Assembly: GCA_027365475.1 (NCBI GenBank)
Contig: DAHXNI010000080.1
Coordinates: 69,490-133,489 of the forward strand
Reading direction: 5' to 3'
From: Pseudomonadota bacterium
Lineage (GTDB): Bacteria > Pseudomonadota > Gammaproteobacteria > JAKAQQ01
DNA length: 64,000 bases
Positions within the stretch are counted from its first letter, which is position 1, and the number at the start of each line of letters is the position of its first letter. The position numbers and the translations under genes were made by a program. The notes beneath the pieces are model-generated. The model was not told where the DNA came from and did not search any database. It saw only the letters and a list, made by a program, of their open reading frames with translations. Below, piece by piece: positions 1 to 64,000 of this stretch.

Positions 1-149
1 GCTGCCCCGCGGGCGCCAAATACGGTTCCGGAGGCACCCGCTCCAAATCCGGCTCCTGCATCGGCTCCCTTGCCATGCTGCAACAGGATGATGACCAAAA
101 GCAGGATCGCCAGCACAAACTGAAAAGCAGTCAAGAGTATCAGTAACAT
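1..149 (-). CDS. secG: preprotein translocase subunit SecG; start at 149, 5' part inside window, gene continues past window start
   Basis: rc translation MLLILLTAFQFVLAILLLVIILLQHGKGADAGAGFGAGASGTVFGA matches SecG N-terminus; conserved tpiA-secG neighbourhood. Confidence 0.75.
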   Translation of the reverse strand, partial: MLLILLTAFQFVLAILLLVIILLQHGKGADAGAGFGAGASGTVFGARGA

Positions 150-217
150 AGTGAATCACAGCCCCTCAATGACGAACCCGTATCCCGCGCACCCTCACAG
201 TCACTCCGAGCCATCCC

Positions 218-1006
218 TCAAACCAGCGCACGACAGAGCGCGACCATCGAATCCGCTTCGACTGATGCTCCGCCCACCAAGAACCCATCCACCCCTTCCA
301 GAGTGCCGAGTGCAGCCGCGTTTCCCGCGCCCACACTGCCCCCGTAAAACAGGCGAAACTGGTTGCGCATTGTAGCATCAGACGAAGCCACATGTGCGCG
401 GATGAAAGCTGCGACCGCGAGAATGTTCCCCGCTTCAGCCGGGATTCCGGTCCCGATAGACCAAATTGGCTCATAGGCGATCCAAAGGGTGCTCACGGGT
501 TCCCCGTGCAGGGCTCCTAGGCACTCCAGTTGCCGCGCAAGCACAGGCTCCGTCTGCCCGGCACGTTTCTCCTCGGCCGTCTCCCCAATGCAGACGATCG
601 GGATGAGTCCAGCCTGTGCCGACTGCTCGACTTTAGCGGCCACCATTTGATCAGTCTCCCCGAAGAGCCGGCGGCGTTCGGAGTGACCGACCAGTGCATA
701 ACGCGCACCCGCTTCGAAAGCCATGGCAGCCGAAATCTCACCCGTGAAGGACCCCTCCGACTGGGCAGATACATTTTGGACCCCGAGAGCGAGCCTTTCG
801 CCCTGCACATACCCGCGAGCCCGTTCAAGCCAGATCGCAGGTGGACACAAAATGACCTGCATCTGCCCCGAGCGGATCTCCTCGAGGGTTTGAACAGCTT
901 GCACCCAGCGTTCGACATGAGACCCGCTACCGTGGAGTTTCCAGTTGGCGATGAGGATCTTGCGTGGATGGACCGCAGAGGATAAAGAGTTCTGGTTGAT
1001 GCTCAC
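218..1006 (-). CDS. tpiA: triose-phosphate isomerase
   Basis: ORF contains ILIANWKLHG, VGHSERR, CIGE TIM motifs; probable GTG start at 1006 (MSINQNSLSSAVHPRKILIANWK), 4-nt overlap with glmM stop. Confidence 0.85.
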   Translation of the reverse strand: MSINQNSLSSAVHPRKILIANWKLHGSGSHVERWVQAVQTLEEIRSGQMQVILCPPAIWLERARGYVQGERLALGVQNVSAQSEGSFTGEISAAMAFEAGARYALVGHSERRRLFGETDQMVAAKVEQSAQAGLIPIVCIGETAEEKRAGQTEPVLARQLECLGALHGEPVSTLWIAYEPIWSIGTGIPAEAGNILAVAAFIRAHVASSDATMRNQFRLFYGGSVGAGNAAALGTLEGVDGFLVGGASVEADSMVALCRALV

Positions 1007-2367
1007 CGTGAGGCATCCCGCAGTTGTGTCAGCCTTGCAACGAGCTGTGCAGTCGCCTGCTCCAGGCTTCCGGTCTGGCCGCCCTCGACCGTCACGCGGA
1101 GAAGCGGTTCCGTACCCGAGGGGCGGATCAGAATCCGGGCGGGAGTACCGAGGAGAAACTTGGCCGTCTTGAGGTCCTGCTCCATCGCCTCGGCGTTCGG
1201 CAGTGCGCATTCCCGCGGCCAGGAGACATTGACCGTCTGCTGCGGATAACGGTGCAAGCCTTGCACCAGACTGGACAAGGGACGGGCCTGACGCCAGCTT
1301 GCGCGGATGACCTGGAGCGCCGAGATTATCCCGTCGCCCGTGGGCGACAAATCCAGATTGATGAGATGCCCCGAACTCTCACCACCCAGAACCCCTCCTT
1401 CGGCTTCGAGGCAGGCCAGGACGTGCCGATCCCCGACTGGGGCACGGCAAAATGCAATCTGGCGTTCGCGGAGCGTTTCCTCAAGTCCCAAGTTCGTCAT
1501 GACCGTTCCTACGACGGGTCCCGTCAGGCGATTTTCCTCCAACCGGTCACAGGCAAGAATATAGAGCAGAGCGTCGCCGTCTACGACCTGACCCTCGGCA
1601 TCGACGAGGATCACCCGATCTCCATCGCCATCAAACGCCACACCGAGATCCGCATGGTGGGCCCGAACCGCCTGGGACAGGGCTTCCGGATGAAGCGAGC
1701 CCACCTGGTCATTGATGTTGAGCCCGTTGGGATCCACGCCGATGGGAATGACGCGCGCACCCAGTCGCTCAAAAAGGGCGGGCGCGAGCCGGTAGGTCGC
1801 GCCATGGGCACAGTCCACACAAATCGTCCAGCCTGAAAGATTCATGTCGGGGGGAACGGAAGCCAGGCAAAACTCGAGGTACCGGTCACTTGCATCATCC
1901 AATCGCCGCACCTGACCGAGTGCACTCAGGGAAACGAGTTGCAACGGTTCGCGCAGCCGATCCTCGATTTCCCGCTCGAGGGTATCCGGGAGTTTTCGTC
2001 CATCCGGGCCGAAAAACTTGATTCCATTGTCCATGTAGGGGTTATGTGATGCGCTGATCACGATACCGGCTGCCGCACCAATCGCAGTGGTGATGTATGA
2101 GACGCCGGGTGTCGGGAACGGACCCAGAAGAAAAACCGAGGCGCCCGCGGCCGAGAGGCCCGACTCGAGAGCGGACTCGAAGAGATATCCTGAGTTGCGT
2201 GTATCTTTGCCGATCACGACGCCCCGGTGGGCGTGATCCCGGCCGAGGACACGACCGGCAGCCCATCCGAGTTTCAGTACCCACTCAGGTGTCATCGGAG
2301 GCCGTCCGACCTCGCCCCGAATGCCATCGGTGCCAAAAATCCCGCGCCGATCCGATCCTGGTGTCAT
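1003..2367 (-). CDS. glmM: phosphoglucosamine mutase
   Basis: IFGTDGIRG active-site loop near N-terminus; length ~454 aa from M at 2367. Confidence 0.85.
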   Translation of the reverse strand: MTPGSDRRGIFGTDGIRGEVGRPPMTPEWVLKLGWAAGRVLGRDHAHRGVVIGKDTRNSGYLFESALESGLSAAGASVFLLGPFPTPGVSYITTAIGAAAGIVISASHNPYMDNGIKFFGPDGRKLPDTLEREIEDRLREPLQLVSLSALGQVRRLDDASDRYLEFCLASVPPDMNLSGWTICVDCAHGATYRLAPALFERLGARVIPIGVDPNGLNINDQVGSLHPEALSQAVRAHHADLGVAFDGDGDRVILVDAEGQVVDGDALLYILACDRLEENRLTGPVVGTVMTNLGLEETLRERQIAFCRAPVGDRHVLACLEAEGGVLGGESSGHLINLDLSPTGDGIISALQVIRASWRQARPLSSLVQGLHRYPQQTVNVSWPRECALPNAEAMEQDLKTAKFLLGTPARILIRPSGTEPLLRVTVEGGQTGSLEQATAQLVARLTQLRDASR

Positions 2368-2407
2368 CTCGAGCCCCCAGCCGGGTAATTCCGCTCCCAC
2401 CGGTCGT

Positions 2408-3247
2408 TCAGGCTGCGGCCGGGGACGCACCACGTGCGGCCTCCCAGATCCGGATCACGTCCCGGGTTTCAGCAGCATCGTGTGTGCGGATGAGACGCGC
2501 TCCGGATGCGAGTGCGAGACATGCCGCAGCCAGACTGCCGGCGAGACGTTCATTGGGAGGGCGCCCGGTCAGCGCGCCGATCATGGACTTGCGCGACAGT
2601 CCGACCATCAGGGGGTATCCGAGACGGGAAAAATGCTCGAGACCCCCGAGGAGCGCCAGATTGTGCAGTTGGGTCTTTCCGAATCCAAAACCGGGGTCGA
2701 TGGCAATGTCTGCGCGCGTGACACCGGCAACCTGGGCTGCCTCTGCGCGATCCATGAGGTAGCGCGCCACGTCCCCCAGAACATCGTCGTAAACCGGTTG
2801 GATCTGCATCGTTCCGGGTTCACCCCGCATGTGCATGAGACAGATTGAAACCTTGAGACGGGCCACTGTCGCGAGCGCGCCGGGATACCTGAATCCCCTC
2901 ACATCGTTGATGACCCGGGCACCTGCCTCATGGGCAGCCTGCATGATCTCGGGCTGGCTGGTGTCGATCGCGATGGGTACGGGAAGCACCCGGGCGATGC
3001 ACTCGACCACCGGGATGACCCGCCGCCGTTCCTCCTCAAGTGGAACAGCCTGCGCGCCCGGCCGGGTTGATTCACCACCGATCTCGATGAGATCAGCCCC
3101 TTCTCCGGCGAGTTGCATGGCTTGCTCCAAGGCCCGACTGGTATCGACATAGCGACCCCCATCGTAAAAGGAGTCGGGCGTCACATTGAGCACCCCCACA
3201 ATCCGGGGGTGTACGAGATCGAGGCCCGCCCAGAACAAGCCGCGCAC
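2408..3247 (-). CDS. folP: dihydropteroate synthase
   Basis: LDLVHPRIVGVLNVTPDSFYDGG near-identical to the FolP N-terminal signature; GTG start 7 nt after ftsH stop. Confidence 0.85.
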   Translation of the reverse strand: MRGLFWAGLDLVHPRIVGVLNVTPDSFYDGGRYVDTSRALEQAMQLAGEGADLIEIGGESTRPGAQAVPLEEERRRVIPVVECIARVLPVPIAIDTSQPEIMQAAHEAGARVINDVRGFRYPGALATVARLKVSICLMHMRGEPGTMQIQPVYDDVLGDVARYLMDRAEAAQVAGVTRADIAIDPGFGFGKTQLHNLALLGGLEHFSRLGYPLMVGLSRKSMIGALTGRPPNERLAGSLAAACLALASGARLIRTHDAAETRDVIRIWEAARGASPAAA

Positions 3248-3252
3248 CGGGC

Positions 3253-5190
3253 TCAGTGCTGGCTCGCGGGACCCCCGATGGTCCCTTCCTTGGCATTGCC
3301 GCCTGAAGCAACGGGCACCGCAGTAGCGGGAATGCCACTGCTGCCGGAATCGTTCCAACCCGCCGGGGGACGGGGCGTTTTGCCTGCAAAAATGTCCTGG
3401 ATCTGTTCGAGATCAATGGTCTCATAACGGACGAGGGCATCCGCCATGAGATCAAGGTGAGCTCTGTGGGCCGTGAGAATCGCCTGCGCCTGTGCATAGT
3501 TGCGGTTGATGATGTTGCGCACTTCCTCGTCGATGATGTGGTTGGTCTCATCCGAAACCTGTTTGTGGCGCGATACGGAATGACCCAGGAAGACTTCGCC
3601 TTCCTCCTCGCTGTACGCCTGCGGACCGAGCCGGTCCGACAGACCCCACTTGGTGACCATGTTGCGGGCGATTTCAGTAGCCCGCTCAATATCATTCGAG
3701 GCGCCAGTTGTGACTTGATCCGGGCCGAAGACGAGTTCCTCGGCCACCCGGCCACCAAAGAGGCTGCAGATCTGGCTGTCCAGCCGCTGTTTACTGTAGC
3801 TATACCGATCCGCCTCCGGCAGGAACATGGTGACTCCAAGTGTTCGCCCACGCGGGATAATGCTCACCTTGTACACAGGATCGTGATCGGGAACGTTGAG
3901 CCCAACGATCGCATGACCCGCTTCATGGTAGGCCGTGAGCAGTTTTTCCTTGTCGCTCATCACCATCGAACGACGCTCGACACCCATCAGAATCTTGTCT
4001 TTCGCCTTTTCGAAATCCGTCATGGCCACGGCCCGCGAGTTCTTCCGTGCCGCAATCAGGGCGGCCTCGTTGACGAGGTTCATAAGATCGGCACCGGAAA
4101 ATCCAGGCGTTCCGCGGGCAATGATCTCAGGACGGACGTCGTCTCCGATCGGCAGTCGGCGCATGTGAACCCGCACGATCTGTTCGCGGCCGCGGACATC
4201 CGGCAAGGGAACGATGACCTGCCGGTCGAACCGTCCAGGCCGCAATAGTGCGGGATCGAGTACGTCAGGACGGTTGGTGGCTGCGATCACGATCACTCCT
4301 TCGTTCCCGGAGAAACCGTCCATCTCCACCAGAAGCTGGTTGAGTGTCTGCTCGCGCTCGTCATGCCCACCGCCCAATCCAGCACCCCGGTGGCGACCCA
4401 CCGCATCGATTTCATCAATGAAGACGATGCAGGGAGCATGTTTTTTGGCCTGCTCGAACATATCGCGGACCCGTGAGGCCCCAACTCCGACGAACATCTC
4501 GACAAAATCCGACCCTGAAATGCTGAAAAACGGCACCTTGGCCTCGCCCGCGATCGCCTTGGCAAGGAGTGTCTTGCCAGTTCCGGGCGATCCGACCAGG
4601 AGCACACCTCGCGGAATGCGTCCGCCCAGACGCTGGAACTTCCCTGGATCTTTCAGGAATTCGACAATTTCCATGACCTCTTCCTTGGCCTCGTCGACTC
4701 CCGCCACATCCGCGAAAGTGATCCGGACCTGATCTTCGGTCATGAGTTTGGCGCGGCTTTTGCCAAACGAGAGTGCACCACGCCCTCCCCCACCCTGCAT
4801 CATGCTGCGCATGAGCCACCACCACAGCCCGATCAGCAGCACAAAGGGCAGGACATTTTCGAGCAAACTCATGAAAAAGGATGGCTCAGGCGGAGGTTTG
4901 GCAACGATCCGAACGTGATCACGTTCCAGCCGATCCAAAAGCGCGGTATTGTTGGTTTCGGGGTTGTAGGTGGCGAAACGCGTTCCCGAACTCAACTGGC
5001 CAGTTACCTTGTTCTGCTGGAGGGTCACACCCGTGACGTCATGGCTCTTGACATCACGGACAAACTGGGAAAATGTGATCGATTGGGCTCGCTCGGGGCT
5101 TTGTCCGAAATGCATGACAAAGAAAAAGATGGCCGCGATGACCAATCCCCAAAGCAATGCGGTTTTCAGCTGCTCATTCACCGGTATCAA
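3253..5190 (-). CDS. ftsH: ATP-dependent zinc metalloprotease FtsH
   Basis: N-terminal TM helix; Walker A GPPGTGKT; AAA SRH; HEAGHA zinc motif; 645 aa. Confidence 0.95.
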
Positions 5191-5256
5191 CCCTCCGCGT
5201 CTTCGCCGCTGATCGGCAGCACCCGGCCCATCATGACGGTTTGAGACCCATCTAGC

Positions 5257-5883
5257 CTACACCATGCGCCGATTACGCGCCAAAAAATAAAGCTCTGCAC
5301 TCCGTGCTCGGGAGGCACGGGGTTTCAAAAGCTTGACTCGGGCAAAGTCGCGCGCAAGCGCGGCCCGCATCACCGGGAACTCCGACCCCTGGAAAAACTT
5401 GAAGAGGAAGGCCCCTCCTGGCGCAAGCCAGTCCCGCGCCAACTCCAGTGCACACATCCCGAGTTCGAGCATCTTCGCCTGATCAACCGACGGATCTCCT
5501 GTGATGTTGGGGGCCATATCGGATAAAACAAGTCCAACTCCGCCCGGTGCAATTCCCAACGTTTGAAGCCTGTTCTCGACGACCGCGGTCTCGCGGAGGT
5601 CACATTCGAGGATATCCACTCCCTCAAGCCCAGCCAGGGGCAGCCGATCGATCGCAACCACGCGCCCGGCCGTACCGACCGCCCGGCGTGCATACTGGCT
5701 CCAACCGCCGGGAGCCGCTCCGAGGTCGAGGACGACCTGCCCCGTTTTGAAAAGATGCTCCCGCTCGTCCAGTTCGACCAGTTTGTAGCTCGCCCGCGTG
5801 CGGTATCCTTCCTGCCTGGCTTGGCGGACATAGGGATCACGCAGGTGCTCGACCATCCAGCGCCGGTCGCGCCGGATGGTCAT
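5257..5883 (-). CDS. rlmE: 23S rRNA (uridine2552-2'-O)-methyltransferase RlmE/FtsJ
   Basis: RASYKLVELDE...VLDLGAAPGGWSQY SAM-MTase motif; ATG at 5883; upstream of ftsH as in many bacteria. Confidence 0.85.
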   Translation of the reverse strand: MTIRRDRRWMVEHLRDPYVRQARQEGYRTRASYKLVELDEREHLFKTGQVVLDLGAAPGGWSQYARRAVGTAGRVVAIDRLPLAGLEGVDILECDLRETAVVENRLQTLGIAPGGVGLVLSDMAPNITGDPSVDQAKMLELGMCALELARDWLAPGGAFLFKFFQGSEFPVMRAALARDFARVKLLKPRASRARSAELYFLARNRRMV

Positions 5884-6344
5884 GACACGCAGGTGAGCGT
5901 GGACAGGCCCCAGATTTCGAGCGCCATGATCGCGGTCACCGAGATCACGGACAACGCATGCATCAGGAAGAACCCCATTCCCAACTCGTGCCGGCCACGC
6001 GCGAGTACTGCGGTCAGCGGGACCATGCCGATCACCCAAATCCCGGCCAGGATCGCATCCAGACCGAGGACGCCCGCGATCGGGACCGAGCGTCCCTTGA
6101 GGATGTGACCCCACAATGGAGACGCGAAGCTGAGGAGCAGGCAAGCCAGGACGAGCCACAGGAACCCGCTCCATCCGAGCACCTCGAAGGTCGGCTGGAG
6201 GACCTGCCGCAACAGTGGACCGACCGGAAACCGGCTGATCCAGACTGGCGCGAGGATCACTATCGATCCGTACGATCCGAGAGAGAGCGCTAATGCGATA
6301 CCGGCCAGTGCCCGGACGGGCACCCTCCTATTCATAGAGTACAT
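5880..6344 (-). CDS. small integral membrane protein (4 predicted TM helices), function unknown
   Basis: Hydrophobic 150-aa ORF between greA and rlmE; start chosen just downstream of greA stop. Confidence 0.5.
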
Positions 6345-6789
6345 TCTGGATTTCGAGATGGAGCACGCCGCCTGGAACCTGGACTTCCACCTCATCGCCC
6401 ACCTGACGACCGATCAGGGCACGCGCGAGAGGCGAGGTATTCGAAATGCGCGACTGACGGAGATCGGCCTCATCGGCACCCACGATCTCGTAGCGCACCG
6501 TCGTACCCTGGTCGACATCCAAGACGATCACGGTCGAACCGAACACGACCCGCCCCTCCGGATGGAGATCCGCCAAATCGATCACATCGGCGTTCGCAAG
6601 CCTGTCCTCGATCTCGCGGATCCGTCCCTCCACGAAGCTTTGCTGCTCGCGTGCCGCATGATACTCGGCATTCTCACGCAGATCCCCATGCGCCCTGGCC
6701 TCTGCAATCGCCTGGATGATCTTCGGACGCTCCACGCTCTTGAGCGTGCGCAACTCTTCGCGCAATCGCTCCGCGCCACGGCGTGTCAT
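6328..6789 (-). CDS. greA: transcription elongation factor GreA
   Basis: [13 protein letters not shown]...[17 protein letters not shown] matches GreA throughout; start at M11 of ORF to avoid carB overlap. Confidence 0.9.
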
Positions 6790-6815
6790 CGGGTATCTTG
6801 TTTTCACGGTCTCGT

Positions 6816-9800
6816 TCAATTGCCCTTGCCTCCACTGAGCCAGTCCCGGATCGGGTGCACTTTGAAATCTTGGGTGTGGCCCCAGGCCGTCAACATGGCG
6901 CGGGCCGCCTCGACGCTCGTATAGTACGTGATCTTCTGGTGAATTGCCTCGCGCCGGATTGAGCGGGATTCGAGGATCGCTTCCCGTCCCTGAGTGGTAT
7001 TCACGATGAGCGCGATCTCCCGGTTGATGATGAGGTCCACGACATGGGGACGGCCTTCCCGGACCTTATTGACCATCGCACAATCAAGGCCAGCGGACCG
7101 GAGCGCCTCGGCCGTATGCCGCGTGGCAACCAGCCTGAAGCCACGATCCACCAACCCGCGGGCCAAAATGATGGCCTGGGGCTTATCGGCATCGCGTACC
7201 GAGATCAGCGCCACGCCCGAAAAAGGCAGCATCACGCCCGTCGCAAGTTGCGCTTTGGCATAGGCTTCTGCAAAACTTTCCCCATAACCCATGACCTCGC
7301 CCGTGGATTTCATCTCCGGACCTAAAATCGGATCGGCGCCCTGAAACTTGATGAAAGGGAAAACCGGCATCTTCACGGCATAGTGCCGGGGCGTCGCGCA
7401 TTCGCGATATCCCTGCTGCGCAAGACTCACCCCGGCCATCACTCGCGCCGCAATTTTGGCCAACGGCCGCCCCGTCGCCTTCGAGACAAACGGCACGGTG
7501 CGGGAGGCGCGGGGGTTCACCTCGATCAGATAAACCTCGTCATCTTGAATCGCAAACTGGACGTTCATGAGACCGCGCACACCGAGCCGTTCGGCCAGGA
7601 GGGTCACCTGCTTTTCGAGCGTTTTCTGCAGATCGGGTACAAGTTCATTGGGCGGCAGCGAACAGGCTGAATCGCCGGAATGCACCCCCGCCTGTTCGAC
7701 ATGTTCCATGATGCCACCGATGAGCACCCGCTCGCCGTCAGCCACGATATCGACATCGACCTCGGTTGCGTGATCGAGATACCGGTCGAGGAGAACAGGC
7801 ATGGCCTGTGGAACCCTTTCCGCCCGCACCATGTACTCCTCCAGTTCGGCCGGTTTGAAAATCACCTCCATGGCGCGCCCTCCGAGGACATAGGAGGGTC
7901 GTGCGAGCAGCGGGAATCCAAGGGATTCCGCTGCAACCCGGGCTTCCTGGGCACTGCGCACTGTCCGGTTCGGGGGCTGGGTCAGACCGAGCTCGGCCAC
8001 GAGTCCCTGAAAGCGTTCGCGGTCTTCCGAGAGATCAATCGAGTCAGCCGGGGTGCCAAGCAGGGGCGCACCCGCAAGGGCCAGAGGAACCGCCAGTTTG
8101 AGGGGTGTCTGCCCGCCATACTGCACGATCACACCCTCCGGACGCTCAAGTTCGATAACTGCGAGCACATCCTCTAGCGTCAGGGGTTCGAAATAAAGCC
8201 GATCCGCCACATCGTAGTCGGTCGAGACAGTCTCGGGATTGCAGTTCACCATGATGGTCTCAAAGCCATCGGCACGGAGCGCCTGCACAGCGTGTACACA
8301 ACAGTAATCAAACTCGATCCCCTGCCCGATCCGGTTGGGCCCGCCTCCCAGGATCATGACCTTGCGCCGTGCACTCGGTCGAGCCTCGCATTCCTCCTCA
8401 TAGGTTGAATAGAGATACGCGGTCTCGGTCGGAAACTCGCCCGCACAGGAATCGACCCGTTTGTAGACCGGCTTGACCCCGGATGCGAGTCGCAGGCTGC
8501 GGATGGCGGACTCGTCCACCCGGAGCAGCGTGGCGAGCCGGCTGTCTGAGAATCCGAGCCGCTTGAGCGACCGCAGACGTGTGGGGACAAGCGCCTCAAT
8601 CCCCTCGCGCCGGAGGGTCTCTTCTTCCTCGACCAACCGCTGGATCTGGTCCAGAAACCAGGGATCGATCGCCGTCAACGCGGCAACCTCAGCAAGGCTC
8701 CAGCCGTGACGCAGGGCATCAGCTACATACCAGAGGCGCTCGGGGCCGGGGAAACGCATCTCGTTTTCGAGCCGTTCCCGATCGTCAGGTCCGACTGGTC
8801 CTGCTGGGATCCTTTCGTTCAATCCATCGAAACCGGCTTCGAGTCCTCTCAAAGCTTTCTGAAACGATTCGGCAAAACTCCGGCCGATCGCCATGACCTC
8901 TCCGACCGCACGCATCTGGGTCGTAAGCCGGTCCGAGGCTTCGGGGAATTTCTCGAAATTAAAGCGGGGAATCTTGGTGACCACATAGTCGATCGTGGGC
9001 TCAAACGAGGCGGGAGTCCGGCCACCCGTGATCTCGTTGCGCAACTCGTCCAGGGTATAACCCACGGCAAGCTTGGCCGCAACCCGGGCAATCGGAAATC
9101 CCGTCGCTTTGGACGCGAGGGCCGATGAACGCGATACCCTGGGATTCATCTCGATGACCATGATCTCCCCGCTCTTCGGATGGATCGCGAACTGCACGTT
9201 CGAGCCGCCCGTATCGACCCCCACTTTGCGGAGAACCGCGATGGCCTGGTCGCGCAATCTTTGTGCTTCCTTGTCCGTGAGTGTCAAAGCCGGTGCCACC
9301 GTCACGGAATCCCCGGTATGCACGCCCATCGGATCCACGTTCTCAATGGTGCAGACGATGATGCAGTTGTCGGCCCGGTCGCGCACCACCTCGAGCTCGA
9401 ACTCCTTCCAGCCGAGCAGGGAAGTTTCGACCAGGATCTCGCCGGTCGGGGACAGGTCCAGTCCCCGCTCGGCAATGGCGATGAACTCGGCCCGGTTATA
9501 GGCGATCCCACCCCCGGAACCGCCCAAGGTGAAAGATGGGCGGATCACGGTCGGGAATCCGATCCCAGACTGGATGGCAAGAGCCTCCTCAAACGTATGG
9601 GCAAGGGCCGAATGCGGTGTATTGAGACCGATTTCGGTCATCGCCCGCTTGAACCGTTCCCGGTCCTCAGCCACATCAATGGCCTCGCGTGAAGCGCCAA
9701 TCAGTTCGACCCCGGCCTGTTCGAGCACGCCTTCCCGCACCAGATCGAGTGCGGCATTGAGCGCGGTCTGCCCTCCCATGGTGGGCAACAGCGCATCGGG

Positions 9801-10046
9801 ACGCTCGCGTTCGATGATCTGCGCGATCGATTGCCACTGGATGGGTTCGATATAGATCTCATCCGCCATCTCGGGGTCGGTCATGATGGTCGCGGGATTC
9901 GAGTTGACGAGGATCACCCGGTAGCCCTCCTCCCTGAGGGCCTTGAGCGCCTGGGTACCGGAATAATCGAACTCCGAGGCCTGACCGATCACGATCGGTC
10001 CGGCACCGATGACCAGGATGCTCTCTAGATCTTCACGTCTCGGCAC
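6816..10046 (-). CDS. carB: carbamoyl-phosphate synthase large subunit
   Basis: [21 protein letters not shown] and duplicated ATP-grasp halves; GTG start ([11 protein letters not shown]) overlapping carA by 14 nt. Confidence 0.93.
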
Positions 10047-11229
10047 GGAATGCTCCGGAATCCATATTGCGGCTGCGCTGCGCGGTATGCGCCTGCATGA
10101 GGCGGAGAAAACGGTCGAAAAGACCGGCAGCGTCATGCGGGCCGGGGCTCGCCTCCGGATGCCCCTGAAAACCAAGTGCAGGAACATCCATCCTTTCGAT
10201 ACCCTGGAGTGACCCGTCGAAGAGCGAGCGGTGTGTGGGCACCAGGTTGGCGGGCAGATCCGTCTCATCGACCGCAAAGCCATGGTTCTGGCTCGTGATC
10301 CAGACCCGCCCGGTTGCCAGTTCCAATACGGGGTGATTCGCACCGTGGTGGCCGAATTTCATCTTGCGGGTTCGCGCACCGGATGCAAGCGCCAGCAGTT
10401 GATGTCCAAGACAGATGCCGAAAAACGGTACCCTCCGGTCCAGCCAAGCCTGGGCCTGGGCGATGGCATCCGTCATCGCCTCGGGATCGCCCGGCCCATT
10501 CGAAAAAAGGACGCCATCGGGACGAAGCGAATCGACCAGCTGTTCAACCCTGGTTGAGGCGGGAACGGTCGTGACCCGGCACCCGGTCTCCACGAGCAAT
10601 CTCAGGATGTTGCGTTTGACCCCGAAATCGTAGACCACCACATGGAGTCCATTCCCGCGGGATCGCTTGTCCAAAGCCCGTGCTTCACCCGGAAACGAGC
10701 TCCCTTCCACCCACGGGGCTTGCTCGGCCACGCTGACATTTTCCGAGAGGTCGCATCCCGCCATGGCAGGCACTCCTCGCGCCTCCCGAATGGCACGTTC
10801 GTGATCCTGGAGCGCGTCGGGTCCGGCCAGGATGCAGCCATTCTGGGCACCCCGGTCGCGCAGATGCCGGGTGAGTTTGCGGGTATCCACTTCGGCGATA
10901 GCGACGATTCCCCGGATCTCGAGAAAACGCGCGAGCGTGATCTCGGAACGCCAACTGCTGGCCACGGGACTTGCGTTCCGCATGATGAGCCCGGCGGTCG
11001 CAGGAGCCGCGCTTTCGCAGTCGGCGGCATTCGTGCCGACATTGCCGACATGCGGTGTGGTAAGCACCACAAGCTGGCCATAGTAGGAGGGGTCGGTGAG
11101 AATTTCTTGATAACCGGTGAGCGCGGTATTGAAAACCACCTCGCCCGTACGGATCCCCGCCCGGCCAATGGAGACACCCTCGAACACGGTTCCGTCTGCC
11201 AGGGCGAGGAGTGCGGGATCAGCCATCAA
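10033..11229 (-). CDS. carA: carbamoyl-phosphate synthase small subunit (glutamine amidotransferase)
   Basis: [18 protein letters not shown]; GATase triad region ...GICLGHQLL...; 398 aa. Confidence 0.93.
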
Positions 11230-11465
11230 GTATCAATAGTTGTCGTCACCAGGTCCGCGTACAGGCCAAGACAGCTGTTTGCGGGTATCGATTGAGCTTC
11301 AAGACCAAGAGGCAACTCTAGCAAGCGCTAGGGCTGCAATTTAACACACTGACCCTCCCCGCGGCTACAGCCGGTGGAGTCCGGGTGCCAATCGCAGGGG
11401 TTTTCCGGCTGCGTGCCATCAGGGCACACATACTGCATTCTCGTCACTCGCCATCGGATCGAGAT

Positions 11466-12185
11466 TCATGCCTTCGTGGCGATTACGGCCGGCGAGTGGC
11501 CACCAACATCCATCATCTCCACTGTGGTCTCGACCGTATGGAACCCCGCCTGGCACAGCCATTCGGTGTATTCGGCGAGCGTATAGGTGCCGCCTTCCTC
11601 GGTTGCGAGCAACATATTGAGGGCAAAAAATAAGGGGAACTCCGGTCCTGTGCGCGCGTCGTTGGGTAACATGTCCACGATCACGATCCGCCCGCCTGGC
11701 CGCAACGCCGCGTGAAGCCTGCGAAACAGATCGCGCGAGGAAGCTTCGCCCTCCGAGTGCACAATGTTTCCGAGGAGAGCTAAGTCAAAGCGATCGCGGC
11801 CAAAATCCACTTCTCTAAGATTTCCCGGCAGGAACTCATAGCGGTCCCCTACCCCCTGCTGGCGCACATACTGGCGGGTCAGATCCAGCACGGCTGGGAA
11901 GCCCTGGGCGACGAACCGCGCTTCCGGATCGGCTTCGCATACCGCGATGCCCCACACGCCCGAGCCGCAGGCGACGTCAATCCCGCGCAGGCCTTTGCGA
12001 CCCGCCGTCAATCGGCGCGCCAGCGTCTGCGCCTTGTCCCGGTTCTGAATATGGAGCGAACGCACCAGTGTGGGGAAGAACTCCTCGGCCTTTTGCTGCT
12101 GATTCACCGCCATCTGAGGCCGTCCCGTGCGCACCGCATCCGCCAGTTTCCCCCACATTTCCCACAACCGGTCCGCTTCCCACAT
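11466..12185 (-). pseudogene. C-terminal fragment (239 aa) of a family-2 (COMT-like, Methyltransf_2) O-methyltransferase, cut off from its N-terminal part by an IS110 insertion
   Basis: ADAVRTGRP...; motif I IDVACGSGVWG; C-terminal DMLPNDARTG...LNMLLATEEGGTYTLAEYTEWLCQAGF typical of plant/bacterial O-MT family 2; dimerisation domain missing here but found beyond the IS at 13727-14034. Confidence 0.7.
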
Positions 12186-12189
12186 GTTG

Positions 12190-13726
12190 ACACAGGGGGC
12201 TGACGTGCCGGGACAAGGGTCAGGCTGGATGTTGAGGGTTGAGGGGAAGAGGTCTGCCTCCGGTGTATCGTGGGTTACGCCCCATGGGGCGCCTATCCAC
12301 ACGCAGAGCGCCCGAGGGCGACTCTCTGCAGCAGTCAGAGGAGGCAGACCATGAGTAAGACTATCACTTCCTTCGTAGGGTTGGACGCGCACGCCGATTC
12401 GATCGCGATCGGGGTCGCGCCGAGCGGGCGGCAGGAGCCGCACTTTGTCGGGACCGTGTCCCCGCAGTGGGGATCGCTGTCGAAGGCGCTGAGTCGGTTG
12501 GGCCAGCCCGAAGCGCTCGAGATCGTCTACGAGGCAGGTCCCTGCGGGTACACCCTGGCGCGCCAGCTCGAGGCGCACGGTTACGCTTGTCGGGTGATCG
12601 CCCCGTCGAAGGTCGCGCGCCGGCCAGGGGATCGGATCAAGACCGACCGGCGTGACGCGCTGCTGCTGGCGCGGGCCGCGCGCGCCGGGGAGCTCGTGAG
12701 CGTCACGATCCCCGATGAGCGGGATGAGGTGATTCGCGACCTCTGCCGTGCCCGGGAGGATGCCGTGCGAGCCCGGCTGAAGGCGCGCCAACAGCTCAAG
12801 GCGATGCTGCTGCGCCATGGGCGTCGCTACGGCGGCCGCTCGTCCTGGACCGAAGCGCATGAGCGCTACCTGGCCGCGGTGAGCTTTACCCAGCCCGCGC
12901 AGGACATCGCCTTCGCTGAGTATCGCAGCGCCGTGCGCGAGGCTCACGAGCGGGTCGAACGCCTCACCGAGTCGATGCGTGCGCAGCTCGAACACTGGCG
13001 CATGCGCCCGGTAGTCGAGGCGCTCATGACGCTGCGGGGCATCGACATGGTAGCGGCCATGACGGTGGTCGCCGAGATCGGGGATTTCACCCGCTTGGCG
13101 CGCCCGCGCGAGCTGATGGGGTTTCTCGGGCTGGTGCCCTCGGAATACTCCAGTGGTCCCAAGCGTACGCAGGGGGAGATCACCAAGACCGGCAACAGCC
13201 ACGTGCGGCGCGTGCGGGTGGAGGCGGCCTGGAATTATCGCTTCCCGGCGCGCCAGATCGCTTGGAAGGCACAGTTGCGCCTCGCCCAGCGCTACCGGCA
13301 TCTCTCGGCCCGCAAGCTCGCCCTCAACAAGATCTGCGTCGCCATCGCGCGTGAGCTCTCGGGCTTCATCTGGGACATCGCCCGCCAGGTCAAGCCATCG
13401 AGCACCTGAGAGGTTGTCTCATCGCCATCGAATCGGAGGTAACACACAACCCAGCATCACCCACACAACCCACACCGACAACGCACGGGTCACGCGACGC
13501 CGGAGCACCGATGAGGGGAATCCTCGGCTGGGCTATGTGGGCATCCGCGTGATGATCCCCGATAGTAGAGCGAGGCAACCCCGCGACGGACGAATGAAAT
13601 GCCGGTAACCAATCCGCGGATATGAGCCTGATCATCGTCGCCAACTTCTGCTCTCGCGTCGCGTGACCCTTGCGCTGTTGATTCCGAAAGGTTCGCAAAT
13701 TGAGGCACGAAATCCGTGAGACAGAC
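12190..13726 (+). mobile_element. IS110-family insertion sequence (approx. boundaries)
   Basis: DEDD transposase flanked by 160-nt 5' and ~317-nt 3' non-coding ends; splits the O-MT reading frame; related motif gggggct(t)gac..ggggtcaggc at both junctions. Confidence 0.65.
12348..13409 (+). CDS. IS110-family (DEDD) transposase
   Basis: MSKTITSFVGLDAHADSIAIGV... N-terminal RuvC-like DEDD domain and C-terminal ...GPKRTQGEITKTGNSHVRRVRVEAA typical of IS110/IS1111 transposases; GGAGG RBS upstream of ATG 12348. Confidence 0.85.
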   Translation, partial: TMSKTITSFVGLDAHADSIAIGVAPSGRQEPHFVGTVSPQWGSLSKALSRLGQPEALEIVYEAGPCGYTLARQLEAHGYACRVIAPSKVARRPGDRIKTDRRDALLLARAARAGELVSVTIPDERDEVIRDLCRAREDAVRARLKARQQLKAMLLRHGRRYGGRSSWTEAHERYLAAVSFTQPAQDIAFAEYRSAVREAHERVERLTESMRAQLEHWRMRPVVEALMTLRGIDMVAAMTVVAEIGDFTRLARPRELMGFLGLVPSEYSSGPKRTQGEITKTGNSHVRRVRVEAAWNYRFPARQIAWKAQLRLAQRYRHLSARKLALNKICVAIARELSGFIWDIARQVKPSST

Positions 13727-14034
13727 CTATGGGGGCTTGACAGGGGTCAGGCCATATGAGCCCAGATAGTCCGGGCTCTCGCGTACCAGATAGCGCCGGC
13801 TCAGCGGAGTCAAGCCATAGGCGTCGGCTTGTTTTTCTACCAGCCCGAGCCCCGCCAGAGCATTGAGCAGCATGGCAGCTCCCCGTAGCGAACAGCCGGT
13901 ATGTTCGGCCACGGCTTTGGCCTTCTGACTGCCTCCGGCCAGTGCGGAAAAAACCTCAACTGCAGCGCCGCGCTCGACACGCGCTCCCCGGCAAAAGAAA
14001 AACTGAGATTGAGCAGCGCATCGGTAGTATCCAT
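13727..14034 (-). pseudogene. N-terminal (dimerisation-domain) fragment of the same O-methyltransferase, with an internal frameshift at an A6/T6 run (13948-13953)
   Basis: Frame A MDTTDALLNLSFSFAGERVSSAALQ then frame B AAVEVFSALAGGSQKAKAVAEHTGCSLRGAAMLLNALAGLGLVEKQADAYGLTPLSRRYLVRESPDY = O-MT dimerisation domain pattern; one extra T would restore a single frame. Confidence 0.6.
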
Positions 14035-14224
14035 TTTTCCGCCTCTGTCAAATTCAGGGTGGGCACCCATCATGGATAGAATACCGCCGGTGAACTTAAT
14101 GAGGAGTGGCAGTGATACCGGGTCGGTTACGCCTCTTGGCGGACAGGCCATAGCCGACGAAAATCGGAGGGGTCAGCTCGCCTGCAGGAATACGAATGCC
14201 CGATGGATCCCGCAACAAACCTGC

Positions 14225-17200
14225 TCAACCCTTGTGCCGCTTCTCGATTTCCTTGCGCAAGCGTTCGATCTCACGCCGTCTGGCTTCGGGCGTACCCCAT
14301 TTCGGTGGGTCACTCTCACGCCGCTGTTCCGCCGCCCCCTGCGCCGCGCGTTCCTCAGCTTGCCGTTTTTCCCGCTCACGAACCTCGGCCTCCCGACGCG
14401 CAATGGCGCGCTCGGCAGCAATTGGAATCGTGCGCACCGGGAGGCTGGCCATCGCCAAATATTGGTCGATGGAGCCCCAGACCAGATCCCAAGCAGACTC
14501 CCCGATAAATGGAAGATTGAGCGCCTGGAACACCGGTACCCAGACATCCGTATCGGCCTGTTTGCGGCGTACCGAAAGTCTGGGATTGAACTGATACCAG
14601 CCCTGCGCGACGCGCACAAACAAGGCACGGTTGTAGGCATAGTCACGGTCGACTTCGTTGCGCGATAGCACCGAGGAAAGATACGGCCGCTTGTTGCGTT
14701 CCGGCCGGACCACATTAGCGGGCAGAGTCTCCCACGCCTCGAGAATCGTCCGCGTCTCGAAAGCGCCATGGGGCCGCCGCTGCCGATGCGTGAAGCGTGA
14801 TTTGAAAAGTGTCCACATCGTCTGGAAGACGAAATATTCCGAGAGCTGGCGGTCTATGCGCACCATCCGCTCCCCTGTGTTAACGTCGACCACGCTCGGG
14901 GCGAGCAAATCAAACAGCGCGGCGAATGGGCCGCGGGCAAATGCCGCATCGCGGAAGGCCTCGCGCATCGCCCAGTGCAGTGCGTTGAAGCCGTAGTGAT
15001 CGACCACCTCGCGATCGGCGCCACGCTCCAACAGCGCCTCGGCGAGTGGCACATTGCCGGCGGCAGCCGCGGCCATCAGCGGCGTCTGGTTCATCGGCAG
15101 GCGGTGGTCGATTCCGTACTGATCGCACTGATGCAAAATATCCTTGAAGTGCTTGGCGAAATACTGACTGTAGCTCTTGCGCCCCAAGGTGGCGCGTTGC
15201 TGCGGAAATGAGCTCGCCATGTCAAACTTTACCTCCTGTGCCAACCAGGCGGCTAACGCCGGCTCGTCGTGGCAAGTGGCATACTCGTAGAGTTGCAGCC
15301 GGTGTTTGCTGCCCGGTGCCTGTTCGCGAAACACCTTGAGCAGCAGCGCCGTGACTTTTAACTCGTCGAACACCGGCCACGGGACGGGCGTCTGCCTGAG
15401 AATGTTGCGGCGAATCGCCTCGACCTGCTCCTTTTTGCCTTGCAGTTCGAGCTTGCGCGCTTCACGCTGCCAGTCTTCGGCCGTCGATTGTTTTGCCTCG
15501 ACCGTCATCGGCCCACCCAGCGCCAGATCGAGCAGCCCAAACAGGGGATGCGAGGTATCCGATTCGATGATGTAGAGGTTCCTGGTGGCTCGCGTCAGCG
15601 CCACGTAGAACGCGTTGACAAAGAACTTATAGACCTCGAGCGACTTGTCGCTCTTGTCTTTTGCCCGTCGGTAATCAAGCGTGTCAGTCACCAGATCCCG
15701 CTTCGAGACCCCCTCTCCGATTGCGGCAAATTCAGCGCGGTGATCGGAGACGAGGCGATAGAGCACGATATTCTCGTACTCGAGCCCCTTGGCCTCGTGG
15801 ATGGAAAAAAGCAAGGGCGTCGAAAAGTACCTGCGCGCCTCAACCTTGTCCTCGTCACGCATCACCAGCACTGCGAACTGAGTGGATTGACGGATCCTGA
15901 GGTCCAGTTCTTTCTTGACGTCATCCTTGTCGGACATGAGTCCCACCTGCCCGGCTGCGCCGCCGACCGCTTTCACGAGAAAGTTGCTTTCGCGGTCGAT
16001 CGAGCCGAAGCGCCGCTGCTTGATCTTGAGGAGCTGGTTAGCGACGCGGGTCGCTTCCTGCCCGTTGCGGAAGTTAGCAGTGAGCACCTGCAGTTCCTGA
16101 CGTTCCGCCAGTTGCGGGTCGTTCCAGAAAAGAGCCTTCACCTTCGCCCAGGAGAAGAAGTTGGGATGGACAATCTGGTTAGAATCGCCACACAACAGGA
16201 AATGGCCGGGCTTCCTGAGCGTCTTCAGAACGAGCGCCAGCTGGACGGCTGTAACATCCTGCACCTCGTCGATGACGACAAAATCATAGCGGGGCGCCGC
16301 CCGACCTTGCCATTCCTGGGAAACCAGATTGAGGTCAAAAAGACCCGCTTCGCCGAGCCAGAAACGATATTTCTCGAACAGTTCGTAGAGCGCGTCCCGG
16401 CGACTTTCGGGGAAAATGGATTGGCGTACACCGAGCGCCCGATAGTCATCCCGCGATAGCACACCGTCGGCCCCGGCGGTGATCACGCCGCGGATTTCCT
16501 CAAATGCCTGGTGGCCCTCGATGCCCCTGAAAGCCTGCCGCATCCGCGCAAACCAACCGGAAAAATCACGCCAAGTGGCCTCTCGCCCTGCCGGTACCCG
16601 AAGGGATTCGACAAACTCACGGTAGGAAAGGAATACGGCCTCCTGCCCCGGATGTTCGAAACCGTTGGCGTAATAGAGATCGCGAGCGTTCTGGGCAAGG
16701 TATGCGGAAAGGGTGACGTAAAGCACTTCCCCTTCTATGTGCTTCAGCTTCTCCAGGGTCAACGCCGTTTTCCCGCTACCGGCGCTGCCTGCCACGATCA
16801 TTGGAGGTGGCTGGCGATAGATGGCCTCCTGCGCGTCATCGAAGGAAATCGGCTTGTCGAGCAGGTGAATGACGGTGCGTTCCGGATGCAGATAACGTAA
16901 TGGTTGCGCTCCCTGGAGAGCCTCGGCAACATCGCCGTCCGTAATCTTTGATTCGTCGATCACGGCCCCGCGCAAAAAGCGCGACTTATCATAGTTGTGA
17001 TTGACGATGACCTCCAGCATCAGGGCACAGACCTCATCGCCATGACGCACGAGAGAGAACAGCAACCGGTCGGACTCGTTGAGCCTGGCGCGGTAGAACT
17101 TGCCATGGCTCAGATTGGCAAGCTTTTTGACTTGCGCAACGCCAAAGTCGCCGCGAGCGATGGCGTCGATCACCTTGCGATAGGCGTCCGTGACACGGGA

Positions 17201-17233
17201 CGTATCAAGGTCGATGTACTCAAGGATCTTCAT
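14225..17233 (-). CDS. Large multidomain protein (1002 aa): N-terminal RelE/ParE-like domain, UvrD/PcrA-like SF1 helicase core, ankyrin repeats, basic/acidic C-terminal tail
   Basis: aa 45-95 GKFYRARLNESDRLLFSLVRHGDEVCALMLEVIVNHNY (RelE/ParE pattern); Walker A IVAGSAGSGKT; Walker B FVVIDEVQD; GDSNQ; FSIHEAKGLEYENIVL; FYVALTRATRNLYI; ANK: TPLMAAAAAGNVPLAEALLERGADREVVDHYGFNALHWA; ATG 17233. Confidence 0.85.
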   Translation of the reverse strand: MKILEYIDLDTSRVTDAYRKVIDAIARGDFGVAQVKKLANLSHGKFYRARLNESDRLLFSLVRHGDEVCALMLEVIVNHNYDKSRFLRGAVIDESKITDGDVAEALQGAQPLRYLHPERTVIHLLDKPISFDDAQEAIYRQPPPMIVAGSAGSGKTALTLEKLKHIEGEVLYVTLSAYLAQNARDLYYANGFEHPGQEAVFLSYREFVESLRVPAGREATWRDFSGWFARMRQAFRGIEGHQAFEEIRGVITAGADGVLSRDDYRALGVRQSIFPESRRDALYELFEKYRFWLGEAGLFDLNLVSQEWQGRAAPRYDFVVIDEVQDVTAVQLALVLKTLRKPGHFLLCGDSNQIVHPNFFSWAKVKALFWNDPQLAERQELQVLTANFRNGQEATRVANQLLKIKQRRFGSIDRESNFLVKAVGGAAGQVGLMSDKDDVKKELDLRIRQSTQFAVLVMRDEDKVEARRYFSTPLLFSIHEAKGLEYENIVLYRLVSDHRAEFAAIGEGVSKRDLVTDTLDYRRAKDKSDKSLEVYKFFVNAFYVALTRATRNLYIIESDTSHPLFGLLDLALGGPMTVEAKQSTAEDWQREARKLELQGKKEQVEAIRRNILRQTPVPWPVFDELKVTALLLKVFREQAPGSKHRLQLYEYATCHDEPALAAWLAQEVKFDMASSFPQQRATLGRKSYSQYFAKHFKDILHQCDQYGIDHRLPMNQTPLMAAAAAGNVPLAEALLERGADREVVDHYGFNALHWAMREAFRDAAFARGPFAALFDLLAPSVVDVNTGERMVRIDRQLSEYFVFQTMWTLFKSRFTHRQRRPHGAFETRTILEAWETLPANVVRPERNKRPYLSSVLSRNEVDRDYAYNRALFVRVAQGWYQFNPRLSVRRKQADTDVWVPVFQALNLPFIGESAWDLVWGSIDQYLAMASLPVRTIPIAAERAIARREAEVREREKRQAEERAAQGAAEQRRESDPPKWGTPEARRREIERLRKEIEKRHKG

Positions 17234-17543
17234 TGTAACGTCCGCCCTTCGGAACTTTATGGGCCGGTAGGTGCCCTCACCCCCGCCGCAGTGCCGACCC
17301 CATGCCAGATATCGCAAAACATCCGGATCCGAATTATCATCCCGGCGGCAGATACAGCGTCAAAGAAAGGTGGGGCAGCACAAGAGGTGAATCCGAAGTG
17401 CTCGTAGAATGATGAGGCCGCCACCTCTTCCTTCGCGTGCAGACAACGGCCCAGCCAAGCCGAGAAGAAGCTTACCAAGTCCTGCGCCCCGGCGTTCCCG
17501 ATGAATGGCAAAACTCCCCATTCGGAAGCATGGAACCGAAGGA

Positions 17544-17930
17544 TTACCGGTCCGAAACAATCGAACTGATCCTAGGCCCCGTACGCACGATCTGGTTTTG
17601 TTCGTCCACATACACCCGCTGCGGATGAAAATCCCGGGCCTCGGATTCGGAGGTGACCGCATAGGCGGCGATGATGACGATGTCGCCTACATGGGCTTTG
17701 TGAGCGGCGGCGCCGTTGAGCGAGATGGTGCCATTTCCTGGACTCGCCAAAATGGCATAGGTCACCAAGCGCTCGCCATTCGTGACGTTATAGATATGCA
17801 CCTGCTCGAACTCCCGGATGTTTGCAGCTTCGAGGAGGAGACGATCAATGGCGCAGGACCCCTCGTAGTCCAGGTGTACTTCACTCACCCGGGCACGGTG
17901 GATTTTGGACTTGAGGACGGTAATCTGCAT
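17544..17930 (-). CDS. panD: aspartate 1-decarboxylase
   Basis: [30 protein letters not shown]... PanD proenzyme, self-cleavage Gly-Ser present. Confidence 0.92.
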
Positions 17931-17977
17931 AAATCAACCGAGGATTGAGTGTCGTATTGTACCCGCGATGACCCCCG

Positions 17978-18844
17978 TCACGCCGCCTTCCACCCGATGT
18001 TGTCTATCAACCGAGTTGCTCCAAGACGGGCAGCGCCCAGAATCCGGTACGCTGCCGGAATTGCAACGGGATCCGGTTCCGCGAGCGTCTCCTCAGCCCG
18101 GATCGCAACATAATCCGGCACGAACCCGGATCTTTCAAGGCGTGCCCACGCTTCCCGCTCGAGCACCGAGAAATCGCGCCGGCCTGTTTCGAGTGCATCC
18201 GCAACCGTCTCCAGTGTCCGATACAGGATGGGGGCCCGCTTTCGCTCTTCGGCCGAAAGATACTGGTTGCGTGAACTCAAGGCCAACCCATCGGCATCCC
18301 GGACCGTCGGGACCCGTTCGATCGCGACCGGGAGACGCAAGTCGGATACGAGGCGACGAATCAGGACACACTGCTGATAATCTTTCTCACCGAAGACCAT
18401 CACCACGGGCTGGATCGCGAAAAGAAGCCGGAGCACTACAGAGGCCACACCGGCAAAATGCCCGGGACGGGAGGCTCCGCAAAGGATTTCCGAAAGACCG
18501 GGTACCTCGATGCGAATGGCTCGATCGATCCCGAGCGGGTAGAGGTCAGCCACTTCGGGGACATACACAAGATCGACTCCGAGGGGTTTGAGCCCCACGA
18601 GGTCCGCGTCGAGCGTCCGGGGATAGTGCAGATAGTCCTCGTTCGGGCCAAATTGGGTGGGGTTGACGAAGATGCTCACGACGACCCTGTGCGCGAGCGC
18701 GCGAGCGCGCGCGACCAGACGGTGATGGCCGGCGTGAAGGTTTCCCATCGTGGGGACGAACGCGACCGGCTCCTCCAGCCGGCGCCAGTCCGACAGGATC
18801 TCGTCGAGATGACCCCGCTCCCGGACCAGAATCGGTTGTCTCAT
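17978..18844 (-). CDS. panC: pantoate--beta-alanine ligase
   Basis: VPTMGNLHAGH HIGH motif; 288 aa from MRQPILV; 4-nt overlap with panB. Confidence 0.9.
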   Translation of the reverse strand: MRQPILVRERGHLDEILSDWRRLEEPVAFVPTMGNLHAGHHRLVARARALAHRVVVSIFVNPTQFGPNEDYLHYPRTLDADLVGLKPLGVDLVYVPEVADLYPLGIDRAIRIEVPGLSEILCGASRPGHFAGVASVVLRLLFAIQPVVMVFGEKDYQQCVLIRRLVSDLRLPVAIERVPTVRDADGLALSSRNQYLSAEERKRAPILYRTLETVADALETGRRDFSVLEREAWARLERSGFVPDYVAIRAEETLAEPDPVAIPAAYRILGAARLGATRLIDNIGWKAA

Positions 18845-19677
18845 TCGAACCCGTGCTCGGGCTGCGGATAGTTTCCGGATCGGACTGCTTCGGCATAGGC
18901 CACCACAGCTTCTGCGATCGAACGTCCCCCTGAGAGAAACGTCTCGGCGAAGCGGGGGCGCACCCCCCCACCGAGCCCGAGAATGTCGTAGAGGACCAGG
19001 ATCTGTCCATCCACGGTGGGGCCCGCCCCGATTCCGATCACCGGGACACGGGCCGCCTCGGTGATCCGGGTGGCGAGCGGCGTCGGCACACATTCGAGCA
19101 GCAGGAGGTCGGCTCCCGCCGCTTCGAGCTGCTTCGCATCCTCGACCATGCGGTTTGCTTCCGCCTCGGAGCGGCCGGCCACCCGGAACCCTCCGATTTT
19201 GTGCTGCGACTGGGGCCTCAACCCCAAGTGGGCGCAAACCGGGATCCCCTGACCCGCCAGGGCTTCGACGATCATGGCCTGAGTGGCGTTGCCTTCGAGC
19301 TTGACCATATGCGCCCCGCCTTCCCGGAGCAGTCGTCCGGCATTGAGCAGGGCGGTTTGGGGATCGCAATAACTCAAAAAAGGGAGATCGGCCACGAGCA
19401 AGGCCCGTTTGAGACCCCGGGCCACGAGTTGCGTGTGATAAACCATGTGGTCGATCGTCACAGGAATCGTGCTCGCATGGCCCTGGATGACCATGCCGAG
19501 AGAATCACCCACGAGGACAAGATCGACTCCAGAAGCATCCAGTACGGCGGCAAAGCTCGCGTCGTAGGCCGTGAGGCAGACGATTTTCTGCCGGTTTTTT
19601 TTGAGCCGTCGCAGGGTCACCAACGTGACGGGCGCGGCGTCCGCGGAAGAGGCAGGCTGCGCGTAGATATCAGTCAT
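18841..19677 (-). CDS. panB: 3-methyl-2-oxobutanoate hydroxymethyltransferase
   Basis: KIVCLTAYDASFA...VLVGDSLGMV...KLEGG PanB signatures. Confidence 0.9.
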   Translation of the reverse strand: MTDIYAQPASSADAAPVTLVTLRRLKKNRQKIVCLTAYDASFAAVLDASGVDLVLVGDSLGMVIQGHASTIPVTIDHMVYHTQLVARGLKRALLVADLPFLSYCDPQTALLNAGRLLREGGAHMVKLEGNATQAMIVEALAGQGIPVCAHLGLRPQSQHKIGGFRVAGRSEAEANRMVEDAKQLEAAGADLLLLECVPTPLATRITEAARVPVIGIGAGPTVDGQILVLYDILGLGGGVRPRFAETFLSGGRSIAEAVVAYAEAVRSGNYPQPEHGFE

Positions 19678-20366
19678 GCCGAACTCACCGGTGAGGGGGG
19701 TGCTGCGCGGGGGTTGAAGAAGTGCCGACCCGCCCGCGTACGGGCGATCTCGGCCAGAAGATTCGCGTAATCCTCTTCACGCTCAATGGGATTGATCTCG
19801 CTCGCGTTCACGATCAGGATCGGCGAGTCGTCATAGTGATGGAAAAACTGGGTATAGGCAGACACCACCTGCTCGAGATAGTCGCGGCGCATGAACTGTT
19901 CATAGGCAATCCCGCGTCGGGCGATGCGGCGCGCGAGGACATCCGTCGACGCCTGAAGGCCAATGACGAGATCCGGAACGGGAAGATCGACCGCAAGCCG
20001 CTCGTATACCTGGTCATAGAGAGCGAGTTCGTCTCGTTCGAGCGTAATCTGGGCAAAAATCCGGTCTTTCGCGAACAGGTAATCTCCGATCCTGAGCGGC
20101 TGGAACAGTTCGCCCTGTTTGAGTTCTGCGAGTGCCCGCGCCCGCTGGAAAAGAAAATAAAGCTGGGTCGGCAAGGCCGTATGGCGCGGATCGCGGTAGA
20201 AACGTTCGAGAAAGGGGTTATCGTCTGCCTGCTCAAGCAGGGGCTGGCCATTGAAACTCTCAGCCAGTTTGAGGGCGAGGGTGGTTTTGCCCACGCCGAT
20301 CGGCCCATCTATCACGATATAGCGGGCATTAGCGAGTTTGGGAGTCTGTGAATGGGATGCATTCAA
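19674..20366 (-). CDS. deoxynucleoside kinase (dAK/dGK/dCK family)
   Basis: YIVIDGPIGVGKTTL P-loop, ERF/DR..YLQ-like dNK motifs; no in-frame ATG after folK stop, TTG start proposed at 20366. Confidence 0.7.
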   Translation of the reverse strand: MNASHSQTPKLANARYIVIDGPIGVGKTTLALKLAESFNGQPLLEQADDNPFLERFYRDPRHTALPTQLYFLFQRARALAELKQGELFQPLRIGDYLFAKDRIFAQITLERDELALYDQVYERLAVDLPVPDLVIGLQASTDVLARRIARRGIAYEQFMRRDYLEQVVSAYTQFFHHYDDSPILIVNASEINPIEREEDYANLLAEIARTRAGRHFFNPRAAPPSPVSSA

Positions 20367-20838
20367 GTGGGTGGTTTCCGCATCGTGTGACCAGATCCGA
20401 GACCAGCCCGATCCCCGGCACATTGAGATCGGGGGCCAGTTCCAAGAGAGGATAAAGCACAAATGCGCGCTCTGCCAGACCCGGGTGAGGTAGGGTGAGT
20501 CGTTCGCTCTCAAACCGCCGGTCTGCATAGACCAAAAGATCGAAATCGATGGTTCGGGGCCCCCAATGGACACCCCGGGTGCGCCCCAGGGCCGCCTCGA
20601 TCCCTTGACAGGTCGCCAGCAACTCGAACGGGTCCAGCGCGGCCTGGATCTCAATCACGGCGTTCCAGTAATCCGGCTGCGCGGAACCATCCATCGGCGG
20701 CGTGCGATAGAGCGAGGAGCGACGCCTCAAGAGGATCCCGGGTACATCTGCCACGATCTCGACCGCTCGCCTGATCTGTTCCGGCGGGTCCTTGAGATTG
20801 CTGCCGAGGCCGAGATAGATGCCCGATACGGGGAGCAT
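20329..20838 (-). CDS. folK: 2-amino-4-hydroxy-6-hydroxymethyldihydropteridine pyrophosphokinase (HPPK)
   Basis: IYLGLGSNL...TIDFDLL...YPL HPPK motifs; pcnB-folK order as in E. coli. Confidence 0.88.
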   Translation of the reverse strand: MLPVSGIYLGLGSNLKDPPEQIRRAVEIVADVPGILLRRRSSLYRTPPMDGSAQPDYWNAVIEIQAALDPFELLATCQGIEAALGRTRGVHWGPRTIDFDLLVYADRRFESERLTLPHPGLAERAFVLYPLLELAPDLNVPGIGLVSDLVTRCGNHPLECIPFTDSQTR

Positions 20839-20851
20839 GGATCCGGCTGGG

Positions 20852-22219
20852 TCAACTCGCCCGTGGCGGCCGACGGCGCGGGCGACGCGGGCGGCGGGAT
20901 GGCTGCGGGTCCCCGTCGCCGGCTTCCACGGTCGGAGACGATTCAGAGAAAACCTGCCAGTCGGTCCAGAGCGTGTGCGGTGCTTCTCCCGATTCGACCC
21001 GGAGCCTCAGAAAATCGAGACTCGCCTTGAAATCGGGATGCGTGAGGAGCCGCGCAGCCGATGGGACCGAGACACCCCGCTCGAGACGCACCTGGTTCAC
21101 GATCAGGGATTCGACCTGCTCCAGGATCCGGCGTGGGATGGCGACATGTTTCTGCTGTTCGCGCATGAGCGTTGCAAGCGCGCGGTGCATAGCGGCGAGC
21201 GTTTCCATTCCCTCTTTCTCATGCCATTCGACATACTGCCGGGTCGCAGCCCAGAGGAATGCCGTGACCAGGGTGACCAGTGAGGGGGCCCTCCCCATCC
21301 GGATGTGTGTGTCCGCCTCTGCGAGCGCATGGGCAATCAGTGCCCGAACCGTCTCCGCCTTTTCCGAGACCAGCATCTCCTGGGTCCAGGGGAACAGCGG
21401 TTTCAAAAGCCGATGTTCGAGGAGGCCCTGGAAACTATTCTGGGCTTGGCCCAAAAGAAAAATCTTGGTGATCTCATCGAAGAGACGGGCCGGAGGCACC
21501 GTCGCCAGTAATGGCGCCAGATGGCGCATCGGTTCGGAGGTTTCCGAATCGATGCAAAATCCGGTCTTCGCCTCAAAACGGACAGCACGCAGCATCCGTA
21601 CCGGATCTTCCCGATACCGGTTCTCGGGTACTCCGATCAGGCGGATCACCCGGCCCCTGATATCCGCATAACCTCCGACCCAATCGCGGATGGTTTCGCT
21701 CTGAGGGTCGAAGTAGAGCGCATTGATCGTAAAGTCCCGGCGTACGGCATCCTGTTGTTCAGTTCCATAAACGTTATCGCGCAGCAGGCGTCCGGCAGCT
21801 GAAAGTTCCAGGTTCGCATGGGCGTGACCCGCTGTGGGCGTCCCGCTCCGGAAGGTCGCGACTTCGACGATTTCAGATCCGAAATAGATGTGAACCAGGC
21901 GGAACCGGCGTCCGATGATGCGACTTCTGCGAAACAGACGTCGCACCTGTTCCGGCCGTGCGCATGTGGCCACATCAAAATCCTTGGGCGGGATCCCGAT
22001 AAGCAGGTCCCGCACACCCCCACCCACGATGTAGGCGGGATAGCCCTGATCCGCGAGCCGGTCCACCACAAAGCGTGACGCATCCGAGAACTGCCCCCTG
22101 GACAGGTGATGATCCGTAACGGGAATGATGTGCGGTTCGGGTTCGGAGCCGGGTTCTTGTTCGAGCACTTCAGCCTTAAGCTTTGTTTCACGGCTATAAT
22201 AACAAGTTCCCGCCTCCAA
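20852..22219 (-). CDS. pcnB: poly(A) polymerase I
   Basis: GYPAYIVGGGVRDLLIG nucleotidyltransferase head, RRDFTINALY; 455 aa. Confidence 0.88.
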   Translation of the reverse strand: MEAGTCYYSRETKLKAEVLEQEPGSEPEPHIIPVTDHHLSRGQFSDASRFVVDRLADQGYPAYIVGGGVRDLLIGIPPKDFDVATCARPEQVRRLFRRSRIIGRRFRLVHIYFGSEIVEVATFRSGTPTAGHAHANLELSAAGRLLRDNVYGTEQQDAVRRDFTINALYFDPQSETIRDWVGGYADIRGRVIRLIGVPENRYREDPVRMLRAVRFEAKTGFCIDSETSEPMRHLAPLLATVPPARLFDEITKIFLLGQAQNSFQGLLEHRLLKPLFPWTQEMLVSEKAETVRALIAHALAEADTHIRMGRAPSLVTLVTAFLWAATRQYVEWHEKEGMETLAAMHRALATLMREQQKHVAIPRRILEQVESLIVNQVRLERGVSVPSAARLLTHPDFKASLDFLRLRVESGEAPHTLWTDWQVFSESSPTVEAGDGDPQPSRRPRRPRRRPPRAS

Positions 22220-22235
22220 CCGGTGATCCGGTTAC

Positions 22236-22311
22236 TGCTCCCTTCGTCTAGAGGCCCAGGACGTCGCCCTCTCACGGCGAAAACAGGGGTTCGAATCCCC
22301 TAGGGAGCGCC
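22236..22311 (+). tRNA. tRNA-Glu (anticodon CUC)
   Basis: GCTCCCTTCGTCTAGAGGCCCAGGACGTCGCCCTCTCACGGCGAAAACAGGGGTTCGAATCCCCTAGGGAGCGCCA: near-identical to E. coli tRNA-Glu except anticodon loop CUC; encoded CCA. Confidence 0.9.
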
Positions 22312-22476
22312 ATAAAATCAATCACCTAGAGCGATTCTCTCCGTCCGGGTGAAGCACCCGGATCCCTGCTCAGACCCGCGAGGCAGTCGGCTTTCCAAGG
22401 GCAAGCGACCGAGACCGGGTTTCACCTGCGCAATTGACAGGCTATCATTCTCAGGTTCCCCCCGCATCCCTCGTCC

Positions 22477-22821
22477 ATGACCCATGTGGTGACCGAACCT
22501 TGTATCCGCTGCCGATACACCGACTGTGTGGAAAGCTGCCCAGTCGACTGTTTCCACGCCGGACCCCGTTTTGTCGCAATCGACCCGGATCTTTGCATCG
22601 ATTGCGCCCTCTGTGTCCCCGCCTGTCCGGTTCACGCCATCAAGCATGCGGACGAACTCCTTCAAACCGAGCAGGACTTTCTCGCCCTGAACAGAAGTCT
22701 CGCCCAGAGCTGGCCCGTACTGGCCCATTCGTTGCCACCGCCTGCCGATGCGGATCTCTGGCGTGAGGTGACGGACAAACGCCGCTGGCTGGCCTCCGAA
22801 GAGATACCGCCCCCCGGATGA
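22477..22821 (+). CDS. fdxA: 7Fe (3Fe-4S/4Fe-4S) ferredoxin, FdxA type
   Basis: [18 protein letters not shown] ... [12 protein letters not shown] cysteine motifs. Confidence 0.85.
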
Positions 22822-24899
22822 ACGTTTCACCCATCGCGAACCGCCTGTCTCGGGAAACCAGTCCCTATCTCGTCGAGCACGCCGGAAACCCCGTCGACTG
22901 GTACCCGTTTGGGGCCGAAGCACTCGACCGGGCACGCCTGGAACACAAACCCATCCTCCTTTCGATCGGATATCTGGCCTGTCACTGGTGCCACATCATG
23001 GCCAGAGAATCCTTTGAAGACGAGACCATCGCAGCACTGATGAACCGGCTCTATGTCAACATCAAGGTCGACCGGGAAGAACGCCCGGATCTCGACCAGG
23101 TCTACCAGCTTGCGCATTCCGTCCTGACCGGGCGCCCGGGAGGCTGGCCGCTCACGGTCTTTCTGGAACCCGGTGAGCTCACTCCATTTTTCGCAGGAAC
23201 CTATTTTCCGAAGGTGGCCCGCTTCGGGCTGCCGGGCTTTCCGGATGTCCTCATCCGGGTCGAGGAGTATTTCCGCTCCTCCGGATCCGAACGCGAGGGG
23301 GTATCGCAAAGAGTTCGGGAGATTCTTCAGTCGATCGCACGGAGCGACCCGGACGCTCGCGGGGGGGACACACGCGATCCCGCCCTGCTCGGTCTCGCCT
23401 CCCTCACGCAAAGTTTCGATGCGCGTTGGGGCGGATTCGGTCCCGCACCCAAGTTCCCGCACGCGAGCGCCCTTTCGTTCCTTCTCGAAACCGGACACTC
23501 AGCGGGCCCATCGACAAATCGGGAACCCTCTCCGCAGACGCTCCTCACGACCACGCTCACCCGAATGGCCGAGGGCGGCATCTACGACCCGATTGGGGGA
23601 GGATTTTTCCGCTACAGCGTGGATGAGCAATGGGCCATTCCGCATTTCGAGAAGATGCTTTACGACAATGCCCTCCTCCTGCCCATCTACGCCGAAGCCT
23701 GGAGACAGACCGGTTCAATACACTACCGGAGAGTGGCCGAGGAGACCGCCCAGTGGATTCTCGAGACGATGTGTGCGCCCGAGGGCGGATTTTATTCGAG
23801 CCTCGATGCCGACTCCGATTCAGGCGAGGGAGGCTACTACCTTTGGGATGCCCGGGCCGTCGAGGGGCTCCTCACGGCCGAGGAGTGGCGCTTGATCGCT
23901 CCTCATTACGGCCTGAACGCTCCCGCCAACTTCGAGGGACACTGGCATCTTTCCATCCGTGAGACGGCAGCCGATCTTGGCACCCGTCTGGGGCTCGAGG
24001 AGAACATCGTGGAAGCAAGGCTCCACTCCGGTCGGGAGAAACTTCAAAACGCCCGCACAGAACGTACGCCACCGCGCATCGACCGCAAGATTCTCGCATC
24101 GACCAACGGCCTCATGATCGCCGGACTGAGCCGCGCGGGACGGCTCATGGGCCAGGAGCACTGGATCGATGCGGCGGCTCGGGCCGCCGATTTCCTTGCG
24201 AACCGGCTCGTCTCATCCGGACGGCTTCAAAGCAGTTACTGTTCGGGGATTGCGCGTGGCCCCGCCTTTCTGCACGATCATGCTTTTTTGCTCACAGGAC
24301 TCCTGGAACTCGTCCAGGCACGCTGGCAGTCCACCTGGTACGAATGGAGTCTCGACATCGCAGAAGCCCTGCTCGAGCGCTTCGAGGATCGGGACCGGGG
24401 CGGATTCTGGTTTACGGCCGACGATCAGCCGGTGTCCCTCATGCGTCCCAAAATCTGGGGCGACGATGCGACCCCTGCGGCCAACGCCCTGGCCGCACGG
24501 GCACTCGCGCTGTTAGGACATCTCTCGGGAGTCAGTCGCTATCTTGAAGCAGCCACACGGACGATTGACGCCGGCCGACCCCACTTCGAATCCGCCCCGG
24601 GTTCCCATCTCGCGCTGATCACGAGCGCCCAGGCACTCAGCCAACCCGGGTGTTCCATGATTCTGCGCGGAGATCCGCAAGCGCTTCCCCGTTGGCAATC
24701 ATCCATCCAGGCCTCTGTGGCTTTCGGCTACAACCTTTATGCCATCCCGTCCGAAGCGGAGTTCAGCGCGGGTTTGCTCAGCCACTGCGTGCCCCGGGGA
24801 CCGGCCTGTCTTTATGTCTGCACCGGAACCCAATGTTCGAAACCCATCACCTCCCTCGCATCCCTGAACACCTTTCTCGTGGAGTGTGCGCGGGAGTGA
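22818..24899 (+). CDS. thioredoxin-domain protein of the YyaL/DUF255 family (N-acyl-glucosamine-2-epimerase-like)
   Basis: N-terminal ...[18 protein letters not shown]...[14 protein letters not shown] thioredoxin-like motif; 693 aa; translationally coupled to fdxA (ATGA overlap). Confidence 0.8.
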
Positions 24900-25237
24900 A
24901 CCGGCCGCTCCGGATTGAGGGCATGCAGCTTGTCAAAAGCTCAAGCGGTCACTAGACTAGGCACATCCCGAATGGCATTGGATCCCCCGGTGTACCTTTC
25001 CTGTGCGACCGGACGGCTTGAGTGTGTGATCTCCGGCTGCGATCCGAACCGGTTTGGGGCCGAACCGATCGCACTCCCTCCGGTAAAACCGACAATCGTG
25101 ACGACCCACCGCAATACGCAACCGAGACACGAGACTGCCTTTGACCCGGAACCCTACCTCCTTTGTGAGTCATGGCCGCGCCTGAACGGGATCGCCTTAA
25201 GGAGCGTTCGTTGAGTGTTCCCGAATCCGGACCGCCA

Positions 25238-26473
25238 ATGGGTGATTCGACCCTTCCTTGGAGCTTCCATCTCAAAACCTTTCTCGCAGTTCTCGGCCCT
25301 GGGCTGATCGTCATGCTGGCCGACACCGACGTCGGCAGCATCATCACAGCCGCACAAAGTGGTGCTCAGTGGGGTTACCAGCTGCTATCGCTCCAGATCC
25401 TCCTGATCCCGATTCTCTACATCGCCCAGGAACTCACGGTACGGCTGGGGATATTTACGGGCAAGGGGCATGGCGAACTCATCCGCTCGCAGTTCGGTCC
25501 CATGTGGGCTTGGATCTCGGTCGGGGGTCTCGTTCTGGCCAGCATTGGCGCACTTCTGACCGAGTTTTCCGGGGTGGCGAGTGTGGCTTCGCTCTTTGGC
25601 ATCCCCCGTTTCTGGGGGCTCGGCTTGGTCATTGCCTTTCTCCTGATCGTCGTCTGGACCGGAACCTACCGGCGCGTCGAACGGATCGCTATCGCTTTGG
25701 GACTTTTTGAACTCGTCTTTTTCGCGATCGCCATCGCGGCCCATCCGGATTTGGGTGCCATGGGAACCCAGATGATGACCTTTCCAGTCACGCATATCAG
25801 CTTTCTCGTGCTCGTATCCGCCAACATCGGTGCGGTGATCATGCCCTGGATGATCTTCTACCAACAGTCGGCGGTTACGGACAAGGGCCTCCGACCGGAA
25901 CATTATCAGCACGCACGCTGGGATACAGCCATTGGAGCGCTCGTGACGCAACTCATCATGGCTGCAGTCCTCATCGCGACGGCTGCCACGATCGGAACGA
26001 CCGATCCCCATGTCCCACTCAATACCGTGGGCCAGGTCTCCCATGTCTTGACCCCCTTCCTCGGCCCCCTGCTTGGCAAGGTGATCTATAGCCTCGGGAT
26101 TCTCGGAGCGGCCGCGGTGGCCGCCATCGTGGTCTCACTGGCCGTAGCCTGGAGCGTGGGCGAAGTCACGGGCTACCGGCATTCCCTGGAGCTCGAACCC
26201 CGCCAGGCACCCTGGTTTTACACGGTCTACACGATCGTGATCCTGGCCGGAGGCGCGATCGTGGCCGTCGCCCGAAACCTGGTCACCCTCGTGATTGTGG
26301 TCGAGGTCATGAACGCTTTTCTCCTGCCTCTGGTGCTGGGCTTCCTGGTCGCACTCGCCATATTCGCGTTGCCACCCGCACATCGCCTGCGCGGCTGGTA
26401 TCGCTGGCTCGTCGTAGGGATCTTCATTCTCACCGCGGTTCTCGGGATCTACGGCGGCCTCGCGGGTCTTTGA
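25238..26473 (+). CDS. mntH: NRAMP-family divalent metal (Mn2+/Fe2+) transporter
   Basis: LGPGLIVMLADTDVGSIITAAQSGAQWGYQLL NRAMP consensus; 11-12 TM helices; start uncertain (ORF opens at 25172). Confidence 0.8.
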   Translation: MGDSTLPWSFHLKTFLAVLGPGLIVMLADTDVGSIITAAQSGAQWGYQLLSLQILLIPILYIAQELTVRLGIFTGKGHGELIRSQFGPMWAWISVGGLVLASIGALLTEFSGVASVASLFGIPRFWGLGLVIAFLLIVVWTGTYRRVERIAIALGLFELVFFAIAIAAHPDLGAMGTQMMTFPVTHISFLVLVSANIGAVIMPWMIFYQQSAVTDKGLRPEHYQHARWDTAIGALVTQLIMAAVLIATAATIGTTDPHVPLNTVGQVSHVLTPFLGPLLGKVIYSLGILGAAAVAAIVVSLAVAWSVGEVTGYRHSLELEPRQAPWFYTVYTIVILAGGAIVAVARNLVTLVIVVEVMNAFLLPLVLGFLVALAIFALPPAHRLRGWYRWLVVGIFILTAVLGIYGGLAGL

Positions 26474-26584
26474 AGCCCGAGCGCAACTCACTTCGTGAGC
26501 CTGCACCCCCTATGGTTTGCGAGCTCGAATTTTTTCAAGTAGTGCATAAACTACGCTTCTCAGCTTCCGCGAACGAGTGACCCC

Positions 26585-26944
26585 ATGCCAGACGAAATAT
26601 GCCGAACCGGCGTTGTCACAAAACCGTATCGACAACCATACCCCGATCCCATTCGTGTATCAGCAGGCGAGCGGGTGTCACCAGACTTTGCGAAATCGAC
26701 AGATGTGCCGGGCTGGGTATGGTGCACGGACGATCGAGGACGCAGCGGATGGACTCCTCTCGATTGGCTGGCACAGGATGGCGGCGCACGGCACATGACC
26801 CGTGACTTCGATGCGATTGAGCTTTGTGTCGATGTGGGCGCGAGAGTGGTGATACACGCGCAGATCGCCAGCTTCTACTGGGTCACGACGGACGACAGAC
26901 GCACCGGATGGGTTCCTTGCAGCCACATATGCGTTGATGACTAG
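26585..26944 (+). CDS. hypothetical protein (119 aa), Trp/Gly-rich, possible SH3-like fold
   Basis: Clean ORF with plausible codon usage in a gap between mntH and ybbN; no recognisable catalytic motif. Confidence 0.45.
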   Translation: MPDEICRTGVVTKPYRQPYPDPIRVSAGERVSPDFAKSTDVPGWVWCTDDRGRSGWTPLDWLAQDGGARHMTRDFDAIELCVDVGARVVIHAQIASFYWVTTDDRRTGWVPCSHICVDD

Positions 26945-27146
26945 GCTGAATGTATAGCCAGATCCCTGATTGCAAGGGTGATGATGGGTGAAGGTTCAAA
27001 AGCGGTTTGCGCCCATGTATCCAACCTCATGATGAAGGCAGTGAAGCCTTCGGGCCTCGATGGGGGAAGGCGCACTCGACCTGGGACAGCGACTTAAGGC
27101 GAAGGCAAACCGCGAAGCCTACGACCGCTTGGGTCGGGGGGTGCGA

Positions 27147-27980
27147 TCAGTGCAGACTACGTGCGAGACGCCTTTGATATTCGAGGCGTCGGTCCTCCTG
27201 TCCGACCAGCGGGAAAGCCGTCCGGATGGCTTCCTGGAGACGGGACCGCTCATCGGGCCCGGTTTCCGGGAGCGCTGCGAGCCAGTCTTCAACCGCCGCC
27301 TCCCCTCTTCCCGCAAGGATCTGCCGCGCACCCATGCTGAGCCGGGCGGCCAATGCGGGCGGCAGCTGGCCGAGTCCCTGCTCCAAGAGGGAGACGAAGT
27401 AGAGCAGGGAGCGTACGCGTTCGTAAAGCGAGTCCGCCAGGGCCGAGGCAGGCAGCTGGTCGAATGTTTGACGGGCTTGGGCGCTATCCCCGTGGAGAAT
27501 GTCGACTAGACAGCTCGCGAGCACGATGTGGGCATCGTCCGGATGCTGCTCGCGCACCCGGTTCAGCGTGGCGCGCGCCTCGCGGATTTCCCCTCGCCAC
27601 GCAGCAGCCAGCGCATGGTCTACCGTTTCGGTCTCCGGTTTGGGGATATGTTTGTCGATCAGGTTCTGGATGAAGCTCCCGGATTGAACACCCACAAACG
27701 CTTCCACGATGCGCCCCTCGTGAAACAGCTTGACCGCCGGAATACCCTGGATTCCGTACGACTGGGCGAGGGCTGGATGTTCGTCGATGTTTACCCTGGC
27801 CAGATGAATCCGGCCCGCGTACTGTCCAATCAGCGATTCGAGAATGGGACCGAGCGTCCGGCAGGGCGCACACCAGGGGGCCCAAAAGTCGACGAGCACG
27901 GGCTGGATGCCCGAGCCGTCAATCACGATCCGTTTAAAATCGTCGCCTGAAATATCATGAATCCAAGCCGATTGAGTCAT
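27147..27980 (-). CDS. ybbN: thioredoxin-domain/TPR co-chaperone (YbbN/CnoX family)
   Basis: N-terminal thioredoxin fold VLVDFWAPWCAPCRTLGP (CAPC), C-terminal TPR-like helical half. Confidence 0.8.
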   Translation of the reverse strand: MTQSAWIHDISGDDFKRIVIDGSGIQPVLVDFWAPWCAPCRTLGPILESLIGQYAGRIHLARVNIDEHPALAQSYGIQGIPAVKLFHEGRIVEAFVGVQSGSFIQNLIDKHIPKPETETVDHALAAAWRGEIREARATLNRVREQHPDDAHIVLASCLVDILHGDSAQARQTFDQLPASALADSLYERVRSLLYFVSLLEQGLGQLPPALAARLSMGARQILAGRGEAAVEDWLAALPETGPDERSRLQEAIRTAFPLVGQEDRRLEYQRRLARSLH

Positions 27981-28121
27981 GCCAGGCCACCCTCAAATAC
28001 GACAGCAACGGAATTCTAACCCGCACATGCAGGCTGACGAAACCCGCCTCAGGGGCACAGTTTGCGCCTGCGCCCGTGCTCGCTTGCACTGGCTCTTCCC
28101 CCCTCTGGGATCGCTTCCGAT

Positions 28122-29831
28122 TTAATCGCCCAGCGCGAGACCGGCCGGATAGCGCAGGTCATTCACTCCTTCGAGCCAGCCGGATGGCGTCACGATCACG
28201 CTCTCGGCATCCCCCCAGCTGCGGCTGCCCCAGGGCGAGCCCGCCCGGAAGCGGTATCCCCAATCCCGGAGCTGATCCATCGTGCGCTTCGAGAAAGCCC
28301 CCGGTTCGTAATAAATCACATCCGGCTGCCATTGCATGTGGAAACGCGGTGCATCCACCGCTGCAGAAGCTCCGAGATGATAATCCACAAGGTTCAGGAT
28401 GACCTGGAGAACCGTCGTTGTGATGGTCGAACCACCAGGGCTCCCCGTGACGATAAAAAGACGGCCCTTCCTTGTAACGATCGTCGGCGTCATGGAGGAC
28501 AGGGGTCGCTTGCCCGGAGCAATGGCATTGACCGGCCCTTGTACCAATCCGTAGGCGTTCGGGTGGTCCGGCGCCGTCGTAAAATCGTCCATTTCGTTGT
28601 TCAGGAAAAACCCGGTGTGCGGAGCCATGAATCCCGTTCCAAAAAACGTGTTCAGGGTGTACGTCACCGAAACGGCGTTACCAAACCGGTCAACGATCGA
28701 ATACTGAGTCGTATCATGTCCTTCATGATCCAAAGTGATGCCGGGGCGGACATCAGCCGAGGGAGTGGCGCGCCGGGGTGCGATCCGCTTCCTGATGGAT
28801 CGGGCATAGGCCTGGGAAAGGAGTCTCCGTAGCGGCATGCGAACAAACGCGGGATCACCGAGAAAAGTGTTGCGATCGGCATAAGCCCAGCGCATGGCCT
28901 CCGTGATGAAATGAACGGAAAGAGCGGAGTGAAACCCGTAGCGGCCAAGTGGATAACCGCGCAGAATGTCGAGCATCTCGCAAAGGGTCGCGCCGCCTCC
29001 TGGAGGTGGAGCGGTCAGCACCTCAACCCCGCGATAGCGGCAGCGTAATGGACGGGTCACGACAGGCCGGTAATCCAGAAAGTCCGCAAGACTCAAAATT
29101 CCGCCGTGCCGTCGGCTGGCCTTGACGATGGCGCGTGCGATGGGGCCTTCGTAGAAGGCACGGGCGCCGCCCCGGGCGATCCGTGCAAGTGTTTTCGCAA
29201 GCGTGGGCTGTCTGAGCAGAGCCCCGGCACCCAGTGGGCGCCCGTGTGAGAAGAAAATCCGGACCGCGTACGGATCCTGGGCGAGTCTCCGGGCATCCCC
29301 CGCGAGAAGCTTCGCATCATCTGGCGAGAGCACAAATCCGAGACGGGCCAACCGTATGGCCGGAGCGAGCAGGCGTGCACGCGGCCAGGTGCCCCAGAGC
29401 CGTCGCGCTTCTTCCAGCCCGGCCACGGTTCCCGGCACCCCTATGGCTTTCCACGAATAGAGGCTCAGTCCCGGAATGGGCTCGCCCTTCCGATTGAGGT
29501 AAAGATCCGGGGTTGCGGCCTGTGGAGCGACCTCGCGGAAATCCAGGAAACGGGCCGCCCCATGCGCGGGGCGGTAAATCATGAATCCGCCTCCGCCGAG
29601 ATTGCCGCAGCAGGGGTCGGTCACGGCCAGGGCATAACCCACGGCTACCGCCGCATCCACGGCATTGCCTCCTGATCGGAGAACAGCCAGCCCAACCCGG
29701 GTGGCTTGACGCTCGGCGGTCACGACCATCGCGTGCCGGGCGAGGACGGGCGGCGGATAGGAAGCCGTCCGCGCGAACACTGCGAGCGGGGTCATCCCTG
29801 CCAGAATCAAAAGACCGATGAGTCTCGTCAT
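28122..29831 (-). CDS. ggt: gamma-glutamyltranspeptidase (periplasmic, signal peptide)
   Basis: MTRLIGLLILAGMTPLAVFA signal; GGNAVDAAVA; autoprocessing Thr in ...TTQYSIVD; GSPGGS. Confidence 0.88.
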   Translation of the reverse strand: MTRLIGLLILAGMTPLAVFARTASYPPPVLARHAMVVTAERQATRVGLAVLRSGGNAVDAAVAVGYALAVTDPCCGNLGGGGFMIYRPAHGAARFLDFREVAPQAATPDLYLNRKGEPIPGLSLYSWKAIGVPGTVAGLEEARRLWGTWPRARLLAPAIRLARLGFVLSPDDAKLLAGDARRLAQDPYAVRIFFSHGRPLGAGALLRQPTLAKTLARIARGGARAFYEGPIARAIVKASRRHGGILSLADFLDYRPVVTRPLRCRYRGVEVLTAPPPGGGATLCEMLDILRGYPLGRYGFHSALSVHFITEAMRWAYADRNTFLGDPAFVRMPLRRLLSQAYARSIRKRIAPRRATPSADVRPGITLDHEGHDTTQYSIVDRFGNAVSVTYTLNTFFGTGFMAPHTGFFLNNEMDDFTTAPDHPNAYGLVQGPVNAIAPGKRPLSSMTPTIVTRKGRLFIVTGSPGGSTITTTVLQVILNLVDYHLGASAAVDAPRFHMQWQPDVIYYEPGAFSKRTMDQLRDWGYRFRAGSPWGSRSWGDAESVIVTPSGWLEGVNDLRYPAGLALGD

Positions 29832-30187
29832 GTCAGGATACTCGGGAAATTCCTGGTTCAACTGTACCTCAAATCGGCTCACTCTATGTTTTCGCGGCGC
29901 ACACGATGCGTTCCGGTTCACGACGCACGAGTCGCGAAGGTCAGTCCACGCGGCAGGCTCGCGGGGTCAACTGAGCACGCGCCCAATCGAGACAGAAATC
30001 ACGATTCGTACGCCACACCCTGGGACACGATCACAGCTATCGACGAGCTGCACGTCTCGGGTGGCACAACCCTTGGGATGTCGGGGGAGTGTACCCGAGG
30101 AGCCCAGGCAGGCGGAGACCGAGTGCAAAATGGCACACTTGGCCGATTGATCGATCGTTAATCTATTGATCGATTTAAGATGCAATA

Positions 30188-30400
30188 ATGCCGGGGTCGA
30201 GGGTTCGAGTCCCTCCCTTCCACCGCCACCTGCTCGAGCGAGAGAAGCTCGGTAAGAAGCTGCTCACGAGGGTGAATGCCTACCTCGCCCTCAATGGGAT
30301 CAGGATCAGCAACGGCACCGTCGTCGATGCCCGATCATCAGCGCACCGAGTTCTACCAAGAACAAGGAGGGCAAGCGCGACCCGTAGATGCACCAAGAGC
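30188..30400 (+). pseudogene. internal remnant of an IS5-family (IS903/ISL2-like) transposase gene with a frameshift and a premature stop
   Basis: FHRHLLEREKLGKKLLTRVNAYLALNGIRISNGTVVDA then, after a 1-nt deletion, [20 protein letters not shown]: matches IS5 ...[59 protein letters not shown]. Confidence 0.7.
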
Positions 30401-30452
30401 GACCGGGCTGCTCGGGGTTGCCAATCCGGAAATATCTGACTAAAATCAGGCA

Positions 30453-31337
30453 ATGAGCGCCGACATTGCAGCGATTCGCCAATTCAATCGCACGGTCACC
30501 CGGCGGCTCGGCGTGCTCAACGAGAAGTATCTGGGGCGTGACCGGCCCCTTGCCGAGTCGCGCATACTGTTTGAGATCGGCTCCAAAGGCGCGCCCGTTC
30601 GCGAGCTGCGCGAACGGCTCGGTCTCGATTCCGGCTACGCCAGCCGCCTGCTGCGGGCGCTCGAGCGCAAGGGGTTCGCGACGACGGCCAGTAAGGCCGG
30701 CGAAGATGGACGAGCGAAGTTCGCGCGGCTCACCCGGTCCGGCCATACCGAGGTCCGGCGTCTCAATGCACTCTCCGACGATCTGGCACAGTCAATGCTC
30801 GAGCCGCTGACCAGGGAGCAGGCCGCGCGGATGGTCTCGGCAATGACCGAGGTCGATCGGCTGCTGCGCGCCTCGGGCATCGAACTGACTCCGGTGGATC
30901 CTCGCAGCGCAGGCGCACAGTGGTGCCTCGGCCGGTACTTCGACGAGCTGTCGTCTCGTTTCCCCGAAGGTTACGATCACGGTGCCGACGGCGCGACCGA
31001 TCTCGATGACTTCCGCCCGCCACGGGGTTGCTTTCTGGTCGCGAGCCTGTTCGGCGGGTCCGTCGGCTGCGGCGGGATTCGCACTCTCGCGCCCCGGATG
31101 GGCGAGATAAAGCGTTTGTGGGTCTCGCCGCAGGTGCGCGGACTCGGCGTCGGCCGCAGACTCCTCGAAGCGCTGGAGCGGGTGGGCCGCGAGCGAAAAA
31201 TGCGCCGCGTGCGCCTCGACACTCACGAGTCGCTTACCGAGGCGCGGCACCTGTATCGGTCTTCGGGGTACAAGGAGATCGCCCAGTTCAACGACAATCC
31301 TTATGCGCATCACTGGTTCGAGAAAACGCTCGAATGA
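30453..31337 (+). CDS. MarR-family HTH regulator fused to a GNAT N-acetyltransferase
   Basis: N-terminal MarR wHTH (IAAIRQFNRTVTRRLGVLNEKYLGRDRPLAESRILFEI...) and C-terminal GNAT (RLWVSPQVRGLGVGRRLLEALE acetyl-CoA motif A). Confidence 0.75.
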   Translation: MSADIAAIRQFNRTVTRRLGVLNEKYLGRDRPLAESRILFEIGSKGAPVRELRERLGLDSGYASRLLRALERKGFATTASKAGEDGRAKFARLTRSGHTEVRRLNALSDDLAQSMLEPLTREQAARMVSAMTEVDRLLRASGIELTPVDPRSAGAQWCLGRYFDELSSRFPEGYDHGADGATDLDDFRPPRGCFLVASLFGGSVGCGGIRTLAPRMGEIKRLWVSPQVRGLGVGRRLLEALERVGRERKMRRVRLDTHESLTEARHLYRSSGYKEIAQFNDNPYAHHWFEKTLE

Positions 31338-31755
31338 CGAGCTACCCGCTTGCCGGCCCGCCATATTCGGCGTTGAGAACGGGTTGCCGTTAGTCGACCT
31401 ACGGGTGCTGACTGGAACCACATAGCGTGGTCCAGGCACCCATGCGCACCCGTATGCTCACATTCTCTACGTACTGGCGGGAGCGGTGAGCCTACTCATC
31501 GACGGTGAATGGACAGAAGCTACGTGTGGCTGATAAGCCATCATACATGCTGGAGTCGCGCCATCGTCCGCATAGGATCGCCTTCGCCCGGTCACTCTCA
31601 TCCCGAGCGCTTTGTGCGCCTGTGAGCAGGCGCGCTTTTTGATGTGGGTCTGAGCGCTCTTTTTGAGGTGGTTCCCGATCGCGGTTCCCATTCGTGCTGT
31701 AGAGAGAGCGGGAACCGGAACCGGGAACCGATGGGTCGGCAGAGGCGATGAGTCG

Positions 31756-32025
31756 TCAGGCCGTGGTAGCCAGGCGACACCCTTCGGGTGAGCGCACGAG
31801 GCGGCCTGAGCGAGTGAGCTCGAGGAGTCGCGCATAGAAGGTGGTCTTGCAAGCGGCGCGCAGTTCAGCTGCGGAGACTGGATGATCGGATTGAGTGAGT
31901 GCGTCGAGGATGCGCTCATCGAGGGAGCTGGGCGATGGGACCTCGGTGAGGATCGTGGTGGCGGCGCGCACTTCCAGCGCCAAGGACTCACCGCGTTGCG
32001 CGAGTTCGAGTTGGATCGGCGGCAA
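31756..32025 (-). CDS. small winged-helix DNA-binding protein (89 aa), tentative
   Basis: ILDALTQSDHPVSAAELRAACKTTFYARLLELTRSGRLVRSPEG resembles a MarR/ArsR-type recognition helix-wing; next to tRNA-Pro; overlapped by a low-complexity ORF in another frame. Confidence 0.3.
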   Translation of the reverse strand: MPPIQLELAQRGESLALEVRAATTILTEVPSPSSLDERILDALTQSDHPVSAAELRAACKTTFYARLLELTRSGRLVRSPEGCRLATTA

Positions 32026-32195
32026 TGCGGGGACTCGCGCCGATCATGGGTGAGGTGCTACCGACGGCGGTGCGGTGGAATGCAGCAGCGCCTGCAAAAG
32101 GGGCGACTGAGCGGGCGGCGTGAGTCCCCCATGAGTCCCAGATGGGCGGATGCCATCCAGCAGACCTGGATTTTGCGCGTAAGCCTTTGATTTAT

Positions 32196-32273
32196 TGGTC
32201 GGGGTGACAGGATTTGAACCTGCGGCCCCTACGTCCCGAACGTAGTGCTCTACCAGGCTGAGCTACACCCCGC
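32196..32273 (-). tRNA. tRNA-Pro (anticodon CGG)
   Basis: rc = GCGGGGTGTAGCTCAGCCTGGTAGAGCACTACGTTCGGGACGTAGGGGCCGCAGGTTCAAATCCTGTCACCCCGACCA; cloverleaf with anticodon loop UUCGGGA. Confidence 0.9.
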
Positions 32274-32335
32274 GGAAAGTGGGACATGTTACCACGGACT
32301 CCGGGATCGGATCGTGATGGATTCCCTTGCGCGGT

Positions 32336-33355
32336 TTAGAACGCGCGACGCACCGAAAACTCGACCAGCTGTTCGAGTGCGGTGCCGTAGGCCGACCCCG
32401 ACAGGGAACCGATGAGTTCGAGCGCAATACGGGCTTCCCGTTCGGCACAGGCACGCGTGTACTCCAAGGCATCCGTGTCCCGTATCGCATTGAGGACAGA
32501 TTCGAGGTGACGCTCACCCCGACTCCGCACGGCCTCTTCCACCTCACGGAGCCGCACACCCGTCGAGACGGCAAGCGCCCGGATCAGTGGCAGGGTCGGC
32601 TTCCCCTCAGCCAGGTCGACACCCACATTCTTGCCGAGCCGCTCCGTCGGTGCGCTGTAGTCGAGCACATCGTCGATCAACTGGAACGCCATGCCCAGAT
32701 GATGCCCGAATCTGGACCATTGTGAGCGGACGTCCACTGCTCCGGCCGCAACAGCCCCGAGTTCGGAAGCGGCCGAGAAAAGTGTGGCAGTCTTGCGACG
32801 CACGACCTCCAGATAACGGGCCTCCGTTGTAGCAGGGTCGTGACAGTGCATGAGCTGCATCACCTCGCCCGAGGCGATGACATTGGTCGCCTCAGCCATG
32901 ATTTCCATCACTTCGAAGCGGCCGAGCGCAGCCATGATCTGAAACGCGCGCGAGTAGAGAAAGTCCCCGACCAGGATACTGGCTTCGTTGCCCCAGAGGC
33001 GGTGCGCGGCACGAAGACCGCGACGGATCTCGGCTTGGTCCACCACATCATCGTGCAAAAGTGTCGCGGTATGGATGAACTCGACCACCATAGCCAACTC
33101 GATATGGTCGAGCCCCCCGTAGCCCAGGGATCGCGCGACCAGCATCAGTAACAGGGGACGGAAGCGTTTGCCTCCACTTCCGATGATATGGGTTCCGATC
33201 CGGTTGACCAGGGGAACATCGGAAAAAAGCCGGATCTCGACTCTCCGGTCGAGTTCCTGAAGATCCCGGAGGATGGGTGCCCGGATCATCTCAAGTTCGT
33301 CTAGAACGAGTGGGGCGGCTGTAGAAACGCTTGGAATACTCATGCGGCGATTCAC
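32336..33355 (-). CDS. ispB: octaprenyl-diphosphate synthase
   Basis: LLHDDVVDQAEIRRG (first DDxxD) and FQLIDDVLD (second) polyprenyl synthase motifs; start may be a few codons inside the ORF. Confidence 0.88.
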   Translation of the reverse strand: MNRRMSIPSVSTAAPLVLDELEMIRAPILRDLQELDRRVEIRLFSDVPLVNRIGTHIIGSGGKRFRPLLLMLVARSLGYGGLDHIELAMVVEFIHTATLLHDDVVDQAEIRRGLRAAHRLWGNEASILVGDFLYSRAFQIMAALGRFEVMEIMAEATNVIASGEVMQLMHCHDPATTEARYLEVVRRKTATLFSAASELGAVAAGAVDVRSQWSRFGHHLGMAFQLIDDVLDYSAPTERLGKNVGVDLAEGKPTLPLIRALAVSTGVRLREVEEAVRSRGERHLESVLNAIRDTDALEYTRACAEREARIALELIGSLSGSAYGTALEQLVEFSVRRAF

Positions 33356-33447
33356 TGGGATCTCGCGTGATTCATGTTGACCTCGCCCCCTGTTCCCCCG
33401 TAAAATAGCCCGATTCGCATTCTTCCAGACTTCGTGGGACAGACAGC

Positions 33448-33765
33448 ATGTTCGCAGTATTGGCTACGGGTGGCAAACAGTATAAGGTGAAACCGGGAGA
33501 TATCATACGGGTGGAGGCGCTCTCGGGCGCGATCGGCGACCCGGTTGACTTCGATCAAATCCTACTCGTTGCGAGCGATGACGGCACCGTCACGACCGGA
33601 CGCCCTTATGTGGCAGGCAGTCATGTCATCGGCCGGATCCACGCAAGTGGCCAGAGCCGGAAGGTGGTCACGATCAAACTGAGACGGCGGAAGAATTCGC
33701 GGCGCAAGGCAGGACACCGCCAGCCTTTCAGCGACATTGCCATCGACCGCATCGAAACCGCATAG
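33448..33765 (+). CDS. rplU: 50S ribosomal protein L21
   Basis: [23 protein letters not shown]... Confidence 0.93.
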
Positions 33766-33778
33766 AGGATTTCCAACC

Positions 33779-34042
33779 ATGGCCCACAAGAAAGCAGGCG
33801 GATCTAGCCGCAACGGACGGGATTCCCAGTCCAAACGGCTCGGCATCAAGCATTTTGGTGGAGAGCAGGTACCTGCCGGCGCGATTCTGGTCAGGCAGCG
33901 CGGAACCCGCATTCTGGCTGGCAGCAATGTCGGGGTCGGCAAAGACCATACCCTTTTTGCCCTGGTCGGTGGCCAGGTCGAGTTCAAAAGAAAGCCGCGC
34001 ATCGGCAAAACGATCGTTCACGTCCAGGCCGCGACGGCCTGA
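33779..34042 (+). CDS. rpmA: 50S ribosomal protein L27
   Basis: [28 protein letters not shown]... Confidence 0.93.
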
Positions 34043-34159
34043 TCTCGCCGCACCGGAGAGATCCGGGAACGGTCGGACCAAACGGATGGCCCTCTTTCCG
34101 CAGACTCAATCCCAGCTGCGGCTCCACTCCACCCTTACCGGTCAGACAGTGCCCCAGCC

Positions 34160-35245
34160 TTGAAATTCGTCGACGAAGCAGTCATCCATGTCCTTGCGGG
34201 AAACGGCGGGAATGGTTGCGTGAGTTTCCGGCGTGAGAAATTCGTTCCGCGGGGCGGCCCAGACGGGGGCGATGGCGGTCGTGGCGGCTCGATCTACCTC
34301 ATTGGCCTGAGTGGACTCAATACCCTGGTCGACTTCCGGGTCCGAACCTTCTGGCGCGCGCGCAGCGGCCATAACGGCTCCGGACGGAACCGAACAGGGG
34401 CAAGCGGCATCGACCTTTTGATTCCGGTTCCACTCGGAACCCTGGTTTACAACCAGGACCACGACGAGATGATCGGTGAGGTCACCCATCCGGACGAACG
34501 CCTACTCGTCGCCCGGGGTGGAGACGGCGGTCTCGGGAATACCCACTTCAAATCTTCGGTGCGGCAAGCTCCGCGCAAAGCCACCCCGGGAGAACCCGGC
34601 GAGGAACGAATCCTTCATCTCGAACTCAAGGTTCTTGCGGATGTGGGGCTCCTCGGTCTGCCCAATGCCGGCAAATCTTCGCTCCTCGCAGCGATCTCGG
34701 ATGCCCGCCCCAAGGTCGGAGACTACCCGTTTACGACGCTCACACCCAAACTCGGGCAGGTTCATGTGGGTTTGGACCAAAGTTTCTTCGTGGCGGATAT
34801 CCCCGGACTCATCGAAGGTGCCGCAGCCGGTCGCGGCCTCGGCATCCAGTTTCTCAAGCATCTGTCGAGAACCCGGCTCCTGTTCCATATCGTCGATCTC
34901 AGCCGGGGGGGACCGGAAGCCCTTGTACGGGATATTGCCGAAATCGAGAGCGAACTCTTGAAATACGATCCGGAACTGACGCGCCGCCCCATCTGGCTTG
35001 TGCTCAACAAAGTGGATCTGATCGAGCGCGAAGAGGCCCTTGCCCTGAAAGCGGCCGTCGCAAGTCTGGACCCGCATCCGGTCAAGCGCCCGCTGTTCCT
35101 CATATCCGCCCGGGATGGATCTGGCGTAGCGGAACTGCTCGAAGCAGCCGCGATCCAGCTCAGATCTCAGGCTGCAGCGCTGCCTGCGGCAGACCTCCCG
35201 TCACAGCCCGCCGAGCCTGAAGCCAACGAGAACGCGCCCCGCTGA
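34160..35245 (+). CDS. obg: GTPase Obg/CgtA
   Basis: MKFVDEAVIHVLAGNGGNGCVSFRREKF... Obg fold; G1 GLPNAGKSS, G3 DIPGLIEGA, NKVD. Confidence 0.92.
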   Translation: MKFVDEAVIHVLAGNGGNGCVSFRREKFVPRGGPDGGDGGRGGSIYLIGLSGLNTLVDFRVRTFWRARSGHNGSGRNRTGASGIDLLIPVPLGTLVYNQDHDEMIGEVTHPDERLLVARGGDGGLGNTHFKSSVRQAPRKATPGEPGEERILHLELKVLADVGLLGLPNAGKSSLLAAISDARPKVGDYPFTTLTPKLGQVHVGLDQSFFVADIPGLIEGAAAGRGLGIQFLKHLSRTRLLFHIVDLSRGGPEALVRDIAEIESELLKYDPELTRRPIWLVLNKVDLIEREEALALKAAVASLDPHPVKRPLFLISARDGSGVAELLEAAAIQLRSQAAALPAADLPSQPAEPEANENAPR

Positions 35246-35311
35246 ACCCAAGTTCAGTGTGCAACGCACAAGGAGTAAAACGCGCCGTGCCGAACTGGCG
35301 CCGGCGATCGT

Positions 35312-35587
35312 TCAGGCGGGATGCGCCGACAATTTTTTGAGGTGGCGGTTCAAACGGGATTTGATACGCGCAGCCTGGTTGCGGTGGATGAGCCCCTTGC
35401 CAACCGCGCGATCCACAAGCGAGGTGGTCTTCTGGTAGGCACCCCGCGAACCCTCCAGGTTTCCACCCGTAAGCGCTTCCCGAACCTGACGGATCGCGGT
35501 CCGGATGGTGGATCGGGCAGCCTGATTGCGCACACGGTGACGCTCAGCCTGGCGGACACGTTTTTTGGCTTGGCGGGTATTGGCCAA
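35312..35587 (-). CDS. rpsT: 30S ribosomal protein S20 (TTG start)
   Basis: MANTRQAKKRVRQAERHR...; start codon TTG as in E. coli rpsT; GGAGA 7 nt upstream. Confidence 0.9.
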   Translation of the reverse strand: MANTRQAKKRVRQAERHRVRNQAARSTIRTAIRQVREALTGGNLEGSRGAYQKTTSLVDRAVGKGLIHRNQAARIKSRLNRHLKKLSAHPA

Positions 35588-35589
35588 CG

Positions 35590-38500
35590 CTATCTCCGGG
35601 AAAAGGAATTCAAGCGTTTATTATCTTCGAGGATCGCCTGCTCTGCAAGCCCACCGCCCGTGATCCCCTGTCCCGACGTCACTTCCTCAGGTACATAAGC
35701 GAGATTCGGGGCCAGCCAGCGCTCCACCCGCTCGATCGATTGACCCTTGCGCCGGGCGTAATCTTCGATCTGATCACGCTGAACCCGGCCCACCGCGAAA
35801 TAATGCGCTTCCGGATGGGAGAAATAGAACCCGCAGACCGATGCGGCAGGCCACATGGCATAGTTTTCGGTGAGCCGGATCCCGATCCGATCCGAAACCC
35901 CGAGCAGGCGGAAAAGAGTTTCCTTTTCGGTATGATCTGGACAAGCGGGGTAGCCTGGTGCCGGGCGAATGCCCTGGTATGCTTCGCGGATAAGACGCTC
36001 CGGGTCCATCGACTCCCCGCGGGCGTACCCCCAAAACTCCCGCCGTACCCGTTCATGCAGTCTTTCGGCGAGTGCCTCGGCCAACCGGTCCGCGAGCGCC
36101 TTGACCAGGATCGCACCGTAATCGTCGTGATCCTGCATGAATCTCTCGACCAGTGACTCGAGACCCACTCCGGCAGTCACTGCGAAAAGACCGATCCAGT
36201 CCGGGATACCGCTCCCGGCGGGGGCGACAAAGTCGGCGAGCGAGCGGTTCGGACGTCCCGGCGGCCGTTCGTCCTGCTGGCGCAGAAAGTGGAAAACCGG
36301 CGCGTCGGCATCAGTGTATCCCGGCACCCGGAGTCGGACATCCTCGTCTGCTAAGGATTCAGCGGGATAAAGACCCATGACGGCCTGGGCGCCAAGACTC
36401 CGATTGTGGACGATCTCCTCGAGCAGGTTCTGGGCATCTTTGAGCAGCTTGAGCGCCTCCTCGCCTTTCACGGGATCCTCGAGAATGCGCGGGTAACTGC
36501 CTTTGAGCTGCCAGACATGGAAGAAAGGCGTCCAGTCGATATAGGGAATCAGCTCCTTGAGGGGGTAGTCCTCAAAGACCAGAAGACCGGGCTGATCCGG
36601 CGTGGGCGGCGAGCTGTTTTCCCAAAGGATGGGGGTTCGGTTCCGGCGCGCAGCCGCGAGAGCAAGCCAGCGTGTCGAAGACCGTTGTCCGGCCTGGACC
36701 GTACGAATCCTTGCATACTCCATCCGGGTCTCCGCAGCGAAGGCTTCAGACTGATTCCCCATGAGCTGTCCGACCACGCCAACCGCCCGCGAGGCGTCCT
36801 TTACATGGATCACGGGTGCTTCATAATGCGGGGCGATTTTAATGGCGGTATGGGTCCGGGACGTGGTTGCCCCTCCGATCAGGAGCGGAATCCGGAGCCC
36901 CGCATGCTGCATTTCCTCGGCCACCCGGGACATTTCCTCGAGTGAGGGTGTAATGAGCCCCGACAGGCCCACGAGATCGACCTTCTCGCGCTGAGCCATC
37001 TCAATGATCGCCCGGACCGGGGTCATCACGCCGAGATCGATCACTTCGTAGTTGTTGCAGGCCAAAACCACACCGACGATGTTTTTCCCAATGTCGTGGA
37101 CATCGCCCTTGACGGTCGCGAGAAGCACTTTCCCCTGGCTTCGGCTCGCGCCGCTCTTTTCCTGCTCGATAAACGGAATGAGGTAGGCAACCGCCTTCTT
37201 CATCACCCGGGCGGACTTCACCACCTGGGGCAGGAACATCTTCCCGCTTCCGAACAGATCCCCCACGATATTCATACCCTCCATGAGCGGCCCCTCAATC
37301 ACGTCGAGCGCACGCGTGAAAGACGTGCGGGCTTCTTCAACGTCGGCTTCAATACCCTCCGCGATGCCCTGAACCAGAGCATGCTTGAGACGCTCACGGA
37401 CCGGTTGATCCCGCCAGGCGGGAGCGGATGCTTTCGTATCCCGGCGCGGATCAAGGGTTTGCGCCCATTCAATCAGGCGTTCAGAGGCATCCGCTCGCCG
37501 GTGGAGCACCAGGTCTTCGACACGTTCGCGCAAAGGCTGGGGAATTTCCTCATAAACCGGCAGTTGACCGGCGTTCACGATCCCGAGATCAAGCCCGGCA
37601 CGGATGGCGTGATACAGAAAAACCGCGTGAATGGCTTCCCGTAACCGGTTATTGCCCCGAAACGAAAAAGAGACATTGCTCACTCCCCCCGAGGTCAGCG
37701 TACCCGGCAGACGCCGTTTGATTTCCGTCACCGACTCGAAAAAATCGAGCGCATAGCGGTCATGCGCCTCAATCCCCGTGCCGATTGCAAAGATATTGGG
37801 ATCAAAGATGATGTCCTCCAGTGGGAAACCGAGCTGGTGGACAAGCAGACGTGCGGCCCGTTCACAAACAGCGACCCGCCGTTCGACCGTATCCGCCTGA
37901 CCGCTTTCGTCGAACGCCATGATCACAACCGCTGCACCATAACGTCGGGCCGCTCGCGCATGTTCCAGAAAGGATTCCTCACCCTCCTTGAGACTCAGCG
38001 AGTTGATCACGGGCTTGCCCTGCACATTCCGGAGTCCCGCTTCGATGATCGACCATCTGGATGAATCGATCATGATCGGAACGCGGGCGATATCGGGTTC
38101 GGTGGCCAGCCGCCGCAGAAACCGCGTCATGGCCGCCTCCCCATCCAGCAGTGCCTCATCCATGTTGATATCGAGGATCTGAGCACCGTTTTCAACCTGA
38201 TCACGTGCCACAACGAGCGCCGATTCCTCATCTCCCGCCAAGATCCATTTCTTGAACTGGGACGACCCGGTAACGTTCGTTCGCTCTCCGACATTGACGA
38301 ACAGACTTCCGGGTCCGATGTTCAGGGGCTCGAGTCCCGCGAGGCGACAGCGGGATTCGATCTGGGGGATTCCCCGTGGCCTCAGATTCCGGCACCCAGC
38401 AGCAAAAGCAGTGATATGTGCGGGTGTCGTTCCGCAACAGCCGCCGACGATGTTGAGCCAGCCCCGCTGTGCCCAATCCGTCATCTCCCGGGCCATGGAC

Positions 38501-39369
38501 TCGGGGGACTCGTCATAGCCACCAAATGCATTGGGTAACCCTGCATTAGGATGAACGCTCACCAGGCAATCCGCGATCCGGGATAGCTCCTCGACGTAGG
38601 GACGCAGTTCGGAAGGCCCCAAGGCACAGTTCAACCCGACACTGAAGGGGCGCACATGACGGACCGAGTTCCAGAAGGCCTCGACCGTCTGTCCGGAAAG
38701 CGTGCGGCCGGATCGATCGGTGATCGTGGCTGAGATCATGATCGGCGTCCGACACCCATCGATTGCAAAGCGGGATTCCAGGGCAAACAAGGCGGCTTTG
38801 CAGTTCAGCGTGTCAAAAACCGTTTCCACCATGATGAGATGCACGCCGCCCTCGAGCAACCCATCGATCGCCTCGGTATAGACCCGGGTCAGGGTCTCGA
38901 AGTCGATGGTTCGCGCACCGGGATCTTCGACGTTCGCTGACATCGATGCCATGCGATTGGTCGGCCCGAGTATGCCCACCACAAAACGCGGCTGATGCGG
39001 GGTTTTTTGGGTCCATTGATCCGCCTCTGCACGCGCCAGTCGCGCAGCTTCACGATTGAGTTCACCGACGCAGCATTCGGTTCCATAGTCTCCTTGGGCG
39101 ATCGCAGTCGAGTTGAAGGTATTGGTCTCGATCAAATCCGCACCTGCCTCAAGATACGCGGCATGGATCCGGCGGATGAGATCGGGGCGGGTGAGTGTCA
39201 GAAGATCGTTGTTGCCCTTGAGCTCGCGGGGGTGGTTCCGGAACCGAGCACCCCGGAAGTCAGCCTCCCCGAGTCCCCATGCCTGAATTTCGGTTCCCAT
39301 CGCCCCATCCAGAATCAGAATGCGTTCTTTGAGGCGGCTCTGGATGAGATCGCGCGTATCCATGCTCAA
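35590..39369 (-). CDS. metH: cobalamin-dependent methionine synthase
   Basis: Hcy-binding (LILDGAMGT), pterin-binding, B12-binding (DxHxxG...; GGATT) and AdoMet-activation domains; 1259 aa; stop 2 nt before rpsT start. Confidence 0.93.
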
Positions 39370-40304
39370 ACCCGGAGAGACGGAGAAGCCGGATGGCTGG
39401 CCTGGGGTGCTGATTCCACGATCCCCAAAAACCGGCAGATCGCCCGGGTCAGCTCCGGACGGTTGAGCGTGTAGAAATGAAGTGCTTCGACTCCCTCCCG
39501 CTTGAGTGACTGACAGAGTTCAGCCGTCACTTGCGCCCCCACCAACTTGCCCGTTTCCGGATCGTTGTCGAGACCTTCGTAGAGGCGCGCCAACCAAGCC
39601 GGCACCCGGGCTCCGCAGCGGGCACTGATCCGGCCGAGCTGCGCGAAATCCGTGACCGGCAGAATTCCAGGGATGATGGGGATGTGGACTCCGGCGCGCC
39701 GAGCTTGATCGCGGAACCTGAGATAGGTGGCGGGATCGAAAAAATACTGGGTGATCGCCCGCATGGCGCCAGCATCTTCCTTGCGCTTGAGATTTTCGAT
39801 TTCGGCGTGGATCCCGGGGGATTCAGGATGGCCTTCCGGGTGCGCTGCGACACTGACCTCGAAGTCGGCGAAGGATCGGATTCCGGCGACCAGTTCCGCA
39901 GCAAAACCGTACCCTTCGGGGTGAGGTGTAAAGGTACCCTGACCCTCCGGCGCATCGCCGCGCAACGCCACAATATGACGAATGCCTGCATCCCAATAGC
40001 GGCGTAGGATTGTATTAATGTCGCCCCGGCTCGCGCCCACACAGGTGAGATGGGCGGCAGGCCGTAGCGAGGTTTGACGGCGGATCGCCGTCACGATGTC
40101 GTGAGTACGCATGCGAGTGGTCCCGAGTGCGCCGTAGGTTACGGACACAAAATCCGGATCGAGCGGTTGAAGTCGCTCTAGTGCGTGCCACAGCGAACGT
40201 TCGAGTTGGGGATTCCCCGGTGGGAAAAACTCGAATGAGACCTGAAGCTTCAAAGCCCGCCGGACCCGGTCACCGGCCAATGCATCTCTGCTCACGATTG
40301 CCAC
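39366..40304 (-). CDS. metF: 5,10-methylenetetrahydrofolate reductase
   Basis: VSFEFFPP ... HLTC ... [10 protein letters not shown] MetF signatures; ATGA overlap with metH. Confidence 0.9.
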
Positions 40305-40560
40305 CTCGTACGGTGCCGTAACCCACAGGTTCCCGCTCCATGGGCACCCTCAACGGGCCGGCCTGAACCCCGGACCATCCGCAAGGCTCCATCCGCCGCG
40401 GCAGCCCATAAAAAAACCCGCTCAGCTTTCGCTACAGCAGGTTCCTTGGGGGTCCCCCGCTTTAGCCGTATTTATTGAGCGCCCGCAAGCTGAGTATCAA
40501 ATCGGCGCTTGAGATCAAGTTAGCTCCCCAAGCGGGATTTGTCAAGCCAGAGCCTCTTCC

Positions 40561-40579
40561 AACAGCAATTCTCAATGTG
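40561..40579. repeat. left terminal inverted repeat of the IS
   Basis: aacagcaattctcaatgtg. Confidence 0.8.
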
Positions 40580-40616
40580 AAGTGACGCCGCTTCGGGACA
40601 GGGTGGCGGTTCGATG

Positions 40617-41588
40617 CTACGAGGCTTGCGTGAGCCTGTGCCGGGCGTTGGGCACCAGCGGGTAGAGCCATATCCGTTTGGGGCTTGCCCCGTGGCGGAG
40701 GTGTTGGCGGTCTTCACGGCCGCGGCCCGTGGTGAGGCCGACATCAATCCAGTTGGCAGCACGGTAGCAATGGCCAGTAAAGCGGGCGGGATCGACCAGG
40801 GTCTCGGCGAGAAGAGGCTGAACACCGTAGGCGGCCGTCCAATCGGTGATGACCGTGCGCAGGGCAAGTGCCAGCACATGGCTCGCGAGGTTTTGAACCC
40901 GCACAGGGGGCAAGATCAGGAAGCGGGAGTTGCAGATGATCTGCTGGAGGCACCGGGCCCGGGTGGCATCGTCCCAGCCGATCCACTGATCACGCTTATG
41001 CAGGCGCCAGGCGGGCGAGGAGAACTGCAGGCAGCCCAGGACCACGGATGCGGGGGCCGTGGTTTGGATCAGGTAGCGGAGATGGGCGCCAAAGGGCACG
41101 CGATGGCCGAGATCATGATGGCGCTCGATCAACGTGCGCCAGAGCGTCCGGTCTCCGGGCGTAGTCACGCGCTGAAGTGCGATCGGCTGCAGGGTGGCCA
41201 GCGGCACGTCGAGCGGGGCCAACTCTGGGTCCGGGCTGACCGGAACCGACGACCCCGCCCCGCGCGGGCGACCGGACCGCAGCGCGGGCAGGCCGATCAG
41301 CCCCGCCTCCTGCATCCGTTCGAGGAGCGCCCGGCATTCGATCGTCTTCGGTTGTCCGTTGGGGCGGTGCCAGTCGAGGAGCTCGCACACCGTCTGCGCC
41401 AACTCATGACGGCTTAAGCGCCCATAGCGTTTCGCCAAGGCGATAATCAGCGACCGTTGCTGCGTCTCGAGTACCTGACCACAAAATCGGACGTCATCCA
41501 GGGGGGTGGTCCTCAACTGCTGTCCGGCGCGTCGATTTCGAGGCCTTTGAGCATAAAATCGAGCAAGGCCTCGAAACTCCCGAAGCAC
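40617..41588 (-). CDS. IS-associated protein, DUF4338-like (same domain family as Druantia DruA)
   Basis: ...LSRHELAQTVCELLDWHRPNG...RFLILPPVRVQNLASHVLALALRTVITDWTAAYGVQPLLAETLVDPARFTGHCYRAANWIDVGLTTGRG; domain assignment from memory, not searched. Confidence 0.6.
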   Translation of the reverse strand: MLREFRGLARFYAQRPRNRRAGQQLRTTPLDDVRFCGQVLETQQRSLIIALAKRYGRLSRHELAQTVCELLDWHRPNGQPKTIECRALLERMQEAGLIGLPALRSGRPRGAGSSVPVSPDPELAPLDVPLATLQPIALQRVTTPGDRTLWRTLIERHHDLGHRVPFGAHLRYLIQTTAPASVVLGCLQFSSPAWRLHKRDQWIGWDDATRARCLQQIICNSRFLILPPVRVQNLASHVLALALRTVITDWTAAYGVQPLLAETLVDPARFTGHCYRAANWIDVGLTTGRGREDRQHLRHGASPKRIWLYPLVPNARHRLTQAS

Positions 41589-42865
41589 AGATACCGGGTC
41601 AACGCCCGGATATCGTCAAAAAAGGTCTGACGGGTGGGGAGACTCGCGCGCAACACCTGGTACTTCCGGCAGATGATCTCCTGCACGGTATGCAGCAGGA
41701 AGGCGAGGAGGTTCAAGGTCGCCAAAAGGGACGAGAGATGGCACTTGCCGTGCCCGAAATTGTGCTCGAAATGGTAGCCCTTGGTCTTTAAGGTGTTGTT
41801 AGCGCCGTTCTCGATACCCCATCGCGCCCGGGCGGCCGCCGCGAGGGCGGCGACATTACCGGAGTGGATCGCGTGCCGCGTGACCCAGGCATTGTGGTAG
41901 GTCGTTTGGCCCGCGGCATCGGTGGTGGTGAGCTCCAGCCAGTTAACGCAAAGCGCGTCCTCGCCGGCTCGTAGCGGCAATTGCGAAGCGAAGCGGTACG
42001 TATCCAGGTAGGTCTTGGGGCCCCGGCGGCGCGTGATCTCATGGGTCATCACGCCCCCCGAACGCGCAAGTCCCTCGACTTCCTCATAGAGCGTGAGATG
42101 CGAACTCGGCTTACAGACAAAAAGGAAGTGCAGGCCGGCCGCCAGGACCGCTTCGCACAACGGCTGGCGGCTGTAGAGGTCATCACCCAACAGCGTGACG
42201 TGCTGATCCCGTAGACGGTCGCCCGTGGCCGCCAGCCAGCGCTTGGCCGCCGCCGTCTCGCAATCCTGCTTGTCGTGGCCGTCCTGCGGGACCATGAATT
42301 CCGGCGCCAGGGGAATCACCCGGCTTAAGCCCGGGGTCACGATCACCGGTGTGATGACCGTGTGCTGATAGCTCACGGCGCCATTTTTGTGCTCGATCCG
42401 GGTGCATTGCGGGCAATGGATGGTGTGGGAGGCGTGGTAGGCCGTCCCATCCAGGGCGATCAGCAGCGTGCCCGGACCGCTGGCGGAGGCATCGAGCGAC
42501 ACCCGAAAGGGGTCGATGTGACCACCGGCGTTCAGGGCCTCAAATATCTGCGTAAAGAGCGGGAACAGGTGAGAAGGCGCCACGGGATCGAGCATCGTGC
42601 GCACACAATTGTCCGTCGGGATCTGGCTCATGCCAAAGAGCGTCTGCGCATTGCTTTGGCCACGGGTCTGCTCCATCGTCCTCTGATAGGCCAGAAACGA
42701 CGGGCTTTGTGTGGTGAACACCGCCAAGGCCGCCAAGGCCGCGTCTTCCATGCGATAGACGCAATTCTTCCCGGTCCGTTTGTCGGGAGCCGCCCGCATC
42801 ACTTCTTTGAGCGATTCCACTAAGACATTCAGACTCAGGGGATTTTCGGTAACACGATCCGTCAC
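41513..42865 (-). CDS. DDE transposase (IS4/IS5/ISNCY superfamily)
   Basis: C-terminal ARARWGIENGANNTLKTKGYHFEHNFGHG = Y-R-E-K signature region of IS4-like DDE transposases; 450 aa. Confidence 0.75.
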   Translation of the reverse strand: MTDRVTENPLSLNVLVESLKEVMRAAPDKRTGKNCVYRMEDAALAALAVFTTQSPSFLAYQRTMEQTRGQSNAQTLFGMSQIPTDNCVRTMLDPVAPSHLFPLFTQIFEALNAGGHIDPFRVSLDASASGPGTLLIALDGTAYHASHTIHCPQCTRIEHKNGAVSYQHTVITPVIVTPGLSRVIPLAPEFMVPQDGHDKQDCETAAAKRWLAATGDRLRDQHVTLLGDDLYSRQPLCEAVLAAGLHFLFVCKPSSHLTLYEEVEGLARSGGVMTHEITRRRGPKTYLDTYRFASQLPLRAGEDALCVNWLELTTTDAAGQTTYHNAWVTRHAIHSGNVAALAAAARARWGIENGANNTLKTKGYHFEHNFGHGKCHLSSLLATLNLLAFLLHTVQEIICRKYQVLRASLPTRQTFFDDIRALTRYLCFGSFEALLDFMLKGLEIDAPDSS

Positions 42866-42940
42866 GCCGCGCTCGCGTACAAGGGCCCAGCGCTGTTATA
42901 CCGCAGACCGCGCCTTTTGTCCAGCCTTCGTGATTATTGC

Positions 42941-42959
42941 CACATTGAGAATTGCTGTT
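42941..42959. repeat. right terminal inverted repeat of the IS
   Basis: cacattgagaattgctgtt = rc of left TIR. Confidence 0.8.
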
Positions 42960-43240
42960 ATTTCGTCTCCAAGCTTGACATTTTAAAAATGGACATAGAA
43001 GGGCTGGAGGATGAGGTTTTCTCTTCAGATCCAGAAAAGTGGCTTCCCTTAGTTGATATGATCATCGTAGAGATCCACTCCCCTAAGAAGCTAGAGGTCA
43101 TTCGGAAAATACTTGGGCACTACCATTTTACGATGACACGCTACAGGTCTGTGTGGTACTGCATCAATCGTGCGTATGGTCGAAAAGACAGTGCAGAAAA
43201 AGCACTTGCGGCCCCTCAGCAAAGTTGGCCACACAGGTGA
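42960..43240 (+). pseudogene. C-terminal fragment of an FkbM-family methyltransferase, abutting the IS right end
   Basis: LDILKMDIEGLEDEVFSS...IIVEIH FkbM motif; N-terminal two-thirds absent; AT-richer than surroundings. Confidence 0.55.
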
Positions 43241-43540
43241 AATGACTCGTTTTCCCCGCGGTCGTAAACGCTTATCCTGTGCCTGCGGTTGCGTTATGGC
43301 TTAACTGCAGAAGGTTTTGATAAATACGCATGGGGCGATCATCCGGCAGAGATATTTCAAAACTAGAAAACAACTATGGCGTGAGTGAGCAAGTGAGGAT
43401 CTTTAGTTTGGCAGATCTGGATCGCGTTGAATAATCCAATAGTATGACGGAACAGGCCATTCTGCTTGGACGTGCCGTGCCCACCCTGGGTCGCCGGGTA
43501 CTGATCAGGGCTTCAGTCGCCAATCGCGTATAGTTGAGAG

Positions 43541-44608
43541 ATGAACCTGCGCAAAATCGTCCATATGGATATGGATGCTTTTTATGCTTCGATCGAGCAA
43601 CGCGACGATCCGGGGCTGCGCGGCAGGCCGGTCGTTGTCGCCTGGCAGGGGGCCCGCTCGGTTGTTTGCGCCGCCTCGTATGAAGCACGACGTTTCGGGA
43701 TCCATTCCGCCATGCCGGCGGTGCGTGCGGAACGGTTGTGCCCGGAGGCGATCTTCGTCCCGCCGGATTTTGCACGCTACCGAGCGGTTTCACAGCTTGT
43801 CCGTGACATATTGAAGAATTATTCCAACCTCGTGGAACCGCTGTCGTTGGATGAGGCCTATCTTGATGTCACGGAAAACAAGGCTGGTCTGTTGTCCGCG
43901 ACGCAGGTGGCACGCGCCATTCGCTCTGAGATACGCGGGGGACTCGACCTCACCGCTTCGGCTGGGGTTGCGGCCAATAAATTTCTGGCCAAGATCGCTT
44001 CGGATTGGCGCAAGCCGGATGGACTTTTCGTCATTCGTCCGCATGAGGTGGCTGCTTTTCTGCACCCTTTGCCGGTGACCCGACTGCCCGGAGTAGGCCG
44101 GGTCACGACGCTCAGGCTCGGGAAGCTCGGTGTCCAGACCGTGGGAGACCTCCAGAGGTTCGATCGGGTTGGACTGGAGAGTCAGTTTGGCCGCTTCGGT
44201 CTGCGCCTCTACGAACTTGCCCGGGGCATTGACGAGCGTCTGGTCGTGCCGAACCGGCCCACGCAGTCCATCTCGGCCGAGGAAACGTTTGAGCGTGATC
44301 GGCACCTCGAAGAGATCGAGCCTGCCATCCGACAGTTGGCCGAGAAAGTCTGGAAGGCGTCACAAAACGAAAAACGGATCGCACGCACCGTAATCCTCAA
44401 GCTCAAGACAGACGGCTTCAGGATCCTGACACGCAGCTACACGAGGGTTTTACCGCTCGCATCCTGCGAGGATCTCACCCGGATTGCCCTCTCGCTCCGG
44501 GAGCGGGTGGATCTTGATCCCGGGCAAGTCTTTCGGCTGGTCGGTGTCGGTTTAAGCAACTTCCGGGAACCGGATGAAATCGTTGCGCAGCCGCCACTTC
44601 TTGAATGA
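43541..44608 (+). CDS. dinB: DNA polymerase IV
   Basis: MNLRKIVHMDMDAFYASIEQRDDP... Y-family polymerase. Confidence 0.93.
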   Translation: MNLRKIVHMDMDAFYASIEQRDDPGLRGRPVVVAWQGARSVVCAASYEARRFGIHSAMPAVRAERLCPEAIFVPPDFARYRAVSQLVRDILKNYSNLVEPLSLDEAYLDVTENKAGLLSATQVARAIRSEIRGGLDLTASAGVAANKFLAKIASDWRKPDGLFVIRPHEVAAFLHPLPVTRLPGVGRVTTLRLGKLGVQTVGDLQRFDRVGLESQFGRFGLRLYELARGIDERLVVPNRPTQSISAEETFERDRHLEEIEPAIRQLAEKVWKASQNEKRIARTVILKLKTDGFRILTRSYTRVLPLASCEDLTRIALSLRERVDLDPGQVFRLVGVGLSNFREPDEIVAQPPLLE

Positions 44609-44716
44609 TGTGGCGTTCAGTTGTGTTGCCTTCGGGATAGGTCAGAAAGCCCAGATTGTGAGGATCCCGAGGGGAAATCCGCTATTTTCCGGTACCGATC
44701 CGAATCAGTCGCGAAC

Positions 44717-45406
44717 TTAGACCGCCTTCAGGCGTTCCACAACGAGGCTTGAGGTGGCCATGAGGATCAAATCCGGCAGGCGCTCGGCAAAAATCCCGAC
44801 CTCGACTACACCCGGGATGCACTGGATCTGGCGTTCCACTTGCGACGGATCCGCCAAGGGAAGACTCAGCACGTCCAGAATCTGGTTGCCGTTGTCTGTG
44901 AGGTAGCGCTCACGGAGGGCGGGAGTGCCTCCCATGCGTACGATCTGGCGGGCGACGTAACTGCGGGCAAACGGAATGACTTCGACCGGGACCGATACGG
45001 AATCCCCGAGACGGTCGAAACGCTTGGTTTCGTCGACGATGAGGATAAACCGTCGGCTGGCAGTCGCCAGGATCTTTTCCCGTGTGAGGGCCCCTCCGTG
45101 GCCCTTGATCAGCCTGAAATGCGGGTCGAAAGCATCCGCACCATCGACGTAGAGGTCGATGTCACCGGTTTCGTTGAGATCGAGAACCGGAATGCCGGTC
45201 TGTCTCAGGAGCGATGCAGTCTGTTCAGAGCTTGCGACCGCGCCGTCGAACTGATCCTGTATTTTACCCAAGCCTTCAATGAAATAACGGGTGGTGGATC
45301 CCGTTCCCACTCCGAGATAGCGGACGTTTTGAACCATGGACAGGGCCGCTTCGGCAGCGAGTCGCTTGGCTTTTTCAACCCACGGTGAGGAGCTGGTCGG
45401 CTGCAT
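44717..45406 (-). CDS. rpiA: ribose-5-phosphate isomerase A
   Basis: LGVGTGSTTRYFIE ... DGADA ... KGHGGALTREK. Confidence 0.9.
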   Translation of the reverse strand: MQPTSSSPWVEKAKRLAAEAALSMVQNVRYLGVGTGSTTRYFIEGLGKIQDQFDGAVASSEQTASLLRQTGIPVLDLNETGDIDLYVDGADAFDPHFRLIKGHGGALTREKILATASRRFILIVDETKRFDRLGDSVSVPVEVIPFARSYVARQIVRMGGTPALRERYLTDNGNQILDVLSLPLADPSQVERQIQCIPGVVEVGIFAERLPDLILMATSSLVVERLKAV

Positions 45407-45484
45407 CGGCAGGATGGTCTCGATTGGCTATGAAAAAAAGGCGCTGGGCTTTGGGCCCAGCGCCTGGATCGTCAACGGGCAGGA

Positions 45485-45913
45485 TCAGAAAATGGCACTG
45501 ATCGATGCTTCCCCGCTCTCATAGAGCGGCAGTTTCGGCTCCGGAATAAACGGGGCCGGACGTTGACTCGTCCCGGAAGGACGTTTTTTGGCCGGCTTGC
45601 GGGCCGGTTTCTTCTTCACCGAGGCCGCATGCCTGCTAGCTGCCTTTTTTTTTACGGCAGTCTTCTTGCCATGAGACGAAGCTTTCTTGGTCGCGCGACG
45701 GCGACCGCCAGCCGCTTTTTTCTTCGTTTTGCCGTGTGCCGCGCTCTTTTTGCGGGCTGCCACTTTCTTTTTGGCTGGAGCCTTTTTCTTCGCTACGACC
45801 CGCTTTTTGGCGGCGGGGCGGCGATGGGCTGATGCGGCTTTGCGGGCCGGTTTACGACGTGCAGACGACTTTTTGGCCGTCGCACTCTTCTTGGTCACTT
45901 TACGTTTCATCAT
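45485..45913 (-). CDS. histone H1-like Lys/Ala-rich nucleoid protein
   Basis: MMKRKVTKKSATAKKSSARRKPARKAASAHRRPAAKKRVVAKKKAPAKKKVAARKK...: low-complexity AKKK repeats. Confidence 0.65.
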   Translation of the reverse strand: MMKRKVTKKSATAKKSSARRKPARKAASAHRRPAAKKRVVAKKKAPAKKKVAARKKSAAHGKTKKKAAGGRRRATKKASSHGKKTAVKKKAASRHAASVKKKPARKPAKKRPSGTSQRPAPFIPEPKLPLYESGEASISAIF

Positions 45914-46018
45914 CGCGGAATCTCCGCTGTGTAACAACACAGCGGAGAGTATACACAATAAAAAATAAAATTCAGATTTTTTTTCTCGTGAGGTGTGCCG
46001 GCACCCGAGCGCGCGCGG

Positions 46019-46492
46019 TCAGAGCGGGACGAGAGTCACGCGTTTGATGAGATGCTGCCACTCCTCTGGAGTCACCGGAATGATGGAAAGGCGGTTGCCG
46101 CGACGCAGCAGCTGGAAGCCCTGAAGTGCCTGCTCCTCGCGGATTTTCCAGAGCGGGAGCGGGGGATTCAGGCGCGCGACGAGGTGCACATCAACCGCGT
46201 GCCAGCGGATGTGATCGGGCGTACACCGGGAGTCGTAATAGGGGCTCTCCGGATCAAGGCACGAAGGATCCGGGTAGCCCGCACGTACGACCTCCATGAG
46301 TCCCACGATCCCGGGCTCTGCGCAACTCGAATGATAGAGAAACACAGAATCCCCGATCCGGACCCGATCCCGGAGGTAGTTGCGGGCCTGATAGTTGCGA
46401 ATGCCATCCCAACGGGTGGTCTGCTTCGGGGCCGCGAGGAGATCCGTAAGGCTGAATTCGCTCGGTTCAGTCTTGAAGAGCCAGTGTGCCAT
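46019..46492 (-). CDS. EVE (PUA-like) domain protein
   Basis: MAHWLFKTEPSEFSLTDLL...WDGIRNYQARNYLRDRVRIGDSVFLYHS typical EVE/DUF55. Confidence 0.8.
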   Translation of the reverse strand: MAHWLFKTEPSEFSLTDLLAAPKQTTRWDGIRNYQARNYLRDRVRIGDSVFLYHSSCAEPGIVGLMEVVRAGYPDPSCLDPESPYYDSRCTPDHIRWHAVDVHLVARLNPPLPLWKIREEQALQGFQLLRRGNRLSIIPVTPEEWQHLIKRVTLVPL

Positions 46493-46507
46493 GATCCAGC
46501 CAGGTGC

Positions 46508-47224
46508 TCAGTGTGCGGACAGCTGTTTCCAGGTGAGTTCCGGGAGCGTTTCGCCTTTAAGATACCAGCATCGGTCCGTTGCAACCGCATCGAGCGGAAC
46601 ATCCCAGGGATTGGGTTCGATCCGGTCGATGCGCTGGCAGTCATGCGCGACGCCGATGAGAAGGGGGAGGTCAAACCGTCCGGGCATGGGCTTCATCCGG
46701 AAAGCGAGTGTTCGATCATAAAACCCACCTCCCGACCCGAGACGTCTTCCGCAAGGATCGAACGCGGTCAGGGGTAGAAGAATACAGGGGCACGCTTCGG
46801 CCGGAAGGGTCGGTCCCTTCAAGGGCTCTGGAATACCGAATGCGTTGGCTCCCATGGGCGTCAGGGGATCCCAGAGCACGAACTCGAGCATTTTCCCGGC
46901 CAGGCGGGGCAGGTAAATTGCAGGAGCACGCTGGCCCATGAGCACCCGGAAGCCATTGGGATCGATTTCGTTGCGTACCGGCAGGTAACTTCCGATTTTG
47001 GCGATCGGGTGAGAGCCGAGAAAGACGGAGAGACGGTGGGCGAGAAACTGAGCGGCCTGTTCCTGCTCTTCTGCGCTCAGTCCGGTCCGGCGTACCCGCA
47101 TGGCCCGCCGGATGCGCGCCGGATATTCCGGATCAGGCCACGGTCGGTCAAGGACATCTCCCGCCGGCACCGTTACGGGCTTTTGCCCTTGAACCTTCGG
47201 TTCAGGTGGAAGCTTTGCGGTCAT
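46508..47224 (-). CDS. ygfA: 5-formyltetrahydrofolate cyclo-ligase
   Basis: ...GSGGGFYDR...; conserved downstream of zapA-ssrS; start taken at MTAKLPP. Confidence 0.8.
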   Translation of the reverse strand: MTAKLPPEPKVQGQKPVTVPAGDVLDRPWPDPEYPARIRRAMRVRRTGLSAEEQEQAAQFLAHRLSVFLGSHPIAKIGSYLPVRNEIDPNGFRVLMGQRAPAIYLPRLAGKMLEFVLWDPLTPMGANAFGIPEPLKGPTLPAEACPCILLPLTAFDPCGRRLGSGGGFYDRTLAFRMKPMPGRFDLPLLIGVAHDCQRIDRIEPNPWDVPLDAVATDRCWYLKGETLPELTWKQLSAH

Positions 47225-47233
47225 CTTCAGGCT

Positions 47234-47428
47234 CCCCGCATCATGGCGGGTCTGCACACCGACAGCCGGTCGGCCTCCGGGATAGATCAATAGGCTCGAA
47301 GAGAATCCCAGCCCCTATCGCATGCAGCAGGAGATGTCGCTCTCAATCATGCATCTATCCGGTACTGTTTGCAAGCGATCAAACGGTGCGCAATCGAGAC
47401 GGAACCGTTTGATCTCCGCGATACGGGG
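47234..47428 (-). ncRNA. ssrS: 6S RNA (SsrS) candidate
   Basis: ~195-nt non-coding gap between zapA and ygfA on the same strand (E. coli synteny zapA-ssrS-ygfA); ends CCCCGUAUCGCGG / CCGCCAUGAUGCGGGG can pair as a closing stem; internal perfect 11-bp hairpin gatcaaacggt...accgtttgatc. Confidence 0.5.
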
Positions 47429-47435
47429 AAACCCG

Positions 47436-47747
47436 TCAGTGCATCCGTTCCGCTGGGTCTTCGTGCGCGGCGAGTTGCTCGTTCAAAAGGTGGATGCGTT
47501 CAAGCCACTGTTCGGGTAACGGATTAGCCTGACGCTTTTGGGTCAGGAACTGGTGGGCGAGATTCAGCGCGGCCATGATGGCAATTCGATCGAGACCGAC
47601 CAGCTTGCCCTCGGTGCGGATTTCCTGCATCCGGTCATGCAGGAGAGCCGCCGCCTCAAGGAGCGCAAGCCGCTCGGATTCCGGGCAGCTCACCTGAAAT
47701 TCGCGATCCAGGATGCGGATCGTGACGGATTTGACCTCTTCGGTCAT
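47436..47747 (-). CDS. zapA: cell division protein ZapA
   Basis: VTIRILDREFQVSCPESERLALLEAAALLHDRMQEIR... Confidence 0.85.
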   Translation of the reverse strand: MTEEVKSVTIRILDREFQVSCPESERLALLEAAALLHDRMQEIRTEGKLVGLDRIAIMAALNLAHQFLTQKRQANPLPEQWLERIHLLNEQLAAHEDPAERMH

Positions 47748-47956
47748 CGTTCAATTTCGAGGGTTTTCAGGCGATGAATCATGGACTCGACCCGTGAGCG
47801 GACCTCGTCGCGGCTGTGCAGCAAAACCGCCCGTTCGCTTGCCATCTCACCCATTTTGGTTCGCAGCGACTGGTTTTCCTGACGCAGTCGGGTGGTCTCA
47901 AGCAGAACGAGCCGCAGTCGTTTTTCGAGAGTCTCGAGTTCCTCTTGCCAGTTCAT
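47744..47956 (-). CDS. coiled-coil protein of the ZapB-like / TIGR02449 family
   Basis: MNWQEELETLEKRLRLVLLETTRLRQENQSLR... heptad coiled coil, 70 aa, directly upstream of zapA. Confidence 0.6.
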   Translation of the reverse strand: MNWQEELETLEKRLRLVLLETTRLRQENQSLRTKMGEMASERAVLLHSRDEVRSRVESMIHRLKTLEIER

Positions 47957-48062
47957 GGAAGTCTCCAAGCGACGCTCAACTATACGAACGAATGGAATCC
48001 GGGTCAAATCGCCCGTTTACCGTACCGGTTTGACCCCACAGAGTGCTAGAATCGACCGAGGT

Positions 48063-48626
48063 ATGCGCCTCCGGCCGGATCAGGCAAGCATTTTGATCGC
48101 GCGTCATCACTCCGCACCCTCCGGGACCGAGCCGTCACATCAGCTTTACGGGGAGGTGGTGGGCTTCGTCTGTGCGGGCCACCTGCGTCCGGATGCTGAT
48201 CCGGATGATGGAGTCACCGCTTTCGTTCGGGCGGTTCGGGATCATTTTGGCTGGGGGGCGCGCGAACTCGATTTCTGGCAAGCAACGCAGGTGCCGCTCG
48301 ACCGCAAACTGGCTCAAGGGTTCATCGATTTCGAACTCGGTCTGCCAGCCGACGAAGTGGCTCTTGGGACTCGGATCGAGGCGCTGAGCGAATGGCTGTC
48401 CGGGTTCCTCCCGGCATTCGGATGGATGGATCCCAGGTTTCCACTTTCCCGGGAGAGTCACGAGATTCTCGAGGATCTCGCAGAGATCCGCTGCGCGGAA
48501 ACACCGGATGAGCCCGGTGAAGATCACGAAATCGCATTTGTCGAACTGGTCGAATACGTCCGGGCTGCCGTTCAGTTCCTATATGATGAGCGTCACAGCC
48601 CCTCAGGGCGGTCCGGTGCAGGTTAA
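48063..48626 (+). CDS. ygfB: UPF0149 family protein YgfB
   Basis: ...PSHQLYGEVVGFVCAG...IAFVELVEYVRAAVQFLYDE acidic C-terminus; precedes pepP as in E. coli. Confidence 0.75.
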   Translation: MRLRPDQASILIARHHSAPSGTEPSHQLYGEVVGFVCAGHLRPDADPDDGVTAFVRAVRDHFGWGARELDFWQATQVPLDRKLAQGFIDFELGLPADEVALGTRIEALSEWLSGFLPAFGWMDPRFPLSRESHEILEDLAEIRCAETPDEPGEDHEIAFVELVEYVRAAVQFLYDERHSPSGRSGAG

Positions 48627-48631
48627 AGAGC

Positions 48632-49945
48632 ATGAATCATGAGGAATGGGTACGCCGTAGACGCGCACTGGCCCGAGAAATGGGACCGGGAACCGTTGCG
48701 ATTCTGCCAGGCGCACACGAGAAGATCCGCAATCGTGATGTGCACTACCGCTTTCGCCAGGACAGTGATTTCCTCTATCTCACGGGATTTTCCGAACCGG
48801 ATGCCGTCATGGTTCTGGTTCCGGGACGCCCGGAAGGGGAATATCTCATGTTCCTGAGGCCCCGGGATCGTGTGCACGAAATCTGGACAGGACGGCGTCT
48901 CGGCCCGGAGGGTGCCATTCGTGAACTGGGCGCTGATCAGGCTTTTCCGATCGGGGACATCGGGAAGGTTCTGCCGGAAATCCTCGAAGGAGCAGAGCGC
49001 ATTTATTACACGATGGGGCAGAACGAGGAGTTTGACCACGAGATCATGAGCTGGATCAACCGGCTGCGCGAGCGTTCCCGTCAGGGGGTGGTTCCGCCGG
49101 AGACTTTCGTGTCCCTCGACCAACTGATTCATGAGATGCGCCTGTTCAAGTCCGCCGCCGAAGTGGTCGAGATGCGCAAGGCTGCCCGGATCAGTGTGGC
49201 GGCCCATCGGCGGGTCATGGCCCGGCTCGCACCGGGACTCCATGAATACGAGGTGGCAGCCGAAGTGCTCCACGAGTTCGCCCGTGAGGGCTGTGAGGAG
49301 GCTTATGCGACCATCGCTGGTGGCGGAGTGAATGCCTGCGTGCTCCACTATGTCGAAAACCGGGACCTCCTATGTGTCGGTGATCTCTTGCTTCTGGATG
49401 CCGGATGCGAATCAGCAGGCTATGCCTCTGATATCACCCGTACCTATCCCGTGAGCGGTCGGTTCTCAGCCGAGCAACGGGCGATCTACAATCTTGTTCT
49501 CGCCGCGCAGGAGGCGGCGATCGCGGCCTGCCGGATCGGCCACCACTGGAATGAACCGCATGAGGCAACCGTACGGGTGATTACCCAGGGGCTCATCCGT
49601 TTGGGGCTGCTCAAGGGTCCGCTTCGGGAGCTCATCCAGGATCGCGCCTACGAGACGTTCTATATGCACCGGGCTGGGCACTGGCTTGGTCTCGATGTCC
49701 ACGATGTCGGGAGCTACAAAGTGGATGGGGACTGGCGCGAATTGGAACCTGGCATGGTGCTGACCGTGGAGCCCGGAATCTATATCCGCCCGGGCTTGCG
49801 AGGGATACCCAGAGGTTTTCAGGGAATCGGCATCCGGATTGAGGATGATGTCCGGATCACCCGGAGGGAACCGGACGTTTTGACGCGGGGTCTCGTCAAA
49901 ACCGCATCCGCCATCGAAACCGTGATGCAAAGCCGGAGGCTCTGA
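48632..49945 (+). CDS. pepP: Xaa-Pro aminopeptidase
   Basis: FRQDSDFLYLTGF ... pita-bread metalloprotease motifs HGxGHxLGLDVHD, EPGIY, IRIEDD. Confidence 0.92.
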   Translation: MNHEEWVRRRRALAREMGPGTVAILPGAHEKIRNRDVHYRFRQDSDFLYLTGFSEPDAVMVLVPGRPEGEYLMFLRPRDRVHEIWTGRRLGPEGAIRELGADQAFPIGDIGKVLPEILEGAERIYYTMGQNEEFDHEIMSWINRLRERSRQGVVPPETFVSLDQLIHEMRLFKSAAEVVEMRKAARISVAAHRRVMARLAPGLHEYEVAAEVLHEFAREGCEEAYATIAGGGVNACVLHYVENRDLLCVGDLLLLDAGCESAGYASDITRTYPVSGRFSAEQRAIYNLVLAAQEAAIAACRIGHHWNEPHEATVRVITQGLIRLGLLKGPLRELIQDRAYETFYMHRAGHWLGLDVHDVGSYKVDGDWRELEPGMVLTVEPGIYIRPGLRGIPRGFQGIGIRIEDDVRITRREPDVLTRGLVKTASAIETVMQSRRL

Positions 49946-49983
49946 TCACTCCCCCGGGCGGAACCCGCATATGGGATGACGAA

Positions 49984-51147
49984 ATTGTCATCTCAGGTGC
50001 CGGATCGGTTGGCTCCGCCCTGGCCCTCGGGCTGGCCCGCTCAGGCTTTGGAGTGACACTCATCGAAGTGCGGAAAGGAGGGGTACCCCTTCAGGACCGC
50101 AGACGTTTCGTGCTGTCGGAACTATCCGCCCAGTGGCTCGGCCAGATCGGTGTCTGGGATGGACTTTCGGAAGGCGTGCAGCCCATTCACTCGATTCGGG
50201 TGGATGAACCGGGCGGCTGCCCCGTCGATTTCGAGGCGCGGGAGATCGACCTGCCCACCTTGGGTTATGCGGTCGATGCCGGGACGCTCGCCCGGGCTTT
50301 CGAGCGCGCCATTCGGGGGGAACCGCGCATCCGCTTCCTCGAAGGCGCGAGGATCCGCCACTTGGATTCCGCGAGGCCAGTACCAAGCTTAGAGATCGAG
50401 TTGGACACGGGTGCAACTTTAACTCTCGCCACTCGCCTGGTGGTGGTGGCCGAGGGGCAGGCCTCCTCTTTTCTTGAGGCCCAGGGGTTCAACATCTGCA
50501 CGCGGGACTCCGGTCGATCGGCGCTCGTCATCCGTCTCGAGGGTCTGTCCGGCGTGAGCCCGGATCGGGTTTTCGAGCGTCTCGGTGCGGAAGGTCTCCT
50601 CGCTCTACTGCCTGAATCATCCCGTGAGGCCACGCTGACTTGGACGCTTCGGAACGACCGGGCCGACGACTTTCTTGCGCAAGCCCCCGTGAGGCAGCGT
50701 ATGGAACTCGCCCGCCTGCTCGGGTTGCCGCCCGGGGGTCTCGACTGGAGTGAGCATCCCAGCCGGTTTGACCTTGTACGGCGCGCAGTCGATCCGCCGT
50801 ACCATGCGGGCATCCTCGTGATCGGTCAGGCCGCTCACCGCATCGCTCCCTTTGCCGCTCAGGGCATGAATCTCGCCTGGCGGGATGCCCGCGCGCTGGT
50901 CACAGGACTCATCCGTGCAGAGGAGACGGGGATCGATTTTGGCTCGGTCGCGTGGCTCGCAAACTACTGGCGTGGACGGCGACCCGATCACCGGCGCGTC
51001 AGCCATCTCACCGAGCATCTGCCACGCCTTTTCGAACCGCGCGATCCACTGACACGCTGGGTGCGGCGCTCCGGATGGTGCATCATAGGCATGGCCCCGT
51101 CCGTCCGGCGCACGATCCTGCGTTTCGGGCTCGGGTGGAGCCTTTGA
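49984..51147 (+). CDS. ubiH: 2-octaprenyl-6-methoxyphenol hydroxylase (FAD monooxygenase); start codon unresolved
   Basis: IVISGAGSVGSALALGLARSG FAD GxGxxG; ...IAPFAAQGMNLAWRDA; no ATG/GTG/TTG in frame upstream of the Rossmann motif before pepP stop. Confidence 0.8.
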   Translation: MVISGAGSVGSALALGLARSGFGVTLIEVRKGGVPLQDRRRFVLSELSAQWLGQIGVWDGLSEGVQPIHSIRVDEPGGCPVDFEAREIDLPTLGYAVDAGTLARAFERAIRGEPRIRFLEGARIRHLDSARPVPSLEIELDTGATLTLATRLVVVAEGQASSFLEAQGFNICTRDSGRSALVIRLEGLSGVSPDRVFERLGAEGLLALLPESSREATLTWTLRNDRADDFLAQAPVRQRMELARLLGLPPGGLDWSEHPSRFDLVRRAVDPPYHAGILVIGQAAHRIAPFAAQGMNLAWRDARALVTGLIRAEETGIDFGSVAWLANYWRGRRPDHRRVSHLTEHLPRLFEPRDPLTRWVRRSGWCIIGMAPSVRRTILRFGLGWSL

Positions 51148-52337
51148 ACCCGCGGGGACAGTCGTCAGCCGGTTGTGCTCCGGTGGCCATTGCCGGGAGT
51201 GGCCCGGTGGCCCGTCTTCTCGCGTGTTTTCTTGCTCAAGATGGCCACCCCGTGGTTCTTTTGGATCATCTGCCCAACGCTCCGGAAACCGAGGATACGC
51301 GACTTTATGCACTCTCTCCCCTGAGTCTCCAGATTCTCGAAACGCACGGTCTTTATTCCGAGCTCGGGCCCAAACGCTGCCGGGTCTTTTCCGATCTCGA
51401 GATCTGGGTTTACCATGAGCCGACCCGGGTTCGTTTCTCAGCTTCCGACATCGGGGGTTTTCTGCTCGGCGGCCTGGTCTATGCGCGCGATCTCAATCGG
51501 GTGCTCATGGAACGCGTGTCCGAACTCGGTATTCCCACGCACCGGTTCGATCCGGATCAACTTGAGCGAACGTCTCAGGGATGGGTGATCGGGACTGGAG
51601 ATGCGGCGTTTCAGGCGTCGCTCCTCGTCGTGGCGGAAGGCAGCCATTCGAGACTGCGCGAACGGTTCAGGATCCCGGTCGAGACACGGGATTATGGAGA
51701 AGAGGCCCTGACGTTTGGGCTTGCGACCGAGCATGATCTCGGGTCGACTCCAAGACAGGTTTTTACTCCCTGGGGTCCGCTGGGTCTCCTGCCGGCTCCG
51801 GATGGCACGCTCTCAGGCGTCTGGTCGATGCCGGCCGTGCGAGCGCGGGAGTGGCTCAATCGGTCGGCTCCCTCCTTCGAGGCACTCCTTTCTGAAGCAA
51901 CCGAGGGGATGGGCGGCCGCCTATCGCTTTTGGCACCTCCTCGTTCGTTTCCACTGCGTTGCCTCCATGCGCAGACCTATGTCGGCGATCGTCTGGCACT
52001 TGCGGGTGATGCCGCGCATGTGATCCATCCTTTCGCAGGACAGGGGCTCAACCTGGGTTTCCTGGATGCGTGTGCGCTTGCGGATGACCTCAAGCGCTCT
52101 GGGGACGGGAGCGAGGCAGCGCTCCGCAGGGTGCTCATGCGCTATGACCGGCGTCGCCGGAGGGAGAACCAGAAATTCCTTCTGGCCCTTGAGGGGGTGC
52201 GGATGCTCTTTCGGAAACCGGATCTCTTGGGATTGCGAGCGCTCATGCTCGGTGCACTCGCGCAGGTCGCTTTGTTGCGTCGGCCCTGGGTCCGGCGTGC
52301 CACGGGCTCGCAGGGCCGTCGCCTCTTGGTGCCATGA
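51135..52337 (+). CDS. ubiI: 2-polyprenylphenol hydroxylase (UbiI/VisC-type FAD monooxygenase)
   Basis: VAIAGSGPVARLLACFLAQDGHPVVLLD FAD motif; ...HPFAGQGLNLGFLDA; GTG start overlapping ubiH by 13 nt (tentative). Confidence 0.8.
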   Translation: MEPLNPRGQSSAGCAPVAIAGSGPVARLLACFLAQDGHPVVLLDHLPNAPETEDTRLYALSPLSLQILETHGLYSELGPKRCRVFSDLEIWVYHEPTRVRFSASDIGGFLLGGLVYARDLNRVLMERVSELGIPTHRFDPDQLERTSQGWVIGTGDAAFQASLLVVAEGSHSRLRERFRIPVETRDYGEEALTFGLATEHDLGSTPRQVFTPWGPLGLLPAPDGTLSGVWSMPAVRAREWLNRSAPSFEALLSEATEGMGGRLSLLAPPRSFPLRCLHAQTYVGDRLALAGDAAHVIHPFAGQGLNLGFLDACALADDLKRSGDGSEAALRRVLMRYDRRRRRENQKFLLALEGVRMLFRKPDLLGLRALMLGALAQVALLRRPWVRRATGSQGRRLLVP

Positions 52338-55054
52338 AGGGGATCCGGGATACTCGACCGGAGGTCACGCGCGTCCCCGCCCCAGTTCCCACGGCGGAGC
52401 GGGGGGGCACTTGGCTCGTTCCGACACAACGACTGAGACGAGTACTTCTCTCCGAGGAGTGGGCCGGTCAGCGCGCAGCCGGATTCCGTGTGGCCGAAAT
52501 GCCGAACATCTTTTTGCCCGAAAGCTTCGCAGCCTGGCACTGGGAACGGTACGATCATGTGAAACCCTGCATGCCACCCGGAGGCGATCACCTGTTCTGG
52601 ATGGATGCGGCATCCGATCTCGATCCCGGGATCGACTCCAAACGCGCGCGTGGGCTCGCCGCCTTGGCCGCAGAAGCTTTTGCCCTCGAGTGCGCCTGGG
52701 AGATCACCGATGACGATTGGGGGAGTGAGGTATCCGAAGACGCAGGCCAGTATGTTGCGTTAAGAAAGCGCTTTCTCTCGCATCTTTGTGAGACCGGGTT
52801 TGAATCCCGGCAATCCCTCTTCAATCATCTGGTTGCGGATATCGAGTCCGGGGCCAGGGGGCGTGTGGAGGGCCTTCTGGCTTTTCAGGGTTTTGACGAA
52901 GTCACGCCACTCGAACTCCATCTGGGCAGAGCCTGGCAGGCACAAGGGGGCGAGTGGCGCGAGATCCCGGTGGAGGCACGTACCCTCGAGCGCGCCAGCG
53001 TGTTGGCCTTTCCCGACCGGGAAGCCGAACTCTATGCGGCCGCGCAATTCGCCCGAAAGAGTCTCCTTGAAAATCCCAGTCAGCGTGTTGGGGTGATCGT
53101 GCTCGGACTCAAACGGCTGCGGGCGAGTGTGCGCGCCATCTTCGACGATGTGCTCGCTCCACCCCGGCTGACAGAACAGGACGGGATAGATGAGCGTCCC
53201 TACAACCTCAGTCTGGGTGAGCCGCTCCGGAACTACCCGCTCGTCGAAGCCGCACTCGACATTCTCGACCGCGCAGGTATCGCCCGATCGCCCGTGGGAT
53301 TGAGCCGCCTTTTGAGGAGCCCCTACTGGGGTGACCCCACAGAGGATGGCCCCCTCCGCTTTGCCTGCGACTGCGCCTTACGCGAGCGCGGACGCAATGG
53401 AGATACCGGCTGGGATCTGCCCGCTCCGTTTGAGGCCGGTCCTGAGAACTTCCGTCGGATCTGGTCGCAATCCGGCGCCCGGTTGGTTGCCTCCCAACTG
53501 GATGAGGCTCACCCCCTGTCCCACTGGATCAGCCTCTGGTCCGCTTTGTTGGGGGATTTTGGCTGGCCCGGCGCGCGACCGCTCGACTCGATCGAGTACC
53601 AAGCGCATAGAGCCTGGAACGAGGTACTCGAGGAGATTGCACGACTCGCTGCGCTGCCACGCCGCTGGCGTTTTTCGGACTTCCGGCTTTTTGTGACCGA
53701 AGCGCTGGGCGAGCGCCTCTTCCAGCCCGAGACGCCGCAAAGCCCGATCGAGATCATGGGCCCGCTTGAGACGGCGGGGCTCAATTTCGACCGGATCTGG
53801 GTTGTCGGGGCAGAAGCCCACACCTGGCCTCCCGAGCCGCATCCCCACCCCTTTCTGCCCTACGCGCTCCAGAGGCAGCGTGGCCTGCCACACGCGAGCA
53901 GCATGCGGGAGTTCCAGTTCAACGAAAGGCTTCTGGCACGCTGGCAGGCATCGACCACGGAAATGGTCGTGAGTTTTACATGCCGCGAAGATGACCGGGA
54001 TCTCGATCCGTCGCCACTGCTCACCCGTTGGCCCGCCCCGGAACCGGGCCCGATCGTTCGAGGCGGGTTTCGTCGCCAAGCCCGAGGCCAGGATCTCCCG
54101 CCTGATGTGGTTCCGTTTACCGAACCGGTTGCGCTCGGCGCAACCGAGATACGGGGCGGCATCCGTTTTCTTAAAGACCAGGCGGCTTGTCCGTTTCAGG
54201 GGTTCGCCGAACACCGACTCCGGGCGGACGTTCTTCCCCCTTGGCGCCTGCCCTTTGATCCCAAGGTGCGGGGTCTTTTCCTCCATGACATGCTCGAGCG
54301 GATCTGGAAGACCTTGCGCACGTATCACCCTGACCTCTGGGATTGGGAGCAGGTCCGGGTCACGATCGCGCAGGCGGTCGATGCCTCACTGGATCAGGAT
54401 CCCGCGGGTGGGCCGCTCAGCCAGATGCTCAGAAAGACGCTTCGTCCAAGCTTTATCGAATGGATCGAAACCTGGTTTTTGGACCACGAATGCCGACGCC
54501 AGGAAAGCTTCGAGATCATGACCGAACAGGATGCAACCCTCACACTCGCGGGCCTGCGTTTTCGTTGCCGCGCGGATCGCATCGAACGGCTTGCGGATGG
54601 AACGCTCGTCATTGTGGATTACAAAACGGGGCAACCTCCGCCCGTGAAGCGATGGATGGGGGATCGCCCCTTGGAACCCCAACTTTCGGTTTACGCACTG
54701 GCCTGGCCGTCAGCCCGGGCACTGCTTGTGGCCAGCCTCAAACCCGGATGGATGGGATATGCCGGCGTGGCCGCGCAGGCGGATTTCCTTCCCGGTTCGG
54801 GCCCGATTGAAACCATCGCCGACTGGAGTATCCAGCAGAACCATTGGCGACAGGCACTCGAGCATCTGGCCCGAGAGATCCAAGCCGGCCGCAATGACCT
54901 CGATCCGCACGGGGATCCGGATCTCCCGTGTGATCGATGTGCCTATCCCGCGCTCTGCCGTCTTCAGGAAACCCGGATCGCGGCGGATACGGGGATCGGT
55001 GAGGCAGATTCCAGCCATGAGGCGCGCGATGCGTCCGGTACAGAAAACACCTGA
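52334..55054 (+). CDS. AddB-like subunit of a helicase-nuclease complex (inactivated helicase-like N-terminus, C-terminal PD-(D/E)XK nuclease with Cys cluster)
   Basis: C-terminal ...LVIVDYKTGQPP... and CDRCAYPALC cysteine cluster typical of AddB Fe-S nuclease domain; 906 aa; ATGA overlap with ubiI; immediately followed by AddA-like gene. Confidence 0.7.
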   Translation: MKGIRDTRPEVTRVPAPVPTAERGGTWLVPTQRLRRVLLSEEWAGQRAAGFRVAEMPNIFLPESFAAWHWERYDHVKPCMPPGGDHLFWMDAASDLDPGIDSKRARGLAALAAEAFALECAWEITDDDWGSEVSEDAGQYVALRKRFLSHLCETGFESRQSLFNHLVADIESGARGRVEGLLAFQGFDEVTPLELHLGRAWQAQGGEWREIPVEARTLERASVLAFPDREAELYAAAQFARKSLLENPSQRVGVIVLGLKRLRASVRAIFDDVLAPPRLTEQDGIDERPYNLSLGEPLRNYPLVEAALDILDRAGIARSPVGLSRLLRSPYWGDPTEDGPLRFACDCALRERGRNGDTGWDLPAPFEAGPENFRRIWSQSGARLVASQLDEAHPLSHWISLWSALLGDFGWPGARPLDSIEYQAHRAWNEVLEEIARLAALPRRWRFSDFRLFVTEALGERLFQPETPQSPIEIMGPLETAGLNFDRIWVVGAEAHTWPPEPHPHPFLPYALQRQRGLPHASSMREFQFNERLLARWQASTTEMVVSFTCREDDRDLDPSPLLTRWPAPEPGPIVRGGFRRQARGQDLPPDVVPFTEPVALGATEIRGGIRFLKDQAACPFQGFAEHRLRADVLPPWRLPFDPKVRGLFLHDMLERIWKTLRTYHPDLWDWEQVRVTIAQAVDASLDQDPAGGPLSQMLRKTLRPSFIEWIETWFLDHECRRQESFEIMTEQDATLTLAGLRFRCRADRIERLADGTLVIVDYKTGQPPPVKRWMGDRPLEPQLSVYALAWPSARALLVASLKPGWMGYAGVAAQADFLPGSGPIETIADWSIQQNHWRQALEHLAREIQAGRNDLDPHGDPDLPCDRCAYPALCRLQETRIAADTGIGEADSSHEARDASGTENT

Positions 55055-58000
55055 TCTCTTAAAGCAGGACCGGGACGCGCGCGAGTGCGCGCGCGATCCC
55101 CATCTCTCCTGTCTGGTGCAGGCTCCGGCCGGTTCAGGCAAGACCACACTGCTGGTCGATCGTTATCTCAGACTGCTCGAGCTGGTGGCCCAACCGGAGG
55201 AGGTCCTCGCGCTCACATTCACCCGCAAGGCACAGGCGGAAATGACGCACCGGGTCTGGCGCGCGCTTCTCGATGAAAATCCGGATGGCGTATTCGGAGA
55301 TCTGCCGAAGCGGGTCAGGCTCCGCAGCGAAAGACAGGGCTGGCAGCTCGAACGGCTGCCCGAGCGGCTTCGCATCATGACGCTCGATGGTTTTGCACTG
55401 AGCCTGATCCAGAGAATGCCCTGGTCGGCTGCAGGAGGGCAGGTGCCTGAACCCACCGAAGAGGCCCAGGCACTCTACCTTGAGGCCGCCCGCCGGGTGA
55501 TCGAAGATCTTCTCACCGAACGTGACTACCGGCCGGCCATCGGCGCCTGGCTGCATGAGACGGGTGGGGATCCAGAGGCATTGGTTGGGCTGCTTGTCTC
55601 GATGCTGGGCTGTCGCGAGCAGTGGCAGGGTCTCGTGTTTGATGTCGGCAGTCGTCCCGACTGGAGTCAGAAGCTGCTTGATGCCAAAAGCCGGATCATC
55701 GCACGGGCGCTTGCGCGCTGTGAGGCGGTCATTTCCGGCGAGCGCTTCGAAGCGTGGTCGAAGCTTGCTCAGGCTGTGGTGCAATACCGGGTGGATACCG
55801 GGCTCGATCCGGAGACTTGCCACCACCGGGAGGGTGTTCAACCGGCCAGTGCCGGAGCGTGGGAAAACCCGGTCTGGGAAAGGCGGTGCGCTTACCGCAC
55901 GATCACTCGGGTGTTGCTCACCCAGGATGGAAAGCTGCGCAAACCCCGCGGGCTCCATATGCTCTTGGGCCGGAAAAGATCCCAGGATGCCCGTCAGGAT
56001 GCGCTGCGAGAAGCGTTGCTGGCCTCGCTTGCTGTTCTGGAAGACAACCCAGGATTCAGGTCGGCACTGGAGGAGATGTCGAATCTTCCGGATGCGCCCG
56101 AAGCGGAGACCCCGCTTCTTGAAGACCTGATGATCGTCCTCGCGCGCACGCTCTATCATCTTCAGGCGGTTTTTCATGAGACGGGAAAAGTTGACTTCGC
56201 GGAGATCACGTTCCTCGCGCGCAAGGCACTCGGTTCGGATTCCCCGACCGACCTGGCTTTGGCGCTCGACTACCGGATCCAACATCTCCTGATCGACGAG
56301 TTTCAAGACACGAGCATCGCGCACTTCACGCTCATCCAGAATCTCATGAGAGGCTGGGAGATGGGGGACGGGCACACATTTTTCGCCGTGGGCGATCCCA
56401 TGCAATCGATCTACCGTTTCCGTCAGGCTGAGGTGGGAGTCTTCCTCAACTGTCGCGAGATGGGTATTGCGGGTTTACCGCTCACCCCGGCCATCCTGCA
56501 CGACAACTACCGGAGTCACCCGGATCTCGTCTCTTGGCTGAATGGGACTTTCATGCGAATCTTCCCGGATCGGGACGAACGCGAAACCGGCGTCGTGTGC
56601 TATGTCCCGGCCAGGAGCGGACGCGCAGATCGGAGTGAGCAGCCGGTCGCGGTGTCTCATCGGCTGGCGGGCCACGATCCCCGGCTCAAGGCGCAGGTGG
56701 TCGTCGATCTCATCCGTCACGAGCGCGCAAACGAACCCGAAGCGCGGATTGCGGTTCTGTTCCACGCGCATCGGGATGCGACGCCGATTGCTGAACTTCT
56801 GCGCGCCGAGTCGATTCCATTCAGAGGACTGGATCTCGAGCCGCTCATGGCGTTCGGGGTGAGTCAGGATCTCCTGATGCTCGCCGCGGCGCTTTTGCAC
56901 CCGGGGGACCGGCGCGCTTGGCTCGCTGTGCTCAGGGGACCTTGTGTCGGCCTGTCGATGGGGGATCTTGCCGCCGTTGCGCAAGCTGTCCCGTCGGTGC
57001 TCCACCCGGACCGCTGGGGCCCCGATCTTCCCGGATTGAGTGAACCCGGCCGCGCACGGCTCCGGCGCATCGTGCCGATTCTGAGGCGTGGTTTTGACCG
57101 GCTCGCCCGTACGGTCGATTTCCGTCACACCCTCGAGGCGACCTGGATCGCGCTGGGCGGCCCCGCGACGCTCAAGACGGATTTCGACCGTGCGCTTGCC
57201 GAGCGCTTCTGGAGTGCGCTCGACGAGCTTTCCCCAGATGAACTGCGTGCCGACCCACTCGTGCTGGCTCAAGCGATGGAGCGTCTCACGGCTCCTCTCG
57301 AAGCCCAGGTGGAAGATCCCCGCCTCGAGTTGCTCACGATCCACCGGGCCAAGGGTCTCGAGTGGGATATTGTCATCCTGGCCGGATTGGATCACGGGGT
57401 GCCCCCCAAGGAGCGGAGCCTTCTCCGCTGGCTTGAGGAGATGGGTCCAGACGGAACCGAAGTCGTTCTCGCGACCCGTGATCGGGTAAAACCCCCATCC
57501 GGTGAGGTCAGCTGGTATGCGTATCTGCGCACCCTCGAGCAGGCGAAGGATCGAGAGGAAAGGATCCGTCTGGCCTATGTTGCAGCCACCCGGGCGCGAG
57601 AGCGGGTTCACCTCATTGCAGAAGGTGGCGACCCCGATCTGCCCTTCAAATCCCGTTCGGGGTCGCTTGCGGAAGTGTTCGGTTTCCTGTTCACGGATTC
57701 CTCCCGCCCCGTCCCGGAAAGCGCTCGGGAAGGGGGATCGGCTGATACCCGTGTTCCCGCGATGCGCGAGGTGTTACCCCCTGATTTTCGGGCGATCGCC
57801 TATCCGGCCCCGCTCCTCGCTACACGAGAAACAGACGGACTGATCCGAGAGCCCATCCGCCCGGTCTTCGATTGGGCGGAATCCGAGAGCCGTATGCAGG
57901 GTTTGCTGCTACACGAGCTATTTGACCATATCGCACGGAACGGTTTCGAAGGTGCAGCGCCCTGGATTCAGCCGGGAGCAGGCGCCCAGAACCGATGGTG

Positions 58001-58412
58001 CCGGAGACTGTCTGAACTCGGGATGCCATCTGAGCGTCTTGCGGCGTCGGTCACCGATATCGGGCGCATGCTGGAGCGTATTCTCGCGGATCCCGATGCG
58101 CGCTGGATCCTGGGCCCGCACTCCTGGGCGGCTTCCGAGCTTGCGCTGCACGGACTCGACGGAACCGAAAGAGTTGCCGTGCGCATTGACCGGTTGTTCC
58201 GGGACGAGCGTGGCGTGCTCTGGATTGTCGACTATAAACTCGGCCGTCACGAGGGTCAGGATCCCCAAGCCTTTCTGGCGCGCGAGGAGGAGCGCTATCG
58301 TCCCCAGCTTGAGCGTTATGCGCGTCTCATCCGTGAGCAGGATGGCGGACCACTCGAAACCGGGCTCTATTTCTTGTATCCCGCCTGCTTCAGAAAGGTG
58401 CGTCTCGAGTGA
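55017..58412 (+). CDS. AddA/RecB-like UvrD-family helicase with C-terminal PD-(D/E)XK nuclease
   Basis: VQAPAGSGKTTLL Walker A; ...IDEFQDTS Walker B; ...VGDPMQSIYRFR; C-terminal ...LWIVDYKLG nuclease motif; ~1130 aa. Confidence 0.8.
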   Translation: MRRAMRPVQKTPDLLKQDRDARECARDPHLSCLVQAPAGSGKTTLLVDRYLRLLELVAQPEEVLALTFTRKAQAEMTHRVWRALLDENPDGVFGDLPKRVRLRSERQGWQLERLPERLRIMTLDGFALSLIQRMPWSAAGGQVPEPTEEAQALYLEAARRVIEDLLTERDYRPAIGAWLHETGGDPEALVGLLVSMLGCREQWQGLVFDVGSRPDWSQKLLDAKSRIIARALARCEAVISGERFEAWSKLAQAVVQYRVDTGLDPETCHHREGVQPASAGAWENPVWERRCAYRTITRVLLTQDGKLRKPRGLHMLLGRKRSQDARQDALREALLASLAVLEDNPGFRSALEEMSNLPDAPEAETPLLEDLMIVLARTLYHLQAVFHETGKVDFAEITFLARKALGSDSPTDLALALDYRIQHLLIDEFQDTSIAHFTLIQNLMRGWEMGDGHTFFAVGDPMQSIYRFRQAEVGVFLNCREMGIAGLPLTPAILHDNYRSHPDLVSWLNGTFMRIFPDRDERETGVVCYVPARSGRADRSEQPVAVSHRLAGHDPRLKAQVVVDLIRHERANEPEARIAVLFHAHRDATPIAELLRAESIPFRGLDLEPLMAFGVSQDLLMLAAALLHPGDRRAWLAVLRGPCVGLSMGDLAAVAQAVPSVLHPDRWGPDLPGLSEPGRARLRRIVPILRRGFDRLARTVDFRHTLEATWIALGGPATLKTDFDRALAERFWSALDELSPDELRADPLVLAQAMERLTAPLEAQVEDPRLELLTIHRAKGLEWDIVILAGLDHGVPPKERSLLRWLEEMGPDGTEVVLATRDRVKPPSGEVSWYAYLRTLEQAKDREERIRLAYVAATRARERVHLIAEGGDPDLPFKSRSGSLAEVFGFLFTDSSRPVPESAREGGSADTRVPAMREVLPPDFRAIAYPAPLLATRETDGLIREPIRPVFDWAESESRMQGLLLHELFDHIARNGFEGAAPWIQPGAGAQNRWCRRLSELGMPSERLAASVTDIGRMLERILADPDARWILGPHSWAASELALHGLDGTERVAVRIDRLFRDERGVLWIVDYKLGRHEGQDPQAFLAREEERYRPQLERYARLIREQDGGPLETGLYFLYPACFRKVRLE

Positions 58413-58600
58413 ATGATCGGGGTGGTTCGCTTCAGCGAAGTGTCCGGTTGTCTCCGAGGGGATCTTCCATGCGTTCGTATGGTGCAAGGATCCGTTACCG
58501 CGTTGTGACGGGATCCGGTATCGGTCGCCCCGAGTTGGTGCGCAGAGCACAATTCGGCGAAAATGCGTGCACCCGCCTACCTTGAAACCCGCGATCCCAG

Positions 58601-60211
58601 ATGTCATCCGTCCTGACCCCCACCACAGAGGGAATGATCGAACGGCCCGCTCCGAGTTTCTGGGCGATTGCGCCCGTGGTAGCGGTTGCGGCGTTCATGG
58701 AAGTTCTGGATCTGTCGATCGCAAACGTTGCGCTCCTCCATATCGCAGGCAGCCTCTCCGCTTCCCAGGATCAGGCCACCTGGGTGCTCACGGCCTATAC
58801 CGTCACCAACGCCATCATCTTGCCACTGAGCGGATGGCTGGCCACCACCCTTGGCCGCAAACGCTATTTTATGGGCAGCATTGGTACCTTCAGTCTGGCC
58901 TCGCTTCTCTGCGGGCTTGCTCCGAGCCTTGGAGCCCTGGTATTTTTCCGTGCCCTGCAGGGGCTCGTGGGCGGCGGATTGCAGCCCAATGCGCAGGCGA
59001 TTCTCTCGGATGCCGCCCCGCCCGAGAAGCGTGGCATGGCGTTTGCGCTCTACGGCATGGCCGTCGTTCTTGCACCCGCGATCGGCCCCACACTCGGCGG
59101 TTGGATCACCTACCACATGAACTGGCGCTGGGTTTTTCTGATCAACGTTCCTGTGGGGATTTTGCTGCTGCCTTTCATCAAGGCACTGGTCCGTGATCCG
59201 CCACATCTCGTCCAGGCGCGCCGAGCCCGTAGAGCCCAGGGCTTGAAACTGGACTACATCGGATTCAGCCTGATTGCCTTGGGGCTCGGCTGTTTGCAGA
59301 TCGTACTGGACCGGGGTCAGCAGAACGACTGGTTCGCCTCCACCCTGATCCTCGCCATGACGGGGCTCGCAGCCGTGACACTCGTCGGATTCGTGGTTTG
59401 GGAATGGACCCGGAGCGACCCGATCGTCGATCTTCATTTATTGAAGAACCCCACTTTCGCGGTTGCCAATCTGCTCATGTTCATGCTGGGATTCGTGCTC
59501 CTCGGGACGACCGTCCTGCTGCCCCTCTATGTCCAGTCCCTCATGGGATATACCCCGGTCCAGGCCGGTCTCATGCTGTCCCCGGGCGGGCTCGCCATCC
59601 TGTTTCTCATGCCCGTCGTGGGTCATCTGGTGTCCCGTGTCGATGCGCGCTGGCTGATCAGCGCAGGATTCCTGATCATCGGCGTGGCCATGCTGCTCAT
59701 GACCCGCTTCGATACCGAAACCGGATTCCAGACCATCATGTGGACGCGTGTCTTGCAGGCCAGTGGCATGGCGTTCCTCTTCATTCCGATCAATACAGTG
59801 GCTTTTGCGGCCATTGATTCCGCTAAATCCAGCAATGCCTCGGCTATCATCAACATGTCGCGCAACATCGGGGGCAGTTTCGGCATTTCCATTGCCATCA
59901 CCCTGCTCGCCCGGGGGGCGCAAATTCATCAAAACCGGCTGATTGGGCGGGTGACATCCGTGAGCCCAGCCCTCCGTTCCTATGTTGCCACGGTGCGCAA
60001 TCATCTTGCGGCGCATGGACACGGTGGGATCGCCTCCGCCGGTGAGGCGATGGGATTTCTCTATCAGACCGTGGTCAAACAGTCCACCATGCTGGCTTAT
60101 ATCGATGATTTCAGGTTTCTCGGAGTGGTCTCAATCCTCCTCATTCCTTCTGTTTTTTTCCTGCGGCGCAGCAATGACGCGCGCACCGCACCCCCTGGCA
60201 GCGTGCATTGA
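58601..60211 (+). CDS. MFS transporter, DHA2/EmrB family (14 TM) multidrug efflux
   Basis: FMEVLDLSIANVALLHIAGSL...WVLTAYTVTNAI...LSGWLATTLGRKR EmrB/QacA signatures; 536 aa. Confidence 0.85.
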   Translation: MSSVLTPTTEGMIERPAPSFWAIAPVVAVAAFMEVLDLSIANVALLHIAGSLSASQDQATWVLTAYTVTNAIILPLSGWLATTLGRKRYFMGSIGTFSLASLLCGLAPSLGALVFFRALQGLVGGGLQPNAQAILSDAAPPEKRGMAFALYGMAVVLAPAIGPTLGGWITYHMNWRWVFLINVPVGILLLPFIKALVRDPPHLVQARRARRAQGLKLDYIGFSLIALGLGCLQIVLDRGQQNDWFASTLILAMTGLAAVTLVGFVVWEWTRSDPIVDLHLLKNPTFAVANLLMFMLGFVLLGTTVLLPLYVQSLMGYTPVQAGLMLSPGGLAILFLMPVVGHLVSRVDARWLISAGFLIIGVAMLLMTRFDTETGFQTIMWTRVLQASGMAFLFIPINTVAFAAIDSAKSSNASAIINMSRNIGGSFGISIAITLLARGAQIHQNRLIGRVTSVSPALRSYVATVRNHLAAHGHGGIASAGEAMGFLYQTVVKQSTMLAYIDDFRFLGVVSILLIPSVFFLRRSNDARTAPPGSVH

Positions 60212-60466
60212 ATAGGGGGCGGGTGCTCGATACCGCGTTTTCTGGATGCCCTGCGGCGGGCTTGGGGACAAGCGGGTTGTCCCTGGACGTTGCGTACCCC
60301 CTCGTAGGACCAGAGCCTGTTGCGATGCTCGCGGCTCGCTCAAAAAAGTTGTCATGCGCTGAACGCAATGCTCCAGCGGCCCCAAGGATGAACAGGGAAC
60401 GGTCTCGCGATCGGGCTGCTTTCCGGTAAACTGTGGCCCCCAAGTTTGGGAACCAAAGAGCGCCAT

Positions 60467-62797
60467 ATGTCTCCTGTTCGACCGAAGTCCGGCGCGCGCC
60501 GCCGATCCGGGCGTCCCCTGTCTGCGAGCCATCTAGGAGCGGCCACGCCCCTCACGGCTCGTGCGGAAACGCTTGAGCTTGGCCAGTTTGTCGAAAAGTC
60601 GTATCTCGACTATTCCATGACTGTGATCCTTGACCGGGCGCTCCCACAGCTCGGGGATGGATTGAAACCGGTGCAACGACGGATTCTCTACGCGATGCAT
60701 GAACTGGGTCTCGGCGCCGGACAAAAGTTCAAGAAATCGGCGCGGACGGTGGGTGATGTGATTGGCAAGTTCCACCCGCATGGAGATCAGGCAGCCTATG
60801 AAGCGCTCGTGCTCATGGCACAGCCGTTTTCATGCCGCTATCCACTGGTCGAGGGACAGGGTAACTTCGGCTCGCCCGATAACCCGAAATCATTCGCCGC
60901 CATGCGTTACACGGAGACCCGGCTGTCGCGTTATGCGGATCTTCTGCTTGCTGAACTCGGGCAGGGAACCGTCGACTGGATCACCAACTTCGATGGCACG
61001 CTCGAGGAGCCCGCGTGGCTGCCTGCCCGTCTTCCCTGGGCGTTGCTAAACGGTTCGAGCGGGATTGCGGTCGGAATGGCCACGGATATCCCGCCACACA
61101 ATCTTGGCGAAACCGCGAACGCGCTGATTCATCTCATCGACCATCCCGCAGCCGGGCTCGACGAGGTGCTGGAGCACCTGCCAGGACCCGATTTCCCGAC
61201 CGAAGCTGAAATCATCACACCCCGCTCGGAACTGCGTGCTCTGTACGAGACCGGGATCGGCAATCTGCGATTGCGTGCGCGCTACCATCTTGAGGACACC
61301 GACCTCGTGGTCGATGCGCTGCCCTATCAGGTTTCAGGTTCCCAGGTGCTTGCCGATCTGGCCCGTCTTTTCGAGGCGGGAGAATTGCCCTGGGTGCGGG
61401 ATCTCCGGGATGAATCCGATCACGAGCATCCGACCCGGCTCGTGATCAGCCTGCGTGGCGGTCACCCCGAGATCGACGCTGCGTTTCGCCATCTGTGCGC
61501 TGTTTCGGGTCTCGAAAAAAGCCTCCGGGTCAACCTCAATGTCGTAACGCCTGCCGGCGCTCCGCGAGTCATGGGTCTCCTTGATTTCCTCAAAGCTTGG
61601 CTTCTCTTTCGACTGGCTACGCTCGAGCGACGTCTCGGGTGGCAGCGTGACCGGCTTCTCGCCAGGCTCGAGATCCTCGAGGGACTCCGGATTGTTCATC
61701 TTGATATCGACCGGGTTATCCGGGTCATCCGTGAGGCGGAAGAGCCACGGGCCGAGCTCATGCGCGTCTTTCAGTTGAACGAACGGCAGGCAGATGCCAT
61801 TTTGGACATGCGCCTCAGGCAGCTTGCACGCCTGGAAGCGCTCGCCATCGAACGGGAATCGGCTGCGGCCCGGGAGACACTCGCCGGCATCGAGGCGGCG
61901 CTCGGATCGCCCCGGAAACTCCGGCGTCTCGTCCGCACGGAACTTGCGGCCGACCGGGATCGGTTCGGGGACGCGCGCCGCTCGTCACTGGTCGAGCGGG
62001 ATGCGGCCTTACGCCTTGTGGATGACCCCAAGGGACGCGGAGAACCTGTGACGGTTGTGCTCACCGCGCGCGGGTGGATCCGGACTGCCCGCGGTCATGA
62101 GTGGGAGCCGGAACAGGGGAGTTACCGGAGCGGAGACGGTTTTCTGGATCTGGTCCGTGCAGACAGCCGTTCGACGCTCGTGCTGTTTGACTCGATGGGC
62201 CGGATCTATAACCTTGATGCTGAAGCCCTCCCCGATGGTCGGGGGCCCGGAATGCCGCTCACGAGCCGACTCGATCCCCCGCCCGGTGCACGCTTTGTGG
62301 CGCTTACCCGGTTCGAGCCGGAGGAACGATATGTCTGGGTCGACAGCCTGGGTTACGGGTTGTGCGTCCTGGGGGCCTCCTTTCTCGTTCGGGCACGCAA
62401 GGGCCGAACGCTCTTCCGTCTGCCGGAGGGAGCCTGTGCACTGGCTCCTGCTGCGGCCCGGCATGCGACACGGATTGCCCTGATGAGCTCGGCGGGTCAG
62501 CTGCTTGTTCTCGCCAGGAGTGAGGTTCCCGTGCTCGACAAGGGGCGTGGGGTGCGTCTCATGGGGATTCCACCAAAGGCGCGGGCGAGCGAACGGCTTC
62601 TTTTCGCGTTGGGCCTCGGCGCGGGCGACGGATTACGTCTCGAACGCGGAAGCAAGCGGCTTGTGTTGAGTCCCATAGATCTTCTGGATTACGAAGGTGC
62701 GCGCGGCCGGCGTGGCCGGAGACTCAAGTCGCCCTGGAATCTGGGTGTTGACCGCATTTCCCGGGTCGAGGGGTCGGCCGCCCATCAGGCTACGTAA
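60467..62797 (+). CDS. parC: DNA topoisomerase IV subunit A
   Basis: [37 protein letters not shown]; active-site region ...RYTE...; ~777 aa; exact start uncertain (ORF opens 60446). Confidence 0.88.
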
Positions 62798-64000
62798 GCG
62801 GTGTATCCTCGCCGACGAAGGGGCCCTGGACGAACGAGATCCCGAGATTGAGGAGCGAGGTCATGAGCCGCGCCTGATCGACTCCTGTGGCCAGTATCTC
62901 GATACCATGTGCTTTAAGTGGGGCGAGCAGGCGTGTCTGCTCGGGCGACACTTGGGGCCTCTCGCTCTCCGCAGCATCCGGATCTTCCGGGGTGACCAGG
63001 TGGGTCACCGGAATTCTCACAAGATCCGGTTTCACATGGTTGAGCAGGATGGCCGAGTGGGCGGATTCTCCAAATCCATCGAGACCAAACTGGATCCCGG
63101 CCGGTTTGAACCGGGCGATCCACTCCTGTGTTTTTTTGAGCTGTCCCGCGACCGTGCGTTCCTGGAACAGAAAAACGAGCTTGGCTCCTGATTTTTGAGA
63201 GAGGGCCCGTGCCAGCCAGGCCTGGGTTTCGGCCGTGACGAGCATGAGCTCGGACAGGCGCAGGTAGAGTGCGCAACCTTTCGGTGTTTGAGGCCGGGTC
63301 CAAAACCCGAGTGCCGTCTCGATGAGGAGGGTTTCCAAAGCCGGTAGGTTTTCGCTTTCGTGAGCCAGTTTGAAAAACTCATCCCAGGTGTTGAGTTGGT
63401 AGGTTTTGAGCAGGTTCTGACTCAGGCGTATCTCCACACGCGGGCGGCTGTCACCCCCGATCAGGCTCAGGATCGGTCGAGTCACAATCGGCAATGTTTT
63501 CCGTTCGATCATGCGGGCGAGTGCGCTCGCGATATCGTCCGGCTGGCCCCCGGAGAGGTTGGCGGGTTGATACCGATTGACGGGCAAGGGGCCCGAGGCG
63601 GCCAGTTGTGCTTCCCGGGCCAGGGCACGCGAGTTGGATCTCGAAATCCGTTCGCTGATTCCGAACTTGAGACCCAGCGGAATCGATTTGTCAAGCACTT
63701 CGTAGATCTGGTTGCTGACCGTCGCCTGAATGTCTTGGACCCACTTCTCAAGGGACCCGTCCCGCGGTCGCTCGGTCCAGAAACAGAGCTCCCAACCCAG
63801 TCGGGTACAAAAATCAGTGGGAGCAAGGAGTGGCATGACTTTCCGTTCAACGAGTGTCCAGGCGGCATTGATGGTGAAGGGGCCATATTGTTCAATCAGG
63901 GCTGTCAGGTTGTCGATACAGGCGACCACCACGGCCTGCTCACTGCGTTTGGGTCGGCTCGCCTGGAGCTGTTCTTCGAGACGCGAGAGAAAATCTGTTG
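62790..64000 (-). CDS. EAL-domain (c-di-GMP phosphodiesterase-like) protein; 5' end lies beyond window
   Basis: ...[32 protein letters not shown]... and ...[32 protein letters not shown]-domain motifs; reading frame stays open to window edge. Confidence 0.65.

What the first reader, a model, noticed from the sequence alone, without database searches (positions are those of the whole stretch)
11466..14034. O-methyltransferase gene split in two by an IS110-family element, with an extra frameshift in the N-terminal piece
The dimerisation domain of a family-2 O-MT lies at 13727-14034 (minus strand). Its SAM-binding and C-terminal domains lie at 11466-12185. The ~1.5 kb between them is an IS110-type element with the opposite orientation. 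The N-terminal piece also needs a +1 shift at a T6 homopolymer (13948-13953) to read through; this is either a second inactivating lesion or a sequencing error. Both junctions carry a related ~25-nt motif, gggggctgacgtgccgggacaagggtcaggc on the left and gggggcttgacaggggtcaggc on the right. Inside each copy there is a short inverted pair, aggtctg and cagacct. Together these look like a duplicated or palindromic target plus subterminal inverted repeats, as described for IS1111-type elements.
Basis: seen in the sequence. Interest (0 to 1): 0.55.

Follow-up and report, generated by a model that had tools for sequence, protein, structure and literature searches.

The report
Methyltransferase gene split by IS1111-type element
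An O-methyltransferase gene has been cut in two by a bridge-RNA-guided (IS1111-type) insertion sequence sitting exactly where its own guide RNA points; gene and element have since picked up further disabling mutations, so it is an ordinary dead gene but a clean natural example of RNA-guided insertion.

Summary
A family-2 O-methyltransferase gene on the minus strand is interrupted by a 1,571-bp IS110-family element of the IS1111 group (12188-13758, plus strand). Removing the element and restoring one T gives a single ORF, 84.6% identical end to end to an intact homologue. That homologue's DNA shows the empty site, CACATGT|AGCCCAG. No target bases were lost or duplicated.

The frameshift is a T7-to-T6 deletion at 13948-13953. 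It recurs in two further assemblies that differ from the window by 5 SNPs, so it is not a read error.

Both "junction motifs" lie inside the element, and there is no target duplication. The true subterminal repeats are ATGGCCTGAC/GTCAGGCCAT. "aggtctg" belongs to a conserved stem that sequesters the Shine-Dalgarno sequence.

The 3' non-coding region encodes a bridge/seek RNA with strong covariation support. Its guides match this exact site (CUGGGCUA pairs with TAGCCCAG). Guide and flank covary across 82 related insertions.

This copy is decaying. Its left terminus carries four bases seen in 0 of 116 relatives, which removes the left repeat and the junction-promoter -10. The transposase lacks a 17-aa helix present in all 159 relatives.

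It is a new member of a known kind, of modest interest.

The parts
11466..12187 (-). C-terminal part of the O-methyltransferase (MT) gene, carrying the SAM-binding domain. The stop codon is at 11466-11468. The last two bases, GT at 12186-12187, are two-thirds of the split Tyr codon.
   Evidence: Pfam Methyltransf_2, E 7.9e-16. It aligns to residues ~105-342 of P0121, P0122 and P0123. The identical 239-aa product is annotated in NCBI and JGI records (P0124).
12188..13758 (+). IS110-family element of the IS1111 group, 1,571 bp. The limits carry a 2-bp ambiguity (AG), so 12190-13760 is equally valid.
   Evidence: Homology to L081, L082 and L085 stops at these points. In-silico excision restores the MT ORF. 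The empty site is seen in L162.
12188..12194 (+). Left 7-bp terminal extension, TGACACA. The family consensus is AGACAyn, and the first base is mutated.
   Evidence: Position 2 of the TAG-numbered left end is A in 114 of 116 relatives and never T. The 7-bp and 3-bp extensions follow PMC11187229.
12195..12204 (+). Degraded left subterminal inverted repeat, GGGGGCTGAC. The closest relatives have ATGGCCTGAC. In the circular form this stretch also holds the end of the predicted junction-promoter -10.
   Evidence: A9 and T10 are invariant in 116 of 116 relatives, and the window has G and G. The -10 hexamer reads CACAGG, against CAyyAT in relatives.
12219..12225 (+). 3' arm (GTCAGGC) of the left-end hairpin. 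It repeats the sequence of the right subterminal repeat.
   Evidence: A stem of 6 bp or more between the left repeat and a downstream complement occurs in 65% of 17 close relatives against 7% of shuffles, with differing stem sequences (alignment).
12251..12350 (+). 5'-UTR structure of the transposase mRNA. GGTCTGCCTCC (12251-12261) pairs with GGAGGCAGACC (12340-12350), which covers the Shine-Dalgarno sequence.
   Evidence: The arms are 11 nt and 100% complementary (I18). The stem is kept in 17 relatives, with C-G to U-A compensation in 3 of them.
12351..13409 (+). DEDD/RuvC-type transposase (bridge recombinase) gene, 352 aa. A 51-nt in-frame deletion lies at about 13249/13250.
   Evidence: Pfam PF01548 and PF02371. 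NF033542. The closest relatives are 368-369 aa. The deleted 17 aa are present in 159 of 159 relatives. The deletion is flanked by GCGC microhomology. The AF2 model of the full-length relative P0001 matches IS621 and ISCro4.
13482..13674 (+). Bridge/seek RNA gene: an outer stem (13482-13505 / 13651-13674) enclosing a target-binding loop and a donor-binding loop.
   Evidence: RNAalifold on 54 sequences gives 38 pairs, 30 of them with compensatory changes. 92.2% of cells are paired. The covariation score is 0.491 against at most 0.131 when partners are slid, and 0 of 500 shuffles reach it. No Rfam family matches.
13528..13535 (+). 5'-side target guide, CUGGGCUA. It is complementary to the top strand TAGCCCAG, i.e. 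the last left-flank base plus the first 7 right-flank bases.
   Evidence: It matches the MT site 8 of 8. Across 82 distinct insertions the guide is Watson-Crick complementary to right-flank positions +1 to +5 after TAG in 68-91% of cases, against 25-29% in permutations (maximum 45%). This is the top mutual-information signal.
13565..13568 (+). 3'-side target guide, GUAG. It has the same sense as the left-flank G-T plus AG, so it pairs with the bottom strand.
   Evidence: Identity with the left flank at positions -1, -2 and -3 is 90%, 48% and 49%, against 45%, 27% and 28% in permutations.
13620..13626 (+). Donor-binding-loop guide, AUAUGAG. It has the same sense as the right end of the element plus the first left-end base.
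   Evidence: The same heptamer sits at the right terminus, 13754-13760. RNA column 187 equals right-end position -3 in 47 of 47 sequences. L018 (ATACGAG) and L049 (ATACCAG) covary.
13737..13742 (+). TTGACA, the predicted -35 of the promoter formed across the circle junction.
   Evidence: A TTGACA-like hexamer lies 17-18 nt from CAyyAT of the left end in 94 of 117 predicted circle junctions. The principle comes from PMC11208160 and PMC11187229. No promoter-like site is found in the integrated copy.
13746..13758 (+). Right subterminal inverted repeat, GTCAGGCCAT (13746-13755), plus the 3-bp extension ATG.
   Evidence: The right end agrees fully with the family consensus at its conserved positions. 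Homology to relatives ends here.
13759..14034 (-). N-terminal part of the MT gene (dimerisation domain). It may extend to the ATG at 14073.
   Evidence: Pfam PF08100, E 2e-7. Alignment to P0121 and P0123.
13948..13953 (-). T6 run (A6 on the plus strand): a 1-nt deletion relative to the T7 of the homologue, causing a frameshift.
   Evidence: DNA alignment with L162. The run is identical in L165 and L166. Adding one T restores the frame.

Best explanation
An IS1111-group member of the IS110 family inserted into an intact family-2 O-methyltransferase (MT) gene by RNA-guided site-specific recombination. The element is a DEDD recombinase gene followed by a ~190-nt bridge/seek RNA gene.

Insertion step (mechanism inferred from the characterised family; sequence match shown). 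[quoted passage not shown] Recombination placed the element between T and AG of CACATGT|AGCCCAG, in the Tyr codon of ...DYLG-Y-MWE.... Nothing was lost or duplicated. The donor-binding loop (AUAUGAG) recognises the element's own right end.

Later changes (shown, order unknown):
- The MT gene lost one T from a T7 run.
- The element's left terminus accumulated substitutions at otherwise invariant positions: the first base A to T, and ATGGCC to GGGGGC. These remove the left subterminal repeat and the -10 of the junction promoter.
- The recombinase lost a conserved 17-aa helix through a 51-nt deletion between GCGC repeats.

All of this is shared by strains 0.07% apart.

Conclusion (inferred): the copy is a fixed, probably immobile fossil, and the MT is a pseudogene.
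For: Split gene and clean excision:
- The pieces align end to end with P0121, P0122 and P0123.
- Removing 12188-13758 and adding one T gives a 332/345-aa ORF, 84.6% identical to P0121 over 338 columns.
- L162 DNA at the site reads GACTATCTGGGCTACATGTGGGAA.

Element identity:
- Pfam and NCBIfam matches.
- 8,000 homologues.
- Foldseek's top hits are the IS621 and ISCro4 bridge-recombinase complexes, E ~5e-12.

Ends:
- Comparison with L081, L082 and L084-L089, and then with 116 distinct relatives.

RNA:
- A covariation-supported structure.
- Guide-flank covariation over 82 insertions, with no permutation reaching the observed value at positions +1 to +5 and -1 to -3 (mutual information).
- The window guide matches its own site 8 of 8.
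- The close relatives L081 and L082 have different guides that match their own flanks.

Decay:
- Left-end bases at positions 2, 9, 10 and 13 occur in 0 of 116 relatives.
- The -10 reads CACAGG, against CAyyAT.
- The 17-aa segment is present in 159 of 159 relatives. In the model it forms helix 304-310 plus the start of helix 315-337, at pLDDT above 90.

Reproducibility:
- L165 (NCBI GCA_054609815.1) and L166 (Logan SRR36271373) share every lesion and differ by 5 SNPs in 7 kb.
Against: - No experiment or read data was available.
- Immobility is inferred only from departures from conservation. The effect of the 17-aa deletion and of the left-end changes on recombination is untested.
- The catalytic DEDD and SG residues are intact, and so is the RNA.
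- The 3'-side guide matches only G-TAG here; positions -2 and -3 mismatch.
- The donor guide for the left end could not be identified.
- The empty site comes from an 85%-identical homologue in a different genomic context, not from a sister strain. The ancestral codon (TAC) is therefore inferred.
Confidence: 0.88

Rival explanations
1. The element is still mobile. The odd left end and the shorter transposase are tolerated variants, not decay.
For: The transposase ORF is open, and the invariant DEDD and SSG residues are present. The bridge RNA is almost identical to that of L081. The right end is fully consensus. NF033542 aligns over its whole 343-position profile.
Against: Four left-end bases occur in 0 of 116 relatives, two of them at strictly invariant positions. 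The junction-promoter -10 is lost. The deleted segment is kept in 159 of 159 relatives and is confidently helical. There is no second copy in the 64-kb window. The insertion is shared by diverged strains. No compensating change appears in the RNA relative to L081.
Confidence: 0.12
2. The T at 12188 (left junction TTG instead of TAG) is the original target base, meaning insertion at a site with a mismatched core. It would not be a later mutation of the element.
For: The ancestral MT codon is not known directly. This residue varies among homologues (Y, Y, H, Q, S, A). Some tolerance of core mismatch is reported for IS621.
Against: In 17 relatives whose two junctions differ (left TAG, right CAA), the left AG follows the element: the donor guide still reads CAG. 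The right base follows the target guide, which reads UUA. The base at 12188 is therefore element-derived. It sits next to four other lineage-specific changes. The two closest homologues have Tyr, and L162 reads TAC.
Confidence: 0.12
3. One reading: the related motifs at both junctions are a duplicated or palindromic target, with aggtctg/cagacct as the subterminal inverted repeats.
For: The motifs are real and occur only at these two places in the window. aggtctg and cagacct are part of a 23-nt, 74% complementary pair (I2).
Against: Both motifs lie inside the stretch that is homologous to other copies sitting in unrelated flanks. The empty site lacks them. cagacct is not conserved in L081, L082 or L085. 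aggtctg pairs instead with the Shine-Dalgarno region, with compensatory changes.
Confidence: 0.02
4. Assembly or sequencing artefact: a chimeric join of a multi-copy IS into the contig, and/or a homopolymer miscall that creates the frameshift.
For: The source is a metagenome assembly. IS elements and homopolymers are classic trouble spots.
Against: Three assemblies from different sources (JGI, NCBI MAG, Logan) give the same junctions, the same T6, the same 51-nt deletion and the same left end. Two of them differ from the window by 5 SNPs, so they are not copies of one assembly. The element's guide RNA matches this very site.
Confidence: 0.03
5. These are two independent genes (a natural split or fission) that happen to flank an IS.
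For: The 239-aa C-terminal ORF starts with ATG and is annotated as a gene in public records (P0124).
Against: The pieces abut to the codon on single 340-342-aa homologues. The N piece has no stop of its own and runs into the IS. No Shine-Dalgarno sequence or promoter-like site precedes the ATG at 12185.
Confidence: 0.01

Closest known systems
IS1111-group insertion sequences with seekRNA (ISEc11, ISPa11, ISKpn4, ISPst6; Siddiquee et al. 2024, PMC11187229)
   Same: - A DEDD transposase with the GL-P----SG motif.
- The long non-coding region lies downstream of tnp.
- Subterminal inverted repeats with 7-bp left and 3-bp right extensions.
- No target duplication and a single orientation.
- The RNA has a top-strand match 5' of a bottom-strand match, and the two matches overlap in the target.
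- Close relatives are naturally retargeted by guide changes.
   Different: - The transposases of this clade are 368-369 aa, against 330-350 aa quoted for the family. The window copy is 352 aa through a deletion.
- The target here is a coding sequence (T|AG plus 5 nt), not REP, attC or transposon ends.
- This copy has a degraded left repeat.
- No RNA or transposition data exist for this clade.
IS621 / ISCro4 bridge recombinase-bridge RNA systems (Durrant et al. 2024, PMC11208160; PDB 8wt6, 9t56)
   Same: - The fold matches (Foldseek E ~5e-12 over the full length).
- The RNA has two loops: a target-binding loop and a donor-binding loop.
- Each loop has a guide to the top strand on one side and a guide to the bottom strand on the other, and both guides include the core.
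- A promoter is rebuilt across the circle junction.
   Different: - Sequence similarity is only marginal (phmmer E 8e-5).
- The RNA is encoded in the right end, not the left end.
- The order of the guides is reversed.
- The subterminal repeats are long.
- The core region reads (T)AG, not CT.
ISSfr2-like and other 'IS110 family transposase' genes on alpha- and betaproteobacterial plasmids
   Same: 64-70% nucleotide identity over the tnp gene. They are therefore the same broad clade, already named in annotation.
   Different: None of them covers the ends or the RNA region of the window element at blastn level. The closest full-length relatives are unannotated metagenome contigs (L081 at 87%, L082 at 80%).
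Family-2 O-methyltransferases with an N-terminal dimerisation domain (Pfam PF08100 + PF00891; weak similarity to BchU/CrtF, TIGR02716)
   Same: The domain order and the SAM-binding motifs. The restored gene is a 332-345-aa protein, like its homologues.
   Different: The substrate is unknown. TIGR02716 scores far below its cutoff (56 bits against 276). The gene here is inactivated twice.

Membership tests
IS110 family (DEDD transposase elements) | An N-terminal RuvC-like DEDD domain plus a C-terminal Transposase_20 domain with a catalytic Ser-Gly | tested here: met
   PF01548 (E 4.9e-15) and PF02371 (E 5.2e-19). NF033542 scores 243 bits against a cutoff of 140. D12, E61, D99, D102 and the SSG motif are conserved. 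The fold matches IS621.
IS110 family (DEDD transposase elements) | No target-site duplication; insertion at a specific sequence in one orientation | tested here: met
   In-silico excision restores the ORF exactly. The empty site is seen in L162. Flanks of 82 insertions follow the guides.
IS1111 group | Subterminal inverted repeats (usually 11-13 bp) with 7-bp left and 3-bp right terminal extensions | tested here: inconclusive
   The feature is met in relatives: for example ATGGCCTGACG/CGTCAGGCCAT in L081, 6 bp or longer in most of the family, with extensions AGACAyn and AT(C/G). In the window copy the right repeat is intact, but the left one reads GGGGGCTGAC, so only about 5-7 bp still pair.
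IS1111 group | The longer non-coding region lies downstream of tnp | tested here: met
   The left non-coding region is 163 nt (12188-12350). The right one is 349 nt (13410-13758).
IS1111 group | GL-P----S(T)G motif in the C-terminal domain | tested here: met
   GLVPSEYSSG is present in the window protein and in all aligned relatives.
IS1111 group | A seekRNA/bridge RNA from the 3' non-coding region, with the top-strand match 5' of the bottom-strand match | tested here: met
   The structure has covariation support. [quoted passage not shown] The 3' guide has the same sense as the left flank. Expression and protein binding of the RNA are not testable with these tools.
IS1111 group | A circular intermediate with abutted ends that creates a promoter | not testable with these tools
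   Sequence evidence only: TTGACA lies 17-18 nt from CAyyAT in 94 of 117 predicted junctions. In the window the -10 is destroyed and the spacer would be 19 nt.
Family-2 O-methyltransferase | Dimerisation domain followed by the Methyltransf_2 SAM-dependent domain in one polypeptide | tested here: met
   PF08100 on the N piece and PF00891 on the C piece. The restored ORF aligns over the full length with 340-342-aa homologues that carry both domains. As it stands in the window, the gene is disrupted.

The most novel reading that the evidence does not exclude
The lesions in the element may not be random decay. The unique substitutions are confined to the left terminus. There they remove, at once, the first IS base, the left subterminal repeat and the junction-promoter -10. 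A conserved recombinase helix is also cleanly deleted in frame. Meanwhile the bridge RNA and the right end remain intact. This pattern could reflect a specific way of 'locking' an RNA-guided IS. One possibility is a scar of aborted excision or error-prone repair at the left cleavage site. Another is retention of an immobilised copy as a source of guide RNA or recombinase acting in trans on other copies.
Probability: 0.06. Interest if true: 0.55.

Novelty: new member of a known kind. Interest (0 to 1): 0.25.

Why it matters
For genome annotation, the 239-aa 'SAM-dependent methyltransferase' in public records is the tail of a pseudogene. The 61-aa and 104-aa ORFs upstream are its head.

For mobile-element biology, the locus is a tidy natural example of bridge/seek-RNA targeting in an uncharacterised, environmentally widespread IS1111-type clade, found mainly in Steroidobacteraceae and other soil and sediment bacteria. 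The element's own guide spells out the site it occupies. The empty site is recoverable from a homologue. More than 80 related insertions give a guide code of about 3 nt on the left, then T|AG, then 5 nt on the right, which could be used to predict targets.

It also shows what a decaying copy of such an element looks like.

None of this changes current understanding of the family.

Tried and rejected
- Rfam scan of 11000-14600 at E up to 1 found no family. The RNA had to be defined from relatives instead.
- A search for other copies of the element or its ends in the window found none.
- blastn against plasmids gave only tnp-internal hits at 64-70% identity, which did not help to define the ends.
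- I first took 'CCGCGUG' (13545-13551) for the left-flank guide. I rejected this: it is the loop of a variable-length hairpin, CAUC...GAUG.
- I looked for the donor guide to the left end on the 5' side of the donor loop. Only a weak, clade-level correlation appeared (RNA column 156 against left-end position 8), so it remains unresolved.
- I tested whether the left-end hairpin that mirrors the right subterminal repeat is a family-wide feature. Exact 6-7-mer tests were near background (5-8 of 116, against control maxima of 7). A stem-based test shows that the hairpin is mainly a feature of the close clade.
- I considered that the 17-aa gap might be a clade-specific insertion that the window simply lacks, because the NF033542 profile is 343 positions long. 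I rejected this: all 159 relatives down to 48% identity carry the segment.
- I considered short-patch conversion of the left end from the right-end-proximal TATGGGGGCTTGAC. The sequences do not fit a simple conversion, so this is left unexplained.
- A promoter scan of the integrated element found none.
Full report
**Observation**

The minus strand of 11466-14034 carries the two halves of a family-2 O-methyltransferase (MT). The stretch 11469-12185 matches Pfam Methyltransf_2 (E 7.9e-16) and several SAM-binding models. The stretch 13730-13912 matches the O-MT dimerisation domain (E 2e-7). Between them, on the plus strand, ORF 12351-13409 carries DEDD_Tnp_IS110 and Transposase_20. It also passes NCBIfam NF033542, 'IS110 family RNA-guided transposase', at 243 bits against a cutoff of 140. 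In the dimerisation-domain frame there is no start codon upstream of 13912, so a frame change is needed to reach the ATG at 14034.

**One gene, cleanly interrupted**

A search with the joined pieces found intact 340-342-aa homologues: P0121 at 85%, P0122 at 82% and P0123 at 78%. The alignment runs ...VRESPDYLG-[Y/H/Q/S/A]-MWE(A/T)(N/D)RLWE... with no gap other than the inserted DNA.

The DNA of the closest homologue (L162, NCBI DAHVPZ010000068.1) reads GACTATCTGGGCTACATGTGGGAA at this point. In the orientation of the IS this is CCCACATGT|AGCCCAGATAG. The window has CCCACATGT-TGACAC... on the left and ...CCATATG-AGCCCAGATAG on the right.

Deleting 12188-13758 (1,571 bp) and adding one T to the homopolymer gives a single ORF of 332 aa (345 aa from the upstream ATG). 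It is 84.6% identical to P0121 over 338 columns. No target bases were lost or duplicated.

The frameshift is a T7-to-T6 deletion at 13948-13953 relative to L162.

**Reality of the lesions**

The exact C-terminal product is on record in three assemblies. L164 (JGI 3300024473) is identical to the window. L165 (NCBI GCA_054609815.1) and L166 (Logan SRR36271373) differ from it by 5 SNPs in 7 kb. They nevertheless share the insertion, the T6 run, the short transposase and the unusual left end. The features are therefore real and predate the split of these strains.

**Ends of the element**

The closest relatives of the transposase are unannotated metagenome sequences. L081 (87% nucleotide identity) and L082 (80%, a 1,640-nt contig that is essentially the element alone) are homologous from 12189 to 13761. 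Scans of genome and metagenome collections gave 160 loci, many from Steroidobacteraceae and other Gammaproteobacteria MAGs.

Alignment of the ends and a motif survey show the following:
- Relatives begin (T)AGACAynATGG followed by a variable 6-7 nt.
- They end with TTGACA, 2-4 nt, the complement of that variable stretch, then CCATAT(C/G)(AG).

This gives subterminal inverted repeats such as ATGGCCTGAC/GTCAGGCCAT. The terminal extensions are 7 bp on the left and 3 bp on the right, exactly as described for the IS1111 family (PMC11187229).

In 17 relatives the left junction reads TAG but the right junction reads CAA. In these, the donor guide of the RNA still reads CAG, while the target guide reads UUA. 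The AG at the left junction therefore belongs to the element. The two bases after ATAT(C/G) at the right junction belong to the target.

**The junction motifs**

The shared GTCAGGC is the right subterminal repeat (13746-13752). On the left it is the 3' arm (12219-12225) of a hairpin formed with the left subterminal repeat. In the 17 closest relatives, 65% have a stem of at least 6 bp at this place, against 7% of shuffles, and the stem sequences differ between elements. The hairpin is much weaker in the rest of the family.

CT(T)GAC is the left repeat on one side and the conserved TTGACA on the other. GGGGGC on the left is specific to this lineage.

aggtctg is one arm of an 11-bp stem (12251-12261 with 12340-12350) that covers the transposase Shine-Dalgarno sequence. 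The stem is kept in 17 relatives and shows compensatory changes in three. cagacct is not conserved.

**The RNA**

The best-conserved part of the element, even in relatives at 50% protein identity, is 13480-13680. Rfam has no match.

An alignment of 54 diverse copies folds into a 20-bp outer stem enclosing two internal-loop modules. Thirty of 38 pairs show compensatory changes. Of all cells, 92.2% are paired. The covariation score is 0.491, against at most 0.131 when the partners are slid, and 0 of 500 shuffles reach it.

The first module is closed by CCUCG/CGAGG and GGGG/CCCC. Its two sides behave as target guides:
- The 5' side (N5-CUA) is Watson-Crick complementary to the right flank. Over 82 distinct insertions the match at positions +1 to +5 after TAG is 91, 87, 82, 85 and 68%, against 25-29% in permutations (maximum 45%).
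- The 3' side (N-UAG) equals the left flank at positions -1 to -3 in 90, 48 and 49% of cases, against 45, 27 and 28%.

These are also the top mutual-information signals.

The second module is closed by CGACG/CGUCG. It carries AUAU(C/G)AG, which has the same sense as the right terminus and follows its variants: 47 of 47 at the C/G position, plus ATACGAG in L018 and ATACCAG in L049.

The order of the guides, with the top-strand match 5' of the bottom-strand match and the two overlapping at the insertion point, is the one reported for IS1111 seekRNAs (PMC11187229). It is the reverse of IS621 (PMC11208160).

In the window the guides read CUGGGCUA (13528-13535) and GUAG (13565-13568). The occupied site is ...G-T|AGCCCAG.... 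L081 and L082, only 13-20% diverged, carry GACGCUA and AGAAGCUA and sit next to CGTC and CTTCT respectively. That is natural retargeting.

The element therefore stands at the address written in its own RNA.

**The protein**

An AlphaFold model of the full-length relative P0001 (pLDDT 85) finds the IS621 and ISCro4 bridge-recombinase complexes as its best structural matches, at E ~5e-12 over the full length. Sequence similarity to IS621 is marginal, at E 8e-5.

**Decay of this copy**

The right end is fully consensus. The left end is not. At positions 2, 9, 10 and 13 (numbering from the T of TAG) it carries bases found in 0 of 116 distinct relatives. A9 and T10 are otherwise invariant. No other fetched locus has this left end.

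These changes destroy the left subterminal repeat. In the predicted circle junction, 94 of 117 relatives place TTGACA 17-18 nt from CAyyAT. The window would give CACAGG with a 19-nt spacer, so the junction promoter known for this family would also be lost. No compensating change is seen in the RNA.

The transposase is 352 aa, against 368-369 aa in relatives. A 51-nt deletion between GCGC repeats removes 17 residues. These residues are present in 159 of 159 relatives down to 48% identity. In the model they form a short helix plus the first turn of a long helix, at pLDDT above 90.

Between the two strain variants there are two SNPs inside the element. One changes R108 to L, and one lies in the RNA.

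I infer, but cannot prove, that this copy can no longer move.

**Comparison and novelty**

Everything fits the IS1111 group of the IS110 family and its seek/bridge-RNA mechanism, both described in 2024. The broad clade is already named in annotation: ISSfr2-like 'IS110 family transposase' genes on plasmids show 64-70% nucleotide identity.

New here are the particular element, its guide code and target, and the documentation of a degraded copy. The gene disruption itself is ordinary.

**Uncertain points**

- The left-end donor guide was not found.
- The origin of the left-end substitution cluster is unexplained, including its resemblance to the right-end-proximal TGGGGGC.
- The order of the MT frameshift and the insertion is unknown.
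- The ancestral codon rests on an 85%-identical homologue rather than on a sister strain.

Noticed in passing
L013, L021, L027, L067, L114, L116, L124, L127, L136, L139, L154, L157, L158 (element ends): About 17 of 117 family members have TAG at the left junction but CAA at the right junction. Their target guide reads UUA, while their donor guide still reads AUAUCAG. The two 'core' copies are therefore not identical. This helps to place the crossover (element = AGACA...ATATC, target T|AA).
   Followed up: partly
window 13737-13742 with 12191-12196; all loci: In the predicted circle junction, TTGACA in the right end lies 17-18 nt from CAyyAT in the left end in 94 of 117 elements. This looks like a conserved junction promoter. 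The invariant A and T of the left end are the last two bases of the -10.
   Followed up: partly
L081:4172-4319, L082, window 13528-13535: Elements 80-87% identical to the window copy carry different 5-nt target guides (GACG, AGAAG, CUGGG), each matching its own right flank. Guides in this clade therefore turn over quickly.
   Followed up: partly
window 12251-12261 / 12340-12350: A conserved 11-bp stem in the left end sequesters the transposase Shine-Dalgarno sequence (GGAGG). Two further conserved hairpins lie between its arms. It is probably translational control against read-through from outside the element.
   Followed up: partly
window ~11500-11540 (minus strand): The C-terminus of the methyltransferase has a 4-aa in-frame insertion relative to all six aligned homologues (HTVETTVEMMDVGG against RTVET----LDVNS). 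It looks like an imperfect local duplication.
   Followed up: no
window 12188-12204 vs 13728-13741: The mutated left end (ACACAGGGGGCTGAC) resembles the right-end-proximal CTATGGGGGCTTGAC. The match does not fit a simple conversion tract, and its cause is unexplained.
   Followed up: partly
window 14225-17317 (minus) and 10033-11229 (minus): The neighbouring genes are a 1,030-aa UvrD-like helicase with ankyrin repeats (upstream of the MT) and carA, followed by carB (downstream). The MT homologues L162 and L163 sit in different contexts (radical-SAM, and Rieske/cytochrome b), so the MT is not in a conserved operon.
   Followed up: no
window 12673 and 13578: Two of the five SNPs that separate the window from L165 and L166 fall inside the 1.57-kb element. 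One is R108L in the transposase. The other is A/G in the bridge RNA, where the other strain has the family-consensus G.
   Followed up: no

Follow-up and report, generated by a model that had tools for sequence, protein, structure and literature searches.

The window analysed here, a stretch of 64,000 nucleotides from a gammaproteobacterium of the lineage JAKAQQ01, carries on its minus strand a real gene of 1002 codons (Table 1), which the initial annotation had delimited correctly while naming no strand. The longest in-frame version of the open reading frame reaches a TTG at 17317; the ATG at 17233 is supported as the start because all homologues begin MKILEY or MRILEY. The database protein P0001 is 100% identical to the product, and more than 120 full-length homologues share 74–87% identity with it. 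A plus-strand frame of 255 codons (13901–14668) was discarded as an artefact that “recurs” only as the antisense of the gene's conserved 3′ end. The gap between the gene and panD is indeed a leader of the length initially given. It holds one weak sigma-70-like site (17363–17336; 1 site in the promoter scan versus 1.1 expected) and an 84-codon ORF (17511–17257) that has no Pfam hit and is not conserved, and it bears no similarity to the upstream regions of 84 other loci. Downstream lies the disrupted methyltransferase already noticed in the letters, an O-methyltransferase gene split by an IS110 transposase, and then carA/carB. The run pcnB-dNK-panB-panC-panD is conserved in relatives; in none of the relatives compared does the gene or carA follow panD, the panD relatives from metagenomes being mostly ∼60% identical. 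The gene's GC content is in line with that of its flanks.

Table 1. Features of the gene and its leader, in window coordinates (residues refer to the 1002-aa product).
Feature	Position	Strand	Basis or detail
Whole CDS, 1002 aa + stop	14225..17233	minus	ATG at 17233, stop 14225-14227; ORF list and translation
Upstream intergenic leader, 310 nt	17234..17543	minus	panD stop to ATG
RelE/YoeB-fold domain, residues 1-95 (predicted)	16949..17233	minus	strands 2-6, 36-38, 46-50, 56-64, 67-76; helix 12-26
Conserved residues of the N-terminal domain			K37, R48, K/R50, R56, E74, H79, Y81
Linker, residues 96-135	16829..16948	minus	less conserved; conservation profile, alignment
UvrD/PcrA-type SF1A helicase core, residues 136-570	15524..16828	minus	motifs I, II, III, IV, V, VI intact
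Helical bridge, residues 571-654	15272..15523	minus	conserved W588, L595, G599, E602-Q603-A604, I607; C-terminal AF2 model pLDDT 95
Ankyrin-repeat domain, ~residues 655-780	14894..15271	minus	canonical repeats 714-779
C-terminal α/β domain, residues 781-925	14459..14893	minus	modelled at pLDDT >90; conserved in diverse family set
Arg/Glu/Ala-rich helical tail, residues 926-1002	14228..14458	minus	composition; two long helices in model

The product is a protein in which a RelE/YoeB-type toxin fold is followed by a UvrD-like SF1 helicase, ankyrin repeats and a C-terminal domain without an assigned family. As a structural reading, the domain order proposed from the sequence was correct. The likeness of the N-terminus to RelE/ParE, which had been suggested by eye, holds at the level of the fold only. 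The AlphaFold2 model of residues 1–139 (pLDDT 84, pTM 0.79) predicts a compact RelE-type α/β fold, an N-terminal strand and helical segment set on a three- to four-stranded antiparallel sheet, with one N-terminal helix versus the two of the RelE, YoeB, YafQ and HigB toxins. When the N-domain model was compared with the PDB using Foldseek, the top 20 matches were all RelE-superfamily toxins of the YoeB/RelE/YafQ type, 19 of them at a probability of 0.8–1.0 and the remaining one at 0.54. RNase-type toxins ranked above ParE in both fold searches, and the domain is unlike an ordinary helicase N-domain. Sequence profiles returned nothing comparable: 42 N-domain sequences gave no match to the Pfam RelE/ParE families (PF05016, PF06769 and others) even at E ≤ 10, an HMM search of the PDB was negative, and hhalign found nothing against a single YoeB sequence; a YoeB profile built from 120 sequences likewise gave no significant match (P 0.076, 19 columns), this profile being shallow because the YoeB matches are all >82% identical. 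A word-indexed search with the N-domain alone recovered only contig-end fragments of the same family and no new architectures.

Conservation within the domain may point to the RNase branch of the toxin superfamily. Across 66 family members of 34–87% identity, K37 is kept in 100%, R48 in 95%, R56 in 98%, E74 in 96%, H79 in 98% and Y81 in 96%, and position 50 is K or R. The catalytic residues of the RNase branch are K52, K54, R61, R81 and Y87 in RelE and E46, R65, H83 and Y84 in YoeB. The non-significant hhalign register places R56 on the catalytic R65 of YoeB, and a match made by hand pairs Y47-R48-x-K/R50-L with Y51-K52-x-K54-L of RelE; mapped in these two ways, R48, K/R50, R56, E74, H79 and Y81 fall in the strands and the C-terminal turn equivalent to those carrying the RNase-branch set. 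The domain appears to keep a basic/His/Tyr residue set resembling that of ribosome-dependent mRNA endonucleases, and may be a nuclease.

The linker ends in the conserved stretch LDKxxSFDDxQ right before Walker A, with Q135 invariant. That a complete SF1A helicase core follows, as initially proposed, is borne out by its motifs (Walker A, 149 GSAGSGKT; motif II, 322 DEVQD; motif III, 349 GDSNQ; motif IV, 387 NFRN; motif V, 480 EAKGLE; motif VI, 547 TRA), among which Walker A and DExQD show no variation in the family alignment, and by Pfam scores for UvrD-helicase, AAA_19 and UvrD_C that all exceed their gathering cut-offs (32.3 vs 23, 34.6 vs 25.1 and 28.6 vs 25.6). The best single Pfam E-value, 7e-9, belongs to the SF1 RNA-helicase family Viral_helicase1. 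A phmmer search of the PDB with the helicase region alone returned nothing; a 26-sequence profile was needed, and this matched PcrA, FBH1, UvrD, Rep and AddA at 1e-7 to 1e-4. The protein is not an orthologue of any of the named housekeeping helicases UvrD, Rep, PcrA, RecB, AddA and HelD, the NCBIfam equivalogs scoring 14–31 bits versus cut-offs of 419–1144. Judged from sequence, the core is complete but divergent and of the UvrD/PcrA type. Because it resembles DNA helicases of that type, the helicase module lends no support to a link with RNA or the ribosome.

Beyond the bridge, tandem 33-residue helix-turn-helix repeats that match Ank profiles confirm the ankyrin repeats placed after the helicase core. 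The Arg/Glu-rich tail of ∼120 residues that was said to follow them is in part something else. A charged tail exists (R 21%, E 18%), but it is 77 aa long, and residues 781–925 form a folded α/β domain. This domain carries the motif RxKRxYxSxxLxxNE…YNRxLFxRxxxGxYxLNP, in which R874, G878 and Y880 are invariant or nearly so, and its profile has no significant match in Pfam or the PDB; it might be winged-helix-like. The tail is poorly conserved, with 19–47% occupancy in the diverse alignment; it is often missing or replaced in relatives, in some of them by DUF1186 and a SEC-C motif.

The gene belongs to a very large family and is no singular oddity. At E ≤ 1e-30, 551 representatives of 50%-identity clusters match, and at least 262 species genomes carry a member. 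The family is also horizontally mobile. Of the 142 plasmids with a member, 101 belong to Shigella, and the remainder include plasmids of Methylosinus (69% identity), Thermus and Deinococcus; the one Shigella plasmid inspected among the 101, pSLG231, carries virK, ospG and ipaH together with the family gene. The virulence plasmid of Shigella is among the carriers, as are islands of E. coli ST131. Among 5426 complete E. coli genomes, 115 (∼2%) have the gene. The four chromosomal loci inspected there are islands of the AlpA / Gp2-family / YeeP / Ag43 type, with the gene directly after AlpA / Gp2-family backbone genes, and some E. coli copies are pseudogenes or remnants. A few Paraburkholderia species have the gene, and no family member was found in phage records. 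The gene tree follows taxonomy only in part: Paraburkholderia falls into two groups, the P. franconis protein is 82% identical to that of Accumulibacter, and within clades such as Accumulibacter the gene is passed on stably. Identity among Betaproteobacteria and Gammaproteobacteria is 70–87%, unusually high for a defence gene.

Widespread as the family is, the core-genome synteny of a housekeeping orthologue was not found. No neighbour is shared across 80 genome loci, even within Accumulibacter or Paraburkholderia, and core synteny was rejected because panD, carA and the O-methyltransferase gene, which flank the gene in the window, are beside it at none of the 80. The description as a lone gene stands for these loci. 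ORF clustering, comparison of flanking DNA (which is not conserved among loci) and a Pfam/PADLOC census of 142 neighbours disclosed no conserved partner or antitoxin; across the 80 or more loci compared, no upstream or downstream ORF that could be an adjacent antitoxin gene is conserved. The 142 genes immediately next to family members represent 149 Pfam families, none seen more than three times, and most of them are ordinary genes of metabolism or regulation. Housekeeping genes surround several loci, one of which has a start/stop overlap with metH, and at most of the 80 chromosomal loci there is no mobile-element backbone near the gene. Within ±5 kb, toxin–antitoxin (TA), restriction–modification (RM) or abortive-infection (Abi) genes occur in seven of nine Pfam-annotated loci; two sampled loci had no TA or defence genes nearby.

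No characterised protein with this combination of domains was known at first reading; one part of the combination, the fusion, has a described counterpart. Literature searches (with the E. coli accession, and with ankyrin, UvrD and defence as terms) returned no description of this ankyrin-bearing RelE-fold/helicase family, and PADLOC and NCBIfam, queried with the window protein and with its homologues from E. coli and Thermus, yielded generic UvrD-type hits and no specific defence family. In ArmD, a component of ARMADA type II (E. coli NCTC 12900, WP_000218177.1), a RelE-like domain is joined to a UvrD-type helicase, and a Walker A residue is needed for defence (bioRxiv 10.1101/2025.09.15.676423). 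Compared by its published description, ArmD is the closest described architecture: it likewise has the RelE-like domain at the N-terminus of a UvrD-family helicase, and its defence or conflict setting is one that the window gene would share. The Walker A lysine is K266 in ArmD and K155 here. Unlike the window gene, ArmD works only with three partners, a Snf2-type helicase, a PglX-like methyltransferase and a YprA-like helicase; ArmA (Snf2/BrxHII-like), ArmB (PglX-like) and ArmC (YprA-like) are neither beside the window gene nor recurrent in the 142-neighbour census. The published account of ArmD mentions neither ankyrin repeats nor a C-terminal domain, both of which the window protein has.

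Other systems share single elements. In type II Gabija the GajB helicase is paired with the MazF-like GajC (PMC13069673), again a UvrD-family helicase coupled to an effector of TA-type RNase fold, and GajB models are the best PADLOC hits. These matches, however, are partial and, at ≤ 43 bits, weak; neither GajA nor GajC is encoded alongside, no partner recurs among the neighbours, and the Gabija effector is separate and MazF-like whereas that of the window protein is fused to the helicase and RelE-like. CnuH of CoCoNuT types II and III-A, another SF1 helicase, contains within it a RelE/colicin-D-like “RTL” domain, whose predicted target is RNA or translation (PMC11090510). The window protein also is an SF1 helicase carrying a RelE-like domain, but its helicase is of the UvrD type, and it has neither the UPF1-like helicase nor the OB fold and coiled coils of CnuH; moreover, CnuH is strictly linked to the McrBC-type CnuB/CnuC, and McrB and McrC are both missing from the neighbours of the window family. 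In Cami1, a CARF-RelE ancillary effector of type III CRISPR systems (PDB 8phb), the sensor is a cyclic-oligoadenylate-binding CARF domain and not a helicase, and the window gene lacks a CRISPR context. The type II TA toxins RelE, YoeB, YafQ and HigB, finally, are proteins of ∼90 aa with Pfam/HMM membership and an adjacent antitoxin gene; here the RelE-like part has neither and is one domain of a 1002-aa protein.

Taken together, the protein most likely acts in genetic conflict and not in housekeeping. The initial proposal of an immunity or Abi factor, or of a toxin–helicase fusion, gains from the occurrence on plasmids and integrative islands and from the TA, RM and Abi genes near most annotated loci, and loses from the want of a specific PADLOC family and from the ordinary neighbours. 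The best reading, which we hold with middling confidence, is that of a single-protein, helicase-controlled, translation-targeting RNase for conflict or defence. It rests on the folds together with intact ATPase motifs and conserved residues in the N-domain, on the lack of a partner gene and on the patchy plasmid- and island-borne distribution. By this reading, the helicase module would be an active UvrD/PcrA-type SF1 ATPase or translocase, as predicted from its intact motifs, serving together with the ankyrin and C-terminal modules as sensor and regulator. Foreign or aberrant nucleic acid, or a protein, could be the trigger; ATP-driven rearrangement might then expose the RelE-like domain, which would cut mRNA on translating ribosomes and so arrest translation, the remainder of the polypeptide playing the antitoxin's part. 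Biologically, the protein might serve to defend against phages or plasmids, or mobile elements might use it in competing with one another. For the family, RNase activity, ribosome dependence, a trigger of the kind just named and a defence phenotype would all be implied. Several observations count against this reading: RelE similarity confined to the fold, with no sequence-profile match for a nuclease N-domain; a residue mapping made from an alignment register and by hand; no defence-model match beyond generic UvrD, mostly ordinary neighbours and the two loci without TA or defence genes; and the high conservation, the GC content equal to that of the flanks, the absence from phage genomes and the DNA-type helicase.

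Some of the same observations would fit a DNA helicase acting in repair, in recombination or in the processing of replication forks, whose RelE-like domain has no catalytic role and binds nucleic acid or protein, and whose ankyrin and C-terminal domains recruit partners in a manner likened to FBH1 or to UvrD with accessory domains. The profile matches to PcrA, FBH1, UvrD, Rep and AddA, the missing RelE signal at profile level, the absent antitoxin, the conservation and the GC content all speak for it. We nevertheless consider it unlikely, because R48, K/R50, R56, H79 and Y81 appear to sit at RNase-type catalytic positions, RNase-type toxins outrank ParE as fold neighbours, and a repair helicase would not typically show a patchy occurrence on plasmids and islands with some copies decayed. 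A rather doubtful alternative is that the gene serves the mobile elements themselves, through maintenance (addiction), establishment after transfer or the countering of host defences and competitors, and does not protect the host from phages. The many copies on conjugative or mobilizable plasmids suggest as much, as do the position behind backbone genes in the E. coli islands, the repA and IS adjoining the Thermus plasmid copy and the T4SS genes near that of Methylosinus; at odds with it are the chromosomal loci lacking a mobile-element backbone, the window copy itself, set between panD and the disrupted O-methyltransferase gene with carA beyond, and the stable inheritance within clades.

A cellular role in RNA surveillance or ribosome rescue is improbable for the protein; its SF1 motor would then move on mRNA to stalled ribosomes, and the RelE-like domain would free these by cutting the A-site codon, in parallel to the eukaryotic UPF1 helicase and the endonuclease it works with. 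Presence in a few Paraburkholderia species and in 2% of E. coli genomes, plasmid and island copies of which some are pseudogenes, no synteny with translation or RNA-decay genes and motifs of UvrD and not UPF1 type weigh against the RelE fold with its catalytic-like residues, the Viral_helicase1 E-value, the strong purifying selection along the entire protein, the loci among housekeeping genes and the SEC-C zinc motif in place of some tails. The SEC-C motif binds ribosomes in SecA. We would grant similarly little credence to a bolder version, a self-contained translation-targeting surveillance machine in which an SF1 motor on RNA or a ribosome-bound transcript, by a UPF1-like logic, delivers a RelE-type nuclease into the A site with no antitoxin involved, and which would be a single-gene immunity or exclusion system of the Shigella virulence plasmid and ST131 islands.

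If the reading as a helicase-controlled RNase is true, our study has importance in suggesting that a single, widespread gene can place a ribosome-dependent RNase under an ATP-driven sensor of nucleic acids. Helicases paired with TA-toxin folds, recently recognised in ArmD, type II Gabija and CoCoNuT, would then include an autonomous protein, which would show how a RelE toxin can be restrained in the absence of an antitoxin. The virulence plasmid of Shigella and E. coli ST131 EC958 (WP_000686652.1) offer homologues in tractable hosts, and these, with clear targets for substitution (K155, D322/E323, R56, H79 and Y81), make the proposal accessible to experiment. A new C-terminal domain family would be defined, and a conserved gene of ∼950 aa, now annotated as “hypothetical” or “ankyrin repeat protein”, on a major plasmid of a human pathogen would be assigned a function.

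The gene under study encodes a protein that joins a RelE/YoeB fold, in which a set of basic, His and Tyr residues is conserved, to an SF1A ATPase with intact motifs, to ankyrin repeats and to a conserved domain of a new type. It is a genuine gene, and the initial annotation had parsed it correctly. Its ATG is favoured as start over the TTG of a longer version extending to 17317, because all homologues begin at MKILEY or MRILEY. A database protein with exactly this sequence is annotated by NCBI as 'MAG: AAA family ATPase [Gammaproteobacteria bacterium]'.

Features of the window and of two homologous loci
Feature	Position	Strand	Remarks
Gene under study	14225-17233	-	one uninterrupted ORF; ATG 17233, stop 14225-14227; 1002 aa
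Helicase motifs (residues)	149, 322, 349, 387, 480, 547		Walker A GSAGSGKT, II DEVQD, III GDSNQ, IV NFRN, V EAKGLE, VI TRA
TTG-initiated ORF in 310-nt leader	17257-17511	-	84 codons; fills most of leader; ends 24 nt before ATG
Deoxynucleoside-kinase-family gene	19674-20654	-	between pcnB and panB; Pfam dNK, 9e-32
Class-I O-methyltransferase, split gene	11466-14151	-	fragments either side of IS110/IS116/IS902-family transposase
O-methyltransferase dimerisation-domain fragment	13727-13912	-
O-methyltransferase catalytic domain	11466-12269	-
IS110/IS116/IS902-family transposase	12270-13409	+	interrupts O-methyltransferase
Homologue, Shigella dysenteriae pSLG231	L093 6938-9862
Homologue, E. coli ST131 EC958	L095 12049-14898		41% identity

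The family is very large, uncharacterised and mobile, and no description of it was found in the literature searched. More than 120 full-length relatives at 74-87% identity were listed from Betaproteobacteria and Gammaproteobacteria, and when 50%-identity representatives were searched exhaustively with HMMER, 551 clusters matched at E ≤ 1e-30. About 80 of the matching representatives can be aligned over residues 1 to ~900, at 35-57% identity, and from them a 66-sequence alignment was drawn. The gene tree matches taxonomy only partly, with Paraburkholderia split and the P. franconis copy 82% identical to that of Accumulibacter phosphatis.

Residues 1-95 have no Pfam match. Modelled with AlphaFold2 from a 42-sequence alignment, residues 1-139 (pLDDT 84, pTM 0.79) adopt the elements β2-6, α12-26, β36-38, β46-50, β56-64 and β67-76, and Foldseek, an independent method, placed YoeB/RelE/YafQ-type toxins in its top 20 positions, nearly all at probability 0.8-1.0, with TM-scores (target) of 0.55-0.68 and marginal E-values (best 2e-3). 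The RelE/ParE-like N-terminus proposed initially is thus confirmed at the level of the fold; the relationship is invisible to profile methods, so the likeness is one of structure and does not amount to demonstrated homology in sequence. In the 66-sequence alignment this domain is as conserved as the helicase and retains the polar residues K37 (100%), R48 (95%), R56 (98%), E74 (96%), H79 (98%) and Y81 (96%), with K or R at position 50. The sole local hhalign alignment obtained pairs residues 44-62 with YoeB 53-71 and places R56 on the catalytic R65. Aligned by hand, Y47-R48-A-K/R50-L resembles RelE Y51-K52-I-K54-L, and H79 and Y81 follow the last strand, where YoeB carries H83/Y84 and RelE R81/Y87. 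We infer that a functional RNase site would show such a pattern.

All SF1A motifs are found in residues 136-570, and the Pfam models UvrD-helicase, AAA_19 and UvrD_C all exceed their cut-offs, in agreement with the complete helicase core recognised initially. In the PDB, matches of the family profile to PcrA, FBH1, UvrD, Rep and AddA were no stronger than 1e-7 to 1e-4, and NCBIfam equivalogs scored far under their cut-offs; the helicase is thus of a divergent UvrD type and no orthologue of a named one. As no Walker A or DExQD residue varies across the 66 sequences, the ATPase is expected to be active. The structure model of residues 571-1002 (pLDDT 95.4) comprises a helical bridge, the ankyrin repeats already noticed in the sequence, an α/β domain at ~781-925 and, as the R/E/A-rich tail (926-1002), a pair of long helices. 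An R/E-rich tail had been proposed and does exist (R 21%, E 18%), but it measures 77 aa and not ~120, a folded domain having been merged with it. That α/β domain has no sequence relatives in Pfam or PDB; its motif, RxKRxYxSxxLxxNE…YNRxLFxRxxxGxYxLNP, we take by eye to resemble a winged-helix wing. The tail is weakly kept (occupancy 19-47% in the 66-sequence alignment); some family members, such as P0249 (1394 aa) and P0258 (1370 aa), carry DUF1186 and a SEC-C zinc-binding motif in its place, and others have longer ankyrin arrays, P0383 with seven or more repeats. Within the family, the C-terminus is the end that varies and can be exchanged.

The gene has no partner, and its distribution is accessory and mobile, with TA and defence genes nearby. 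With one genome scanned per species, a pattern search turned up close relatives in 262 species; 80 loci were kept. None of the 80 has panD, carA or the O-methyltransferase beside the gene. Clustering of flanking ORFs revealed no family common to more than eight loci, and the recurrent ones are generic paralogues (GGDEF, ABC ATPase, MetH, histidine kinase). Accumulibacter (13 loci) shows only three small synteny groups, the eight Paraburkholderia and Caballeronia contexts all differ, and neither upstream nor downstream DNA is conserved among loci, the window leader matching nothing. The 142 immediate neighbours fall into 149 Pfam families, the commonest (IS110 transposase domains, NrtR-type NUDIX regulator domains, PAS_3) occurring three times each, and PADLOC hits among them are scattered. 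The gene is therefore without a conserved partner and without an antitoxin. TA, RM or Abi genes lie within ~5 kb at seven of nine Pfam-annotated loci and are absent from two; nearby genes include HipBA, HigBA-like, MNT, Zeta, Fic, type III RM, VapBC, Phd, TacAT, AbiEii, YoeB-YefM and MazEF. By rough estimate, a random 10-kb stretch of such genomes would hold a TA module less than about one quarter of the time, and against that estimate the genes near the family look enriched in such modules.

At Rhodocyclaceae-type loci (L082 6330-10001, L103 4357-8022, with L007 and L016) the gene abuts or overlaps the metH 3' end (a shared base, or 22 nt); a MazEF module lies downstream in one metH-adjoining locus and is missing in the other. 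The site is conserved but varies locally. At locus L091 a 1852-aa protein (11139-16697) with only faint phage-integrase hits is encoded directly downstream of the homologue, in an island that also holds type III RM, Zeta toxin, Fic and RhuM genes.

By tblastn the family occurs on 142 plasmids, carriers including Methylosinus trichosporium pOB3b2 (69% identity), Deinococcus, Polymorphobacter and Thermus aquaticus pTA78; no phage genome has a member. Shigella plasmids with a homologue number 101 (41% identity over residues 1-903). On the one inspected, pSLG231, which carries ospG and ipaH, the gene has IS fragments on its flanks and adjoins a deacetylase-capU-virK-acyltransferase cluster. Among complete E. 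coli genomes 115 of 5426 are positive, ST131 EC958 included, and the four chromosomal copies inspected lie within AlpA / inovirus-Gp2-family / YfjI-YfjJ / YeeP / Ag43-type integrative islands; among the E. coli copies, several are broken by internal stops or reduced to 3' remnants. The only annotations given to the Shigella and E. coli homologues are 'ankyrin repeat protein', 'UvrD-helicase domain-containing protein' and 'hypothetical protein'. In the E. coli islands a ~180-aa gene precedes the homologue by about 36-90 nt (L097 8402-8965 and L098 8401-8964, annotated 'inovirus-type Gp2 / UCP030791 family'; L095 11422-11955, 'hypothetical protein'); it has no PADLOC match and could belong to the backbone of the island or be a partner peculiar to the lineage.

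In the window, pcnB, the dNK-like gene, panB, panC and panD, all on the minus strand, precede the gene across the 310-nt gap, and the IS-disrupted O-methyltransferase, carA and carB (minus strand) follow, the order described initially; GC of the gene (0.58-0.61) is that of its flanks. The dNK gene also lies between pcnB and panB in 16 related metagenome loci (L113, L115, L130, L139 and others), and pcnB-dNK-panB-panC-panD is therefore a conserved cluster in the lineage; in distant relatives of the window organism that keep the pcnB-to-panD run, the gene under study never follows panD. The leader ORF has no Pfam match and the leader is kept in no other locus, and it is therefore unlikely to be an antitoxin. 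Two further ORFs were rejected. One, of 611 codons on the minus strand, spans the IS and is an antisense artefact of the transposase, whose GC content is high (0.71). The other (255 codons, 13901-14668, plus strand) runs antisense to the helicase gene at its 3' end, lacks a Pfam hit and is most likely no gene; that it 'recurs' in many loci is due solely to conservation of the sense gene.

The pairing of a helicase with a toxin fold is already known, and the family is not categorically new. ArmD, indispensable to the validated four-gene system ARMADA type II (bioRxiv 10.1101/2025.09.15.676423), shares by its published description the two-domain logic of RelE-like domain and UvrD-family helicase; unlike it, the family lacks partner genes and has additional ankyrin and C-terminal domains, of which the paper (10.1101/2025.09.15.676423) makes no mention in ArmD. 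Comparable designs are type II Gabija, with GajB and a MazF-like protein (PMC13069673), CoCoNuT CnuH, a UPF1-like helicase with RelE-like insert (PMC11090510), and Cami1, whose CARF domain plays an antitoxin-like part. The family would resemble them in coupling a motor or sensor to a TA-type RNase fold; by their defining features, it is outside ARMADA, Gabija, CoCoNuT and Cami1.

With moderate confidence we understand the protein as an autonomous sensor-effector whose RelE-fold domain is predicted to cleave mRNA on ribosomes. The motor, ankyrin and C-terminal modules would sense a nucleic-acid or protein cue and control the N-terminal domain, with the remaining polypeptide in the place of the absent antitoxin, a part played in Cami1 by the CARF domain. 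Once freed, the N-terminal domain would cut mRNA on ribosomes and translation would stop, with abortive infection, exclusion or growth arrest as the outcome. A defence role has against it that no profile-level nuclease match exists, that many immediate neighbours are ordinary genes, that conservation is unusually high for a defence gene and that none of the catalogued defence families is matched. Of the rival readings, a non-catalytic RelE-fold module on a DNA-repair-type helicase appears unlikely, a function serving the carrier element itself is less probable still, and a cellular ribosome-rescue or RNA-surveillance factor is the least probable. The sensor-effector reading concerns a family that is widespread, found in important pathogens, mechanistically suggestive and directly testable.
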